A DNA stretch of 32,000 nt. Origin: an uncultured Nitrososphaerota archaeon (GTDB lineage: Archaea > Korarchaeota > Korarchaeia > Korarchaeales > Korarchaeaceae). A program made the translations under genes and the position numbers. Shown here in pieces: positions 1 to 32,000 of this stretch. The notes under the pieces were generated by a model that worked only from the letters and a program-made list of their open reading frames with translations, had not been told where the DNA came from and searched no databases. Each line of letters begins with the position of its first letter. Within the stretch, counting starts at the first letter, position 1. The stretch lies in contig CAYZRF010000004.1 in NCBI GenBank assembly GCA_964480775.1, positions 56,816 to 88,815 on the forward strand. The letters run 5' to 3'.

Positions 1-637
1 TGTCGCAGAACGTCTCATAAGGCGATCGAACGTCTTTAATGAATTCCATAAGATGCGATCCTATGGAATACTCGCAGGAATTCATCTCAAAATTCACCAC
101 AACTATGAACTTACCTTCTCTCCTCCAAAACTCAACCTTCCGAATTTTCCTCCAAACGGATCCCTCCATGATAGAGGTTTCTATCAAATTGGCTAGGAAA
201 TCCTCGATTCTCCCCTTTTTTACGCTTAAGCGTATTCCTAAAGCCTTCAAAAATCTGTTAAAACTTCTAATCGTTCTGAACCATGGCAGTTCTAGGGGTA
301 GTTCCGCTAGAAAACTCGATTTGTCGTTTTTAACTTCCAAGGATATTTCTGCAAGCGTATCGGTGTACGGAACGGTTGGGTCTCGGTCATATATCCAGAT
401 CATGAGATAAGGTCTCTCCTTTCCAGCTGTAGCGGCTCTTATTGCATTGATTAGGATCCACAGGTCCCTGTTTGCTTCTTCTAGCGGGACTCCGAAGTCT
501 TCGTTCACGTTAAGGTCATACCTTATTAGGGCTCTTTCGCCCTCCCTGAATATCCAAACTCTCCTCAGGAGAGGGTCCTCCTCCAACCTGTACCTAAAAA
601 TAGCTTCTTTGAGAAGATCCAACATACTTGATGACAT
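1..637 (-). CDS. Hypothetical protein, N-terminal 212 codons only (ORF runs off the left edge of the window)
   Basis: My own minus-strand translation starts at ATG 637-635 (MSSSMLDLLKEAIFRYRLEEDPLLRRVWIFREGERALIRYDL...). I checked every codon down to position 1 and found no stop. It is absent from the supplied track because no stop lies in the window. No family recognised. Confidence 0.6.
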   Translation of the reverse strand, partial: MSSSMLDLLKEAIFRYRLEEDPLLRRVWIFREGERALIRYDLNVNEDFGVPLEEANRDLWILINAIRAATAGKERPYLMIWIYDRDPTVPYTDTLAEISLEVKNDKSSFLAELPLELPWFRTIRSFNRFLKALGIRLSVKKGRIEDFLANLIETSIMEGSVWRKIRKVEFWRREGKFIVVVNFEMNSCEYSIGSHLMEFIKDVRSPYETFCD

Positions 638-746
638 AGTATAGGGGAACGAGCTTCCTTGGCATTTTACGAATGCAGGCCTTATAACCTTTTAGGTCCA
701 GATGCGTGCAGGTTCCTTGATTTATCATAGTACACTCAGATATAAT

Positions 747-1307
747 TCAGGGTCTCTCTAAGAGGAGCGCACAAAGCGCCTCGTCATGAAACTCTTGATC
801 TCTTCTATACCGCTTAGCCCTGATCCCTTCCAGCCTAAACCCCACTTTCTCGAGTAAGCGTCTCATCGCAATGTTACTTCCCAGAGTGTCCGCTTCCAAC
901 CTCAAAAACCCCTGTTTTTTGGCAAGAGAAATGCAAGCTTTAAGCAGCTTAGTTCCAATACCCCTCCTCCAAAACTCAGGACGTACTACTATCCCAATCT
1001 CTCCTACGTGATGTAATTCTCCAGCTTCACCCTTGAGTCTACGAATTCCTACGAAACCAACGACTTTTCCCTGAACTTTTGCAACGAGAAGTTCATCCTC
1101 TGTCTGAGGAAGCCTCTCAATGGCCTCTTTGAAGGCCAGGTATGCTTTTTCAACATCTCCTTCAAAGGTAAGAATGTCCCATTTAGCAACCTCTGGATGC
1201 ACTTCTATCTCAGCAAGCATGTGGATGTCGTCGCTGGATGGGCGTATTTCTTTTGCGTTGATTATCTCCAGCTTAAGAGGTCTCTCCCCTAACTCACTCA
1301 TCTTCAT
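747..1307 (-). CDS. GNAT-family N-acetyltransferase
   Basis: 186 aa. Acetyl-CoA binding motif RRGIGTKLL (R/Q-x-x-G-x-G/A) followed by the typical C-terminal beta-strand region, at GNAT length. Confidence 0.8.
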   Translation of the reverse strand: MKMSELGERPLKLEIINAKEIRPSSDDIHMLAEIEVHPEVAKWDILTFEGDVEKAYLAFKEAIERLPQTEDELLVAKVQGKVVGFVGIRRLKGEAGELHHVGEIGIVVRPEFWRRGIGTKLLKACISLAKKQGFLRLEADTLGSNIAMRRLLEKVGFRLEGIRAKRYRRDQEFHDEALCALLLERP

Positions 1308-1431
1308 TTTAAGTGATCCAGAGCTCTTTAAATGATTGCAATTTAGCGAGAAAGCGTTATAAAACTAAAGTTGAAGTCACGGGCTTGAGTTCATAATATG
1401 TTTAAATATATGTTCAAACATAACCGTCAAA

Positions 1432-1644
1432 ATGCCAAAGACAATCACCATAAGGGACGAGGTATACGATAAGTTGCTAAAGGTGAAAAGAGAAGGCGAA
1501 AGCTTTAGTGAGCTCTTTGAAAGGCTTATCGAGGGCATGAATCCCCTAGAAACCCTGAAAAAGCTCAGGGGCTGCGTCGAGTTTAGGGGCAAGGGAGAGA
1601 TGCTTTCAGAAATCTACGCCAGAAGAGAGGAGAGGAGGCTATGA
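1432..1644 (+). CDS. vapB: VapB-type antitoxin (small antitoxin upstream of a PIN toxin)
   Basis: 70 aa. N-terminus MPKTITIRDEVYDKLLKVKREGESFSELFERLI is typical of archaeal antitoxins paired with PIN toxins. Its stop overlaps the next ATG (ATGA). Confidence 0.75.
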   Translation: MPKTITIRDEVYDKLLKVKREGESFSELFERLIEGMNPLETLKKLRGCVEFRGKGEMLSEIYARREERRL

Positions 1645-2021
1645 TAGTCATCGATACCGACGTTCTAATCGAGATTTTTGATAAAAAGTCCGATAAAGGG
1701 GATGAAGCCCTCAACAAAATCGTTAGCAGCGGTCAGGACATAGCTATAACCTCGATAAACCTTCATGAGATCCTTTATGGCCTTTACAAGTATGCAAAGC
1801 CCATTAGAGACGTTCTTCTGCTGCCAGTAATTGACTTCACCAAGAAAGATGCAAGCTTGTCTGCAGAAATAGAGGTTAAGTCTGAGAGAGCCGGGAAACC
1901 CGTTCGTAGAACTGATGCCATGATAGCTGCCATCGTCATAAACAGAGGAGCATCCCTTTACACATTCGATTCAAGGCATTTTGAGCCCTTAAAGTCCTTT
2001 GGTCTCAAACTCTTTTCTTAA
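1641..2021 (+). CDS. vapC: PIN-domain ribonuclease toxin VapC
   Basis: 126 aa. N-terminal MIVIDTDVLIE carries the first acidic PIN residue, with further conserved acidic positions (E in HEILYG, D in RRTDAMIAA). 4-nt overlap with vapB. Confidence 0.8.
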   Translation: MIVIDTDVLIEIFDKKSDKGDEALNKIVSSGQDIAITSINLHEILYGLYKYAKPIRDVLLLPVIDFTKKDASLSAEIEVKSERAGKPVRRTDAMIAAIVINRGASLYTFDSRHFEPLKSFGLKLFS

Positions 2022-2263
2022 TTGGATTTCATGAAAAAACCGTGCTAATCTGGATAGAATAAAACTGGAAGATTTGCTGGCTAATGCTTTTTTCTATGTC
2101 AAACATGTCAGCTATTGATGGATGTAGCTTTGGGGAGCCTACGGAGACCTTGGCTACGACGGGTTGAATGGTAAAAGAGCTAGAGAAGCGATTGAAGCTA
2201 TGGAGAAGATAATAAATGAAATTGATAGGAATACCGGAATTAGACTTAAATCAGAAGGAAAAG

Positions 2264-2443
2264 ATGAGGGTGATTTATCGTTTGTACGGTAAAGGAAGAG
2301 TGGAAGGAATGGTTTAAAGGAATGGAGGTAAAAGGCTTGGAAATGGATGTTTTATAATTCCTGTAGAGAGCCTGAACGAGCTCTTGAATTTCTTAAAGTG
2401 CAATGGCGTTGAATTCGAGGTAAATAAGGTGTACGCTCAATAG
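2264..2443 (+). pseudogene. Possible decayed small gene (59-codon frame interrupted by one in-frame TAA at 2315-2317)
   Basis: Frame from ATG 2264 reads MRVIYRLYGKGRVEGMV, then a stop, then RNGGKRLGNGCFIIPVESLNELLNFLKCNGVEFEVNKVYAQ and a final stop. There is no start codon after the internal stop. No family recognised. Confidence 0.25.
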
Positions 2444-2567
2444 CTAGGTTACATTGAAATCGGAAAACCCTATAACAAAATCAGAAGTAACCATGATACG
2501 ACCCCCTTATAGCCAGAAAAAAGCGAACGATCTACGTAGCAGGTTGGATGCAAGAAAAGAGGCTGGG

Positions 2568-5183
2568 TTAAAGCCTTGAAAAAAGCTTACCCAGCCACGA
2601 AGTTGATGTTTTAGCCCCCAAAGCCATAGCCGACAGTGCAAGGACCGAGGTTGATGCCATCGCTAGTGCGCTACTTCCAAGCATGTAAGAAGCGAGTACT
2701 AGCGCCAGGGATGAGGTAACACTAAGGAGAACGATCCTAAGTGACCTACGGCCCTTGAGTCTTTCATCTATTCTTCCGAGCATATACAGCACAGGTGACA
2801 TGTATATGACCCCGAGAATCGCGCAGCTAACCACCTCCATCAGCAAGAAACCGACTTCGATGTTAGCCTTGGCCAAGGGTTCAAACAGCCTTTGGCATAT
2901 CCTTAGAGTGTAGATTATCGGATACAGGAATGCTCTCATAAACGTCCTTAGACCCTTATTTTCCTCTATGGCTGATGCCACGGCGGGACTCCAAGAGTAG
3001 TAGAACTTATTGAAGGCACGCATGAAGGACCTGCCGAGAAAGCTTCTCATGACGATGTTGTCTCTGAACCCTCTCAGGAGCTGAACCTCATCAGACAGCT
3101 CGCTACCGTAGGTTGTGGTTGCAACAACGCATTTACCATGTTCGCTAATTACTATTGTTGCGGTTGCTGAACTTGATGCTCCCCCGCCTTCTCCTTTGAT
3201 GAAGAAGGTATAGGTTCCTGGTGTACTACCAGCTTTCACGTTTAGAGTGGAGATTCCGGTTGGTAAGATGGATGACTGATCGAAGCTCCAGGTGAAATCA
3301 GATGGAAGCCCCTCGACACTTAGATGCACGGTCTCAGCGGTTCCAGAGGTAAGCTCCACCTCCACCTTAAACGAGATGGTTCCTCCGGGTCCTACGTTTG
3401 CTTTCGGAGGCTTGACGCTCAGCACGAAGTTAAATGAGGAAGGAGTGGGAGAAGGAGAGGGCGATGGAGTTGGCGACGGGGTGGGCGAAGGCGTAGGAGA
3501 AGGAGAGGATGGTGTAGATGGAGGTGCGGGTGGTGGAGGAGCAGGATTTATGATCAGGGTCGCGGTGTCGCTGTGGGTCTTTCCTCCTCCACTGGCTGTG
3601 ACCGTAAACACAAAAGTTCCGGTCGTTTCCCCTGTACTGATCACGAGAGAGTAGGTGTAGGTGCCAACAGGGTTCAGCTGGTACGTTACATCCCCGGGCA
3701 GTCCTGAAACCGTTAGGCTAAGGGTTCCTGAGAAACCTCCTGTCGGAGTTATTGAAACTGTGTAGGATGCCTGTTTGCCTGCTTCCACGCTATTTTCTCC
3801 AGGAGATATACCTATGAGGAAATCTGGCTCCTCTGGCATGGCTATTGCGAAGGGACCTGCTCTATCCGTGTCGTATATGTCTAAAAACATGCCAAAGCAA
3901 TTGCTTATCACCTTAACCTCGATCAGACAATTGCTTGACTCTATCTCCGGAACCTCCCAGTCGTAACTCATCGTTCCGCCGGTGTTATCTATGCAGTCTA
4001 TCTTCGTCCAAGAAAATCCGCCATCGAAAGAGAATCTTATTTCAACCTTATTGCCTGGAGCCGAGGTCTCCCACCTTATCCTATACGTTTCGCCAGCTGT
4101 TATGGTTTCTCCTGTCACTGGCGCTATAAGGTGTATCTCATACTCTGTGGTGATCTTGAAAGTTCCAGCGCTCACATCCGTACAGTACTCTTCGGACGGA
4201 GTTCCGCAGCTTGACTTCCAAACAGCCTTTATCTTGCAAATGGAGGAGTCCTCTGTGGGAACCGTCCAATCGTATGAGCCGCTTGTAGATGGGTTCGGGA
4301 CGCAATCTATGAGATGATAGCTGGCTCCCCCGTCAACCGAGTAATACAGCTCGACAAATCCTCCTGGTTCCGATGTCAACCATCTTATTGTGAAGGTTTC
4401 ACCAGCCTTTAGGCTCTCTCCCCCGCTTGGATCCGTCAATGAGATCTTCATGTAATAAACCACGACGCGCGGTCGATCATCCCCTGAACAACATGGCACG
4501 CTTCCTCCTTCTCTAGATAGGAAATTTGCCCTGCAAGGATCTTCAGAAAGGAGCATCAAGCCGTAGTTCTCGTGATCGCCGTTGACAACTCCTTGCACGA
4601 ACTCAGTTATGTCCCAATCCACAAGCGAACAAGAGCTATCACTTACCGTCGTGCTTGCCGTTGGGTTGACGTGATCTCCTCCCTCATGCAGCCAATCTAG
4701 CGTACAGGTCCTCCTCCTCCAGGTCACGCAGTTCTCAGTAAAACCCCTAGGAAGCCTTTTTGCGCGTATTGTCATTGTGCCCCCAGTAGGATTAAACGAT
4801 TGTAGCCTTAGATAGAGCGTTGCCTCTATTACCTTTGCTCCGGCTGGAATAGAGCCTAAGGGAAAGTAGAGAACCGCTCTATATGTATCTCCACTGTATT
4901 TTCCAACGTGTAGATACCCATCAGATCCATAGTTGGTGTCCGGAGTTACGTCAGTAATAAAAGCGTCCTCCGTGGCGTATATCGTTTGCATTCCCATATC
5001 CATCATAGTTTGCATTCCTGAGTCCCTCCCCGAATCCTCAAACCCTGTTCCCATGCTTGATGTCAAATCTATGGTGTATTTGGCGCTTGCGGAGGATGAG
5101 AGAATGTCATATGTCCCATGCACGCTTCCGACTATGGTGGCGGCCAACAAAATTACTAGGAAGAAGGCTAACCTGCTGGACAT
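2568..5183 (-). CDS. Large secreted, membrane-anchored surface protein. It has a signal peptide, a DNRLRE-like domain, two pairs of beta-sandwich repeats, a Pro/Ser/Thr linker, a C-terminal Cys-box module and TM helices.
   Basis: 871 aa. The N-terminus is hydrophobic (MSSRLAFFLVILLAATIVGSVHG). Residues about 70-245 follow the DNRLRE-domain pattern (TNYGSDGYLHVG...YRAVLYFPL...AKVIEATLYLRL...VTW...NYGLML). Tandem homologous domains lie at about aa 246-326 and 349-429 (GE(S/T)..AGET..IRW.TS.PG..VE...S.DGG.S....DC......G..SYDW.VP...S..C.I). A second domain pair lies at about aa 455-546 and 584-680. The PT-rich linker is aa 547-583. CVVATTTYGSELSDEVQLLRGFRDN is followed by several hydrophobic helices. 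Confidence 0.8.
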   Translation of the reverse strand: MSSRLAFFLVILLAATIVGSVHGTYDILSSSASAKYTIDLTSSMGTGFEDSGRDSGMQTMMDMGMQTIYATEDAFITDVTPDTNYGSDGYLHVGKYSGDTYRAVLYFPLGSIPAGAKVIEATLYLRLQSFNPTGGTMTIRAKRLPRGFTENCVTWRRRTCTLDWLHEGGDHVNPTASTTVSDSSCSLVDWDITEFVQGVVNGDHENYGLMLLSEDPCRANFLSREGGSVPCCSGDDRPRVVVYYMKISLTDPSGGESLKAGETFTIRWLTSEPGGFVELYYSVDGGASYHLIDCVPNPSTSGSYDWTVPTEDSSICKIKAVWKSSCGTPSEEYCTDVSAGTFKITTEYEIHLIAPVTGETITAGETYRIRWETSAPGNKVEIRFSFDGGFSWTKIDCIDNTGGTMSYDWEVPEIESSNCLIEVKVISNCFGMFLDIYDTDRAGPFAIAMPEEPDFLIGISPGENSVEAGKQASYTVSITPTGGFSGTLSLTVSGLPGDVTYQLNPVGTYTYSLVISTGETTGTFVFTVTASGGGKTHSDTATLIINPAPPPPAPPSTPSSPSPTPSPTPSPTPSPSPSPTPSSFNFVLSVKPPKANVGPGGTISFKVEVELTSGTAETVHLSVEGLPSDFTWSFDQSSILPTGISTLNVKAGSTPGTYTFFIKGEGGGASSSATATIVISEHGKCVVATTTYGSELSDEVQLLRGFRDNIVMRSFLGRSFMRAFNKFYYSWSPAVASAIEENKGLRTFMRAFLYPIIYTLRICQRLFEPLAKANIEVGFLLMEVVSCAILGVIYMSPVLYMLGRIDERLKGRRSLRIVLLSVTSSLALVLASYMLGSSALAMASTSVLALSAMALGAKTSTSWLGKLFSRL
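3435..3545 (-). repeat. Low-complexity coding repeat (SPTP/SPSP Pro-Ser-Thr linker) inside the surface protein gene
   Basis: Encodes PAPPPPAPPSTPSSPSPTPSPTPSPTPSPSPSPTPSS. On the plus strand it appears as imperfect GGNGAN-type short-period repeats. Confidence 0.85.
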
Positions 5184-5380
5184 TAAGGAAAGCCTCTTTA
5201 CGAGAAAATGACGCTAGAACATATAAAAAATTCTATTCTTTAGTCCCGTCGTCTTTAAAAAACAAGAAAATCCAAATTCCTACCTTTTTGCGGGTTTCTA
5301 CTCCTCAAGAGGCTATAGGAGTACTTTCTTCGGGTGAGAACCTCTCTCTTTAACCAAAAATAAGAAGATAAGAGACGCGA

Positions 5381-5647
5381 TTAATCTCTTATCCTTTCCA
5401 AGATGCCTACTGTGAGTAGAATTTGGCTTCTCGTTGGGAACGGCATGTTTATGTCGTTTATTATCTCATTAAGTATTGATATAGCCTTGCTGGCCCTAAC
5501 CCCATAACTCTGATCCTCGTCTCTAAGGGCGTCTATCGCCTCTGTAGCTGCTCTCCTAATGTTCTTGGGGACTCCTCTATCCTGAGAAATTCTATCTAAA
5601 ATTTGGACAGCCCTCTCAATCTCTGAAGCATATTCTTGCTTTCTCAT
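5381..5647 (-). CDS. UPF0147-family small helical protein
   Basis: 88 aa. The pattern VPKNIRRAATEAIDAL...VRASKAISILNEI.NDINMP matches my recall of the archaeal UPF0147 family. A strong SD (GGAGGTGAT) lies upstream of the ATG. Confidence 0.6.
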   Translation of the reverse strand: MRKQEYASEIERAVQILDRISQDRGVPKNIRRAATEAIDALRDEDQSYGVRASKAISILNEIINDINMPFPTRSQILLTVGILERIRD

Positions 5648-5995
5648 GATATCACCTCCCAGTTTATGGGAATGGTGTTAACAAGCCATCTTAGCACACC
5701 GACTTCTGCCTTTAAAATCTTATTTTACTACGTGGTTCGCCCACGACATAACTTATTATTAATTGAGAGAAATCCATCGGTCTTTATTTGTACGATACCC
5801 GTCTTTCCTTAATCCGATATTGAAGTTCTCGAAGCAAGCATACCTGCATTAGAGAATCTTGATGATTCTTGGCTTCTTCCTTTCCCTATACATTTTACAC
5901 CTATCGGATATATTGTATGAACCATTTAGACTAAACCAATGGTCGTTACTAAGTAGATTATAAATTCCCAAGGAAGCCAATATATGGGGTAGCCG

Positions 5996-6367
5996 TTGGC
6001 CGATTTACCGCTAGAAGAGAAATCTAGAAGGATTTCTGAAGCCCTAAAGAGAGGCTGGAAGATGCTCAGTGAGGTGTGTCCGAAATGCGGGGCCCCTTTG
6101 TTTCAGACAAACGATGAAACGGTCTGCCCAGTCTGCAACTCCAGGTACATTTTGGTCAAGTCGGACGAAGAGGCAGCTGAGGAATTATTGAGGCTAAAAC
6201 TATTCGAACTCAAGAATTTGCTATCTTCCAAGGTAGAAGGGATTACAAGGGAGATATCTGAGATCGAGAATTATCAAGAACTCACGATCCTTGTAAATCT
6301 GCTAAATGGCCTCTTAGATGCGATTCGCAAGATCAAGAGGATAACAGAGAAAGAAGGAACGAAGTAA
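5996..6367 (+). CDS. Zinc-ribbon protein of the Sjogren autoantigen p27 / UPF0148-like family
   Basis: 123 aa. LKRGWKMLSEVCPKCGAPLFQ..DETVCPVCNS gives a CPxC...CPxC zinc ribbon after a helical N-terminus, followed by a coiled C-terminus. The start is TTG at 5996. A TATA-like TATAAATT lies at 5958-5965. Confidence 0.6.
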   Translation: MADLPLEEKSRRISEALKRGWKMLSEVCPKCGAPLFQTNDETVCPVCNSRYILVKSDEEAAEELLRLKLFELKNLLSSKVEGITREISEIENYQELTILVNLLNGLLDAIRKIKRITEKEGTK

Positions 6368-6377
6368 CAGTCAATTT

Positions 6378-6833
6378 CTACTTCATAATTCCTGTTCCTA
6401 ATAGCAGCATTCGTAAAACAGCCCCCGGTGGGGTTCTGAACAGGCCTTGCCATGGAGTTAGTTCAAATAAAAAAGCACCTTTTTTGTTTGTAAGCGTGAA
6501 AACGTACACATCGTCAGCCAACCTTATCCTCCTTTTGTTTTCTCCTTGGTAGTGGTAAGAGAACGTGAGCAAGAAATCTGCCGAGACCCTGTCTCCAATG
6601 ATGAATTCTACCAACATCCTGGCAATTGTTCTGCAATCAATTGGGACATACCCACCTCTATCTCTTATCTTAACAGAAATTCTCCTGTAAACGTGCTGGG
6701 TTTTTCTCTTTGAAGAGATGCTGGTTAGCACAAGTTCAACACAGCCGTCCAGCTTCAACAAGCCAAATAGGAATTTTACGACCCGCTTCTCTTCCTTGCC
6801 GAGGTTAACGCTGTGAACTTCTCTAACACGCAC
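6378..6833 (-). CDS. Hypothetical protein translationally coupled to hef
   Basis: 151 aa, same strand as hef. Its GTG start (6833-6831) shares one nucleotide with the hef TAG stop (6835-6833). The composition looks like a normal beta-rich protein. No family recognised. Confidence 0.5.
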   Translation of the reverse strand: MRVREVHSVNLGKEEKRVVKFLFGLLKLDGCVELVLTSISSKRKTQHVYRRISVKIRDRGGYVPIDCRTIARMLVEFIIGDRVSADFLLTFSYHYQGENKRRIRLADDVYVFTLTNKKGAFLFELTPWQGLFRTPPGAVLRMLLLGTGIMK

Positions 6834-9085
6834 TACTCCTCACCGTATTCTCTTGTGGCAAATTCAACTATTCTCTTAGCTATTTGAGGACCAACTCCCT
6901 CAACCGATTGAAGCTCCTCTTCAGAAGCCGAAAAAACCCGTCTAAGGGTTCCAAATGCGCTTAACAAGTTCCTAGCAATAACAACACCGACCCCTGGAAT
7001 ACCGGTGAGAACCCTCTCCAGCACAGCCCTTTCATCAATTGCTGGAGGATGCTTTATCTCAGGAATTACCCTCTTATCAGATTGCTCCCTTATTGCCATT
7101 AACCTGATTAGTTCAGCGCTTTCCTCTGGGTCTTTTGCCCACAATACGGGCAAACCTCCTGTTACTAGGCTTGCAACCAATCCCATCAAAGAACGCGGGT
7201 TAACGCCCCTCTTGCTCGCTCTGTAAGGTGTTTCCCCCTCAATGAGGAGGATTGGCCTCATATACGTTGCTTTGAGCTTCTTCATCTGATCGAATATCCT
7301 CCCGTCGACTAAGGAGGATGCTAGATCATCTACAGTCTTTCTCTCAATTGCTATCTCATCGCTGACGATGTAATCGCCGATTTCTAATCTAGAAACGCTT
7401 ATTTTTACGTCATTAAAAGACGCTAGCCTCCTAACAACTTCCCCTCCAAGTTCCCTCACATCTACCCTTACAATAACCTCAGGAACCTTTCTCTCGGCTG
7501 AAGGCTTTTCCTGCTCTTCTGCTGAGAACTTATCTAAGGTTGGGTGTCTTTCCCTCTCTTTTACCTCAAAACTCACTTCACGAAGAGCTTTCATGATCTT
7601 TCTCTCCTTGACCACGGTAGACCAGTAGAAAGACTCTTCTTTCTTCCCAGACACCAAGACAACGACTTTTCCTGGTCTGCCTCTGCCAGTCCTGCCCCTT
7701 CTCTGGATGTGCCTTATTACGGAGGGAACCGCATCGTAGAAAACGACCAAATCTACCTCTGGTATGTCTAAACCCTCTTCTCCCACGCTAGTAGCGACTA
7801 AAAGGTCGTACCTTCCAGAAGAAAAATCCTGTAGGATTCTCTTTTGCTCCTCCTGACTCATTCCCTTCAGCTCTTCTCTTCTGCTTTGCCCTATGAATAG
7901 AGAAGCACTTACTCCCGTTTTCTCAGTTAGGTACTCTAAGACTGTCTCAGCGGTTTTCCTATAATTTACGAAGATTATTGCTTTTTTACCATGCTTAATA
8001 CCCTCTTTGTCTATTATAGAGGCCAATTCCTTTAGTTTGGGATGAACGCTCCCTTTTGGGAGCGAAGCCAACCATTTCCACGCCTTGAGAACCCTCCTAT
8101 CCTCTAAAAGGAGCCTATCCGAAGCAACCCTCCTTCGCCTCTTGACGACTTTTTCCAGATACCTCCTGGCTGGCTCAGGACCTTGAGTTTCTAGCAAATC
8201 CATGAAGTAATGGAGCTTTATTAGGGCCGCAACTATAACCGCTGCGAACCTGTCCTCCATGCGGGTTATCGTTTCGGTTCTTAATCGCAGGAGATCCTTG
8301 AGCCTGACGTAGTCCCTTCTTCCCAGTTCAATTATCCCTCTTTCCTTGAGTTTATCCAGTAAATCCTTGTAAAAAGACCGTAATTCATCTAAAATTGACT
8401 TATAATCCTCCGGAAGAGGGGCTCTGACCCAATCTATCTTGAGTTCGGCCACATACCTTCTGACGTCTGGGCTTCTCCTGGATCTGACTTCGACGTGCTT
8501 TATGTGAAGGTTGTTTATTATCTCCAAGATCTTCTCCTTGCTGCTTCCCGGCGATGCTGTCAGTCCTAATATCCTAGGATTTTTTGCTTTATCCGCGTAA
8601 TGTCTAGCTATCAGCGTGTAGGAATAGTCGCCCACCGCTCTGTGAGCCTCGTCAAAGACCAGCAAAACGAAGTCAGAAAGGTCTAACCTTCTAGTAAGAA
8701 TGTCGTTTTCGACTGTTTGAGGCGTAGCTGAAAAAACCCTTCCAGAAGCCCAGAGATCGACCCTCTTATCGGGTGGCACGGCTCCTGTTATCAAAACTAT
8801 CTGATCTTCCTCTATATTCAGCACTTCAGAGAAAAAGCGGTGATGTTGAATCGCAAGAGGTCTAGTAGGGGCCAATATCATGGCCTTTCCATGGGGAAAC
8901 TTCTGTAACCTGTGGGCCATTACCATAGCAGCGATGGAGGTTTTCCCCAGCCCGGTAGGGAGCACTACTAACGTGTTCTCCTCAACGGCTCTGGCTGAAA
9001 TGAACTGTTGATATAGCCTTGCTTCTAGCTTTTTCGGCTTTATTAGCGGGTGCTGTATGAAGTTTTCAAATGACTCATATTCCAT
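6833..9085 (-). CDS. hef: Hef: SF2 helicase fused to an XPF/Mus81-type nuclease with a tandem HhH
   Basis: 750 aa. Walker A TGLGKT, DEAH box VFDEAH and helicase motif VI HIQRRGRTGRG. The C-terminal nuclease motif is GDYIVSDEIAIERKTVDDL (GDx(n)ERKxxxD). The HhH2 is GIPGVGVVIARNLL...VEGVGPQIAKRI. Confidence 0.9.
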   Translation of the reverse strand: MEYESFENFIQHPLIKPKKLEARLYQQFISARAVEENTLVVLPTGLGKTSIAAMVMAHRLQKFPHGKAMILAPTRPLAIQHHRFFSEVLNIEEDQIVLITGAVPPDKRVDLWASGRVFSATPQTVENDILTRRLDLSDFVLLVFDEAHRAVGDYSYTLIARHYADKAKNPRILGLTASPGSSKEKILEIINNLHIKHVEVRSRRSPDVRRYVAELKIDWVRAPLPEDYKSILDELRSFYKDLLDKLKERGIIELGRRDYVRLKDLLRLRTETITRMEDRFAAVIVAALIKLHYFMDLLETQGPEPARRYLEKVVKRRRRVASDRLLLEDRRVLKAWKWLASLPKGSVHPKLKELASIIDKEGIKHGKKAIIFVNYRKTAETVLEYLTEKTGVSASLFIGQSRREELKGMSQEEQKRILQDFSSGRYDLLVATSVGEEGLDIPEVDLVVFYDAVPSVIRHIQRRGRTGRGRPGKVVVLVSGKKEESFYWSTVVKERKIMKALREVSFEVKERERHPTLDKFSAEEQEKPSAERKVPEVIVRVDVRELGGEVVRRLASFNDVKISVSRLEIGDYIVSDEIAIERKTVDDLASSLVDGRIFDQMKKLKATYMRPILLIEGETPYRASKRGVNPRSLMGLVASLVTGGLPVLWAKDPEESAELIRLMAIREQSDKRVIPEIKHPPAIDERAVLERVLTGIPGVGVVIARNLLSAFGTLRRVFSASEEELQSVEGVGPQIAKRIVEFATREYGEE

Positions 9086-9188
9086 GTGCGAGCTATTCTA
9101 TTTAGCTCTCAGTTCTTTTAAACTGAATCCATGCACTTACTCTCCTTTTAAACAATTATCCATGATAAATGAGCGTTAAAGTCAAAGC

Positions 9189-9644
9189 TCAAGAAAGACT
9201 CTTCAAGTACTCTTCGTACTCCTCTTGAGAAAGTAAATCCTTTACCTCCGCCTCGAGATCTGTGGCCTCCATTTCGATGAGCCAGCCCTCTCCATAGGGA
9301 TCTTCAGTTATTTTCTCAAGCTCCCCGACCACAAAAGCCTCTTCCTTCTCCTCTGTAACCCCAGCTTCCTTGTTAACAGCGGTTATCTTCCCGCTAACTG
9401 GCGAATATATGTATTCAGAAGCTTTTGCACTTTCTATAACTCCAAAGGGGTCTCCTTTCTTAATCTCAGTTCCAACAGGTTTTACCTCAACGCTTGTTAT
9501 GTCTCCCAATTGATGTGTAGCGAAGTGGGTGATCCCAACCCGAACTACGTTTTCAGAAACAATAGATAACCACTCGTGCGTTTTTGTATAGTACCTTCCT
9601 TTTGGAACCTCCTCCAAGTTACTCACCTTCTCCCTCTGCTTCAT
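9189..9644 (-). CDS. gcvH: Glycine cleavage system H protein (lipoyl carrier)
   Basis: 151 aa. YTKTHEWL near the N-terminus, the lipoyl-lysine context VIESAKASEYIYSPVSG, and an acidic C-terminal tail. Confidence 0.85.
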   Translation of the reverse strand: MKQREKVSNLEEVPKGRYYTKTHEWLSIVSENVVRVGITHFATHQLGDITSVEVKPVGTEIKKGDPFGVIESAKASEYIYSPVSGKITAVNKEAGVTEEKEEAFVVGELEKITEDPYGEGWLIEMEATDLEAEVKDLLSQEEYEEYLKSLS

Positions 9645-9659
9645 TGTAACAAATAAAAC

Positions 9660-10625
9660 TTACCAATCAGGGCTAACGGGAACTATGCCTGCCTTATCTA
9701 TGGCAAATATAGCCTCTCCTTCTTCCAGATAAGAAGAATCAACAACTCTGATTAGCCTCCTGTTTCCTTTCAGTCTTCTTATTAAAAGAACTAAATTAGG
9801 TATGTGTCCCAATACAAAGCCTCCAGCTGGCCTATATTTCTCTGTCTCTACTCCTCTCCCAACCCTTCCAACTACCTGGTTTGTCAGGAAAACAATTGCG
9901 TCCTTATCGCAGGCTCTTTTTAGGATCCTCATGAGTTCCTTGACGGCCTGTTGCCTTGGGGCCAGCTCCTTTATTCCTTGAAACTCCAACCTAAACGGAC
10001 TCAACAATGAGTCTACTATGATAAGCCCGACCCCCTCATCCTTAATTAAATCCAAAGCTCTCTCTGCAGCCGCAAAGAGTTCATGCGTATTACCCGCACC
10101 AGCATATAGGATCCCATCCATTATATTTTTGGGATCTAATCCTCTAAGACGACACATCTCCTCTATCCTCGCTGGAGAAAAGCCTCTTTCGGTGTCTATG
10201 TAGAATACCTTTGTGCTTAGGCCTCCCTGTTTTTCACCAAGCCTGGCGTTTATGGCAATGTGCATTGCCATTTGGGTTTTTCCGGATGCTGGTCTACCGT
10301 AGAGTTCAATTAACGTGCCCTGCTCCAATCCTCCTCCTAAGAGATCGTCAACCTCTTTAACTCCTATCTTCAGGCGTCTCTTATGCCTGCCCACCTCTGA
10401 AGCAGGTTTGATCTCGACGAAGGTAGAACCGATTACCCTTAGAATTTTTCCTGCAGTTCTGTTATCAACCCTTAGCTTTTCCGCAAGCTCGGAACCCGTC
10501 ATATAACGAATTTCATCAATCCCAAGCTTAAACAGCCGATCTATGACTTTTGGCGAGACTCCTGATTTAAGCAGCGCCTCTTTAATGTCTTTAATCCCCC
10601 GATTCACCCAAATTCCCTCCAACAA
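9660..10625 (-). CDS. radA: RadA/Rad51-family recombinase (RadA or a close paralogue) with an N-terminal HhH-like domain
   Basis: 321 aa. Walker A GRPASGKTQ, Walker B LIIVDSL. It aligns by eye to RadA blocks (DDLLGGGLE, FYIDTE..F.P.RI, RGLDP, LAPRQQ, VFLTNQV, PAGG..LGH, EGEA.F.I...GI). The track start is TTG 10625. An alternative GTG lies at 10607. Both overlap the carS 3' end. Confidence 0.75.
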   Translation of the reverse strand: MLEGIWVNRGIKDIKEALLKSGVSPKVIDRLFKLGIDEIRYMTGSELAEKLRVDNRTAGKILRVIGSTFVEIKPASEVGRHKRRLKIGVKEVDDLLGGGLEQGTLIELYGRPASGKTQMAMHIAINARLGEKQGGLSTKVFYIDTERGFSPARIEEMCRLRGLDPKNIMDGILYAGAGNTHELFAAAERALDLIKDEGVGLIIVDSLLSPFRLEFQGIKELAPRQQAVKELMRILKRACDKDAIVFLTNQVVGRVGRGVETEKYRPAGGFVLGHIPNLVLLIRRLKGNRRLIRVVDSSYLEEGEAIFAIDKAGIVPVSPDW

Positions 10626-11082
10626 GGATCTTTTCTTTTAATCTGTTGGTTCCAAAGTGAATTATGGGGGTGATGACTAATAAGAATAAGATAGCCTTTG
10701 TTGAAAGAGGTTCAATTTGATGAGATAGTATAAGAGAGAAAACCAGAAATCCTTCTTCATCAAGAATAGGCGTCCACTGCCCTGGCTTCCTCTTAAGACG
10801 CCTCTTCAAAAATGAACTCGCTAGATCACCCAACATTGCCCCTAGGCTCTGCAAGATTCCGACGAGCTCTCTACCTTGAAGGGTTCCAACGATGGTTCCG
10901 ACTAGAAGCCCTGCAAGTATTCCTCTGAAAGTTTTATGGTCTCCGAATATCCTTTCCCCGTCCATCCATCTTAAGCCCATATCCAAAGGCATACCACCTC
11001 CTAAAATGACGGGAGTAGCATTAGCAAAGTAGGCTGGCAGTATGTACCAAAGTGCGAATGCCAAGCTGTTAATATCACTCAT
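10591..11082 (-). CDS. carS: CDP-archaeol synthase (DUF46 / CarS family)
   Basis: 163 aa integral membrane protein. YILPAYFANATPVILGGG.PLD.G....DGERIFGDHKTFRG matches the CarS signature as I recall it. Confidence 0.75.
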   Translation of the reverse strand: MSDINSLAFALWYILPAYFANATPVILGGGMPLDMGLRWMDGERIFGDHKTFRGILAGLLVGTIVGTLQGRELVGILQSLGAMLGDLASSFLKRRLKRKPGQWTPILDEEGFLVFSLILSHQIEPLSTKAILFLLVITPIIHFGTNRLKEKILVGGNLGESGD

Positions 11083-11097
11083 CCTGAGTTCGTTGAT

Positions 11098-11730
11098 TTA
11101 TGGATCCGGTCTGAAGATAATCTTACTGATCTCACCACTTTCTCTTTCAACCTCAAGTTGAAACAAATTACTTCCAGTTTTATGTAATCTAATCGATATT
11201 GATGCAATCTTCTTAAGAGGTGGCCCGCCTAGTGGGTCTCCTGTTGAACTTTCCCTCGCAACTAGGAAAATTGTTTGACCTAAGCTTTGAGAAATGTACC
11301 TGAGGCAAGCAATCTGGAAGATAAGCTCTCTATGAAGTCTAATGTAGCGTTTGATGTTGTCTCTTGTTTTGAAAAGTTGTAAAAGATAATAAGAGGTAAA
11401 TTCATCAAAAACTACCCTTTTGAATTTTTTCGGGATTAGACTGAGCCTTAGAACCCACTTTTTCTGCTCATACCAATTTCTTATGCGGATCCTGAGAACT
11501 CTTTTAACGAATTTCTCTCCTAATTTTGGACCCAAGCGTCGAAATACTTCTATTGCATTGGAAGAATCAAATAAAATGGCTTTATCTTCGGTAGAAATTG
11601 TTTTTGATATGAGATACATCACAAAAGTGCTCTTTCCAGAACCTTCGGGCCCGTAGACAAGCACTACCCCTGGAACGCTTAGCCATTTCAAAAGTTCTTT
11701 CGGTAGGTCTTCTTTTAGCTCCTTTTCCAT
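11098..11730 (-). CDS. Small RecA-superfamily ATPase (RadB / KaiC-like RadA paralogue)
   Basis: 210 aa. Walker A VYGPEGSGKST, Walker B RVVFDEF, RadB-like size. The exact family was not resolved. Confidence 0.5.
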   Translation of the reverse strand: MEKELKEDLPKELLKWLSVPGVVLVYGPEGSGKSTFVMYLISKTISTEDKAILFDSSNAIEVFRRLGPKLGEKFVKRVLRIRIRNWYEQKKWVLRLSLIPKKFKRVVFDEFTSYYLLQLFKTRDNIKRYIRLHRELIFQIACLRYISQSLGQTIFLVARESSTGDPLGGPPLKKIASISIRLHKTGSNLFQLEVERESGEISKIIFRPDP

Positions 11731-11842
11731 GAGAGGAACTCGCCTCTTTCAGAGTTATAGGGAATGGCGGACTCACATATCCCTATCAATTAACTCTCCT
11801 AATTTTAAAGGAGACTTATGGACTTATTTCCAGGTTAAGGAG

Positions 11843-12967
11843 TTGGGAAATCTCGAAAAAATTCTGGGCTTCATCATCAATCCTATAGCTGGCTTGGGAG
11901 GTCCAGCAGGATTTAAGGGTACAGACCGCCCAGAGATAGTTGAGAAAGCGCTTCAAATGGGTATAAAGCCGAGAGCTCCTTTGAGAGGATCCATAGCTCT
12001 TCAAAAGCTCTCTAAACTTAATGTAAGGATTCTAACTCCGCCGAGAGAAATGGGATACGATGTTGTTAGAAGAATATTCCCCTCAGGAAACGTAGAAATG
12101 ATAAAAATAAATCTTCCAAAAAGGACCTCCTCGATTCACACTAAAATAGCAGCAAGAGAGATGAAAGAAAGGGGAGTGGATCTTCTATTTTTTGTCGGCG
12201 GGGATGGAACAGCGAAGGACATCTTGGATGCTGTTGGAACAGAGATCCCAGCTTTAGGTGTTCCTGCAGGGGTAAAAATATTTTCAGCCGTCTTTGGTGC
12301 CACACCATCTCACTCTGGTGAAATTGCAAGGAAGTTCATGTCAGAAGGTCTTCCTCTAAGACTTGCTGAGGTTGTGGATGTAGATGAAGATGCATACAGA
12401 TCAAATCAACTCGTGATAAAGCTGTACGGGTACCTTAAGGTGCCATATGAACCATCCTTGCTGCAATCCTCAAAACAACCATCTCTTCTAACAGAGGAGG
12501 AAGAACTCTCAAGGCAAGCCATTGCTAAGTACGTTGTTGAGGAGATGAAGCCGGAGGTTCTTTACATATTAGGTCCAGGACTCACGGTTTCTGAAGTAGG
12601 AAAGCAGCTTGGCTTTGAAAAAACCCTCCTTGGGGTGGATGTAGTGGTGAACTTCAAATTGATAGCCAGAGATGTCAATGAGATCCAGCTAAACGAGCTA
12701 GTCTCAAAGCATGAAGGTCCAATTAAGTTAATTCTATCTCCTTTAGGAGGATCTGGCATGTTGCTTGGACGTGGAAATCAGCAAATTGGAGACTATGTTC
12801 TTTCTAGAATTAGTAAGCAGGATCTCATTATCTTGGCAACCCCTTCAAAGCTGCACGGCTTGAAAACCCTGAAGCTCGACATACGGGGCGAGCTAGCGCG
12901 CAAGTTCGTTGGATACCACCGAGTAATAACTGGGTACAAAGAGGAAGAGGTAGTGCCTATCGAGTGA
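11843..12967 (+). CDS. ATP-NAD kinase-like (diacylglycerol/NAD kinase fold, COG3199-type) protein
   Basis: GFIINPIAGLGG lies near the N-terminus and LFFVGGDGTAKDIL is the GGDGT motif. The track start ATG 11729 overlaps the divergent ATG at 11730 and leaves no promoter space. I therefore prefer the in-frame TTG at 11843, downstream of a TATA-like AATTTTAAAG near 11799-11808. The start remains uncertain and the long form is 11729. Confidence 0.65.
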   Translation: MGNLEKILGFIINPIAGLGGPAGFKGTDRPEIVEKALQMGIKPRAPLRGSIALQKLSKLNVRILTPPREMGYDVVRRIFPSGNVEMIKINLPKRTSSIHTKIAAREMKERGVDLLFFVGGDGTAKDILDAVGTEIPALGVPAGVKIFSAVFGATPSHSGEIARKFMSEGLPLRLAEVVDVDEDAYRSNQLVIKLYGYLKVPYEPSLLQSSKQPSLLTEEEELSRQAIAKYVVEEMKPEVLYILGPGLTVSEVGKQLGFEKTLLGVDVVVNFKLIARDVNEIQLNELVSKHEGPIKLILSPLGGSGMLLGRGNQQIGDYVLSRISKQDLIILATPSKLHGLKTLKLDIRGELARKFVGYHRVITGYKEEEVVPIE

Positions 12968-12968
12968 T

Positions 12969-14168
12969 TTAGAAGTGCATTATGTTTTCCTTGCCTATGG
13001 TGGCTTTTACAACAGCAATCAGTTTTTCTTCAGTATCTTCTGGCGGTTCAATGAGATATGGACTTGGTCTAGGAGCAGGCTTTCCAGGTATGAAGTAGGG
13101 CGAGCTAACGCCAGCTACGAAAAGAATTACCCTTACCTTGTCGCCGAACTTCTCATCCGTGTCCACGCCTATCTTGACGTTTGCCTTTGAATTACCCATC
13201 TTTGCTTTCACTATGTCTGCTGCCCTCATGGCTTCATTCATTGTAAGGTTTGGTCCTCCAGTAACGACTAATAGAGCACCCTTAGCTCCCTCAAGGGAGT
13301 ACTCCAAGAGCTTGTTCTCTATAGCCATGTTCACTGCCTCTTCAACCCTCCTCTTTGGATCATCTGACTCGCCTATTCCGACTGCAGCTACGCCTCCAGC
13401 CGACAAGAACAGGCTTCTAACGTCTGCGAAGTCTATGTTCATGTGGGTTCTTTTGTTTATGATCTCAGTAATTCCTTTCACCATGATGGCAAGCGTGTAA
13501 TCAGCAACAGCTAAAGCATCCTGTAAGGGCAAATCACCTGTTAACTCCCTTAACTTCTCGTTTGAAATCAATATCACAGCATTAGCATTCTTCTTAAGCT
13601 CAGTTATGCCCTTAAGTGCGATTTCCTTCTTATCATCTCCTTCAACCTCAAACGGCAGAGTAACAACAGCGATGACGATGGCTCTCTTCTCCCTGGCAAT
13701 TCTTGCAACAACCGGGGCGGCTCCGGTACCCGTACCACCGCCCATACCTGCAGTTATGAATACCAGATCTGGTCTGTGTCCTAACACCTTGAATATCTTG
13801 TCCCTATCCCTTTCAGCTGCTGCTCTTCCTATGACTGGATCTCCTCCAGCCCCAAGACCATTTGTCAATTCTTCTCCAATTAACAGCTTCTCATCCGCAT
13901 ATGCTCCTTCCAGATGTCTCATATCCGTGTTTATGGCTATACACCTAGCTCCCTCAATACCCAATTTCATAAGGGTGTTCACGGTATTAGTACCAGCTCC
14001 TCCAACTCCGACTATAACTATATTGGCTCTCCTTCTCCTTTCCAATACCTCTCTTCCCCAAAGAGCTCTTTCCTCCGGAGGAACTCCGGGTATTAACTCA
14101 GATGGACCTTTTTCAACTGGTGGCTTTGTGGTCTTCAAAGCCAATGCTTCCTTCCTTATCTCCTCCAT
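12969..14168 (-). CDS. ftsZ: Cell division GTPase FtsZ
   Basis: 399 aa. Tubulin signature GGGTGTGAAPVVA, GVGGAGTN nucleotide-binding loop and NxDFAD-like NIDFADV. An SD (GGAGGTGA) lies 6 nt upstream of the ATG. Confidence 0.95.
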   Translation of the reverse strand: MEEIRKEALALKTTKPPVEKGPSELIPGVPPEERALWGREVLERRRRANIVIVGVGGAGTNTVNTLMKLGIEGARCIAINTDMRHLEGAYADEKLLIGEELTNGLGAGGDPVIGRAAAERDRDKIFKVLGHRPDLVFITAGMGGGTGTGAAPVVARIAREKRAIVIAVVTLPFEVEGDDKKEIALKGITELKKNANAVILISNEKLRELTGDLPLQDALAVADYTLAIMVKGITEIINKRTHMNIDFADVRSLFLSAGGVAAVGIGESDDPKRRVEEAVNMAIENKLLEYSLEGAKGALLVVTGGPNLTMNEAMRAADIVKAKMGNSKANVKIGVDTDEKFGDKVRVILFVAGVSSPYFIPGKPAPRPSPYLIEPPEDTEEKLIAVVKATIGKENIMHF

Positions 14169-14179
14169 TCTATCACCTC

Positions 14180-14326
14180 CTACTCAAAATATCCGATGAT
14201 AAGCAAACGTATTGCATCCCTGATCGCCTCACTCTTACTACAGTAACCATACAATCTTACAACTTCCTCTAGCCTTTTTTCCAAGGCCTCTGGAAGGTAG
14301 AAAGAGACGACTCCCACTAAAATCAC
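14180..14326 (-). CDS. Small ribbon-helix-helix (CopG-like) protein directly upstream of ftsZ, CdrS-like by position
   Basis: Not in the track because it is under 60 aa. My translation is V(start)ILVGVVSFYLPEALEKRLEEVVRLYGYCSKSEAIRDAIRLLIIGYFE, then TAG at 14182-14180. The beta-strand plus two-helix pattern is RHH-like. GTG starts are possible at 14326 or 14317. A TATA-like TTATATATA lies on the coding strand at 14353-14361. The stop is 11 nt from the ftsZ ATG. Confidence 0.6.
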   Translation of the reverse strand: MILVGVVSFYLPEALEKRLEEVVRLYGYCSKSEAIRDAIRLLIIGYFE

Positions 14327-14352
14327 CGAACCCGTTCCTAATTAGAAATGAG

Positions 14353-14361
14353 TATATATAA
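14353..14361 (-). promoter_or_regulatory. TATA-box-like element for the RHH-ftsZ unit
   Basis: The minus strand reads CCTTATATATAC. It is centred about 31 nt upstream of the GTG at 14326. Confidence 0.4.
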
Positions 14362-14693
14362 GGCGATCGACTGAAGACCTTTAATAAATGAAGAATGTAA
14401 GGGAAGGAATTCTATGAATAGAAATATATAAAACTAACTATTCAATAAAATACAATATTTGATATAAACAAAAGAAAACTGTATCTTGAATGCGAAGAAG
14501 GGCTGATTTTGTTGATAGAATTGAAATTACGAAAAGAACCAATAGAAATGAAAAAATAATATTTCCTATACCCTATGTTTCCACTCCGCTAAACTCAAAT
14601 GTTCAAGTTGAATTATTGTAAGACATGTCCCTTTCATCATAGGTCCTAAATTTTATTCGAGATACCAATCAAGATGAACCGAGGTAAAAAAAA

Positions 14694-16073
14694 ATGCGCT
14701 ACATCCCTAATACAAAGAAGGAAATAATCGAGGCTATGTTAGATGAAATTGGAGTTAAAGAGATCGAGAATCTATTCTCGGACATTCCAGAGAAACTCAA
14801 ACTGGACAGTCCTCCTGACATAGGAAATCCAATGGACGAGATCACATTATATCGAGAGGCTAAGGATGTTCTCTCAAAAAACGTGACTACGGATGAATTT
14901 CTGTCTTTTCTAGGGGGAGGGATATGGAACCACTATGTTCCTGCGGTGGTAGATGAGATAGCTTCTAAGCAAGAGTTCTACACCGCTTACACCCCATATC
15001 AACCGGAGATCTCCCAGGGAGCCCTGCAGGCCATATTTGAGTATCAATCTCTAATAGCAGAGCTCACAGGAATGGACGTAGTAAGCGCATCTCACTATGA
15101 TTGGTCAACTGCCCTAGCCGAAGCAGCCCTTATGAGCATGAGGATCAATCATAGGAACAAGCACATAGTTTCTTCAGCAATAAGCCCAGAGCGTCTATGC
15201 GTCCTAAGAACATATTTGAGTTCCCTCGATGCCTCGATAATTCCGCTCAACTATGAGAAAGACACCGGCTTTGTGGATTTAGACGATCTCGAGAAGAAAA
15301 TAGACGATGATACATGTATGGTCTATGTGGAGAACCCGAATTTCTTTGGAGTGATAGATGAAAACGTAACCGAGTTGGCTGACGTAGTCCATAAAAAGGG
15401 TGCTATCCTCGCCATAGGAGTTAATACCTTGTCTTTAGGTATTCTAAAACCTCCGGGAGAATATGGGGCTGACATTGTTATCGGAGAGGGCCAACAGCTG
15501 GGAATATACCAGAGCTTTGGAGGCCCTTTGTTGGGCATAATTGCAACGAGATTTGACAGAAGATTCGTAAGACAGATGCCTGGAAGGCTGATAGGAATGA
15601 CTTGGAGTAAGAAGGGAGCAAGAGGTTATGTAATAACACTCCAAACAAGGGAACAGCACATTAGAAGGGAGAGAGCAACGTCTAACATAACAACAAACGA
15701 GTCTCTTATGGCAATAAGGGCAGCTGTTTACCTAGCGCTACTAGGGAAAGACGGCCTAAAGAGTCTTTGTGAGAAAATACTCGTAAACACAGCATACTTG
15801 GTTAGGAGGCTCAACTCGATTGAGGGGCTGGAGGTCCCCGTCTTCAAATCAAAACACTTCCAGGAATTTCTAGTCAGGAGTCAGAAAAAGAAATGGTCAG
15901 AGATCCTGCAAAATCTGTTAAAGAGAGGAATCTTAGCTGGGATAAGCTTGAAAGAAAGGTTTCCGAGATATTTTGATGAGCTAGGTGAAGTCGCTCTTCT
16001 TTCTACAACTGAAATCCACACGAAGGCAGATCTAGATAGGTTCGTAGAGGAAGTTGAGGAGGTGGTCGCATGA
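14694..16073 (+). CDS. gcvPA: Glycine dehydrogenase (decarboxylating) subunit 1
   Basis: 459 aa. N-terminal MRYIPNT...EML..IG and YTPYQPEISQG.LQA.FE.Q are typical of GcvPA. 4-nt overlap with the next gene. Confidence 0.9.
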   Translation: MRYIPNTKKEIIEAMLDEIGVKEIENLFSDIPEKLKLDSPPDIGNPMDEITLYREAKDVLSKNVTTDEFLSFLGGGIWNHYVPAVVDEIASKQEFYTAYTPYQPEISQGALQAIFEYQSLIAELTGMDVVSASHYDWSTALAEAALMSMRINHRNKHIVSSAISPERLCVLRTYLSSLDASIIPLNYEKDTGFVDLDDLEKKIDDDTCMVYVENPNFFGVIDENVTELADVVHKKGAILAIGVNTLSLGILKPPGEYGADIVIGEGQQLGIYQSFGGPLLGIIATRFDRRFVRQMPGRLIGMTWSKKGARGYVITLQTREQHIRRERATSNITTNESLMAIRAAVYLALLGKDGLKSLCEKILVNTAYLVRRLNSIEGLEVPVFKSKHFQEFLVRSQKKKWSEILQNLLKRGILAGISLKERFPRYFDELGEVALLSTTEIHTKADLDRFVEEVEEVVA

Positions 16074-17620
16074 CTGGCTACTTTAGACAATCTAGATGGC
16101 AGAGGGAAGAGGAACTAATTGAACCAACAATATTCGAACTTTCTCAGGGTAGAAAAAATGGCTACTATCGATTTTCGATAGAAAAAGAGGTACTTGAAGA
16201 GATAGGAAACGCCAAAGAGCTTATTCCAGAGAAATTAATGAGGGAGGAGCTGAACTTACCCAATCTCTCTGAACCAGAAGTAGTCAGACACTTTTCTAGG
16301 CTGGCAGAGATGAACTACGGCGTCGATAGCGGTCCCTACTGGCTTGGTTCATGCACGATGAAATATAACCCAAAGATCAATGAAAGAATCGCTGTAAACC
16401 CGAAAGTAAGGCAGTTACATCCATACCAACCCGAGGAAACGGTCCAGGGAGCTTTGAAGATAATGTACGAGTTGGGAGAAATGCTTGGAATGATTACCGG
16501 GCTGAAACACTGGACCTTCCAGACATCCGCTGGTGCCCACGGAGAGTACCTTGGATGCTTAATCATAAGAGCCTACCAACTAGACAGAGGTGAAAGGCAA
16601 AGGGACGAGATACTCATTCCTCTATCAGCTCACGGTTCTAACTTTGCAAGCGCAGCCATGGCTGGCTTCAAGGTAATCAAGATCCCGATAGATGAAAAGG
16701 GATGTACGGATATAGCTGCCTTGAAAGCAGCCGTAGGTGACAGAACGGCTGGAATGATGATAACCAATCCTAACACGCTTGGGATCTTCGAGGAAGACAT
16801 TCTAGAAATAGCAGAACTCATACACGGGGCTGGTGGGCTGTTGTATTACGATGGAGCTAACCTAAATGCTCTCTTGGGTAAAGTCCTCCTTTCAGAAATG
16901 GGCGTGGACATTGCTCATTTGAACCTTCATAAGACCTTTTCGACGCCCCATGGAACTGGAGGTCCAGGTGCGGGAGCAGTCCTAGTGAGAGAAGGTCTTG
17001 AAGACTTCTTGCCTATTCCCGTGCTGAGGAAAAAGAACGGTCGATATTACTTTGATTACGATGTACCAAAAACAATTGGTAAGATCAAGGCATTTTATGG
17101 AAATTTCGAAGTTTTGGTGAAGTCTTGGGCTTATCTGAAAACCTTAGGGAGTGAGGGGCTTAGAAGGGTATCCGAAATTGCAGTACTAAATGCAAACTAC
17201 GCATTTGCGAGGATAAGAAAACTCAAACGAGTTTCTGTTGTATATGGGGAAGATAAACCAAGGAAACACGAGTTTGTCGTGAGCCTTAGGGGAGCAAAAT
17301 CTGAGATAGATGCTCCCGCCCTTCATGTTGCGAAAAGATTGCTCGATTATGGACTACATCCACCCACAATTTACTTCCCTCCAGTCGTCGAAGAAGCTTT
17401 TATGATGGAACCAACGGAATCAGACAGCAAAGAGGATATAGACTATTACTTTGAGGTTATGCGCAGGATATTGGAAGTAGAACTCGAGAAAAATCCTGAA
17501 TTGGTGTTGAATGCACCAATTAACTCTTCGATAGACCGTTTGGACGAGGTAAGAGCTGCTAGGGAGCCAATACTATCATGGAAAATATACGTACGACACT
17601 ATAAGGGCGAAAAAGCCTAA
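16070..17620 (+). CDS. gcvPB: Glycine dehydrogenase (decarboxylating) subunit 2 (PLP-binding)
   Basis: 516 aa. The PLP-lysine context is HLNLHKTFSTPHGTGGPGAG. GSCTMKYNPK is also present. Confidence 0.9.
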   Translation: MTGYFRQSRWQREEELIEPTIFELSQGRKNGYYRFSIEKEVLEEIGNAKELIPEKLMREELNLPNLSEPEVVRHFSRLAEMNYGVDSGPYWLGSCTMKYNPKINERIAVNPKVRQLHPYQPEETVQGALKIMYELGEMLGMITGLKHWTFQTSAGAHGEYLGCLIIRAYQLDRGERQRDEILIPLSAHGSNFASAAMAGFKVIKIPIDEKGCTDIAALKAAVGDRTAGMMITNPNTLGIFEEDILEIAELIHGAGGLLYYDGANLNALLGKVLLSEMGVDIAHLNLHKTFSTPHGTGGPGAGAVLVREGLEDFLPIPVLRKKNGRYYFDYDVPKTIGKIKAFYGNFEVLVKSWAYLKTLGSEGLRRVSEIAVLNANYAFARIRKLKRVSVVYGEDKPRKHEFVVSLRGAKSEIDAPALHVAKRLLDYGLHPPTIYFPPVVEEAFMMEPTESDSKEDIDYYFEVMRRILEVELEKNPELVLNAPINSSIDRLDEVRAAREPILSWKIYVRHYKGEKA

Positions 17621-18502
17621 CATGACCTCAATGAAGTAGATTGACGCCACCAACCAAGGTTCTTTCATTTTCTTAACTCTGAGAAGAACTCCTATAAATG
17701 AAAGATGGGGTGGAGGAACTAGAAAACCATCTTTTCCGATTGAGGTTGGTATCTTTTTCTTCATTTTCTTCCAAGAAAAGAGTTTGAGCAGAAAATCTAA
17801 GGCATGAGGAGCCATTAATATAAGAAATGGGGTGACTAGATCCCCCACGACAGAAATGGAGGCTAAGAATGCCCCCATTTGAAAGGTTGAGCAATTGCCA
17901 GGGAAGGTCTTGGCTGGATAAAAGTTAAAATATAGAAAAGCAAGATAAGAGGCCGAAAAAGAAGCTAAAATTATGCCTTCAACCTCATGGCCACTCAAAA
18001 AGGCTAATAAAGACAGTGTTGAGCCTGATATGACTGAAAGGCCGGCCTCTAGACCATTAAAACCTGCAAATGTGTTTGTAGCATTTGCGGAGAACGTGCC
18101 TAATAAAACAATTAAGATCAGGGCTAGATATCCTTGGAATGAGAAACAAAAAAAGCCGATTCTATCGAGATAAAAGCCCAAGGGGATGAATGAAATGGCC
18201 GATAGGAGAACCTTCTCAGAATCCTTAAGGGATATCGTGTCATCCAATAAGCCGATGAAGATCGCCGCTAATGAAATGAGGACTACTAGTTCTCTCCAAG
18301 CACCAAGTGATTTTGGTAATAATACAGCAATGGTTGCGATAAATGCAGCTGGAAGGCCACCTATCCTCGGAACGACCTTACGAGTTCTCTTATGAATGTC
18401 CTCTGAAACCAATCCTCTGTCTTCACACATCTTTATCCATTTTTGAGTCGTTATGTAGCTAGTGATAAAGCAAAACAAAGGCAAAACTGCCAATAGAGAC
18501 AA
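17576..18502 (-). CDS. Glycosyltransferase family 4 (MraY/WecA-like polyprenyl-phosphate sugar-1-phosphate transferase), paralogue 1
   Basis: 308 aa polytopic membrane protein. LLDDTISL (DDxxD-like) and NATNTFAGFNGLEAG (NxxNxxDGxxGL-like) motifs. Its 3' end overlaps the gcvPB 3' end convergently by 45 nt. Confidence 0.75.
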   Translation of the reverse strand: MSLLAVLPLFCFITSYITTQKWIKMCEDRGLVSEDIHKRTRKVVPRIGGLPAAFIATIAVLLPKSLGAWRELVVLISLAAIFIGLLDDTISLKDSEKVLLSAISFIPLGFYLDRIGFFCFSFQGYLALILIVLLGTFSANATNTFAGFNGLEAGLSVISGSTLSLLAFLSGHEVEGIILASFSASYLAFLYFNFYPAKTFPGNCSTFQMGAFLASISVVGDLVTPFLILMAPHALDFLLKLFSWKKMKKKIPTSIGKDGFLVPPPHLSFIGVLLRVKKMKEPWLVASIYFIEVMLGFFALIVSYVYFP

Positions 18503-18513
18503 TTTTTCAGACC

Positions 18514-18795
18514 CTATGCTCTTTCAATAACTGCTATCGCTTGGGTTGGGCATGATACTTCACAAGCCCTGCACACAAAGCAATACGAAAGTCTTTCTTC
18601 TTTTACCTTCATCTTGCTCGAGCCCATTTCGTAAATGTTCGCTGGACACAGGTTCTCACACATTCTGCAGCCTGTGCACTTCTCCTCATCAAGCAAGATA
18701 GTCACTCCGTGTTCCCCTTGAATGCCCATAGGTCGGTCCCTAAACCCCAAACCCTCGAATTTTATTAATTCATCCATGCTGGCAGAAGTAGCCAA
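18514..18795 (-). CDS. 2x[4Fe-4S] ferredoxin-like protein
   Basis: 93 aa. Two cluster motifs, CTGCRMCENLCP and CFVCRACEVSCP. The start may be the internal ATG at 18777 (MDELIKF...). Confidence 0.8.
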   Translation of the reverse strand: MATSASMDELIKFEGLGFRDRPMGIQGEHGVTILLDEEKCTGCRMCENLCPANIYEMGSSKMKVKEERLSYCFVCRACEVSCPTQAIAVIERA

Positions 18796-19779
18796 ATGAA
18801 CCTGACGATTTCTCTAGTAGCAACCTTAATGCTAGGATACCTATCCACTGAACTCCTACTCCGCTCCTTCATTCCAAGACTGAGATCTGCTGGAATCCTA
18901 GGAAAGGATGTTCATAAACCAGATAAACCTGAAGTAGCTGAGAGGGGCGGTTATGCCCTAGTTCTTGGCATAATAATGGCCCAAATTGCCGTCTCGGTGG
19001 CAGTAAGGCAGGTTCAAAGGTATTCTCTCACCCTTCTTTGTTCTATGCTCATAGCTGCCATAGTAGGATCCTTAGATGATATGATAGATCTAGGTGGGAA
19101 ATTGAAACCCCTTCTATCCCTCCTTTCAGGTTTACCTCTCCTTACCTCCGGATTACTTCATCCTAGGCCAGTGTTGCCCATCATAGGAGGGACAAGGCTG
19201 TACTATGTTTACCCAATAGCAGCTTTCCTCCTGCCAGGTGTATTTTCAAATGCTATAAACATGATAGATGTTCTTAACGGCATGATGGCTTCGAATAGCA
19301 TAATCATCCTTCTTTTCCTTTCGATAATCTCAATAATATCTGGAAATCATACGGGATTGGCTTTGACAACTTCGTTACTTGGTCCATTAATTGCCTTCTA
19401 TGGATACAATAAGTACCCGGCTAAAGTGTTCTCAGGAAACGTTGGATCCCTATCTGTAGGTTCTTGTTTAGCTTCCATGGCGGTGTTGAGTAGGCTCGAA
19501 GCCCCATTTGCTATTGCAAGCATTCCTCTTCTCATAGGCGGATTCATGATTCTAGCAAGTGTGGGGGGCTTCAAAGAAAAGAAAGAAATGAAAATAAGAC
19601 CTGTAGAAGTTCGCAACGGCATTATTAATGCAAATCCAGATCCTAAGGCACCTATAACCCTTGTTTCTATCTTAACGCTAGATAGAGGTAAAGAGGAGCC
19701 AAGGATAGTACTTGAGTCGAATCTATTGTTCATAATCTCTGGAATATTAGCCTTACTTACTTACGTGTTCCTAACTTAG
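18796..19779 (+). CDS. Glycosyltransferase family 4 (MraY/WecA-like), paralogue 2
   Basis: 327 aa polytopic membrane protein. GSLDDMIDL and NAINMIDVLNGM motifs are equivalent to those in paralogue 1. Confidence 0.75.
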   Translation: MNLTISLVATLMLGYLSTELLLRSFIPRLRSAGILGKDVHKPDKPEVAERGGYALVLGIIMAQIAVSVAVRQVQRYSLTLLCSMLIAAIVGSLDDMIDLGGKLKPLLSLLSGLPLLTSGLLHPRPVLPIIGGTRLYYVYPIAAFLLPGVFSNAINMIDVLNGMMASNSIIILLFLSIISIISGNHTGLALTTSLLGPLIAFYGYNKYPAKVFSGNVGSLSVGSCLASMAVLSRLEAPFAIASIPLLIGGFMILASVGGFKEKKEMKIRPVEVRNGIINANPDPKAPITLVSILTLDRGKEEPRIVLESNLLFIISGILALLTYVFLT

Positions 19780-19782
19780 CGG

Positions 19783-20037
19783 GTGATTTGCGTGGATCGG
19801 GGTCTGTTGTTATCTCTCTTCTTAATCCTTACAGCATGGATTCTGGTAATCACAGGCTTATATCTCATTGCAGAAGCCTTGGTACCAATAGGAACACAAG
19901 GTGGGCTATCTACTAAGATATCAGGCACCATAAAAGTGATTGGGGCCTTCATCCTACTTGGGTCCTTACTTTATGCATGGTTTCTTTTGACAAGGTACTT
20001 GGTTCTCAAGCTCAAGAGTACGAGCTTAGACGCCTAA
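19783..20037 (+). CDS. Small two-TM membrane protein, hypothetical
   Basis: 84 aa. GTG start 3 nt after the GT4 stop. Two long hydrophobic helices. No family recognised. Confidence 0.45.
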   Translation: MICVDRGLLLSLFLILTAWILVITGLYLIAEALVPIGTQGGLSTKISGTIKVIGAFILLGSLLYAWFLLTRYLVLKLKSTSLDA

Positions 20038-21082
20038 TTTCCTCCCATAAGACCTCTGCAGGGTCCTCACAGGAGGATAAGAAAGATGACGCTTTCTTCT
20101 TAAGATAATCTCTCTCGTTCTCATCTTCCAAGTAACGTAATACTAGGGCAACGACGTCCTCGGGATCTGTCAGCTTAACCACGAGACCCTCATCTATTAG
20201 AAGCTGGGTGACGCAAGGTTCTTTATTTCCCGGGAACATTGAAACTGATGGAACACCAAGCAGGGCTGCCTCCCTTGTCATGGTACCACTAGCTCCTATG
20301 AACGCAATGGCCCTACTCATAAGAGGTAAGGAATCCATTGGATCCTTGATCAATATTAGTTGTTCTCCCAACTTCTCACTTAGCATGGGAAGATCTCTTC
20401 CCCTTGGGAAGAGGTATATCTTCAACCTTTGAATTCTTTTCGACAATGTTACGAGAGCTTTCTCAAATGAATAGGTGTTCGTCTTATTGTATAGGTAGGA
20501 TGCTCCAACTGGGGCTGGTCTAGCAACGATGTATGGCTCTTCTGTATTCCTAATTTCGGTCTTTTGAGATCTTTCAAAAAAATCTAGGATGTGTGCAACT
20601 TCCGTTACCCCCTTAAATCGCCTTATTCTGTCAAGAGCCCCAGTACTCTTCAGAACTTCTTCTGGAAAGACCTCGGGCACCACTACAGTCTGACTTAAAG
20701 GAAAGATCAGTTTGCTAACGTGAAAACTCAAATCGTTGTCATTCAAGTTCACGGATGGGATGCCGAGACCGAAGGACACTCTTGCCAACTCGGGTGACGC
20801 TTTAGATGAGGCAACATCCGGGGAAAACTCAGCTACAATATTTGCTAGTAAGGAAACTCTCTCTAAATGTTTCAAAAGTTTTTCGGCCAAAGAAATGCCA
20901 TGAGAACCAACAACTCTTATTTTATCTGAATATTCCCGAAGAAAAAGGTTTATAAGCCCAGGAAGGGCGTCTAACCGCCTACAACTTATTAAAAGATCTC
21001 TTATCTCACTTTTATGCCTTCGCAATAGTCTCAAAAAGAGTCTTATGTGTGGAAGATTGACTAAATCAATCCAAAGTCTCAT
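20012..21082 (-). CDS. DUF354-family protein (GT-B-like, predicted glycosyltransferase/epimerase fold)
   Basis: 356 aa. N-terminal MRLWIDLVNLPHIRLF matches the DUF354 hallmark (IWIDI.N.PH..FF). The C-terminal GASGTMTREAALLGVPSVS is typical of a GT-B nucleotide-sugar binding half. Confidence 0.65.
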   Translation of the reverse strand: MRLWIDLVNLPHIRLFLRLLRRHKSEIRDLLISCRRLDALPGLINLFLREYSDKIRVVGSHGISLAEKLLKHLERVSLLANIVAEFSPDVASSKASPELARVSFGLGIPSVNLNDNDLSFHVSKLIFPLSQTVVVPEVFPEEVLKSTGALDRIRRFKGVTEVAHILDFFERSQKTEIRNTEEPYIVARPAPVGASYLYNKTNTYSFEKALVTLSKRIQRLKIYLFPRGRDLPMLSEKLGEQLILIKDPMDSLPLMSRAIAFIGASGTMTREAALLGVPSVSMFPGNKEPCVTQLLIDEGLVVKLTDPEDVVALVLRYLEDENERDYLKKKASSFLSSCEDPAEVLWEEIRRLSSYS

Positions 21083-21103
21083 CCCTCACACCAAAATGAA
21101 TGA

Positions 21104-21232
21104 TGGGCCCGCCGGGACTTGAACCCGGGACCTCCGGCTTTCTTAGATTGTCCGGAGCGCAACCATATAAGGCTTACGCGTTGGCTCTCGAGAGCCGAAC
21201 TCGGCGCTCCATCCAGGCTGAGCTACGGGCCC
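21104..21232 (-). tRNA. tRNA with anticodon UAU (tRNA-Ile, AUA decoder) carrying two BHB introns
   Basis: The minus strand reads GGGCCCGTAGCTCAGCCTGGATGGAGCGCCG [28-nt intron, 21174-21201] GCCTTATA [26-nt intron, 21140-21165] AGCCGGAGGTCCCGGGTTCAAGTCCCGGCGGGCCCA. The spliced 75-nt product folds as a clean cloverleaf with anticodon arm CCGGC-CTTATAA-GCCGG. The anticodon TAT lies at 21169-21167. Both introns sit in 3-nt bulge / 4-bp helix / 3-nt bulge motifs that I folded by hand. Confidence 0.8.
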
Positions 21233-21294
21233 ACCTTCTTCTGATGCCATGTGCTATATTAAAAGTTTCCATACCAATGATCTTTAGAGCAACA

Positions 21295-21795
21295 ATGTCT
21301 CCCTCTTATGGACCTGCAGTGAGAGTTAGAATAGCAGATATACTCAATGGAGAGTTTGAAGAGGCTACTTTGGATGCAACAAGGTTCCTGAGACTGCCTC
21401 CTTTGTTGGGAATTTCAAGCTCTGTGAGCAGGGTGAGAATCTTAGGGGTAGTCACCTACACCATGATAAGCGATGACAGGAGATATGGCAAAGTAGTTGT
21501 AGAGGATGGAACTGGCGGAATATCTTTGAGAGTATGGGAGGAGGATGTCGATCTGATCATAGACCCCAAAACCGGCGATCCATATGAAGCAGGCACAATT
21601 CTCGACGTAATTGCGAGGGTTAGGGCTTATAAGGGGGAGAAATACCTCTATCCTGTTCTGATCGTAAGGCTTGATGACCCTAACTGGCTAATAGTTAACA
21701 ATCTAGAATTGCTGAGACGCCGTTTAAAGCTCATAATAACATCTCTAAGATCTTCTTCTGGGAAATCTAAAGTTTTAGAGTCAGATGAGGGCTAA
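21295..21795 (+). CDS. OB-fold nucleic-acid-binding protein (RPA32/Stn1-like small ssDNA-binding subunit candidate)
   Basis: VSRVRILGVVTYTMISDDRRYGKVVVEDGTGGISLRVWEED...ILDVIARVRAYKGEKYLYPVLIV is a typical anticodon-binding-type OB barrel. The track ORF start (21100) lies antisense inside the tRNA. I place the start at ATG 21295 (alternative 21277), downstream of the TATA-like TATATTAA at 21254-21261. Confidence 0.6.
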   Translation: MSPSYGPAVRVRIADILNGEFEEATLDATRFLRLPPLLGISSSVSRVRILGVVTYTMISDDRRYGKVVVEDGTGGISLRVWEEDVDLIIDPKTGDPYEAGTILDVIARVRAYKGEKYLYPVLIVRLDDPNWLIVNNLELLRRRLKLIITSLRSSSGKSKVLESDEG

Positions 21796-21880
21796 AGACC
21801 TTCAACTAACCCTCAAAAGTTCTAAACATCTTGCGGAACCTTTTTAGACCTCCTTTGTTAGATGAAACGGGATAGTCCGA

Positions 21881-22303
21881 ATGTCTTCAAAGGAAGAATA
21901 TCTCAAAATGCTGACCCATGCTAGGGAGAAGCTGCCCAAGGTATTAATCACAGGAGAAAGATTCCACCCACCAGATCCGGTGGTTGTAGTTGAAGGAGGC
22001 CAAACCCACATAATAAACTTCAGGGAAATCGGTGAGACTCTGGGAAGAGATCTGAAACTCATAGCCACTTTCCTATCCAAGAAGCTGGGAACCCCTTATA
22101 TGATCACCGAAAGAGAAAAGAAATTGGTTCTAACTGGTAGAATAAGGCCTGAACTAATAAAACCAAGGCTTGAGAGCTTTGTGAACACATACGTCATATG
22201 TCCTGTGTGCCATAGACCGGATACAACCCTGATAAAGTACAAGAGGGGTCTGATCTTGAAGTGTAATGCTTGCGGTGCGGAAACTCCCGTTCCAAAGATC
22301 TGA
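21881..22303 (+). CDS. eif2b: Translation initiation factor aIF2 beta subunit
   Basis: 140 aa. Conserved core (INF.EI...L.R....I..FL.KELGT) and the C-terminal zinc ribbon YVICPVCHRPDT...LKCNACGA. Confidence 0.9.
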   Translation: MSSKEEYLKMLTHAREKLPKVLITGERFHPPDPVVVVEGGQTHIINFREIGETLGRDLKLIATFLSKKLGTPYMITEREKKLVLTGRIRPELIKPRLESFVNTYVICPVCHRPDTTLIKYKRGLILKCNACGAETPVPKI

Positions 22304-22318
22304 AGAGGTGCCTAGCAT

Positions 22319-22654
22319 ATGAGCTCGGAGGAAGAGGACTTTGAGGCAGAGATGGAGCAACTGCTCCCTGCTGATGAGGAGCTCGAAGTTTTTGCTAGGG
22401 TGATCGAGCCCCTAGGGAAGAGGTGGTTCAGAGTAGAGTGTTCGGATGGAGTCGTCAGAATGGCAAGGGTTCGAGGAAAACTAAGGTCTAGGAGACATTG
22501 GATAAAAAGAGGAGATATCGTGCTGATTAGCATTTGGCCCTTCAAGAAGGATAGAGGGGACATAGCTGTAAGGTACAACCACCAACAAATAGCATGGCTC
22601 ATAAAGAAGGGATTCATAGACAGGGATTGGGTGGCGGGAGAAGAGATGGCCTGA
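22319..22654 (+). CDS. eif1a: Translation initiation factor aIF1A
   Basis: 111 aa. S1-like OB with FARVIEPLGKRWFRVECSDGVVRMARVRGKLR.R.WI..GDIVLIS.W. Confidence 0.9.
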   Translation: MSSEEEDFEAEMEQLLPADEELEVFARVIEPLGKRWFRVECSDGVVRMARVRGKLRSRRHWIKRGDIVLISIWPFKKDRGDIAVRYNHQQIAWLIKKGFIDRDWVAGEEMA

Positions 22655-23451
22655 TGAAGAAGGAGCTAGACTTAGATGAGCTAGAGGAGAAGATGCATGA
22701 ACTACTTGAAGAGCCTGAAAAAAAGAAAAGAATCAAGGATTCTGAATATAGGAAAGTTAAGCAGCTTGTATTTGATGAAAGGACCGTTAGAATTCTTGTC
22801 AAACTGTTTAACAAGGGTGTTATAGAGGATTTCACATGGATAGTTAGCACGGGAAAGGAGGCCGTTGTGTTGGCGGGAAGGGGACCCGAAGGTGAGATTG
22901 CTATAAAAATATACAAGATAGCCACTGCAAATTTCAAAAAATACTTGGATTACATCGCATTCGATCATAGGTTCGTTCCGACAGGCGATAAAGCTAGGAT
23001 AATACGTATTTGGGCCCAAAGAGAGTTTAGAAATCTGATGAGGATGCATCAAGTGGGAGTTAGGGTTCCAAGACCCATAGAAGTTCAAGGAAACATATTG
23101 GTTATGGAGTTTATAGGAGAAGAAGGGGAACCAGCGCCTCTTCTAAAGGATGTTTATAGCATGGAGAATCCAGAAGGCTTTCTAGTTGAGTTATTATCAG
23201 ATGTAAGGAAAATATACTTGGACGCGGAACTGGTTCATGGAGACCTGAGTGAGTACAACGTGATGTATTGGAAGTCGATGCCTTGGATAATAGACGTTTC
23301 CCAAGCGGTTCCCTTAAACCACCCTCTTGCACTAAGCATGTTACGAAGAGATGTTGAAAATGTGACGTCCTTCTTTAAAAAAAGGTTTGGAGTTAAGGTT
23401 CCTGACCCATATGAGTTTGTAGACGAGCTATTATCCTCTTCTCAAGCATGA
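22654..23451 (+). CDS. rio1: RIO-type serine protein kinase (Rio1-like)
   Basis: STGKEAVV glycine-rich loop, IAIKIYK catalytic lysine, LVHGDLSEYNV catalytic loop and IIDVSQAV metal-binding loop. I prefer the ATG at 22654, which overlaps the aIF1A stop (TGATG), over the track start at 22594. Confidence 0.85.
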   Translation: MKKELDLDELEEKMHELLEEPEKKKRIKDSEYRKVKQLVFDERTVRILVKLFNKGVIEDFTWIVSTGKEAVVLAGRGPEGEIAIKIYKIATANFKKYLDYIAFDHRFVPTGDKARIIRIWAQREFRNLMRMHQVGVRVPRPIEVQGNILVMEFIGEEGEPAPLLKDVYSMENPEGFLVELLSDVRKIYLDAELVHGDLSEYNVMYWKSMPWIIDVSQAVPLNHPLALSMLRRDVENVTSFFKKRFGVKVPDPYEFVDELLSSSQA

Positions 23452-24026
23452 AAGGGGGCCTGATTATGATAAGGATTCGTATTCCAAAGGAAAGGGTTGG
23501 AGCGCTCATAGGGAAAGAGGGTTCGATTAAGAACAGGATAGAGGAGCTGACGGGAGCGGATCTAAAGATCGACAGCAAGACTGGGGAAGTTGTAGTTTCA
23601 TTTCCCAAGGGATCTGAGGATCCGCTCATACCTATTAAAGTTGAAAGGATAATTAGGGCCATAGGCAGAGGATTTAGCCCAGAAAAGGCCTTAGATTTAT
23701 TGTCTGATGATTATGTGCTTGAGATAATAGACTTGAGGGCCATATTTGGCGATAACAAGAATGCAATAAGGAGGATAAAGGGCAGAATAATAGGAGAAGG
23801 AGGAAAAGCTAGACTGTACATAGAAAAGAGGACAGGGGCGAAGATATCTGTCTATGGCCACACGGTATCTATAATAGGGAGGTACTACAACGTGATCCCA
23901 GCCAAAGAAGCAATAATGGCTCTTATAGAAGGTAAAAGTCATGCTGCTGCCTATAGAAGAATGGAAAAGGAAATTGCACAGCTAAAGGAGGCCCAATTTG
24001 CTGAAAAAAGGTTGTTAGGTGAGTGA
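23448..24026 (+). CDS. Double KH-domain RNA-binding protein (archaeal Dim2/Pno1-like)
   Basis: 192 aa. Two KH GxxG loops (IGKEGSIKNRIE and IGEGGKARLYIE). ATGA overlap with the rio1 stop. Confidence 0.8.
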   Translation: MKGGLIMIRIRIPKERVGALIGKEGSIKNRIEELTGADLKIDSKTGEVVVSFPKGSEDPLIPIKVERIIRAIGRGFSPEKALDLLSDDYVLEIIDLRAIFGDNKNAIRRIKGRIIGEGGKARLYIEKRTGAKISVYGHTVSIIGRYYNVIPAKEAIMALIEGKSHAAAYRRMEKEIAQLKEAQFAEKRLLGE

Positions 24027-25609
24027 TAGCGTTGACAGGAAAACTAACTTCTGTTGAAAGGGAGGAGCTGGAAGAAATCAGCCCAGCTGATTTCTTCTAC
24101 AGAAATAAGGCGTTAGCTGGGTTTGATAATCCAGTTAAGGCTACATACACCATAGTCAGAGAACTCGTCGAAAATGCTTTAGATGCGTGTGAGGAAGCAA
24201 GAAGACTACCAGAGGTATTGATAACACTAGAAAAGATTCAGGAGAAGGACGCATCCCTAGATGTGGAATCTGAAGTTCCGACAGAGCTTTACACATTATC
24301 TGTCAGGGACAATGGAACTGGCCTGTTGCCCGAAGAGATACCTAGGGCATTTGGTCAGGTATTAGTGAGTTCTAAGTACAAATTGATACAGAGCAGAGGA
24401 ACCTTCGGACTTGGAGGTACCATGGCGCTACTCTACGGACAGATCACTACAAACATGCCTTTTGAGATCACATCCTCTACCGGCGGTAGAATTCATAAAA
24501 TCACGATGAAAATAGACATACAAGCAAATAGACCCGTTGTATTAGGAGAAGAGGTTCTAGGCGCCAGCATTGAGCCCTTCACAGAGGTAAAGTTGCACTT
24601 CAGAGGCAACTATCCCAGGGCAAAGTCGAAGATAATGGACTACTTGAAGCAAACAGCCATGATTACCCCTTATGCTAACATAGAATTCAGAGATCCTGAG
24701 GGCTCTCTATATGTTTTTGAAAGAAACGTCAGAGAACTTCCCTCCTTGCCAAGAGAATCGCTTCCTCACCCAAAAGGGATAGATCTAGAGCTTCTTCAAA
24801 GAATACTCAGGGGAACAAAAGCGAGGAGACTGGTTTCATTCCTCCAAACGGAGTTTCAGAAGGTGGGAAGGAAGACGGCCCTTGAGATCCTGAAGAGAGC
24901 GAACTTGGATCCAACTCTAAAACCGAAGAAGCTAACTCCGGAACAGATCTCTGCTTTGTTCAGGGCCATGACCAGTTATGAAAAGTTCCTTCCCCCAGAT
25001 CCAACGATACTCTCTCCGTTGGGAGAGAAGCTACTTATGGCTGGTATAAAGAAGGAGCTTAACCCTGAATTTGTTTGGGCAGTTAAAAGGCCGCCTTCTT
25101 CCGTCTGGGGTCATCCCTTTTTGGTTGAAACAGCAATAGCATATGGGGGGGACATAACTCCCACGGGCAAGGTCCAGCTGTACCGGTTCGCAAACAGGAT
25201 TCCGCTGCTCTACGATGCTTCCAGCGACGTCTCTTACTTGGTGGCTAAGAGGATTAACTGGGACGTTTATGGCATAAAATCCCTCGAAGAAGAACCCATC
25301 GCATTGTTCATTCATATCGTCTCAACTAAAATTCCTTTCAAGACTGTTGGTAAGGAGTTCATTGCAAACGAACCCGTTCTAGCTAAGGAAATTGAATTGG
25401 GTTGGAGAGAATGCGGAAGAAGACTTAAAGCATATTTATCAGGCAAAAATAGAGTTAAAAGGGCGATAAGCAGATATATAGCGTTTAAGAGGTATTATGA
25501 AGTCATAGCATCCTCTCTTGAAGAACTTACTGGAAAGAAACCAGCGGTAGAGGAGTTGCTCAAAAGGTTGACTCCTGCTACTGTAGAGGAAGGAGGTGTT
25601 GAGGGTTGA
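24023..25609 (+). CDS. top6B: DNA topoisomerase VI subunit B (GHKL ATPase)
   Basis: 528 aa. Bergerat-fold motifs ELVENALDA, VRDNGTGL and GTFGLGG, followed by the transducer domain. The GTG start overlaps the upstream stop (GTGA). Confidence 0.9.
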   Translation: MIALTGKLTSVEREELEEISPADFFYRNKALAGFDNPVKATYTIVRELVENALDACEEARRLPEVLITLEKIQEKDASLDVESEVPTELYTLSVRDNGTGLLPEEIPRAFGQVLVSSKYKLIQSRGTFGLGGTMALLYGQITTNMPFEITSSTGGRIHKITMKIDIQANRPVVLGEEVLGASIEPFTEVKLHFRGNYPRAKSKIMDYLKQTAMITPYANIEFRDPEGSLYVFERNVRELPSLPRESLPHPKGIDLELLQRILRGTKARRLVSFLQTEFQKVGRKTALEILKRANLDPTLKPKKLTPEQISALFRAMTSYEKFLPPDPTILSPLGEKLLMAGIKKELNPEFVWAVKRPPSSVWGHPFLVETAIAYGGDITPTGKVQLYRFANRIPLLYDASSDVSYLVAKRINWDVYGIKSLEEEPIALFIHIVSTKIPFKTVGKEFIANEPVLAKEIELGWRECGRRLKAYLSGKNRVKRAISRYIAFKRYYEVIASSLEELTGKKPAVEELLKRLTPATVEEGGVEG

Positions 25610-26712
25610 CTTATAGAAGACTTGAAGTTGAGAAAAAGATCCTCCAGATAGCTTCTAAGATAAGCCAAGATATAGAACTCGGTGAATTTCCGAAGATAGA
25701 GTTTCCTCCTAACTCGGCTTCAAACATAGCCTTTGAGGAAAGCATTGGATACCTCTTTAAACCGTCCTATTACACCAGGATTGATGGTAGCCACATAAAG
25801 AGCGTAAAGACGCTTGCTGGATTGCTATATGGAATGAGTAGGGTGGTAGACCATCTAAAGAGTGGCCTTACCATGACAAAGAGAGATTTCTATTATATGC
25901 ACAAGGTTGAGAAGCTGAAGAACACGTTATTCCCAAAAGACCAAACTGAAACTGATTCTAGGATTGTACAATTGGAACTCATACTTGGAATGCCTAGAGA
26001 AGCTTTTTCCATAATAAGTGATCCAAGAGGATGGATTTACGGAGATATTGAGCTTGTAGATGCGTCTGGCTACACTATTAGAGCTGATAGGATAGGAGAG
26101 ATGGGATACTCCGTTCCTCCAGATCCAGAAAACATAGAATTTAAGAGAATAGGCGTCAAGGCCGTTATAGCCATAGAGAAGGTTGGTCCTGCTAAAAACA
26201 TGATAGAATTGAAGATTCCTGAGGAATATAGCCTAGGGATTGCGATCCTAAAAGGACAACCGTCAAGAAGCATGAGAAGATTTCTGAGGATGCTTTCTGA
26301 GCAGGGTGTGCCTATAGGAATACTAACGGACCTCTCACCCTGGTCCATAAGGATAGCTGCGACCGTCATATACAACAGCATAAGCTCTGCCCACATTCCT
26401 GGACTTGCTGTGCCTAACGCAGCTTTTCTCGGAATTGAAACGAAGGATGTGGAGGAGGGCTTCTTCAAGGACTATCAGCTTGCGTTGGAAGATCTCACTC
26501 CTCTGGACATAAAAGCTGCAAAGGACAACCTAAAACTTCCAAGCTTGCAAGGAGAGTTCTGGCAGAAGGAGAACGAATGGTTCCTTCAGAGGAAGAAGAA
26601 AGCGGAGATAGAGATCTTCAAGGCCATGTCCCCATCAGCCAAGCAGCTCAAGGATCTTTTCATAGAGTATTTACGGGAGAAATTAGATGAGAGACTGGGC
26701 GTAAGCATATAA
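25606..26712 (+). CDS. top6A: DNA topoisomerase VI subunit A (Spo11 homologue)
   Basis: 368 aa. The 5Y-CAP region carries FYY with the candidate catalytic Tyr (TKRDFYYMH). The Toprim block is VIAIEK...GILTDLSPWSIRI. The TTG start overlaps the top6B stop. Confidence 0.9.
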   Translation: MTYRRLEVEKKILQIASKISQDIELGEFPKIEFPPNSASNIAFEESIGYLFKPSYYTRIDGSHIKSVKTLAGLLYGMSRVVDHLKSGLTMTKRDFYYMHKVEKLKNTLFPKDQTETDSRIVQLELILGMPREAFSIISDPRGWIYGDIELVDASGYTIRADRIGEMGYSVPPDPENIEFKRIGVKAVIAIEKVGPAKNMIELKIPEEYSLGIAILKGQPSRSMRRFLRMLSEQGVPIGILTDLSPWSIRIAATVIYNSISSAHIPGLAVPNAAFLGIETKDVEEGFFKDYQLALEDLTPLDIKAAKDNLKLPSLQGEFWQKENEWFLQRKKKAEIEIFKAMSPSAKQLKDLFIEYLREKLDERLGVSI

Positions 26713-26914
26713 GGTTCTTTTCCCGCTTGGGCTTTCATCAAAGTTCTTAAGAGATTCCTCATTCTTTTGGAAAGTTCTCTCCAAAAACTCACTTTACTTC
26801 TTAACACATGAGAACGGAATGAATTAGAAGCATGTTCTCAACGACAAAACAACTTTAAGCATTGATAAATAAAAAGCCTCAAAAGAGTACAAAACACACC
26901 TCCTTAGAAAATGC

Positions 26915-26922
26915 TTATATAT
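26915..26922 (+). promoter_or_regulatory. TATA box upstream of tRNA-Glu
   Basis: TTATATAT lies 22-29 nt upstream of the tRNA 5' end at 26944. Confidence 0.5.
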
Positions 26923-26943
26923 TGCCTAAATCAAGCTAATGTT

Positions 26944-27021
26944 GCTCCGGTGGTGTAGTCCGGCCAAGCATAGGGGCCTTTCGAGCCCCAGACCCGGGTT
27001 CAAATCCCGGCCGGAGCACCA
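26944..27021 (+). tRNA. tRNA-Glu (UUC), CCA encoded
   Basis: GCTCCGG-TG-GTGT-AGTCCGGCCAA-GCAT-A-GGGGC-CTTTCGA-GCCCC-AGAC-CCGGG-TTCAAAT-CCCGG-CCGGAGC-A-CCA. Hand-folded cloverleaf. Confidence 0.9.
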
Positions 27022-27059
27022 ATTCATTATCAAGGATAAAAAGAGTCGTCTAAGGTTGT

Positions 27060-27181
27060 GCGGGGGTAGCCAAGCCAGGTCCAAATCTTCAAGGTTTCCC
27101 TCCTAGGGATGGCCAAAGGCGCTCGGTTCAGGGCCGAGTGGGCGTAGGCCCGCGCGGGTTCAAATCCCGCCCCCCGCACCA
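27060..27181 (+). tRNA. tRNA-Leu (CAG), class II, with an about 33-nt non-canonical intron in the D-loop; CCA encoded
   Basis: Acceptor GCGGGGG/CCCCCGC, anticodon arm CTCGG-TTCAGGG-CCGAG (CAG at 27129-27131), long variable arm TGGGCGTAGGCCCGC and T-arm GCGGG-TTCAAAT-CCCGC. The D-region AAGCCAGGTCCA...AGGC contains 33 extra nt. My best BHB-like fold has the 4-bp helix 27078-27081/27111-27114 flanked by 3-nt bulges, which places the intron at 27084-27116. Confidence 0.8.
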
Positions 27182-27399
27182 CTGGCTTTTACAATCTGGC
27201 CCGAAAGTGTTTAGATAACTCTCATCTTTCCCTTTGGGAATTAAACAACGGGTTTTTAACCTTGAAATCTATCTTAGAAGGAACTTAGGAGTCTCAGAAA
27301 CAATAATAAATCTGGCGATACCACCTTATCAAATAAACAGCAAACTTCCGATTTGTGTGAAACCAAAAGGGTTATGAATCAGATGTAGTTAATCATAGT

Positions 27400-27472
27400 A
27401 GCCCCGTGGTGTAGCGGCCAAGCACGCCGGGCTTTGGACCCGGCGACCCCGGTTCGAATCCGGGCGGGGCTA
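27400..27472 (+). tRNA. tRNA-Gln (UUG)
   Basis: AGCCCCG-TG-GTGT-AGCGGCCAA-GCAC-G-CCGGG-CTTTGGA-CCCGG-CGAC-CCCGG-TTCGAAT-CCGGG-CGGGGCT-A. No encoded CCA. Confidence 0.9.
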
Positions 27473-27524
27473 TTTTCTTATTTTACTATATTTAATTGCT
27501 TTTTTGGCATAAAAGAGACCGGAG
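27473..27524. terminator. T-rich spacer between convergent tRNA-Gln and tRNA-Arg (likely bidirectional oligo-T terminator)
   Basis: TTTTCTTATTTT and GCTTTTTTGG lie on the plus strand. TCTCTTTT and CCAAAAAAGC lie on the minus strand, immediately after each tRNA 3' end. Confidence 0.4.
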
Positions 27525-27840
27525 CGGGCCCGGCGGGACTTGAACCCGCGACCCCCGGCTCCGCAGGCCGGTGCTCTAATCCTCCTGAGCTACGGGCCCT
27601 AGTATTTCTAACACTTCCACCATTACTTAAAGTGTTCTCATGTTGTTCTCTAACGTCATGCTTAGTATTACCTTCTAATCTACTTATCCAATCTTCTAAT
27701 GCTCTTGTTAATACGGTACTTAATGATAGTCCATAATACTTGGCTTTATCATGTAGTCTTTTAGGAATAACAACTGTTGTTCTAATAGTAGGCTCCTCAT
27801 TAAACAACTCTTTTCTGCCTTTCTTAGTTCTCTTAACCAT
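27478..27840 (-). CDS. Int(N): N-terminal fragment of the split SSV-type integrase (RHH-like N-terminus), reading across attL into antisense tRNA sequence
   Basis: ATG at 27840 gives MVKRTKKGRKELFNEEPTIRTTVVIPKRLHDKAKYYGLSLSTVLTRALEDWISRLEG...NTRARSSGGLEHRPA. It then continues as antisense-tRNA read-through (EPGVAGSSPAGP...) to the stop at 27478. The track ORF begins further upstream at 27927. Confidence 0.7.
   Translation of the reverse strand: MVKRTKKGRKELFNEEPTIRTTVVIPKRLHDKAKYYGLSLSTVLTRALEDWISRLEGNTKHDVREQHENTLSNGGSVRNTRARSSGGLEHRPAEPGVAGSSPAGPAPVSFMPKKQLNIVK
27525..27599 (-). tRNA. tRNA-Arg (GCG); its 5' half is the attachment site of the integrated element
   Basis: The minus strand reads GGGCCCG-TA-GCTC-AGGAGGATTA-GAGC-A-CCGGC-CTGCGGA-GCCGG-GGGTC-GCGGG-TTCAAGT-CCCGC-CGGGCCC-G. 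Positions 27560-27599 are repeated at 31946-31985. Confidence 0.9.
27560..27601. repeat. attL (42 bp; tRNA-Arg nucleotides 1 to about 40 plus 2 upstream nt)
   Basis: TCCGCAGGCCGGTGCTCTAATCCTCCTGAGCTACGGGCCCTA is identical to 31946-31987. Confidence 0.9.
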
Positions 27841-28052
27841 ACTAATACACCTTAGACGTAAGTATGATCTTGAATGTATTAAATGTATTTTGATGCTATT
27901 GTATGATATAATGTATCGTGAAAACATGATTTTACGACATAGTATGTAATTTGCTCTAACATCATGGTCTTTACTTGATTTAATGATACATAGTTCATAA
28001 ATGAATATTCCAATATATATGAAGGTATTCAGTATAGGAAAAATGAGTAGTA

Positions 28053-28062
28053 TTTATATATA
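28053..28062 (+). promoter_or_regulatory. TATA-like box for the element ORF at 28090
   Basis: TTTATATATA lies 28-37 nt upstream of ATG 28090, in the divergent region between Int(N) and the 195-aa ORF. Confidence 0.4.
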
Positions 28063-28089
28063 GGTATACGAAATTTAATATCGAACATT

Positions 28090-28677
28090 ATGTCTAACTT
28101 GAATATTCAAGTTGAATATGAATATGTACCAAGAGCTAGTAGAAAGAAGTTACCATACACAATGAAGCACACAATTAGACTAGATAGAGAGACACTTAAG
28201 GTATTGAAGGTTCTAAGAGAGAAGTTAGGTCTACGTGATTATAGGTCTGTTATTAACTATCTAATCTTAACTGATAATGAGGTGGTAAAGAAACTTCTTT
28301 CATCAATTGATGATCCATATCAGAAACTTAAGATCTTAAGAGCTAAGAAAGTAATTGATGATCCAACTACATTAGCACTTATTGAACTACACAGTAAGAG
28401 GTCTGATAAGAAGAGACATGAACATGAGATTATAGCTGACACTAGTACACAAATAGAGAAAGTAAAGAGACTTAGAGGTAAGGAATTATATGATAGACTT
28501 CAAGAGTTGAAGGAACAAGATCAATTAATGAAAGAGAGACTAAGGAATGAGAGACTAAGACAAGATCAAATAGTTAATCTAATGATAGAATATGGTATAT
28601 CAGAGTATGATGCTAAGAGAATACTAGAACTATCTGAGACTGAGAGAAAGAAGGTTCTAACTAAACTCAAACACTAG
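28090..28677 (+). CDS. Element ORF, 195 aa: possible RHH-like N-terminal DNA-binding segment plus a highly charged coiled-coil tail
   Basis: HTIRLDRETLKVLKVLREKLGLRDYRSVINYLIL fits a beta-strand/helix/helix pattern. The C-terminal half is K/E/R-rich (KELYDRLQELKEQDQLMKERLRNERLRQDQ). No family recognised. Confidence 0.5.
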   Translation: MSNLNIQVEYEYVPRASRKKLPYTMKHTIRLDRETLKVLKVLREKLGLRDYRSVINYLILTDNEVVKKLLSSIDDPYQKLKILRAKKVIDDPTTLALIELHSKRSDKKRHEHEIIADTSTQIEKVKRLRGKELYDRLQELKEQDQLMKERLRNERLRQDQIVNLMIEYGISEYDAKRILELSETERKKVLTKLKH

Positions 28678-28707
28678 ATAAAAAAGAGAGAATAGAGGTG
28701 GTGCAAT

Positions 28708-28731
28708 ATATATAGTAGATCTCTACTATAT
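28708..28731. repeat. 24-bp palindrome TATATAGTAGA-TC-TCTACTATATA in an element intergenic region
   Basis: 11-bp perfect inverted arms with a 2-nt spacer. The half-site TCTACTATAT recurs at 28769-28778. Confidence 0.7.
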
Positions 28732-28871
28732 AAGACTAACTCAATCTACAATGACCTATATTATACTATTCTACTATATCTAGTAAGTCTATATTATATA
28801 TGTCTATCTCTAGTAAAAGATCAGACCACCGCACTCTTAGCAAAATTAAGATCTAATAGAGGTGGTACTGC

Positions 28872-29540
28872 TTGACATCAAAGCCATTTTACTATAAGAC
28901 TAAAAACAACATAGTGTTCTATTCTGTTTACTTTAGTGACCTCAAATACAAAGAAGTTTATGAATACCTTCAAACAGTGCTTTGGAGTCTTAACATAGAT
29001 GAGATACAGAAGAGCATAATGGATGATGCATTGACTGAAATACATAGAGACAGAAGAAGAAACAAACCACTACCTATTAACGCAGATCAAGGTTACTTCT
29101 TTGAAGCAGTAGTAAAAGCAGGAACACAATACCAATATATGTACAAATCTCATTATAGTGGAATAAAGTGGTATGGAGATCATGGAATACGTGCATGGTA
29201 TGGCCATAAAGGATCTGACCTAATATTATATGTCGATGACAGACCTCTAACTATTGAATGTAAGTTCTTCTTAGATTCTACATACTATAATCATATTCAC
29301 ATGAAGAATATTCTATCTTCTGACATCTTCATTACAACTGAATTATTAAAACCAAGAGATCTCATTAAGGCTAGAGTATCTGTAATGGAATGTGGTAAGC
29401 CTAAGTCTAAAGACCTTTATGACATATTGATGTGGGTAGAAACTACTTTATCTAATCACATGACTCATGAACTAGATGATATACTTAGATCAGCAATATT
29501 GAGAAAATATCCTGATAGAATAACCTTAGTAAATGACTAA
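28872..29540 (+). CDS. Element ORF, 222 aa: hypothetical, possible PD-(D/E)xK nuclease-fold signature
   Basis: TTG start preceded by the SD-like GAGGTGGT. The pattern is E (FFEAVVK), then about 40 aa, then GSDLILYVDDRPLTIECKF (D...E-x-K). This is a motif-level guess only. Confidence 0.45.
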   Translation: MTSKPFYYKTKNNIVFYSVYFSDLKYKEVYEYLQTVLWSLNIDEIQKSIMDDALTEIHRDRRRNKPLPINADQGYFFEAVVKAGTQYQYMYKSHYSGIKWYGDHGIRAWYGHKGSDLILYVDDRPLTIECKFFLDSTYYNHIHMKNILSSDIFITTELLKPRDLIKARVSVMECGKPKSKDLYDILMWVETTLSNHMTHELDDILRSAILRKYPDRITLVND

Positions 29541-29691
29541 CTGAAGTTATTACAACTTTCAAAAAGCACACAAATAACATCCTTATTAGACGACTATAAC
29601 TACAATCGTATTCCAAATAACTAGAGAAAAATATTTACTAAACAAGAGTATAGAGGAAATCCCCAAAGGGTGCAATTTTCAAGACTGTTGA

Positions 29692-29735
29692 AAATACAAA
29701 GTACAAATACTACAAATACAAAGAACAAATGAGCA
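29692..29735. repeat. Two tandem about 22-nt units rich in ACAAAT in the convergent intergenic region of the element
   Basis: AAATACAAAGTACAAATACTAC and AAATACAAAGAACAAATGAGCA match at 16 of 22 positions. The inverted copy TTGTATTTGT lies at 29799-29808. Confidence 0.6.
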
Positions 29736-29875
29736 AACTACATACAACATGATATTTGATCCAACATAGTAGACTCATCATATTAGCTACTCAGTATATT
29801 GTATTTGTTGAATGTTGAAGTTAATCCACGCTATATTATGATTAAAAATAACTCAAATGTATTCCAAGTTAACTT

Positions 29876-31024
29876 CTATTTTCTAATTTTGTTGAGTACA
29901 TATTTGATAAAGTTCTTTACAATGAAAATAATCATGGCAGACATCAATGATGCAAAGATTTTTGCAAAGATGTCTTCGATATAGAATGCAATTTTTTCTT
30001 TAAGATAATGAAGAATGAACGGAAATGCAAGGACTCCTACTAAAATTGATATAAAGATTTCAGGCTTAGCAATATATTGTAACGTTTTAAGAAACCTTAT
30101 TTTATTCTTTTGATGCCAAACTATTGGGGTTGTATGCTCTAATGCAAACATTTTGAGAGCGTCAAAATCATTACCTTCGTGATTTCTTAATTCACTTACA
30201 TAATACCTTAAATTTGTAGTTAGCATTTCCATCAATTCTTCACTATATTTAATTCGATCTATTTCATTAGGATTCTGAGAGTAGATCATTATTTTCAAAA
30301 TAGTGAAGGCATCTTTTTGAATAAGTTGAGCCGCAACTCTTTCTTCATATCTTCTGAAAACTACGAATTGCACTCCATCGTTAGTTAATTCTTTCATTTT
30401 TTCAAAACCTAAAACATTCATAATTTCCCCAAAGTTTCTATAAAGACTGTTAAGATCTGTCATGACTTTAAAAACAACTTTGTATGGCTCTTCGCGAATT
30501 GGAATACCTATTATTCTTTTAGATATGGCTGTTGATAACCAATACCCTATTAGACCGGGAAGAAAATAGTAAAACGAAACTACAATGTAGTAGAGCAAAT
30601 TCCACGTTCTATAGTACAAAATGAAATAAAATAGAAGTGATGAGATTATAGAAAAAGAAGCACAATATTTAGTATAAATTAGCGTCTCATATACAAGAGA
30701 AAGCAAAGAACCTAAAGGTACCGTTAATGTTAAAAAAAGAACTCCTATTAATAGCAAAAATTTTGCATAGAACTCTAAGGATTCAAAGTAGAAGGTTTCT
30801 CCTAGTTTTGTATAGAGAATATAAGCTGAATTACTTAGAATAAGACCAACAGCAATTGAGGTAGCTAAAGTAAATAAGCTTTTTTGGATGTTTGAATGCT
30901 CTTCTCTTACATATACGTGTTGGAACAAATCAGGATAATTTTGGAGTAATTCTATGAATGAAGATATGTCTTTTCTCTCTCTTGCTTCTTTGAGTTTCTT
31001 CCTTATTTCTACCTTATCAGGCAT
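29876..31024 (-). CDS. Element ORF, 382 aa: polytopic membrane protein with a central soluble domain, hypothetical
   Basis: A charged N-terminus is followed by about 4 hydrophobic helices (aa about 50-170), a soluble region (about 175-320) and 2 C-terminal helices. It lies 65 nt downstream of the integrase stop on the same strand. No family recognised. Confidence 0.55.
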   Translation of the reverse strand: MPDKVEIRKKLKEARERKDISSFIELLQNYPDLFQHVYVREEHSNIQKSLFTLATSIAVGLILSNSAYILYTKLGETFYFESLEFYAKFLLLIGVLFLTLTVPLGSLLSLVYETLIYTKYCASFSIISSLLFYFILYYRTWNLLYYIVVSFYYFLPGLIGYWLSTAISKRIIGIPIREEPYKVVFKVMTDLNSLYRNFGEIMNVLGFEKMKELTNDGVQFVVFRRYEERVAAQLIQKDAFTILKIMIYSQNPNEIDRIKYSEELMEMLTTNLRYYVSELRNHEGNDFDALKMFALEHTTPIVWHQKNKIRFLKTLQYIAKPEIFISILVGVLAFPFILHYLKEKIAFYIEDIFAKIFASLMSAMIIFIVKNFIKYVLNKIRK

Positions 31025-31089
31025 CTCTTAACTAACTTTTTCTTAAAGATTTTTTGATATAAAAGCATCTTTATGCTTGCGTAAGAAAC

Positions 31090-31926
31090 TCAAGTTAGTA
31101 CTTTAGGATTAGCTCTTTGATATATTTCTCTTAGAACATCTATTGAATAATCAGCATAGTGTCTAGCAATAACGCCTTTAGGTATTCTACCACAGAAGGC
31201 ATCTATGTAATGTGATGGTACTCCTTTCTTAGCTAACTCTACATTAAACCATAACCTACAAGTCTTCAATGTTATGTTAAGACCAGTCTTCTTTATAGCC
31301 TTATGAAATATGTATGAGTCTTTACCACATGAATATGGAAATAGTCTATTAGACCTAGTCTTTCTAGTTCTCAGATATTTCTTTAGCACATGTAAAGCTT
31401 CATCATTACAGAAAGTTATGAATGAATGTTTGGTTCTAGATCCATCATAGCACTTAGGAATGATAAGACCAGTATCTACGTCTATATCATCTACTGTAAG
31501 ACTCAATAGCTCTTTCTTTCTTAGTCCACTAGTACAAGCAACTAGGAATAATGCTTTCTCTTTCAACGTATCCAATGCATTATAGAATGTTCTTAGTTGT
31601 TCAATACTAGGCACTCTCTTAGGTGTATATGTCTTAGGTGGATACTTGAAACCATCAAGTAAGTTTTCTCTATTCACATACCTAAAGACATGCTTTAGAC
31701 TTGCTAAGTAGTTCTTGTATGTTCCACTAGACTTAGTGTTCTTGATCGATAATAAGAACTCTCTTATATTCTCTTTACTTGCTATATATGGATTGTATTT
31801 CTCTAGAAACTTCTTAGCTACTCTAATAGTCTGAAGCATTGTTCTCTTACTAAGTTGTAAATCAACTAGTAGGTATGTCTTGAACTCATCTATATTGAAC
31901 TCATCTATACAGTCTCCATTTTGCAT
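31090..31926 (-). CDS. Int(C): catalytic C-terminal part of the SSV-type tyrosine recombinase
   Basis: 278 aa from the internal ATG. The frame stays open upstream through attR to the window end. ACTSGLRKKELLSL (catalytic Arg) and KTCRLWFNVELAKKGVPSHYIDAFCGRIPKGVIARHYADY align by eye to the SSV1 integrase blocks ALESGVRLSEIL and [39 protein letters not shown]. Confidence 0.85.
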   Translation of the reverse strand: MQNGDCIDEFNIDEFKTYLLVDLQLSKRTMLQTIRVAKKFLEKYNPYIASKENIREFLLSIKNTKSSGTYKNYLASLKHVFRYVNRENLLDGFKYPPKTYTPKRVPSIEQLRTFYNALDTLKEKALFLVACTSGLRKKELLSLTVDDIDVDTGLIIPKCYDGSRTKHSFITFCNDEALHVLKKYLRTRKTRSNRLFPYSCGKDSYIFHKAIKKTGLNITLKTCRLWFNVELAKKGVPSHYIDAFCGRIPKGVIARHYADYSIDVLREIYQRANPKVLT

Positions 31927-31945
31927 AATAACGTCTTTATTGGTA

Positions 31946-31987
31946 TCCGCAGGCCGGTGCTCTAATCCTCCTGAGCTACGGGCCCTA
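31946..31987. repeat. attR (42 bp; orphan 5' half of tRNA-Arg without the 3' half)
   Basis: Identical to 27560-27601. The sequence to its left (TTATTGGTA) is not tRNA-like, so this is not a second tRNA gene. Confidence 0.9.
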
Positions 31988-32000
31988 ATTATAAGAAGAT

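What the first reader, a model, noticed from the sequence alone, without database searches (positions are those of the whole stretch)
21104..21232. Genomically encoded tRNA-Ile(UAU) interrupted by two BHB introns (29/30 and 37/38)
The 129-nt gene only folds as a tRNA after two segments are removed.

Intron 2 (26 nt, canonical 37/38 site) sits in a textbook BHB motif:
- The anticodon stem is CCGGC/GCCGG.
- A 3-nt bulge AAA follows.
- A 4-bp helix CTTA/TAAG pairs loop positions 32-35 with the intron.
- A 3-nt bulge TAT follows.
- The inner helix is GGTTG/CAATC.

Intron 1 (28 nt) splits the anticodon stem between positions 29 and 30. It has a 4-bp helix GCGC/GCGT flanked by bulges CGA and AAG, and an inner helix GTT/AAC leading into a GGCTC/GAGCC hairpin.

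Splicing yields the anticodon loop CT-TAT-AA. Most archaea read AUA with a CAU-anticodon tRNA-Ile2 modified to agmatidine by TiaS. From memory, a directly encoded UAU anticodon has been reported only for a few lineages (Nanoarchaeum, Korarchaeum). Standard single-intron tRNA scanners may miss or mis-assign this gene.
Basis: partly seen in the sequence, partly recalled or inferred. Interest (0 to 1): 0.7.

Follow-up and report, generated by a model that had tools for sequence, protein, structure and literature searches.

The report
Korarchaeal two-intron tRNA-Ile(UAU) gene
This is a real isoleucine tRNA gene, split by two short introns, that reads the very common AUA codon directly with a UAU anticodon; this way of reading AUA is rare among archaea but already known for the group (Korarchaeota) this DNA comes from.

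Summary
Window 21104-21232, minus strand, holds a 129-nt tRNA gene (Rfam tRNA model 42.3 bits against a gathering score of 29) with a 65-nt interruption of the anticodon arm. The segments are 28 nt at position 29/30 and 26 nt at 37/38.

Both splice sites sit in 3-nt bulges flanking 4-bp helices. Intron 2 is a strict bulge-helix-bulge (BHB) motif. Intron 1 is a relaxed one with no outer helix.

Homologs lie next to the same gene (DUF354) in at least seven other korarchaeal metagenome contigs from three clades. All keep UAU and both intron positions, although the intron sequences have diverged or been replaced. Compensatory changes occur in the T-stem and in intron 1's helices.

AUA is the second most used codon in the window and behaves as isoleucine.

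Proteins at least 90% identical to two window proteins are labelled Candidatus Korarchaeota. Korarchaeum cryptofilum is already known to use tRNA-Ile(UAU) and to lack tRNA-Ile2(CAU) and TiaS, the enzyme that modifies the CAU anticodon in most archaea. This is therefore a new member of a known kind.

Absence of TiaS and tRNA-Ile2(CAU) from this genome could not be tested.

The parts
21104..21232 (-). Complete tRNA-Ile(UAU) gene, 129 nt: three exons and two introns. No CCA is encoded.
   Evidence: Rfam RF00005 at 42.3 bits, model positions 1-71 of 71. The spliced product is a 75-nt cloverleaf that ARAGORN calls Ile(tat).
21202..21232 (-). Exon 1, tRNA positions 1-29: acceptor 5' strand, D-arm, position 26, and the first 3 nt of the anticodon stem.
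   Evidence: Nearly invariant in all homologs, with one D-loop C/T difference in clade B.
21174..21201 (-). Intron 1, 28 nt, non-canonical site 29/30. Relaxed BHB motif: inner helix GUU/AAC, hairpin GGCUC-UCGA-GAGCC, and GCGU pairing with exon GCGC.
   Evidence: The 4-bp helix is kept in clade B by a different sequence (GUGC). The inner helix shows G-C to C-G and U-A to C-G exchanges between clades.
21204..21207 (-). Exon strand (GCGC) of intron 1's central 4-bp helix. It overlaps the last two D-stem pairs, position 26 and position 27.
21166..21173 (-). Exon 2, 8 nt GCCUUAUA: positions 30-37, including the anticodon.
   Evidence: Invariant in all homologs.
21167..21169 (-). Anticodon UAU (positions 34-36).
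21140..21165 (-). Intron 2, 26 nt, canonical site 37/38. Strict BHB motif: central helix CUUA/UAAG, bulges UA|U and AA|A, inner helix GGUUG/CAAUC. Contains the conserved block GCGCUCCGGACAA.
   Evidence: The central helix is invariant apart from one U.G in L016. The inner helix is not conserved.
21104..21139 (-). Exon 3, positions 38-73: anticodon stem 3' strand, variable loop AGGUC, T-arm, acceptor 3' strand, discriminator A73.
   Evidence: The first two T-stem pairs switch from C-G to G-C in other homologs, which is compensatory.
21255..21264 (-). TATA-like box TTTTAATATA, 23-32 nt upstream of the tRNA's first base. This is a likely archaeal promoter. It lies in the divergent intergenic region shared with the RPA-like gene.
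   Evidence: Read directly from the sequence. Similar TTTAAAAG boxes sit at the same distance in L015 and L016. Promoter function is inferred.
21093..21096 (-). T-run (TTTT) 8-11 nt after the gene's 3' end. This is a plausible archaeal termination signal. The DUF354 start codon follows at 21082.
   Evidence: Read directly from the sequence. Function is inferred.

Best explanation
This is a functional korarchaeal gene for tRNA-Ile(UAU), the tRNA that decodes the isoleucine codon AUA, and it is interrupted by two protein-spliced introns.

The proposed pathway is as follows:
1. Transcription starts about 25 nt downstream of a TATA-like box and gives a precursor of about 129 nt plus leader and trailer.
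2. The archaeal splicing endonuclease (EndA) cuts after the second base of each 3-nt bulge. Published work on Korarchaeum describes an alpha2-type enzyme carrying the crenarchaeal 'specific loop' that allows relaxed motifs.
3. The cuts fall at CG|A and AA|G for the 28-nt intron at 29/30, and at UA|U and AA|A for the 26-nt intron at 37/38.
4. The RNA ligase RtcB joins the three exons and CCA is added enzymatically.
5. IleRS charges the 75-nt product, which reads AUA. AUA makes up 42 of every 1000 codons in this window.

Intron 1's central helix borrows D-stem and anticodon-stem bases. The two splice motifs and the full cloverleaf therefore cannot all form at once, so splicing probably involves refolding or a fixed order.

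Shown here: the gene, the splice geometry, its conservation with compensatory changes, the lineage, and the use and meaning of AUA. Inferred: actual splicing, charging with isoleucine, how reading of AUG is avoided, and that this is the only AUA decoder.
For: **The gene and its splice model.**
- The Rfam tRNA model matches end to end with the insertion confined to the anticodon arm.
- The spliced product has all stems paired. It carries U8, A14, G18-G19, U33, A37, the T-loop GUUCAAGU and A73, and ARAGORN calls it Ile(tat).
- BHB geometry fits at both sites, against 0.2% of shuffled introns per site and 5e-06 for both.

**Conservation.**
- Homologs lie immediately upstream of the DUF354 gene in L002, L003, L005/L007, L014, L015, L016 and L024. 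All have UAU and both intron sites.
- The first two T-stem pairs exchange C-G for G-C.
- Intron 1's central helix reads GCGU in two clades and GUGC in the third, and both pair with exon GCGC.
- Intron 1's inner helix reads GUU/AAC, GCC/GGC or CC/GG.
- Intron 2's central helix is invariant apart from one U.G.

**Codon use.**
- AUA occurs 294 times in 7013 codons, ranks second of all codons, and makes up 53% of Ile codons.
- AUA aligns with I, V and L in orthologs, as AUU and AUC do and unlike AUG.

**Lineage.**
- The window's FtsZ and topoisomerase VI-B belong to 90%-identity clusters containing proteins that NCBI labels Candidatus Korarchaeota archaeon.
- Korarchaeum is reported to encode tRNA-Ile(UAU), to lack tRNA-Ile2(CAU) and TiaS, and to have multi-intron tRNAs (PMC8450103, PMC3919564, PMC6000648, PMC3239211).
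Against: - There is no RNA evidence for transcription or splicing.
- RNAfold at 37 and 80 C prefers pairings between intron 2 and the exons over either BHB: -59.3 kcal/mol against -42 to -47.
- Intron 1 lacks an outer helix and must melt two D-stem pairs.
- Intron 2's inner helix shrinks to 1-2 in-register pairs in several homologs.
- The isotype rests on the anticodon, A73 and the absence of G3:U70. The tRNA body is 91-93% identical to a korarchaeal tRNA-Ala(UGC) and 85-88% to tRNA-Ile(GAU), so body similarity is not diagnostic. No isotype-specific covariance model was available.
- Absence of TiaS and tRNA-Ile2(CAU) from this genome was not tested.
Confidence: 0.85

Rival explanations
1. The gene is real and spliced as proposed, but it is not the sole AUA decoder. 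The genome would also encode TiaS and a tRNA-Ile2(CAU), making the UAU tRNA a supplementary or redundant isoacceptor.
For: Nothing direct. Only 32 kb of the genome was visible, so absence cannot be claimed. A fourth korarchaeal clade (L022, L025, L026) carries tRNA-Ala(UGC) plus tRNA-Ile(GAU) at this locus and no UAU gene there. AUA-decoding arrangements could therefore vary within the class.
Against: Published surveys state that Korarchaeum has UAU, no CAU-type tRNA-Ile2 and no TiaS (PMC8450103, PMC3919564). The UAU anticodon is strictly conserved across three clades while the introns turn over, which fits an essential role. AUA is the second most frequent codon. No Pfam match to the TiaS domain appeared among the 30 window ORFs scanned, which is only a weak test.
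Confidence: 0.1
2. It is a decaying tRNA pseudogene whose anticodon arm has accumulated insertions. The apparent splice motifs would be fortuitous.
For: ARAGORN default mode does not report it. The thermodynamic fold of the precursor does not show the BHB motifs.
Against: The exons are nearly invariant, with compensatory T-stem changes across clades whose neighbouring proteins are only 52-80% identical. Insertions occur only at the two exact sites, and BHB helices are preserved through sequence change. The chance of both motifs is about 5e-06. A promoter-like box and a T-run are in place.
Confidence: 0.02
3. A different splice pattern gives a tRNA of another isotype, for example the single-intron solutions ARAGORN proposes: Ala(CGC) for the window, and Gly, Ser, Thr, Pro or Cys for the orthologs.
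For: ARAGORN in intron mode outputs such models.
Against: The calls differ for each ortholog of what is plainly one gene. They need mismatched anticodon stems and over-long variable regions, and they place no BHB motif at the junctions. Enumeration by eye found no other way to obtain a 5-bp stem next to the fixed 3' strand GCCGG. Only joining G29 to G30 recreates CCGGC.
Confidence: 0.03

Closest known systems
tRNA-Ile(UAU), also called 'tRNA-Ile3', of Candidatus Korarchaeum cryptofilum OPF8
   Same: Same phylum-level lineage, same UAU anticodon, and an intron-containing gene. In that genome it replaces tRNA-Ile2(CAU) and TiaS (PMC8450103, PMC6000648, PMC3919564).
   Different: The K. cryptofilum gene is described with one intron (PMC6000648). 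Here and in three marine or hydrothermal clades there is an additional intron at 29/30. The K. cryptofilum sequence could not be retrieved for direct comparison.
pre-tRNA-Ile(UAU) of ARMAN-2 (Candidatus Micrarchaeum), and tRNA-Ile(UAU) of Nanoarchaeum equitans
   Same: Archaeal tRNA-Ile with encoded UAU in lineages lacking TiaS and tRNA-Ile2(CAU). The ARMAN-2 gene has a 25-nt canonical intron in a strict hBHBh' motif (the strict form, with outer and inner helices), which its endonuclease cleaves in vitro (PMC3239211, PMC12397907).
   Different: Unrelated lineages, a different endonuclease architecture (epsilon2), and a single intron.
Multi-intron and non-canonical-intron tRNA genes of Thermoproteales and other archaea
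   Same: Short introns at non-canonical positions in relaxed BHB motifs, several per gene, cut by endonucleases of broad specificity (PMC4033280, PMC4090602, PMC3239211).
   Different: Those are mostly crenarchaeal genes processed by (alpha-beta)2 enzymes. None of the papers read here describes this particular 29/30 + 37/38 pair in a tRNA-Ile(UAU).
Eukaryotic tRNA-Ile(UAU): yeast, with intron-dependent pseudouridines 34 and 36 made by Pus1, and Cyanidioschyzon merolae, with three introns
   Same: A UAU anticodon read from an intron-containing precursor whose intron pairs with the anticodon. C. merolae also has several introns in this tRNA (PMC4090602, PMC9602550).
   Different: The eukaryotic modification pathway is demonstrated. 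Nothing is known about position 34 in korarchaeal tRNA-Ile(UAU).
Mycoplasma mobile and Bacillus subtilis-suppressor tRNA-Ile(UAU)
   Same: A prokaryotic AUA decoder with U34 in the absence of the C34-modifying enzyme (PMC3575796, PMC3919564).
   Different: Bacterial and intron-less. U34 is shown to be unmodified there.

Membership tests
tRNA (Rfam RF00005) | Covariance-model score above the curated gathering threshold over the full model | tested here: met
   42.3 bits against 29, model positions 1-71 of 71, with a 65-nt insertion in the anticodon arm.
tRNA (Rfam RF00005) | Cloverleaf with 7/4/5/5-bp stems, a 7-nt anticodon loop and the universal bases, after intron removal | tested here: met
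   ARAGORN drawing of the 75-nt spliced sequence. All stem pairs are standard in all 9 homolog rows.
Archaeal BHB intron (EndA substrate), strict hBHBh' form | Two 3-nt bulges separated by a 4-bp helix, flanked by outer and inner helices, with splice sites after the second bulge base | tested here: met
   Intron 2: anticodon stem, AAA bulge, CUUA/UAAG, UAU bulge, GGUUG/CAAUC. The inner helix is weak in some homologs.
Archaeal BHB intron (EndA substrate), strict hBHBh' form | The same requirements applied to intron 1 (29/30) | tested here: not met
   The central helix GCGC/GCGU, both bulges and the inner helix are present, but no outer helix forms (A25 opposite C61). It fits the relaxed HBh' class instead.
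Archaeal BHB intron (EndA substrate) | Actual cleavage by the splicing endonuclease and ligation of the exons | not testable with these tools
   Needs RNA data or an enzyme assay.
Archaeal tRNA-Ile(UAU) AUA-decoding system (Korarchaeum/Nanoarchaeum/ARMAN type) | Genomically encoded UAU anticodon in a tRNA with Ile-compatible identity (A73, A35, U36, A37, no G3:U70) | tested here: met
   Isotype-specific covariance models were not available, so the isotype rests on these features.
Archaeal tRNA-Ile(UAU) AUA-decoding system (Korarchaeum/Nanoarchaeum/ARMAN type) | Absence of tiaS and of a CAU-anticodon tRNA-Ile2 from the genome | not testable with these tools
   Only 32 kb of this genome is visible. 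No TiaS-domain hit appeared among the window ORFs scanned.
Archaeal tRNA-Ile(UAU) AUA-decoding system (Korarchaeum/Nanoarchaeum/ARMAN type) | AUA is used as a sense codon for isoleucine | tested here: met
   41.9 per 1000 codons. AUA aligns with I, V and L in orthologs, not M.
Korarchaeota (class Korarchaeia) | Window proteins cluster with proteins of genomes assigned to the group | tested here: met
   FtsZ and topoisomerase VI-B fall in 90%-identity clusters with RLG49724.1, RLG54386.1, RLG46367.1 and RLG46668.1, labelled 'Candidatus Korarchaeota archaeon'. The NCBI name 'Thermoproteota archaeon' has that synonym. No rRNA or marker-gene phylogeny was done.

The most novel reading that the evidence does not exclude
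The canonical intron may be kept in tRNA-Ile(UAU) because it is needed before splicing. The intron pairs with the anticodon and carries a block conserved across korarchaeal clades: GCGCUCCG(G/U)ACAA, or GGGCUCCCCGGUACA in one clade. That block is complementary to exon sequence.

The block could act in two ways:
- It could direct an intron-dependent modification of U34 and/or U36, as yeast Pus1 does on pre-tRNA-Ile(UAU). Such a modification would stop U34 from reading AUG.
- It could enforce the order in which the two introns are removed.

Probability: 0.15. Interest if true: 0.65.

Novelty: new member of a known kind. Interest (0 to 1): 0.3.

Why it matters
The gene shows that direct AUA reading by an encoded UAU anticodon is shared by several uncultured marine and hydrothermal clades of Korarchaeota. 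Until now it rested on Korarchaeum cryptofilum alone.

The gene is easy to mis-annotate. ARAGORN misses it or assigns it to seven different amino acids. Genome bins from this group could therefore wrongly appear to lack an AUA decoder.

The set of homologs is a compact natural series for studying how tRNA introns are gained, duplicated and replaced at a fixed site. It also gives candidate substrates for the unresolved question of how a U34 tRNA avoids reading AUG in archaea.

None of this changes current understanding. It extends a documented exception.

Tried and rejected
- **ARAGORN, default mode.** It did not report the gene.
- **ARAGORN, single-intron mode.** It gave mutually inconsistent isotypes for the orthologs and was rejected as artefact.
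- **Thermodynamic folding.** RNAfold on the precursor and on the half-spliced intermediates, at 37 and 80 C, did not recover the BHB motifs. It also fails to recover the cloverleaf of the mature, GC-rich tRNA. I treat it as uninformative about the protein-bound fold but record it as a caveat. RNAalifold on the four closest homologs gave the same non-BHB fold with little covariation.
- **Source assembly.** Attempts to fetch the window's source contig failed. Only a 4-kb Logan contig is indexed.
- **K. cryptofilum locus.** No DUF354 or NAD-kinase homolog from a contig of megabase size appeared in the hit lists. Elkins et al. 2008 is not in the library.
- **Neighbouring OB-fold gene (21295-21795).** I considered whether it is a TiaS remnant. 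It is a 166-aa protein with one homolog labelled 'RPA family protein', a weak sub-threshold OB-fold match and no TiaS domain, so I rejected the idea.
- **The 231-aa ORF at 21100-21795.** Its overlap with the tRNA is an artefact of upstream extension, since homologs are 166-171 aa.
- **Alternative splice schemes.** I looked for other ways to use the CCGG-containing block of intron 2 as an anticodon stem. None gives a 7-nt loop.

Full report
**1. What is in the sequence**

The Rfam tRNA model matches the minus strand of window 21104-21232 from end to end. The score is 42.3 bits against a gathering score of 29 (E 6.7e-06). The acceptor stem, D-arm and T-arm are intact, and a 65-nt insertion sits inside the anticodon stem.

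Read 5'->3' on the minus strand, the gene is:

GGGCCCGTAGCTCAGCCTGGATGGAGCGCCG / AGTTCGGCTCTCGAGAGCCAACGCGTAA / GCCTTATA / TGGTTGCGCTCCGGACAATCTAAGAA / AGCCGGAGGTCCCGGGTTCAAGTCCCGGCGGGCCCA

ARAGORN draws this as a cloverleaf with every stem paired and anticodon loop CU-UAU-AA, and calls it tRNA-Ile(tat).

The junction of intron 1 is unique. Only joining G29 to G30 restores the 5' strand CCGGC that pairs with the fixed 3' strand GCCGG.

**2. Splice-site geometry**

For an archaeal BHB intron, each cut falls after the second base of a 3-nt bulge, and the two bulges are separated by a 4-bp helix. The splice sites are already fixed by the mature tRNA, and this geometry is met at both.

- *Intron 2 (37/38).* Positions 32-35 (CUUA) pair with UAAG. 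The bulges are UA|U and AA|A. The anticodon stem is the outer helix and GGUUG/CAAUC is the inner helix. This is the strict form.
- *Intron 1 (29/30).* Exon GCGC pairs with intron GCGU. These exon bases are the last two bases of the D-stem 3' strand, position 26 and position 27. The bulges are CG|A and AA|G. The inner helix GUU/AAC stacks on a GGCUC/GAGCC hairpin. There is no outer helix, so this is the relaxed form.

Shuffled introns satisfy the test (4-bp helix plus an inner helix of at least 2 bp) in about 0.2% of trials per site. Both are satisfied in 5e-06 of 200,000 trials.

The bases used by intron 1's central helix and 5' bulge are also needed for two D-stem pairs and three anticodon-stem pairs. 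Both motifs and the cloverleaf therefore cannot coexist. This step of the mechanism is inferred, not shown.

**3. Caveat from folding**

RNAfold prefers another fold for the naked precursor, at -59.3 kcal/mol against -42 to -47 for the BHB models. In that fold, intron 2's GCGCUCCGG block pairs with exon GGAGCGC or with the 3' exon CCGGAG. The same program also fails to give the cloverleaf for the mature tRNA, so I give this little weight, but it is recorded.

**4. Relatives**

The gene lies 21 nt upstream of a DUF354-family gene. Searches with that protein and with the tRNA's first 31 nt recovered homologs at the same position. These fall into three tRNA-Ile(UAU)-bearing clades and a fourth clade without it.

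| Clade | Loci | Intron 1 (29/30) | Intron 2 (37/38) |
|---|---|---|---|
| A | window, L002, L003, L005/L007, L014 | 27-28 nt | 25-44 nt |
| B | L015, L016 | unrelated 15-nt sequence, CCCAAGTGGGTGCAT | 44-47 nt |
| C | L024 | two tandem 28-nt units | 28 nt |
| D | L022, L025, L026 | no UAU gene here: tRNA-Ala(UGC) + tRNA-Ile(GAU) instead | not applicable |

Every UAU-bearing homolog has the same anticodon stem and loop. The evidence for selection on structure is as follows.

- The first two T-stem pairs exchange C-G for G-C.
- Intron 1's central-helix strand is GCGU in clades A and C and GUGC in clade B. Both pair with GCGC.
- Intron 1's inner helix is GUU/AAC, GCC/GGC or CC/GG.
- Intron 2's central helix is invariant apart from one U.G.
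- Intron 2's in-register inner helix is not conserved beyond 1-2 pairs.

This pattern is what a functional, spliced tRNA gene would show. A pseudogene would not show it.

**5. Scanner behaviour**

ARAGORN in default mode omits the gene. In intron mode it calls the window gene Ala(cgc) and its orthologs Ser, Gly, Gly, Thr, Pro and Cys. According to its paper, tRNAscan-SE 2.0 predicts multiple archaeal introns (PMC8450103), but it could not be run here.

**6. Codon context**

In 20 confident ORFs of the window (7013 codons), AUA occurs 294 times, or 41.9 per 1000. It is the second most frequent codon and makes up 53% of isoleucine codons.

In alignments with orthologs from L022, AUA faces I (65), V (39), L (34) and M (4). 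This profile matches AUU and AUC and differs from AUG, which faces M in 41 of 86 cases. AUA therefore means isoleucine, and its decoder is heavily used.

**7. Lineage**

- The gene content is archaeal: FtsZ, a long Hef helicase-nuclease, RadA, topoisomerase VI, aIF2-beta, aIF1A and Rio1.
- The window's FtsZ and topoisomerase VI-B fall in 90%-identity clusters with NCBI proteins labelled Candidatus Korarchaeota archaeon.
- The related genome records are 'Thermoproteota archaeon' bins from Guaymas Basin plus an isolate named Kor4. That NCBI name carries the synonym Candidatus Korarchaeota archaeon.

**8. Comparison with what is known**

- Surveys of cultivated and complete archaeal genomes find encoded tRNA-Ile(UAU) only in Korarchaeum cryptofilum and Nanoarchaeum equitans, which lack tRNA-Ile2(CAU) and TiaS (PMC6000648, PMC8450103, PMC3919564). 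ARMAN archaea are a further case (PMC3239211).
- K. cryptofilum is also noted for tRNAs with non-canonical and multiple introns, and for an alpha2 endonuclease carrying the loop that allows relaxed motifs (PMC3239211, PMC4033280).
- Its tRNA-Ile(UAU) is described with one intron (PMC6000648).

The window's gene is therefore the expected AUA decoder of its lineage, in a form with an extra intron at 29/30. I file it as a new member of a known kind.

The isotype rests on the anticodon, A73, A37 and G3:C70. The tRNA body is 91-93% identical to the clade D tRNA-Ala(UGC) and 85-88% identical to tRNA-Ile(GAU). These GC-rich tRNAs resemble one another too closely for body similarity to decide the isotype.

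**9. What remains open**

- Whether this genome truly lacks TiaS and a CAU tRNA-Ile2 was not testable here.
- It is unknown whether and how U34 is modified.
- The order of intron removal is unknown.
- It is unexplained why a block inside intron 2 is conserved across clades when the rest of the intron is not. The block is GCGCUCCG(G/U)ACAA in clades A and C, with a GGGCUCCCCGGUACA variant in clade B.

The last point supports a low-probability but interesting reading: an intron-dependent anticodon modification, as in yeast (PMC4090602, PMC9602550).

**10. Verdict**

Novelty is modest. Interest is 0.3.

Noticed in passing
window 27560-31987: A perfect 42-nt direct repeat bounds a stretch of about 4.4 kb. 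One copy (27560-27601) is the 5' half of tRNA-Arg(GCG) on the minus strand, and the other is at 31946-31987. The stretch has 31% G+C against 44% elsewhere and carries a tyrosine integrase gene (31090-31926, minus strand) plus ORFs with no Pfam match. It looks like a small element integrated into tRNA-Arg. In the relative L007, tRNA-Arg is followed by succinyl-CoA ligase genes instead.
   Followed up: partly
window 27060-27178 (+): tRNA-Leu(CAG) with a 33-nt intron in the D-loop (gene positions 25-57). The BHB motif has central helix GGUC/GGCC, bulges CA|A and AA|A, and a 5-bp inner helix. The ortholog in L022 (2460-2545) has no intron. ARAGORN reports only the 3' part in default mode, and in intron mode miscalls it Leu(caa) here and Pro(tgg) for its L007 ortholog.
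   Followed up: partly
L024:1321-1479: This tRNA-Ile(UAU) homolog carries two tandem 28-nt intron units at 29/30. Each unit has its own inner helix and a GCGU strand able to pair with exon GCGC. Either one 56-nt excision or two successive excisions would give the same product. This is a possible snapshot of intron duplication at a fixed site. Rfam at gathering threshold misses this gene and the one in L015.
   Followed up: partly
L022:19348-19609, L025:1235-1473, L026:1216-1477: In a fourth korarchaeal clade, the slot upstream of DUF354 holds tRNA-Ala(UGC) and tRNA-Ile(GAU), each with a canonical intron, instead of tRNA-Ile(UAU). The UAU tRNA shares its anticodon stem and its intron 3' end (YAAGAA|A) with that tRNA-Ala and is 91-93% identical to it. 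This hints at origin by anticodon change of a neighbouring gene, but these GC-rich tRNAs are all alike.
   Followed up: partly
window 21140-21165 (intron 2) and homologs: The block GCGCUCCGGACAA inside intron 2 is conserved across clades while the surrounding intron is not. It is complementary to exon GGAGCGC and to the 3' exon CCGGAG, and it dominates the predicted minimum-energy folds. Its function is unknown.
   Followed up: partly
L005:5832-5978 and L007:9793-9939: Intron 2 is 44 nt in these loci because of an 18-nt insertion. The insertion resembles a partial duplication of the 3' splice junction (TCTAGGGAAGCC against TCTAAGAAAGCC).
   Followed up: no
window 21100-21795 (+): The 231-aa ORF listed here overlaps the tRNA on the opposite strand. 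The real gene starts at 21295 and encodes a 166-aa protein with a weak, sub-threshold OB-fold match; one homolog carries the source label 'RPA family protein', and homologs are 166-171 aa. It is transcribed divergently from the tRNA and may share the AT-rich TATA region with it.
   Followed up: yes

What the first reader, a model, noticed from the sequence alone, without database searches (positions are those of the whole stretch)
27478..31987. Integrase gene split by its own integration: the two end fragments reconstitute one 378-codon SSV-type integrase across att
A perfect 42-bp direct repeat (27560-27601 and 31946-31987) brackets an AT-rich block. The offset between the copies is 4386 nt, which is divisible by 3.

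The minus-strand ORF starting at ATG 27840 reads through attL as ...NTRARSSGGLEHRPA. I translated the same frame through attR. It gives IRARSSGGLEHRPA-DTNKDVI-MQNGDCIDEF... with no stop between the repeat and the 278-aa catalytic ORF.

On an excised 4386-bp circle, attP would therefore lie inside a single 1137-nt gene: 93 N-terminal codons including att, a 7-codon junction, then 278 codons. This is the SSV-type behaviour, in which the int gene is partitioned on integration, rather than the pNOB8-type, in which int stays intact.

Both halves are free of stops and the repeats are identical. This argues for a recent or still mobilisable element. Int(C) keeps its own ATG 20 nt from attR, so a truncated catalytic protein might still be made in the integrated state.
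Basis: partly seen in the sequence, partly recalled or inferred. Interest (0 to 1): 0.8.

Follow-up and report, generated by a model that had tools for sequence, protein, structure and literature searches.

The report
Self-split integrase flanking archaeal mobile element
A 4.4-kb mobile element sits in an archaeal tRNA-Arg gene and cut its own integrase gene in two when it inserted, which is a textbook archaeal behaviour seen here in a little-studied integrase family.

Summary
A perfect 42-bp direct repeat (27560-27601 and 31946-31987) brackets a 4386-bp AT-rich block (about 31% GC against about 44% in the host). The two minus-strand ORFs at its ends read the repeat in the same frame and join into one 378-codon tyrosine recombinase gene.

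Three independent lines support the 'integrase split by its own integration' reading:
- A metagenome contig from a 92%-identical relative carries the uninterrupted tRNA-Arg site.
- At least 17 of 25 homologous integrated elements reconstitute an ORF across their own repeat.
- Intact homologues exist as single genes with the same domain order.

The attP-encoded peptide lies in a predicted disordered linker.

Three caveats:
- By sequence the enzyme is nearer XerA and pNOB8 integrases than SSV1 or pT26-2 integrases. It is SSV-type in behaviour, not clearly in ancestry.
- The repeat is the 5' half of the tRNA, the rarer geometry, so the element supplies the tRNA's upstream region.
- Current mobility is unproven.

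Gene-splitting ('suicidal') integrases are well described, so this is a new member of a known kind. Interest is moderate to low.

The parts
27524..27599 (-). Intact tRNA-Arg(GCG), the integration target. Its 5' 40 nt lie inside attL.
   Evidence: ARAGORN. Rfam tRNA, 66.4 bits. Identical tRNA at the empty site in L085, 10278-10352.
27560..27601 (.). attL: the left copy of the 42-bp direct repeat (tRNA positions 1-40 plus 2 nt upstream).
   Evidence: D3, 100% identity.
27478..27840 (-). int(N) as it stands in the integrated state. From ATG 27840 it encodes a ribbon-helix-helix (RHH) domain (aa 20-58) and a linker, then reads in frame through attL and the tRNA to a stop at 27478-27480. Only 27602-27840 plus att belong to the original gene.
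   Evidence: All 18 N-terminal domains of the family hit Pfam CcdA, an RHH family; best E 2.3e-11, this one 0.0049. AlphaFold2 pLDDT is 86-91 for aa 21-50. Homologue P0142/L089 is 57% identical in protein.
27841..27900 (-). Probable int promoter and ribosome-binding region. TTTAATACA and AAGGTG motifs lie upstream of ATG 27840.
   Evidence: Read from the sequence. TTAATACAT and TAGGTG are conserved in L089 although the region is only 53% identical overall. Inference only.
27602..27680 (-). Int(N)-side arm of attP. It codes the disordered linker (codons 56-79) yet is 91% identical in nucleotides to the L089 relative, against 58% for the RHH-coding part. It contains TTTAAGTA at 27624-27631, which is -32 to -25 from the tRNA start, a possible element-borne tRNA promoter.
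   Evidence: identity by segment. (linker pLDDT below 50). The promoter role is inferred, not shown.
28090..28677 (+). Cargo ORF, 195 aa, function unknown.
   Evidence: No hits in Pfam, PHROGs, NCBIfam or PADLOC. No homologue in the 84 related loci.
28678..28871 (.). AT-rich intergenic region with a palindrome and short direct repeats. Candidate operator or origin.
   Evidence: D6, D8, I4. Function not tested.
28872..29540 (+). Cargo ORF, 222 aa, an ORFan.
   Evidence: The only database match is itself, on an 88,815-bp NCBI contig. The structure model is unusable, pLDDT 35.
29876..31024 (-). Cargo ORF, 382 aa, hydrophobic and probably a membrane protein, an ORFan.
   Evidence: The only database match is itself. 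No family hits; two hits in PADLOC, both weak (E 0.0094 and 0.049).
31090..31945 (-). int(C): the rest of the linker, a SAM-like core-binding domain and the catalytic domain. The annotated ORF starts at ATG 31926. The frame is open from attR onward.
   Evidence: Pfam PF00589 42.9 bits and PF16795 32 bits. R236, K266, K321-x-x-R324, H356 and Y357 are conserved. AlphaFold2 pLDDT is above 90 over aa 111-260 and most of the rest to 378 (two 10-residue blocks at 73 and 78). XerA is the top Foldseek hit.
31880..31909 (-). Perfect 15-bp tandem duplication inside int(C), encoding IDEFN-IDEF, 37-66 nt from att.
   Evidence: D12. Meaning unknown.
31946..31987 (.). attR: the right copy of the repeat, an orphan 5' half of the tRNA.
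31988..32000 (.). Host flank, the native upstream region of the tRNA gene.
   Evidence: In L085 this 13-nt flank directly abuts att and the whole tRNA (55 nt at 100% identity; sequence).

Best explanation
A 4386-bp integrative element (one att copy plus 27602-31945) inserted into the tRNA-Arg(GCG) gene of an uncultured archaeon. Insertion was by site-specific recombination catalysed by the element's own tyrosine recombinase.

The element's attP is a 42-bp copy of the 5' 40 nt of the tRNA plus 2 nt. It lies inside the integrase reading frame, in the segment coding a disordered linker between an N-terminal ribbon-helix-helix (RHH) domain and a XerA-like two-domain recombinase body.

Recombination with attB therefore split the 378-codon gene:
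- int(N), carrying the RHH domain and linker, now runs into the restored tRNA at attL.
- int(C), carrying the core-binding and catalytic domains, sits behind the orphan tRNA half at attR.

Because the shared segment is the 5' half of the tRNA, the element now provides that half and everything upstream of it. The native tRNA promoter is left facing int(C).

Excision would rebuild the gene on a 4386-bp circle. It probably needs a full-length integrase supplied in trans.

Shown: the repeat, the frames, the insertion relative to an empty site, the family-wide pattern and the domain architecture. Inferred: the catalysis itself, the position of strand exchange, tRNA expression from element DNA and present mobility.
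For: - Repeat, tRNA and frames.
- GC break at the element.
- Empty attB in a relative: L085 is 92.2% identical over 1724 nt of left flank. The 13-nt right flank, att and the whole tRNA are contiguous there.
- Recombinase identity and catalytic residues.
- Family-wide partitioning: 25 loci have direct repeats flanking Int(C)...Int(N), most with a tRNA at one copy. In at least 17 the reconstructed ORF runs 26-138 codons upstream of att. A worked example is L003, a 2800-bp element in tRNA-Ser.
- Intact collinear single genes: L008, L011, L015 and L065; P0045, P0064, P0077, P0098 and P0100.
- RHH domain.
- att-coded residues 80-94 fall in the pLDDT<50 segment 61-104.
- The closest int(N) relative (L089, 83% nt identity) has the same geometry at tRNA-Arg(CCG).
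- Literature on type I ('suicidal') integrases: PMC8371274, PMC7253208, PMC2926602.
Against: - No attP (circular) junction and no second copy of this element was found. The att 42-mer scan gave 0 viral contigs and 1 metagenome contig, the empty site.
- Overall sequence similarity is higher to non-partitioning recombinases. pNOB8 Int gives blastp E 2.5e-21 and XerA gives E 3.6e-14. SSV-RH Int gives only 1.6e-10 and pT26-2 Int only 1e-4.
- The element has no recognisable replication, capsid or transfer gene. All three cargo ORFs are unassignable, so its life cycle outside the chromosome is unknown.
- The window ends 13 nt beyond attR, so the right flank is known only by homology to L085.
Confidence: 0.9

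Rival explanations
1. There are two separate genes. A small RHH (CopG/CcdA-like) regulator gene and a pNOB8-type integrase gene flank an intergenic attP, and the open common frame across att is a coincidence. The integrase would then be intact as the 278-aa ORF.
For: The 278-aa ORF has its own ATG and contains complete core-binding and catalytic domains. The best sequence matches are non-partitioning enzymes, pNOB8 Int and XerA. The Pfam pattern resembles pNOB8 Int, with PF00589 above a marginal PF16795 hit.
Against: Homologues occur as single uninterrupted genes of 345-380 aa with RHH, linker, tRNA-like stretch and recombinase. At least 17 of 25 independent integrated relatives give an ORF that continues upstream across att when rebuilt, far more than chance frame agreement would allow. 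The Int(C) ATG is not conserved. pT26-2 Int, a proven partitioning enzyme, has the same weak CcdA-like N-terminus.
Confidence: 0.04
2. The element is a stranded relic. It integrated as described but can no longer move, because neither half of the integrase is active and no helper is present. It is now simply host DNA on its way to decay.
For: Published in vitro work finds Int(N) and Int(C) fragments inactive (PMC8371274, sections 27 and 29). No attP junction or second copy was found. Several relatives are visibly decayed: L048, L049, L069, L079 and L083.
Against: The two att copies are identical although only attL is under tRNA selection. Both int halves and all three cargo ORFs are open. The GC contrast with the host is undiminished. 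A 92%-identical relative lacks the element. All of this points to a recent insertion. Rescue in trans by related elements is documented for this class (PMC7253208), and a related integrase (P0002, 71% identity) is present in the same metagenome as the empty site.
Confidence: 0.35
3. The arrangement is an artefact or a non-mobile duplication: either a chimeric assembly joined at a repeated tRNA half, or a local duplication of a tRNA fragment unrelated to any recombinase.
For: The source is apparently a metagenome-style contig (88,815 bp). Repeats are classic misassembly points.
Against: The same repeat-flanked, split-integrase layout recurs in about 25 independent contigs from different studies. 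The frames on both sides match. The sequence between the repeats is compositionally uniform and distinct from the host. The right flank beyond attR continues exactly as at the empty site.
Confidence: 0.02

Closest known systems
Type I ('SSV-type', 'suicidal') archaeal integrases: SSV1/SSV2 Int, pTN3 Int, pT26-2 Int (She et al. 2001-2004; Badel et al. 2020, PMC7253208; review PMC8371274)
   Same: attP lies inside the int ORF. Integration into a tRNA gene splits int into int(N) and int(C) at the two ends of the element, with int(N) next to the intact tRNA. The att is 40-50 bp. The catalytic signature is R...K-x-x-R...Y. No separate excisionase gene is seen. Close relatives differ in target tRNA.
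   Different: The catalytic region is only distantly similar: SSV-RH Int 23% identity, pT26-2 Int barely detectable. PF16795 scores 32 bits here against 135-187 bits in true SSV and pT26-2 integrases. Related integrases occur in MAGs of Bathyarchaeia, Methanomethylicia, Nitrososphaeria and Hadarchaeota, not in Sulfolobales or Thermococcales. This element's own host was not identified. The att is the 5' half of the tRNA.
pT26-2 integrase (Thermococcus sp. 26/2 plasmid pT26-2, GU056179)
   Same: A partitioning integrase with an N-terminal RHH-like segment. It shows a weak Pfam CcdA hit at aa 22-62, like aa 20-56 here.
   Different: The family HMM scores it at only 40 bits. It sits on a 21.6-kb plasmid with a conserved core gene set. 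The element here is 4.4 kb and carries only ORFans.
pNOB8-type (type II) integrases and archaeal XerA
   Same: These are the highest sequence and structural similarity over the core-binding and catalytic domains: pNOB8 Int at 128 bits against the family HMM, and XerA 4a8e as the top PDB hit by both sequence and Foldseek. The same Pfam combination is seen.
   Different: Those enzymes keep their gene intact. Their attP or dif lies outside the gene. pNOB8 Int has Y-x-x-R where this protein has K-x-x-R. They lack the RHH-linker N-terminus. The XerA NCBIfam score is 68.7 against a cut-off of 220.
NitEve-E3 of Nitrososphaera evergladensis and other cryptic integrated elements of Thaumarchaeota (Krupovic et al. 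2019, PMC6563490)
   Same: A cryptic integrated element with a split SSV1-like integrase outside the hyperthermophiles. That paper also records tiny elements (from 2.6 kb) and one 5'-distal tRNA integration.
   Different: NitEve-E3 encodes an MCM helicase, which this element does not.

Membership tests
Type I / SSV-type ('suicidal') integrase, functional class | attP lies within the integrase ORF, and integration leaves int(N) and int(C) at opposite ends of the element. | tested here: met
   Same result in homologous elements. Intact single-gene homologues exist.
Type I / SSV-type ('suicidal') integrase, functional class | The element is an insertion into a tRNA gene, bounded by a 40-50 bp att duplication. 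| tested here: met
   42-bp direct repeat on tRNA-Arg. Empty site in L085.
Type I / SSV-type ('suicidal') integrase, functional class | Catalytic signature R...K-x-x-R...Y (She et al. 2004, as quoted in PMC8371274 section 8). | tested here: met
   R236, K321-T-C-R324 and Y357/Y360. The family has Q (26), K (11) or H (2) of 41 sequences at position 321.
Type I / SSV-type ('suicidal') integrase, functional class | The full-length protein alone catalyses integration and excision. | not testable with these tools
   Needs biochemistry or genetics.
SSV / pTN3 / pT26-2 sequence families (PF16795-dominated catalytic domain) | Strong match to Pfam Phage_integr_3 and clustering with SSV, pTN3 or pT26-2 integrases. 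| tested here: not met
   PF16795 scores 32 bits (cut-off 27), against 135 bits for SSV-RH Int and 187 bits for pT26-2 Int. pNOB8 Int itself scores 27.8. Blastp and HMM scores are higher to pNOB8 Int than to SSV-RH or pT26-2 Int. No formal phylogeny was made.
pNOB8-type (type II) integrase | The integrase gene stays intact after integration, with attP outside the gene. | tested here: not met
   The gene is split here and in relatives.
pNOB8-type (type II) integrase | Catalytic signature R...Y-x-x-R...Y. | tested here: not met
   K (or Q in relatives) stands where pNOB8 Int has Y.
XerA chromosome-dimer resolvase | Meets the NCBIfam equivalog cut-off and is a chromosomal housekeeping gene acting at dif. 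| tested here: not met
   NF040815 scores 68.7 bits against a cut-off of 220. The gene lies in an AT-rich insertion that is absent from a relative.
Ribbon-helix-helix (CopG/CcdA-like) DNA-binding domain (N-terminus only) | Strand-helix-helix motif recognised by RHH profiles. | tested here: met
   18 of 18 family N-termini hit PF07362 (best E 2.3e-11, this protein 0.0049), and one hits RHH_1. The family profile's top PDB hit is the antitoxin Rv0298; CopG appears further down at E about 1. AlphaFold2 gives two confident helices at 27-35 and 40-55. Below the Pfam cut-off for this single sequence.

The most novel reading that the evidence does not exclude
Gene-splitting ('suicidal') integration may not be confined to the SSV/pTN3/pT26-2 clade of hyperthermophile elements. 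It may also be the normal mode of a large, uncharacterised integrase family whose catalytic body is closer to XerA and pNOB8. That family has an RHH domain tethered by a disordered, att-encoding linker, and it is spread across MAGs of Bathyarchaeia, Methanomethylicia, Nitrososphaeria, Hadarchaeota and Methanoperedens. This would mean the trait arose more than once or is much older and broader than the 'single recent event' proposed in the 2021 review. The nucleotide-conserved linker arm next to att could double as a recombinase arm site and as a tRNA promoter.
Probability: 0.35. Interest if true: 0.55.

Novelty: new member of a known kind. Interest (0 to 1): 0.35.

Why it matters
For annotation, the two 'hypothetical' or 'XerD-like' ORFs and the AT-rich block should be read as one integrated element with a partitioned integrase. 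The same pattern can be used to delimit many small elements in MAGs of uncultured archaea, where Int(C) fragments are routinely labelled as XerC/XerD.

For biology, this case gives a clean natural example with filled and empty sites. A suicidal integrase targets the 5' half of a tRNA here, so an essential tRNA gene depends on element DNA for its upstream signals.

The case also points to a broad family in which the origin and host range of gene-splitting integrases could be re-examined. None of this overturns current understanding.

Tried and rejected
- Exact-protein look-ups for the source contig failed for Int(C) and ORF222. The cluster look-up showed only an unnamed NCBI contig of 88,815 bp. 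The host organism was therefore not identified and the sequence beyond 32000 was not seen.
- The att 42-mer found no attP junction in viral or metagenome contigs.
- The cargo ORFs gave nothing in Pfam, PHROGs or NCBIfam, only two weak ORF382 hits in PADLOC, nothing in the 84 related loci, and only self-hits among 5.8 billion proteins for ORF222 and ORF382.
- My guess that ORF222 is a PD-(D/E)xK nuclease could not be tested. The single-sequence AlphaFold2 model has pLDDT 35.
- My guess that ORF195 starts with an RHH motif is not supported: 1.6 bits against the family RHH profile.
- I looked for repeated arm-type motifs in the conserved arm next to att. GTTAGA occurs only twice, and no 6-mer recurs more than twice, so no repeat enrichment. 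I make no claim.
- The PF16795 hit turned out not to discriminate SSV-type from pNOB8-type, because pNOB8 Int also passes the cut-off.
- I found no paper describing the RHH N-terminus of these integrases. This is absence in the searched library only.

Full report
**1. The observation**

The 42-bp perfect direct repeat is present at 27560-27601 and 31946-31987, spacing 4386. The left copy overlaps tRNA-Arg(GCG), which lies on the minus strand at 27524-27599. It covers tRNA positions 1-40 plus two upstream bases.

The minus-strand ORF from ATG 27840 reads the repeat as RARSSGGLEHRPA. The same frame through the right copy gives IRARSSGGLEHRPA-DTNKDVI-MQNGDC... with no stop before the 278-aa ORF at 31926..31090. 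Joining 27840..27602, one att copy and 31945..31090 gives 1137 nt, or 378 codons.

The bracketed block has 29-34% GC, against 41-51% elsewhere in the window. The 'divisible by 3' argument is only a proxy for 'same frame relative to att'.

**2. It is an insertion**

Scanning public metagenome contigs for the 42-mer found one contig, L085 (JGI Ga0180300_10001194). It aligns to the window's left flank at 92.2% identity over 1724 nt. It also matches att plus the 13 bases to the right of attR at 100% over 55 nt.

In L085 that right flank, att and the complete tRNA-Arg are contiguous, with nothing in between. This is the empty attB site of a close relative. It excludes the 'ancestral fixed locus' alternative.

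Upstream of the tRNA in L085 is a TTAAAT box at -27 to -22, preceded by a small zinc-ribbon ORF.

**3. What the split gene encodes**

The fused protein hits Pfam Phage_integrase (42.9 bits) and Phage_integr_3 (32 bits). It has sub-threshold SAM-like core-binding hits and a weak CcdA (RHH) hit at aa 20-56. It also hits PHROG integrases.

R236, K266, K321-x-x-R324, H356 and Y357 are conserved across the family.

An AlphaFold2 model built on a 41-sequence alignment has mean pLDDT 84. It shows three regions:
- a confident strand-helix-helix N-terminus (aa 20-58);
- a disordered stretch (aa 61-104, pLDDT below 50);
- a well-folded body (aa 105-378).

The top structural matches of the body are archaeal XerA, then Tn1549, integron, lambda and Cre recombinases.

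The att-encoded residues (80-94) fall in the disordered linker. This explains how a protein can tolerate having a piece of tRNA sequence translated in its middle. It also explains how relatives can carry different tRNA pieces there.

**4. Comparative test of the split**

The 19 closest database proteins are all Int(C)-sized. Many begin with translated tRNA sequence, such as GFEPTRP and PRAGLEP.

One of them sits on L003. There a 2800-bp element in tRNA-Ser(GCT) is bounded by a 65-70-bp repeat, and an RHH-containing ORF at the far end reads the repeat in the same frame as Int(C).

A scan of one genome per GTDB species returned 80 loci. They come mostly from MAGs of Bathyarchaeia, Methanomethylicia, Nitrososphaeria, Hadarchaeota and Methanoperedens.

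In 25 loci (this window included) a direct repeat links the region just upstream of Int(C) to a site 1.5-10 kb downstream, most with a tRNA at one copy. Rebuilding attP in silico gives an ORF that continues 26-138 codons upstream of att in at least 17 of them. Several begin with the same RHH motif. A few begin with a zinc-ribbon instead, and five are decayed.

Uninterrupted genes with the collinear order RHH, linker, tRNA-like stretch, recombinase exist in L008, L011, L015 and L065. They also exist among cluster representatives P0045, P0064, P0077, P0098 and P0100.

All 18 N-terminal domains tested hit Pfam CcdA, best E 2.3e-11. The family profile's top PDB hit is the RHH antitoxin Rv0298; CopG appears further down at E about 1.

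The 'two separate genes, in frame by chance' alternative is therefore very unlikely.

**5. Geometry**

In most relatives the repeat is the 3' part of a tRNA read antisense by int. Here, in L066 (tRNA-Asp) and in L020 (tRNA-Arg CCG) it is the 5' part, which is 3 of about 25 loci.

The closest int(N) relative is P0142 on L089, with 57% protein and 83% nucleotide identity. It has the same co-directional arrangement, running into an intact tRNA-Arg(CCG).

5'-distal tRNA integration is known but uncommon (PMC6563490, section 7).

The consequence is that the restored tRNA's 5' half and all its upstream DNA are element-derived. A TTTAAGTA box lies at -32 to -25, inside the int(N) coding sequence.

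Between this window and L089, nucleotide identity differs sharply by segment:
- RHH-coding part: 58%;
- the 76 nt coding the disordered linker just before att: 91%;
- the tRNA: 97%.

That pattern suggests a constraint at the DNA level, either a recombinase arm or a tRNA promoter. This is an inference. A search for repeated motifs there was not significant.

**6. Family placement**

By behaviour and by the K-x-x-R motif this is a type I ('SSV-type', 'suicidal') integrase as defined in PMC8371274 and PMC7253208. By sequence it is closer to non-partitioning enzymes:

| Reference | Result |
|---|---|
| pNOB8 Int | blastp E 2.5e-21; 128 bits against the family HMM |
| XerA (PDB 4a8e) | E 3.6e-14 |
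| SSV-RH Int | blastp E 1.6e-10; 86 bits |
| pT26-2 Int | blastp E 1e-4; 40 bits |
| SSV1 catalytic domain (PDB) | E about 0.9 |

The PF16795 hit does not discriminate, because pNOB8 Int also passes its cut-off, whereas SSV-RH and pT26-2 integrases score 135-187 bits.

pT26-2 Int shares the weak CcdA-like N-terminus.

I therefore file the protein under the functional class, not under any of the three named suicidal sequence families. No formal phylogeny was made.

**7. The rest of the element**

There are three ORFs of 195, 222 and 382 aa. The last is hydrophobic. None has a convincing family assignment (the only hits are two weak PADLOC matches for ORF382) or a homologue in the related loci. 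ORF222 and ORF382 match only themselves in the large protein collection.

No replication, capsid or transfer function is recognisable. A 190-bp AT-rich spacer with a palindrome and short repeats (28678-28871) is a candidate control or origin region.

Relatives are just as small, at 2.5-4.5 kb. These are cryptic integrative elements whose extrachromosomal life is unknown.

**8. State of the copy**

The att copies are identical, all ORFs are open, the GC contrast is strong and a 92%-identical relative has an empty site. Together these point to a recent insertion.

Nothing shows present mobility. Published work finds split halves inactive and excision dependent on a full-length integrase from a related element (PMC8371274, sections 27-31).

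Int(C) here contains the whole XerA-like body. Its ATG is not conserved in homologues.

Close Int(C) relatives (P0001 and P0002, 64-71% identity) begin with a translated 3' tRNA segment read antisense; for P0002's contig L090 I read this by eye as tRNA-Thr, which ARAGORN did not call. The closest Int(N) relative keeps a tRNA-Arg 5' half. This fits the modular exchange of int(N) and int(C) proposed by Badel et al. 2020.

**9. Verdict**

The finding is correct and well supported. It describes a known kind of system in a poorly charted integrase family and with the less common 5'-half geometry. Novelty: new member of a known kind. Interest: about 0.35.

Noticed in passing
L011:9926-11068 and L011:18535-18841: An intact full-length integrase gene sits in a 2-Mb Bathyarchaeota contig. 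Its first 277 nt are repeated at 85% identity 8.6 kb downstream, next to tRNA-Val(GAC). This looks like two related elements integrated in tandem, re-forming a hybrid intact int at their junction.
   Followed up: partly
L045:3474-3533, 5052-5111, 6715-6771: Three copies of a ~57-60-bp att-like repeat lie about 1.6 kb apart around an Int(C), ending at tRNA-Ser(TGA). This is an array of very short or degraded tandem insertions.
   Followed up: no
window 31880-31909: A perfect 15-bp tandem duplication (TTGAACTCATCTATA x2) inside int(C) encodes IDEFN-IDEF at the linker/core-binding boundary, 37-66 nt from att. It is in frame, and its meaning is unknown.
   Followed up: no
window 28678-28871: An AT-rich spacer between ORF195 and ORF222 contains a near-perfect palindrome (TATATAGTAGATCTCTACTATATA), a second related copy, and two AATAGAGGTGGT motifs. 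It is a candidate operator, origin or pair of ribosome-binding sites.
   Followed up: no
window 26944-27599 and 21104-21232: A cluster of four tRNA genes (Glu, intron-containing Leu, Gln, Arg) is present. A further 129-nt intron-containing tRNA was found by Rfam but missed by ARAGORN. The three intron-less tRNAs have 67-75% GC in a genome of about 44% GC, which hints at a thermophilic host.
   Followed up: partly
window 2568-5183 (minus strand): An 871-aa ORF carries a DNRLRE domain and a CFI-box-CTERM sorting-signal domain. It lies in a locally GC-rich (about 50%) stretch and is probably a surface protein.
   Followed up: no
L043 and L078: Integrase homologues (47% and 33% identity) lie on contigs binned as Candidatus Saccharibacteria and Desulfobacterales. 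This reflects either mis-binning of archaeal contigs or transfer between domains.
   Followed up: no
L090 (JGI Ga0180300_10094675) and L085 (Ga0180300_10001194): The closest Int(C) relative (P0002, 71% protein and 79% nucleotide identity) lies behind what looks, by eye, like the 3' part of a tRNA-Thr read antisense (ARAGORN calls no tRNA there). It comes from the same metagenome as the empty tRNA-Arg site. Related elements with other targets therefore circulate in that community.
   Followed up: partly
window 31988-32000 with L085:10200-10277: After integration, the native tRNA-Arg promoter (TTAAAT at -27 to -22 in L085) faces the orphan tRNA half and int(C). It could transcribe the catalytic fragment.
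   Followed up: no

What the first reader, a model, noticed from the sequence alone, without database searches (positions are those of the whole stretch)
28090..31024. Element cargo: three ORFans with no recognisable replication, capsid or partition gene
Apart from the integrase, the 4.4-kb element encodes three proteins:
- A 195-aa protein with an RHH-like N-terminal segment and a long charged coiled coil.
- A 222-aa protein with an E...D...ExK arrangement (FFEAVVK ... GSDLILYVDDRPLTIECKF) reminiscent of PD-(D/E)xK nucleases.
- A 382-aa protein with about 6 TM helices around a soluble domain.

I recognise no Rep, primase/helicase, major capsid protein or plasmid CopG/PlrA/RepA-type set. Either replication is fully host-dependent or satellite-like, or one of these ORFs is a novel replication or packaging function.

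A DNA-binder, a nuclease-like protein and a membrane protein on a tiny mobile element could alternatively be an exclusion or defence-type module. Few or no mobile elements have been characterised for deep-branching lineages of this kind.
Basis: inference. Interest (0 to 1): 0.65.

Follow-up and report, generated by a model that had tools for sequence, protein, structure and literature searches.

The report
Tiny archaeal integrated element's orphan cargo
A real 4.4-kb mobile element sits in a tRNA gene of an uncultivated archaeon; it carries three genes almost unique in public data, one probably a DNA-cutting enzyme, and it is a new example of a known class of small cryptic archaeal elements rather than a new kind of system.

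Summary
A perfect 42-bp repeat (27560-27601 and 31946-31987), an empty site in a related genome and a drop in G+C from 44% to 31% prove a 4,386-bp insertion in tRNA-Arg(GCG). The three ORFs are real. They match no protein family, solved structure, plasmid or virus.

They are not strict orphans. An exhaustive search plus context look-ups found four related element loci. These share an RHH DNA-binding protein, and the three that reach that gene share the nuclease-like protein.

E78, D116, E129 and K131 are invariant in all three nuclease homologues. Sub-threshold matches to Hjc and NERD fall exactly on this motif. AlphaFold failed (pLDDT about 35), so the fold is untested.

The membrane protein is not conserved.

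A fourth ORF was missed: an RHH piece at attL. In the excised circle it joins in frame to the integrase, which makes this an SSV-type ("suicidal") integrase. About 120 metagenome loci confirm the pattern.

A 270-nt non-coding stretch after the nuclease gene is more conserved than the gene itself.

Best reading: a cryptic integrated element copied passively with the chromosome, with an RHH-plus-nuclease backbone resembling the D244 nuclease region next to the fusellovirus integrase. A defence or addiction cassette is a close rival.

The parts
27524..27599 (-). Intact tRNA-Arg(GCG), the integration target. Its 5' half lies inside attL.
   Evidence: ARAGORN; Rfam tRNA, 66.4 bits.
27560..27601 (.). 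attL, the left copy of the 42-bp perfect direct repeat.
   Evidence: the repeat finder family D3, 100% identity, spacing 4386.
27478..27840 (-). The element-encoded part is 27602-27840. It then reads through attL into the tRNA. In the excised circle it is in frame with the integrase.
   Evidence: Circular reconstruction gives one 378-aa ORF. 71% identical to the L002 counterpart. RHH pattern aligned across 12 loci. Pfam CcdA E=0.013 and PHROG Arc-like E=0.09.
28090..28677 (+). 195-aa protein: RHH-like N-terminus (about residues 25-62), conserved DPTTxALxExHSKRxDK block, charged helical region (100-165), conserved C-terminal helix pair.
   Evidence: 53% identical homologue in L002. L003 and L125 carry it as separate 48-aa RHH and 68/73-aa helical ORFs. 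Pfam RHH_1 only E=0.36.
28678..28871 (.). Intergenic region with a perfect palindrome TATATAGTAGA-tc-TCTACTATATA (28709-28732), two degenerate copies (28757-28779, 28777-28799) and a duplicated ATAGAGGTGGT box. Candidate operator and promoter of the nuclease-like gene.
   Evidence: the repeat finder; TRF period 30, score 87; sequence read. Function is inferred.
28872..29540 (+). 222-aa putative PD-(D/E)xK nuclease, Hjc/NERD-like core: E78, D116, E129, K131.
   Evidence: Exhaustive phmmer found P0006 (E=3e-4) and P0008 (E=9.5e-4). The motif is invariant in the alignment. Sub-threshold Pfam matches to Hjc (E=0.098) and NERD (E=0.84) lie on the motif. hhalign against Hjc gave P=0.018 with D/ExK in register. 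Fold not verified.
29554..29826 (.). Conserved non-coding region downstream of the nuclease-like gene. It contains a TACAAATAC x2 tandem (29702-29719) and a 15-nt block TGATATTTGATCCAA shared with L002. Candidate cis-acting site, possibly an origin or regulatory site.
   Evidence: 70-72% identity to L002 by blastn. 68.6% identity against 48% for shuffled controls, with stops in all six frames. No convincing RNA structure, -4.6 kcal/mol. No Rfam hit.
29876..31024 (-). 382-aa polytopic membrane protein (about 4+2 transmembrane segments around a soluble domain). Variable cargo, not conserved in the related elements.
   Evidence: Hydropathy. Only a self hit. No similarity to the L003 306-aa membrane protein or to the L002 convergent ORF.
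31090..31926 (-). Int(C): 278-aa tyrosine recombinase (core-binding plus catalytic domains; R136, K166, R224, Y257).
   Evidence: Pfam PF00589 4e-11 and PF16795 5.5e-8; PHROG 1 at 1e-25. 37% identical to the L003 integrase. 145 related ORFs in metagenome loci.
31946..31987 (.). attR, the right copy of the 42-bp repeat (a partial tRNA copy).
   Evidence: The flank 31946-32000 is contiguous with the tRNA in the empty site L001.

Best explanation
**What it is (shown).** The interval is the cargo of a genuine 4,386-bp cryptic integrated element in tRNA-Arg(GCG) of an uncultivated Thermoproteota archaeon.

**How it moves (shown).** The element is moved by an SSV-type ('suicidal') tyrosine integrase. 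The attP site lies inside a 378-aa RHH-integrase gene. Integration therefore leaves an RHH piece at attL and the 278-aa catalytic piece at attR.

**What the cargo consists of (shown).**
1. A conserved two-gene backbone found in a small family of related elements: an RHH-plus-charged-helix DNA-binding protein followed by a nuclease-like protein of about 200-260 aa with an invariant E...D...ExK motif.
2. A conserved non-coding region.
3. A variable membrane protein.

**How it most likely works (inferred).**
- There is no replication initiator, so in the chromosome the element is copied passively.
- The RHH protein binds the palindromes upstream of the nuclease gene and regulates it.
- The nuclease is an Hjc-like PD-(D/E)xK enzyme that acts on the element's own DNA. 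It may resolve junctions or replication intermediates, or control copy number or integration, during the short episomal phase.
- This is the role proposed for the D244/D212 nuclease, which lies beside small DNA-binding proteins and the suicidal integrase in fuselloviruses.
For: **Element and boundaries.**

**Split integrase.**
- In the reconstructed circle the RHH ORF reads in frame into the integrase.
- In L115, L122 and L037 the att-encoded peptide is duplicated at the end of Int(N) and the start of Int(C).
- Uninterrupted ORFs of 370-400 aa in L078, L121, L119, L017 and L034 are collinear with the reconstruction.
- The integrase matches PF16795. PMC8371274 names that domain as the mark of suicidal integrases.

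**Backbone conservation.**
- L002 lies in the same host synteny and at the same tRNA-Arg. It has Int(N) at 71%, the RHH protein at 53% and the nuclease-like protein at 27% identity.
- L003 has integrase, RHH, helical protein, nuclease-like protein and a membrane protein.
- L125 and L126 have tRNA-Thr, Int(N), RHH and the helical protein.

**Nuclease motif.**
- G74, Y75, E78, D116, E129 and K131 are invariant.
- P0008 PDIKVY..ISIECKF aligns to Hjc PDIIAL..ILIEMKS (Pfam E=0.098). P0006 aligns to NERD positions 2-58.
- hhalign against Hjc gave P=0.018, against 0.17-0.31 for controls.

**Cis elements.**

**No replication, capsid or defence family.**

**Fusellovirus parallel.**
- The SSV1 T5 transcript carries RHH E-51, wHTH F-93 and nuclease D-244 upstream of the integrase.
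- In SSVRH the order is HTH protein, D212 nuclease, integrase.
- D212 has an Hjc-like PD-(D/E)xK fold. Deleting d244 leaves viable virus but retards host growth (PMC4187194, PMC3367457).

**Rarity.** There are three members among 1.84 billion cluster representatives, all three on elements of this family. This fits lineage-bound backbone genes.
Against: - No statistically significant link to any PD-(D/E)xK family. The best values are E=0.098 and an HH probability of 2.6%.
- Both AlphaFold2 runs failed (pLDDT 35.7 and 34.5), so the fold is unverified.
- Profile comparison with the D212/D244 family gave no signal. The D212-versus-Hjc positive control also failed, so that test is insensitive.
- The nuclease-like protein has diverged far more (27%) than its neighbours (53-71%). 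That pattern is more typical of defence or toxin genes.
- Larger elements with the same integrase type carry defence-like cargo: a restriction-modification pair, Mrr/NERD, and AAA_15/21 ATPases. One has an ordinary primase-type Rep.
- Binding of the RHH protein to the palindromes and any nuclease activity are untested.
- 'Coiled coil' was not supported by the heptad test.
Confidence: 0.42

Rival explanations
1. Defence, exclusion or addiction cassette. The PD-(D/E)xK protein is a toxin or effector nuclease. The RHH protein is its repressor, or a fused repressor-antitoxin; in L003 the functions are split into RHH plus a helical protein, an order like omega-epsilon-zeta. The membrane protein is an accessory effector or sensor. 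The element is a small defence island on an integrase.
For: - Sibling elements with the same RHH-integrase carry a BsaWI-type restriction enzyme plus methylase, an Mrr_cat/NERD fusion, and AAA_15/AAA_21 ATPases.
- The nuclease-like protein evolves much faster (27% identity) than its neighbours.
- The same cassette (91% nucleotide identity) is attached to different integrase halves and different tRNA targets in L003 and L125.
- The order regulator, small helical protein, enzyme in L003 resembles tripartite toxin-antitoxin operons (the comparison is from my own knowledge).
Against: - No PADLOC, Pfam or NCBIfam defence or toxin family matches at any useful threshold.
- The pair is the only gene content shared by these minimal elements. 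That is what one expects of backbone genes, not of cargo.
- The family is extremely rare, with three members among 1.84 billion representatives. Defence genes usually spread widely.
- A conserved non-coding region follows the gene, which a simple toxin model does not explain.
Confidence: 0.3
2. Novel minimal replicon. The conserved non-coding region (29554-29826) is an origin. The RHH protein binds it, or the palindromes. The PD-(D/E)xK protein is a nicking or melting initiator, so the excised circle replicates autonomously.
For: - The non-coding region is 69-72% identical between two elements whose adjacent nuclease genes are only 27% identical at the protein level.
- It holds short tandem repeats (TACAAATAC x2), and the repeats differ between the two elements.
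- There is no other replication gene.
- The pair is conserved across the family.
Against: - I know of no PD-(D/E)xK replication initiator in archaeal plasmids.
- If the nuclease recognised the conserved site, the two would be expected to co-vary rather than diverge independently.
- A sibling element uses an ordinary PriCT-1 primase-type protein.
- Tiny integrase-only elements without a Rep are already known (PMC6563490).
Confidence: 0.15
3. Satellite or virus-like element. The membrane protein is a vesicle or virion membrane component. The element is packaged by a helper spindle-shaped or pleomorphic virus, as pSSVx and pSSVi are by SSV.
For: - SSV-type integrase.
- Gene set reminiscent of the fusellovirus early region.
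- Polytopic membrane proteins in the window and in L003.
Against: - No similarity to any PHROG or GenBank virus protein, and no hit in IMG/VR.
- The membrane proteins of the window and L003 are unrelated, and L002 has a soluble-looking protein in that position.
- No helper virus is known.
Confidence: 0.08
4. Decaying remnant. The element is locked in the chromosome after its integrase gene was split, and the ORFs no longer have a function.
For: - Suicidal integration splits the integrase gene (PMC8371274).
- A Shine-Dalgarno-like box at 28692-28702 has no ORF, whereas L002 has a 62-aa gene at that position.
Against: - The att repeats are perfect.
- All long ORFs are intact in AT-rich DNA.
- The catalytic motif residues are conserved across homologues.
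- Int(C) keeps its own ATG and both domains.
Confidence: 0.05

Closest known systems
Cryptic integrated elements (CIE) of archaea, e.g. NitUzo-E2 of Thaumarchaeota (Krupovic et al. 2019, PMC6563490)
   Same: A small element bounded by att repeats at a tRNA gene, with a tyrosine integrase, one or two small DNA-binding proteins and hypothetical proteins. It has no identifiable replication, capsid or conjugation gene. NitUzo-E2 is 2.6 kb with four genes.
   Different: Different host lineage (an uncultivated Thermoproteota related to Guaymas MAG B15_G15). Split SSV-type integrase with an RHH N-terminus. The cargo proteins share no detectable similarity with anything catalogued.
SSV-type (type I, 'suicidal') integrases of SSV, pTN3 and pT26-2 elements (Badel et al., PMC7253208, PMC8371274)
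   Same: attP lies inside the integrase ORF. Integration yields Int(N) and Int(C) at opposite ends. PF16795 domain. tRNA target. Int(N) and Int(C) halves are reshuffled between related elements (L003 versus L125).
   Different: Int(N) here is a ribbon-helix-helix domain followed by a conserved TNGG motif. Neither paper mentions RHH (0 occurrences). Int(C) keeps a complete core-binding plus catalytic unit with its own ATG. The window's element targets the 5' half of the tRNA. The hosts are uncultured archaea known only from metagenome assemblies and MAGs, not Sulfolobales or Thermococcales.
Fusellovirus early (T5) region: SSV1 D-244 / SSVRH D212 nuclease with RHH and wHTH proteins next to the integrase
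   Same: A protein of about 200-250 aa of PD-(D/E)xK, Hjc-like type, encoded beside small DNA-binding proteins and a suicidal integrase (PMC4187194). Dispensable for virion production, but it affects the virus-host balance (PMC3367457).
   Different: No detectable sequence or profile similarity, although the test was insensitive. No capsid or other fusellovirus genes. The element is a third the size of a fusellovirus.
Archaeal Holliday junction resolvase Hjc (PF01870) and NERD (PF08378) nucleases
   Same: Motif order and spacing: GxxxE in a helix, then PD, then 12 residues, then ExK. The sub-threshold Pfam matches fall exactly on these motifs.
   Different: E-values of 0.098 and 0.84 are below any family cut-off. 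The proteins have extra N-terminal (about 70-130 aa) and C-terminal regions. Fold and activity are unverified.
pRN-type crenarchaeal plasmids (CopG-PlrA-RepA), including integrated pXQ1-like copies
   Same: Small size, an RHH (CopG-fold) regulator, and the ability of some members to integrate at tRNA genes (from my own knowledge).
   Different: No PlrA and no primase-polymerase/helicase RepA is detectable.

Membership tests
Site-specifically integrated mobile element at a tRNA gene | Direct repeats (attL/attR) identical to part of the target tRNA flank the insert | tested here: met
   42-bp perfect repeat at 27560-27601 and 31946-31987, equal to the 5' half of tRNA-Arg(GCG).
Site-specifically integrated mobile element at a tRNA gene | An uninterrupted (empty) site exists in a related genome | tested here: met
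   In L001 (QMVZ01000033.1), bases 2276-3983 match window 27601-25887 at 92%. Bases 2263-2317 match window 32000-31946 at 100%.
SSV-type (suicidal) archaeal integrase | attP lies within the integrase ORF, so integration separates Int(N) from Int(C) | tested here: met
   The circular reconstruction gives one 378-aa ORF. The att-encoded peptide is duplicated at both ends in L115, L122 and L037. The reconstruction is collinear with unsplit 370-400-aa ORFs.
SSV-type (suicidal) archaeal integrase | Phage_integr_3 (PF16795) catalytic domain with the tyrosine-recombinase catalytic residues | tested here: met
   PF16795 at 5.5e-8 and PF00589 at 4e-11. R136, K166, R224 and Y257 are conserved with L003. 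The first His of HxxR is Lys in the window.
SSV-type (suicidal) archaeal integrase | Catalyses integration and excision at the att site | not testable with these tools
   Needs an in vitro recombination assay or junction reads.
Cryptic integrated element (CIE) | Integrase-bounded element without viral hallmark, conjugation, casposase or transposase genes | tested here: met
   No significant Pfam, PHROG or PADLOC hit for the cargo. No tblastn hit in plasmids or phages.
PD-(D/E)xK nuclease superfamily (Hjc-like) | Conserved acidic and lysine residues in the order E ... D ... (D/E)xK on helix-strand-strand elements | tested here: met
   E78, D116, E129 and K131 are invariant in the three known homologues, with a D-to-E spacing of 13 as in Hjc.
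PD-(D/E)xK nuclease superfamily (Hjc-like) | Statistically significant sequence or profile match to a member family | tested here: inconclusive
   Pfam Hjc E=0.098 (P0008) and NERD E=0.84 (P0006). hhalign against Hjc gave P=0.018 and probability 2.6%. The PDB profile search found no nuclease.
PD-(D/E)xK nuclease superfamily (Hjc-like) | Alpha-beta-beta-beta-alpha-beta core fold | not testable with these tools
   AlphaFold2 gave pLDDT 35.7 for the single sequence and 34.5 for the 3-sequence alignment. A fold search on such models would be meaningless and was not run.
Fusellovirus D244/D212 nuclease family | Sequence or profile homology to SSV1 D-244 / SSVRH D212 | tested here: inconclusive
   hhalign of A1 against a 6-sequence D212 alignment gave P=0.56. 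The positive control (D212 versus Hjc) also gave no signal.
Ribbon-helix-helix (CopG/Arc/MetJ) superfamily, N-terminus of the 195-aa protein | Beta-strand, helix, Gly turn, helix pattern that matches an RHH profile | tested here: inconclusive
   The pattern I-x-L-x-x-E-T...L...G-L..Y..VI..L is shared with L002, the L003 48-aa ORF and an L119 ORF. Pfam RHH_1 gave only E=0.36.
pRN-type plasmid / primase-helicase replicon | RepA primase-polymerase or superfamily-3 helicase, and PlrA | tested here: not met
   No such Pfam domain in any element ORF. No tblastn hit in PLSDB.
Known anti-phage defence systems (PADLOC) / toxin-antitoxin families | A match to a defence or toxin model | tested here: not met
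   PADLOC gave nothing for the 195- and 222-aa proteins, and only noise (E >= 0.009) for the 382-aa protein.

The most novel reading that the evidence does not exclude
The RHH protein, the PD-(D/E)xK nuclease and the conserved 270-nt non-coding region together form a self-contained replication and maintenance module of a new type. It would be an origin plus a nuclease-type initiator or resolvase. It would let minimal integrative plasmids of uncultivated Thermoproteota persist as circles without any known Rep family. The RHH-tipped suicidal integrase would then be a previously undescribed integrase architecture, widespread in environmental metagenome contigs.
Probability: 0.15. Interest if true: 0.75.

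Novelty: new variant of a known kind. Interest (0 to 1): 0.45.

Why it matters
- If the backbone proves functional, it would give a minimal (4.4-kb) natural integrative vector for an archaeal lineage that has no genetic tools.
- It would give a second, independent case of a nuclease paired with a suicidal integrase. That could help explain the long-unclear role of fusellovirus D244/D212.
- The RHH domain on Int(N) is found here across many metagenome loci. It suggests how these integrases dimerise or bind arm sites, and it is not mentioned in the two suicidal-integrase papers I searched.
- Otherwise the finding is one more cryptic integrated element with orphan genes, which is common in archaea.

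Tried and rejected
**Searches that found nothing**
1. Word-indexed homology searches for all three proteins returned only self hits.
2. An exact look-up of the window's own protein found nothing on record.
3. Four IMG/VR scans (integrase, 222-aa protein, alignments A2 and A4) found no relatives. Alignment A3 found one distant integrase.
4. A metagenome scan with the nuclease alignment gave 153 pattern matches, none confirmed.
5. PDB sequence and profile searches gave only noise.
6. tblastn of all three proteins against PLSDB and GenBank phages gave no match.

**Structure and profile tests that failed**
7. AlphaFold2 on the single sequence and on the 3-sequence alignment gave pLDDT of about 35. 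Fold search was therefore not attempted.
8. hhalign of the nuclease family against YraN (P=0.12) and against D212 (P=0.56) gave no support. A positive control showed that the method is too weak with such thin profiles.

**Ideas considered and dropped**
9. A helix-hairpin-helix reading of the C-terminal GISEYDAKRIL motif of the 195-aa protein got no Pfam support.
10. Homology between the window's 382-aa membrane protein and the 306-aa one of L003 was not found by blastp, jackhmmer or hhalign.
11. The coiled-coil heptad test was not significant.
12. A structured RNA in the conserved non-coding region is unlikely. RNAalifold gave -4.6 kcal/mol and there was no Rfam hit.
13. A small conserved ORF in that region is excluded, because all six frames contain stops.
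14. A type III toxin-antitoxin (repeat RNA) reading of the 28707-28810 repeats was considered. I rejected it as unsupported: there are only about 2-3 degenerate copies, and the putative toxin is not ToxN-like.
15. A literature search for the host MAG name found nothing relevant.

Full report
**1. The observation**

The three ORFs are at the stated coordinates. They lie inside a well-defined insertion.
- A perfect 42-bp direct repeat (27560-27601 and 31946-31987, spacing 4386 bp) equals the 5' half of tRNA-Arg(GCG) at 27524-27599 on the minus strand.
- G+C falls from 0.443 in the host part to 0.311 inside.
- The host flank carries topoisomerase VI subunits B and A and a tRNA cluster, so the host is an archaeon.
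- An exact search for the att sequence in 185,579 species genomes gave one hit: a Guaymas Basin MAG named Thermoproteota archaeon B15_G15.
- That contig is 92% identical to the host flank. In it the tRNA is directly joined to the bases that lie right of attR in the window. It is an empty site, and it proves the insertion.

**2. Are the three proteins orphans?**

- Pfam, PHROGs and PADLOC gave nothing significant for any of them.
- Each protein found only itself among 5.8 billion protein clusters.
- PDB sequences, PLSDB plasmids, GenBank phages and IMG/VR gave nothing.
- An exhaustive phmmer search of 1.84 billion cluster representatives with the 222-aa protein did find two weak but real homologues: P0006 (199 aa, E=3e-4) and P0008 (257 aa, E=9.5e-4). 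Three other hits were repeat proteins and I discarded them.

**3. Context of the homologues**

*L002 (47-kb JGI contig, carries P0006).*
- The host synteny is the same: Topo VI B/A, then tRNA-Glu, tRNA-Gln and tRNA-Arg.
- A related element sits at the same tRNA-Arg.
- It has a small RHH ORF reading into the tRNA (71% identical to a window ORF), a 185-aa homologue of the 195-aa protein (53%), a 62-aa ORF, and P0006. The contig then ends.

*L003 (3.6-kb contig from the same sample, carries P0008).*
- The order is tRNA-like att, integrase (37% identical to the window's), a 48-aa RHH, a 73-aa helical protein, P0008, and a convergent 306-aa polytopic membrane protein.

*L125 and L126.*
- Cluster look-ups led to these two loci. 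The L003-type RHH and helical genes (91% nucleotide identity) lie next to an Int(N)-type RHH ORF and tRNA-Thr.

The cargo therefore belongs to a small family of elements. Four related loci are known besides the window; L125 and L126 are 99% identical over their overlap and represent one element. The RHH protein occurs in all of them, and the nuclease-like protein in the window, L002 and L003, the only ones whose sequence reaches that gene. The membrane protein is not shared:
- The window and L003 proteins show no similarity by blastp, jackhmmer or hhalign.
- L002 has a soluble-looking C-terminus in the equivalent convergent gene.

**4. The nuclease-like protein**

- In the three-way alignment G74, Y75, E78, D116, E129 and K131 are invariant.
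- At relaxed thresholds, P0008 residues 161-197 (GGPDIKVYNNNKWISIECKF...) match Pfam Hjc positions 29-65 (E=0.098).
- P0006 residues 66-123 match NERD positions 2-58 (E=0.84). Both matches lie on the motif region.
A local hhalign against them puts D116, E129 and K131 on Hjc D42, E55 and K57, with P=0.018. Unrelated controls gave 0.17-0.31.
- None of this is significant on its own. Together it makes a PD-(D/E)xK core likely; I estimate about 70%.
- The structural test could not be done. AlphaFold2 gave pLDDT 35.7 for the single sequence and 34.5 for the three-sequence alignment. I did not run fold searches on such models.

**5. The 195-aa protein**

- Its N-terminus has the strand, helix, Gly turn, helix pattern of RHH proteins. 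The pattern is shared with L002, the L003 48-aa ORF and an ORF in L119. Pfam RHH_1 reaches only E=0.36.
- Residues 100-165 are 45% charged and almost free of Pro and Gly. A simple heptad test did not support a coiled coil.
- A helix-hairpin-helix reading of the conserved C-terminus got no support.

**6. A fourth ORF and the nature of the integrase**

- On the minus strand an ORF starts at 27840. It has a clear RHH pattern (Pfam CcdA 0.013; PHROG Arc-like 0.09) and runs through attL into the tRNA.
- When the element is circularised in silico, this ORF continues in frame through att into the 278-aa integrase. The result is a 378-aa protein.
- In-frame read-through alone has roughly a one-in-three chance, so I tested it on relatives.
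- A degenerate DNA pattern for YID...GR.P....A.HY retrieved 120 metagenome loci. They contain 145 related integrase ORFs.
- Some loci have uninterrupted RHH-integrase ORFs of 370-400 aa, collinear with the reconstruction (L078, L121, L119, L017, L034).
- Others are split, with Int(C) at one end and an RHH Int(N) at the other. In these the att-encoded peptide is duplicated at both ends: L115 (about 3 kb), L122 (4.1 kb) and L037 (3.4 kb).
- This is the defining property of SSV-type or 'suicidal' integrases. It agrees with the PF16795 match (PMC8371274).
- Neither the review nor the primary paper on suicidal integrases mentions an RHH domain.
- None of the 120 loci carries a homologue of the three cargo proteins.

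**7. What the sibling elements carry**

- L118 (11.5 kb) has an 825-aa PriCT-1 primase-type protein, a DNA methylase and a BsaWI-type restriction enzyme.
- L072 has an Mrr_cat/NERD fusion and an AAA_15/21 ATPase.
- L082 has an AAA_15/21 ATPase.
- L122, L082 and L039 share a different pair of small proteins.

My reading is that each sub-lineage has a small conserved backbone and that larger members add defence-type cargo.

**8. Non-coding features**

- The 194-nt spacer before the nuclease gene has a perfect palindrome TATATAGTAGA-tc-TCTACTATATA (28709-28732) and two degenerate copies.
- The region after the nuclease gene (29554-29826) is 70-72% identical to L002 by blastn.
- In the pairwise alignment it is 68.6% identical, against 48% (maximum 52%) for shuffled controls, and all six frames contain stops.
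- It holds a TACAAATAC tandem. It has no convincing RNA structure and no Rfam match.
- It is better conserved than the 195-aa gene (64% at the DNA level) and far better than the nuclease gene, which shows no DNA-level match. A cis-acting DNA site is the simplest reading. An origin is one possibility.

**9. Comparison with known systems**

- The element fits the class of cryptic integrated elements defined for Thaumarchaeota. [quoted passage not shown]
- The closest functional parallel to the cargo is the fusellovirus early region.
  - In SSV1, RHH E-51, wHTH F-93 and nuclease D-244 lie upstream of the suicidal integrase on transcript T5.
  - In SSVRH the order is HTH protein, D212 nuclease, integrase.
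  - D212 has an Hjc-like PD-(D/E)xK fold with unclear activity (PMC4187194).
  - Deleting d244 leaves viable virus but slows host growth. Its authors suggest roles in integration specificity, copy number, or resolution of replication intermediates (PMC3367457).
- I found no profile similarity between the two families. My positive control (D212 versus Hjc) also failed, so that test is uninformative.

**10. Verdict**

*Shown.*
- A genuine integrated element with precise ends.
- A split RHH-integrase.
- Near-orphan cargo genes that form a small family.
- An invariant E-D-ExK motif.
- A conserved non-coding region.
- No known replication, capsid, partition or defence family.

*Inferred.*
- A PD-(D/E)xK fold and nuclease activity.
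- Regulation by the RHH protein at the palindromes.
- A role in processing the element's own DNA (confidence 0.42).

*Rivals.*
- A defence or addiction cassette (0.30).
- A novel replicon (0.15).
- A satellite of an unknown virus (0.08).
- A decaying remnant (0.05).

The element is a new variant of a known kind. It is of moderate interest.

Noticed in passing
window 27478-27840 (-) with 31090-31926 (-): The small RHH ORF at attL and the integrase at attR form one 378-aa ORF in the excised circle. This is a suicidal (SSV-type) integrase with a ribbon-helix-helix N-terminal domain and a conserved TNGG motif. The two suicidal-integrase papers I searched do not mention such a domain.
   Followed up: yes
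window 29554-29826; L002 10605-10909: A non-coding region downstream of the nuclease-like gene is 69-72% identical between two elements whose adjacent proteins are only 27% identical. It contains a TACAAATAC tandem and a shared 15-mer TGATATTTGATCCAA. It has no RNA structure and no ORF. It may be an origin or regulatory site.
   Followed up: partly
window 28684-28866: A perfect 11+11 palindrome (28709-28732) with two degenerate copies, and a duplicated ATAGAGGTGGT box (28692-28702 and 28856-28866). The second box precedes the TTG start of the 222-aa gene. The first has no ORF, whereas L002 has a 62-aa one-TM ORF at that position.
   Followed up: partly
window 31880-31909: A perfect 15-bp tandem duplication (TTGAACTCATCTATA x2) lies inside the 5' end of the integrase gene, about 40 bp from attR. 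It encodes IDEFNIDEF. It could be an arm-type binding site or simply a recent duplication.
   Followed up: no
window 27060-27178 (+) and 21104-21232 (-): Rfam finds two long tRNA matches (119 and 129 nt), which are probably intron-containing tRNAs. ARAGORN truncated the first (tRNA-Leu, 27103-27177) and missed the second. Part of the second resembles the 3' part of tRNA-Arg (91% over 35 nt to L001).
   Followed up: no
L003 895-1511 versus L125 9667-10279: The same RHH-plus-helical-protein cassette (91% nucleotide identity) abuts the 3' end of an Int(C) gene in L003, with an unidentified tRNA-like att. In L125 it abuts the upstream side of an Int(N) gene at tRNA-Thr. This is evidence that integrase halves and cargo have been reshuffled, as proposed for suicidal integrases.
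   Followed up: partly
L118 621-12095; L072 2-10239; L082 3037-9430: Larger integrated elements bounded by the same RHH-integrase type carry defence-like cargo: a BsaWI-type restriction enzyme plus methylase, an Mrr_cat/NERD fusion, and AAA_15/AAA_21 ATPases. One also has a PriCT-1 primase-type replication protein.
   Followed up: partly
L115 1044-1769 (+) and 2076-2453 (-): A 3-kb sibling element carries a 241-aa orphan with a possible E...D...SxK arrangement (GQELF ... FDFII ... ISVKT). It is convergent with a 125-aa membrane-anchored protein. This layout echoes the window's nuclease-like and membrane gene pair, but there is no detectable homology.
   Followed up: no
window 27602-27640 (- strand, upstream of tRNA-Arg): After integration, the sequence upstream of the tRNA-Arg 5' end is element DNA. 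It includes a TTTAAGTAA TATA-like box about 25-33 nt upstream. Expression of the host tRNA may therefore depend on the element or on read-through from Int(N).
   Followed up: no
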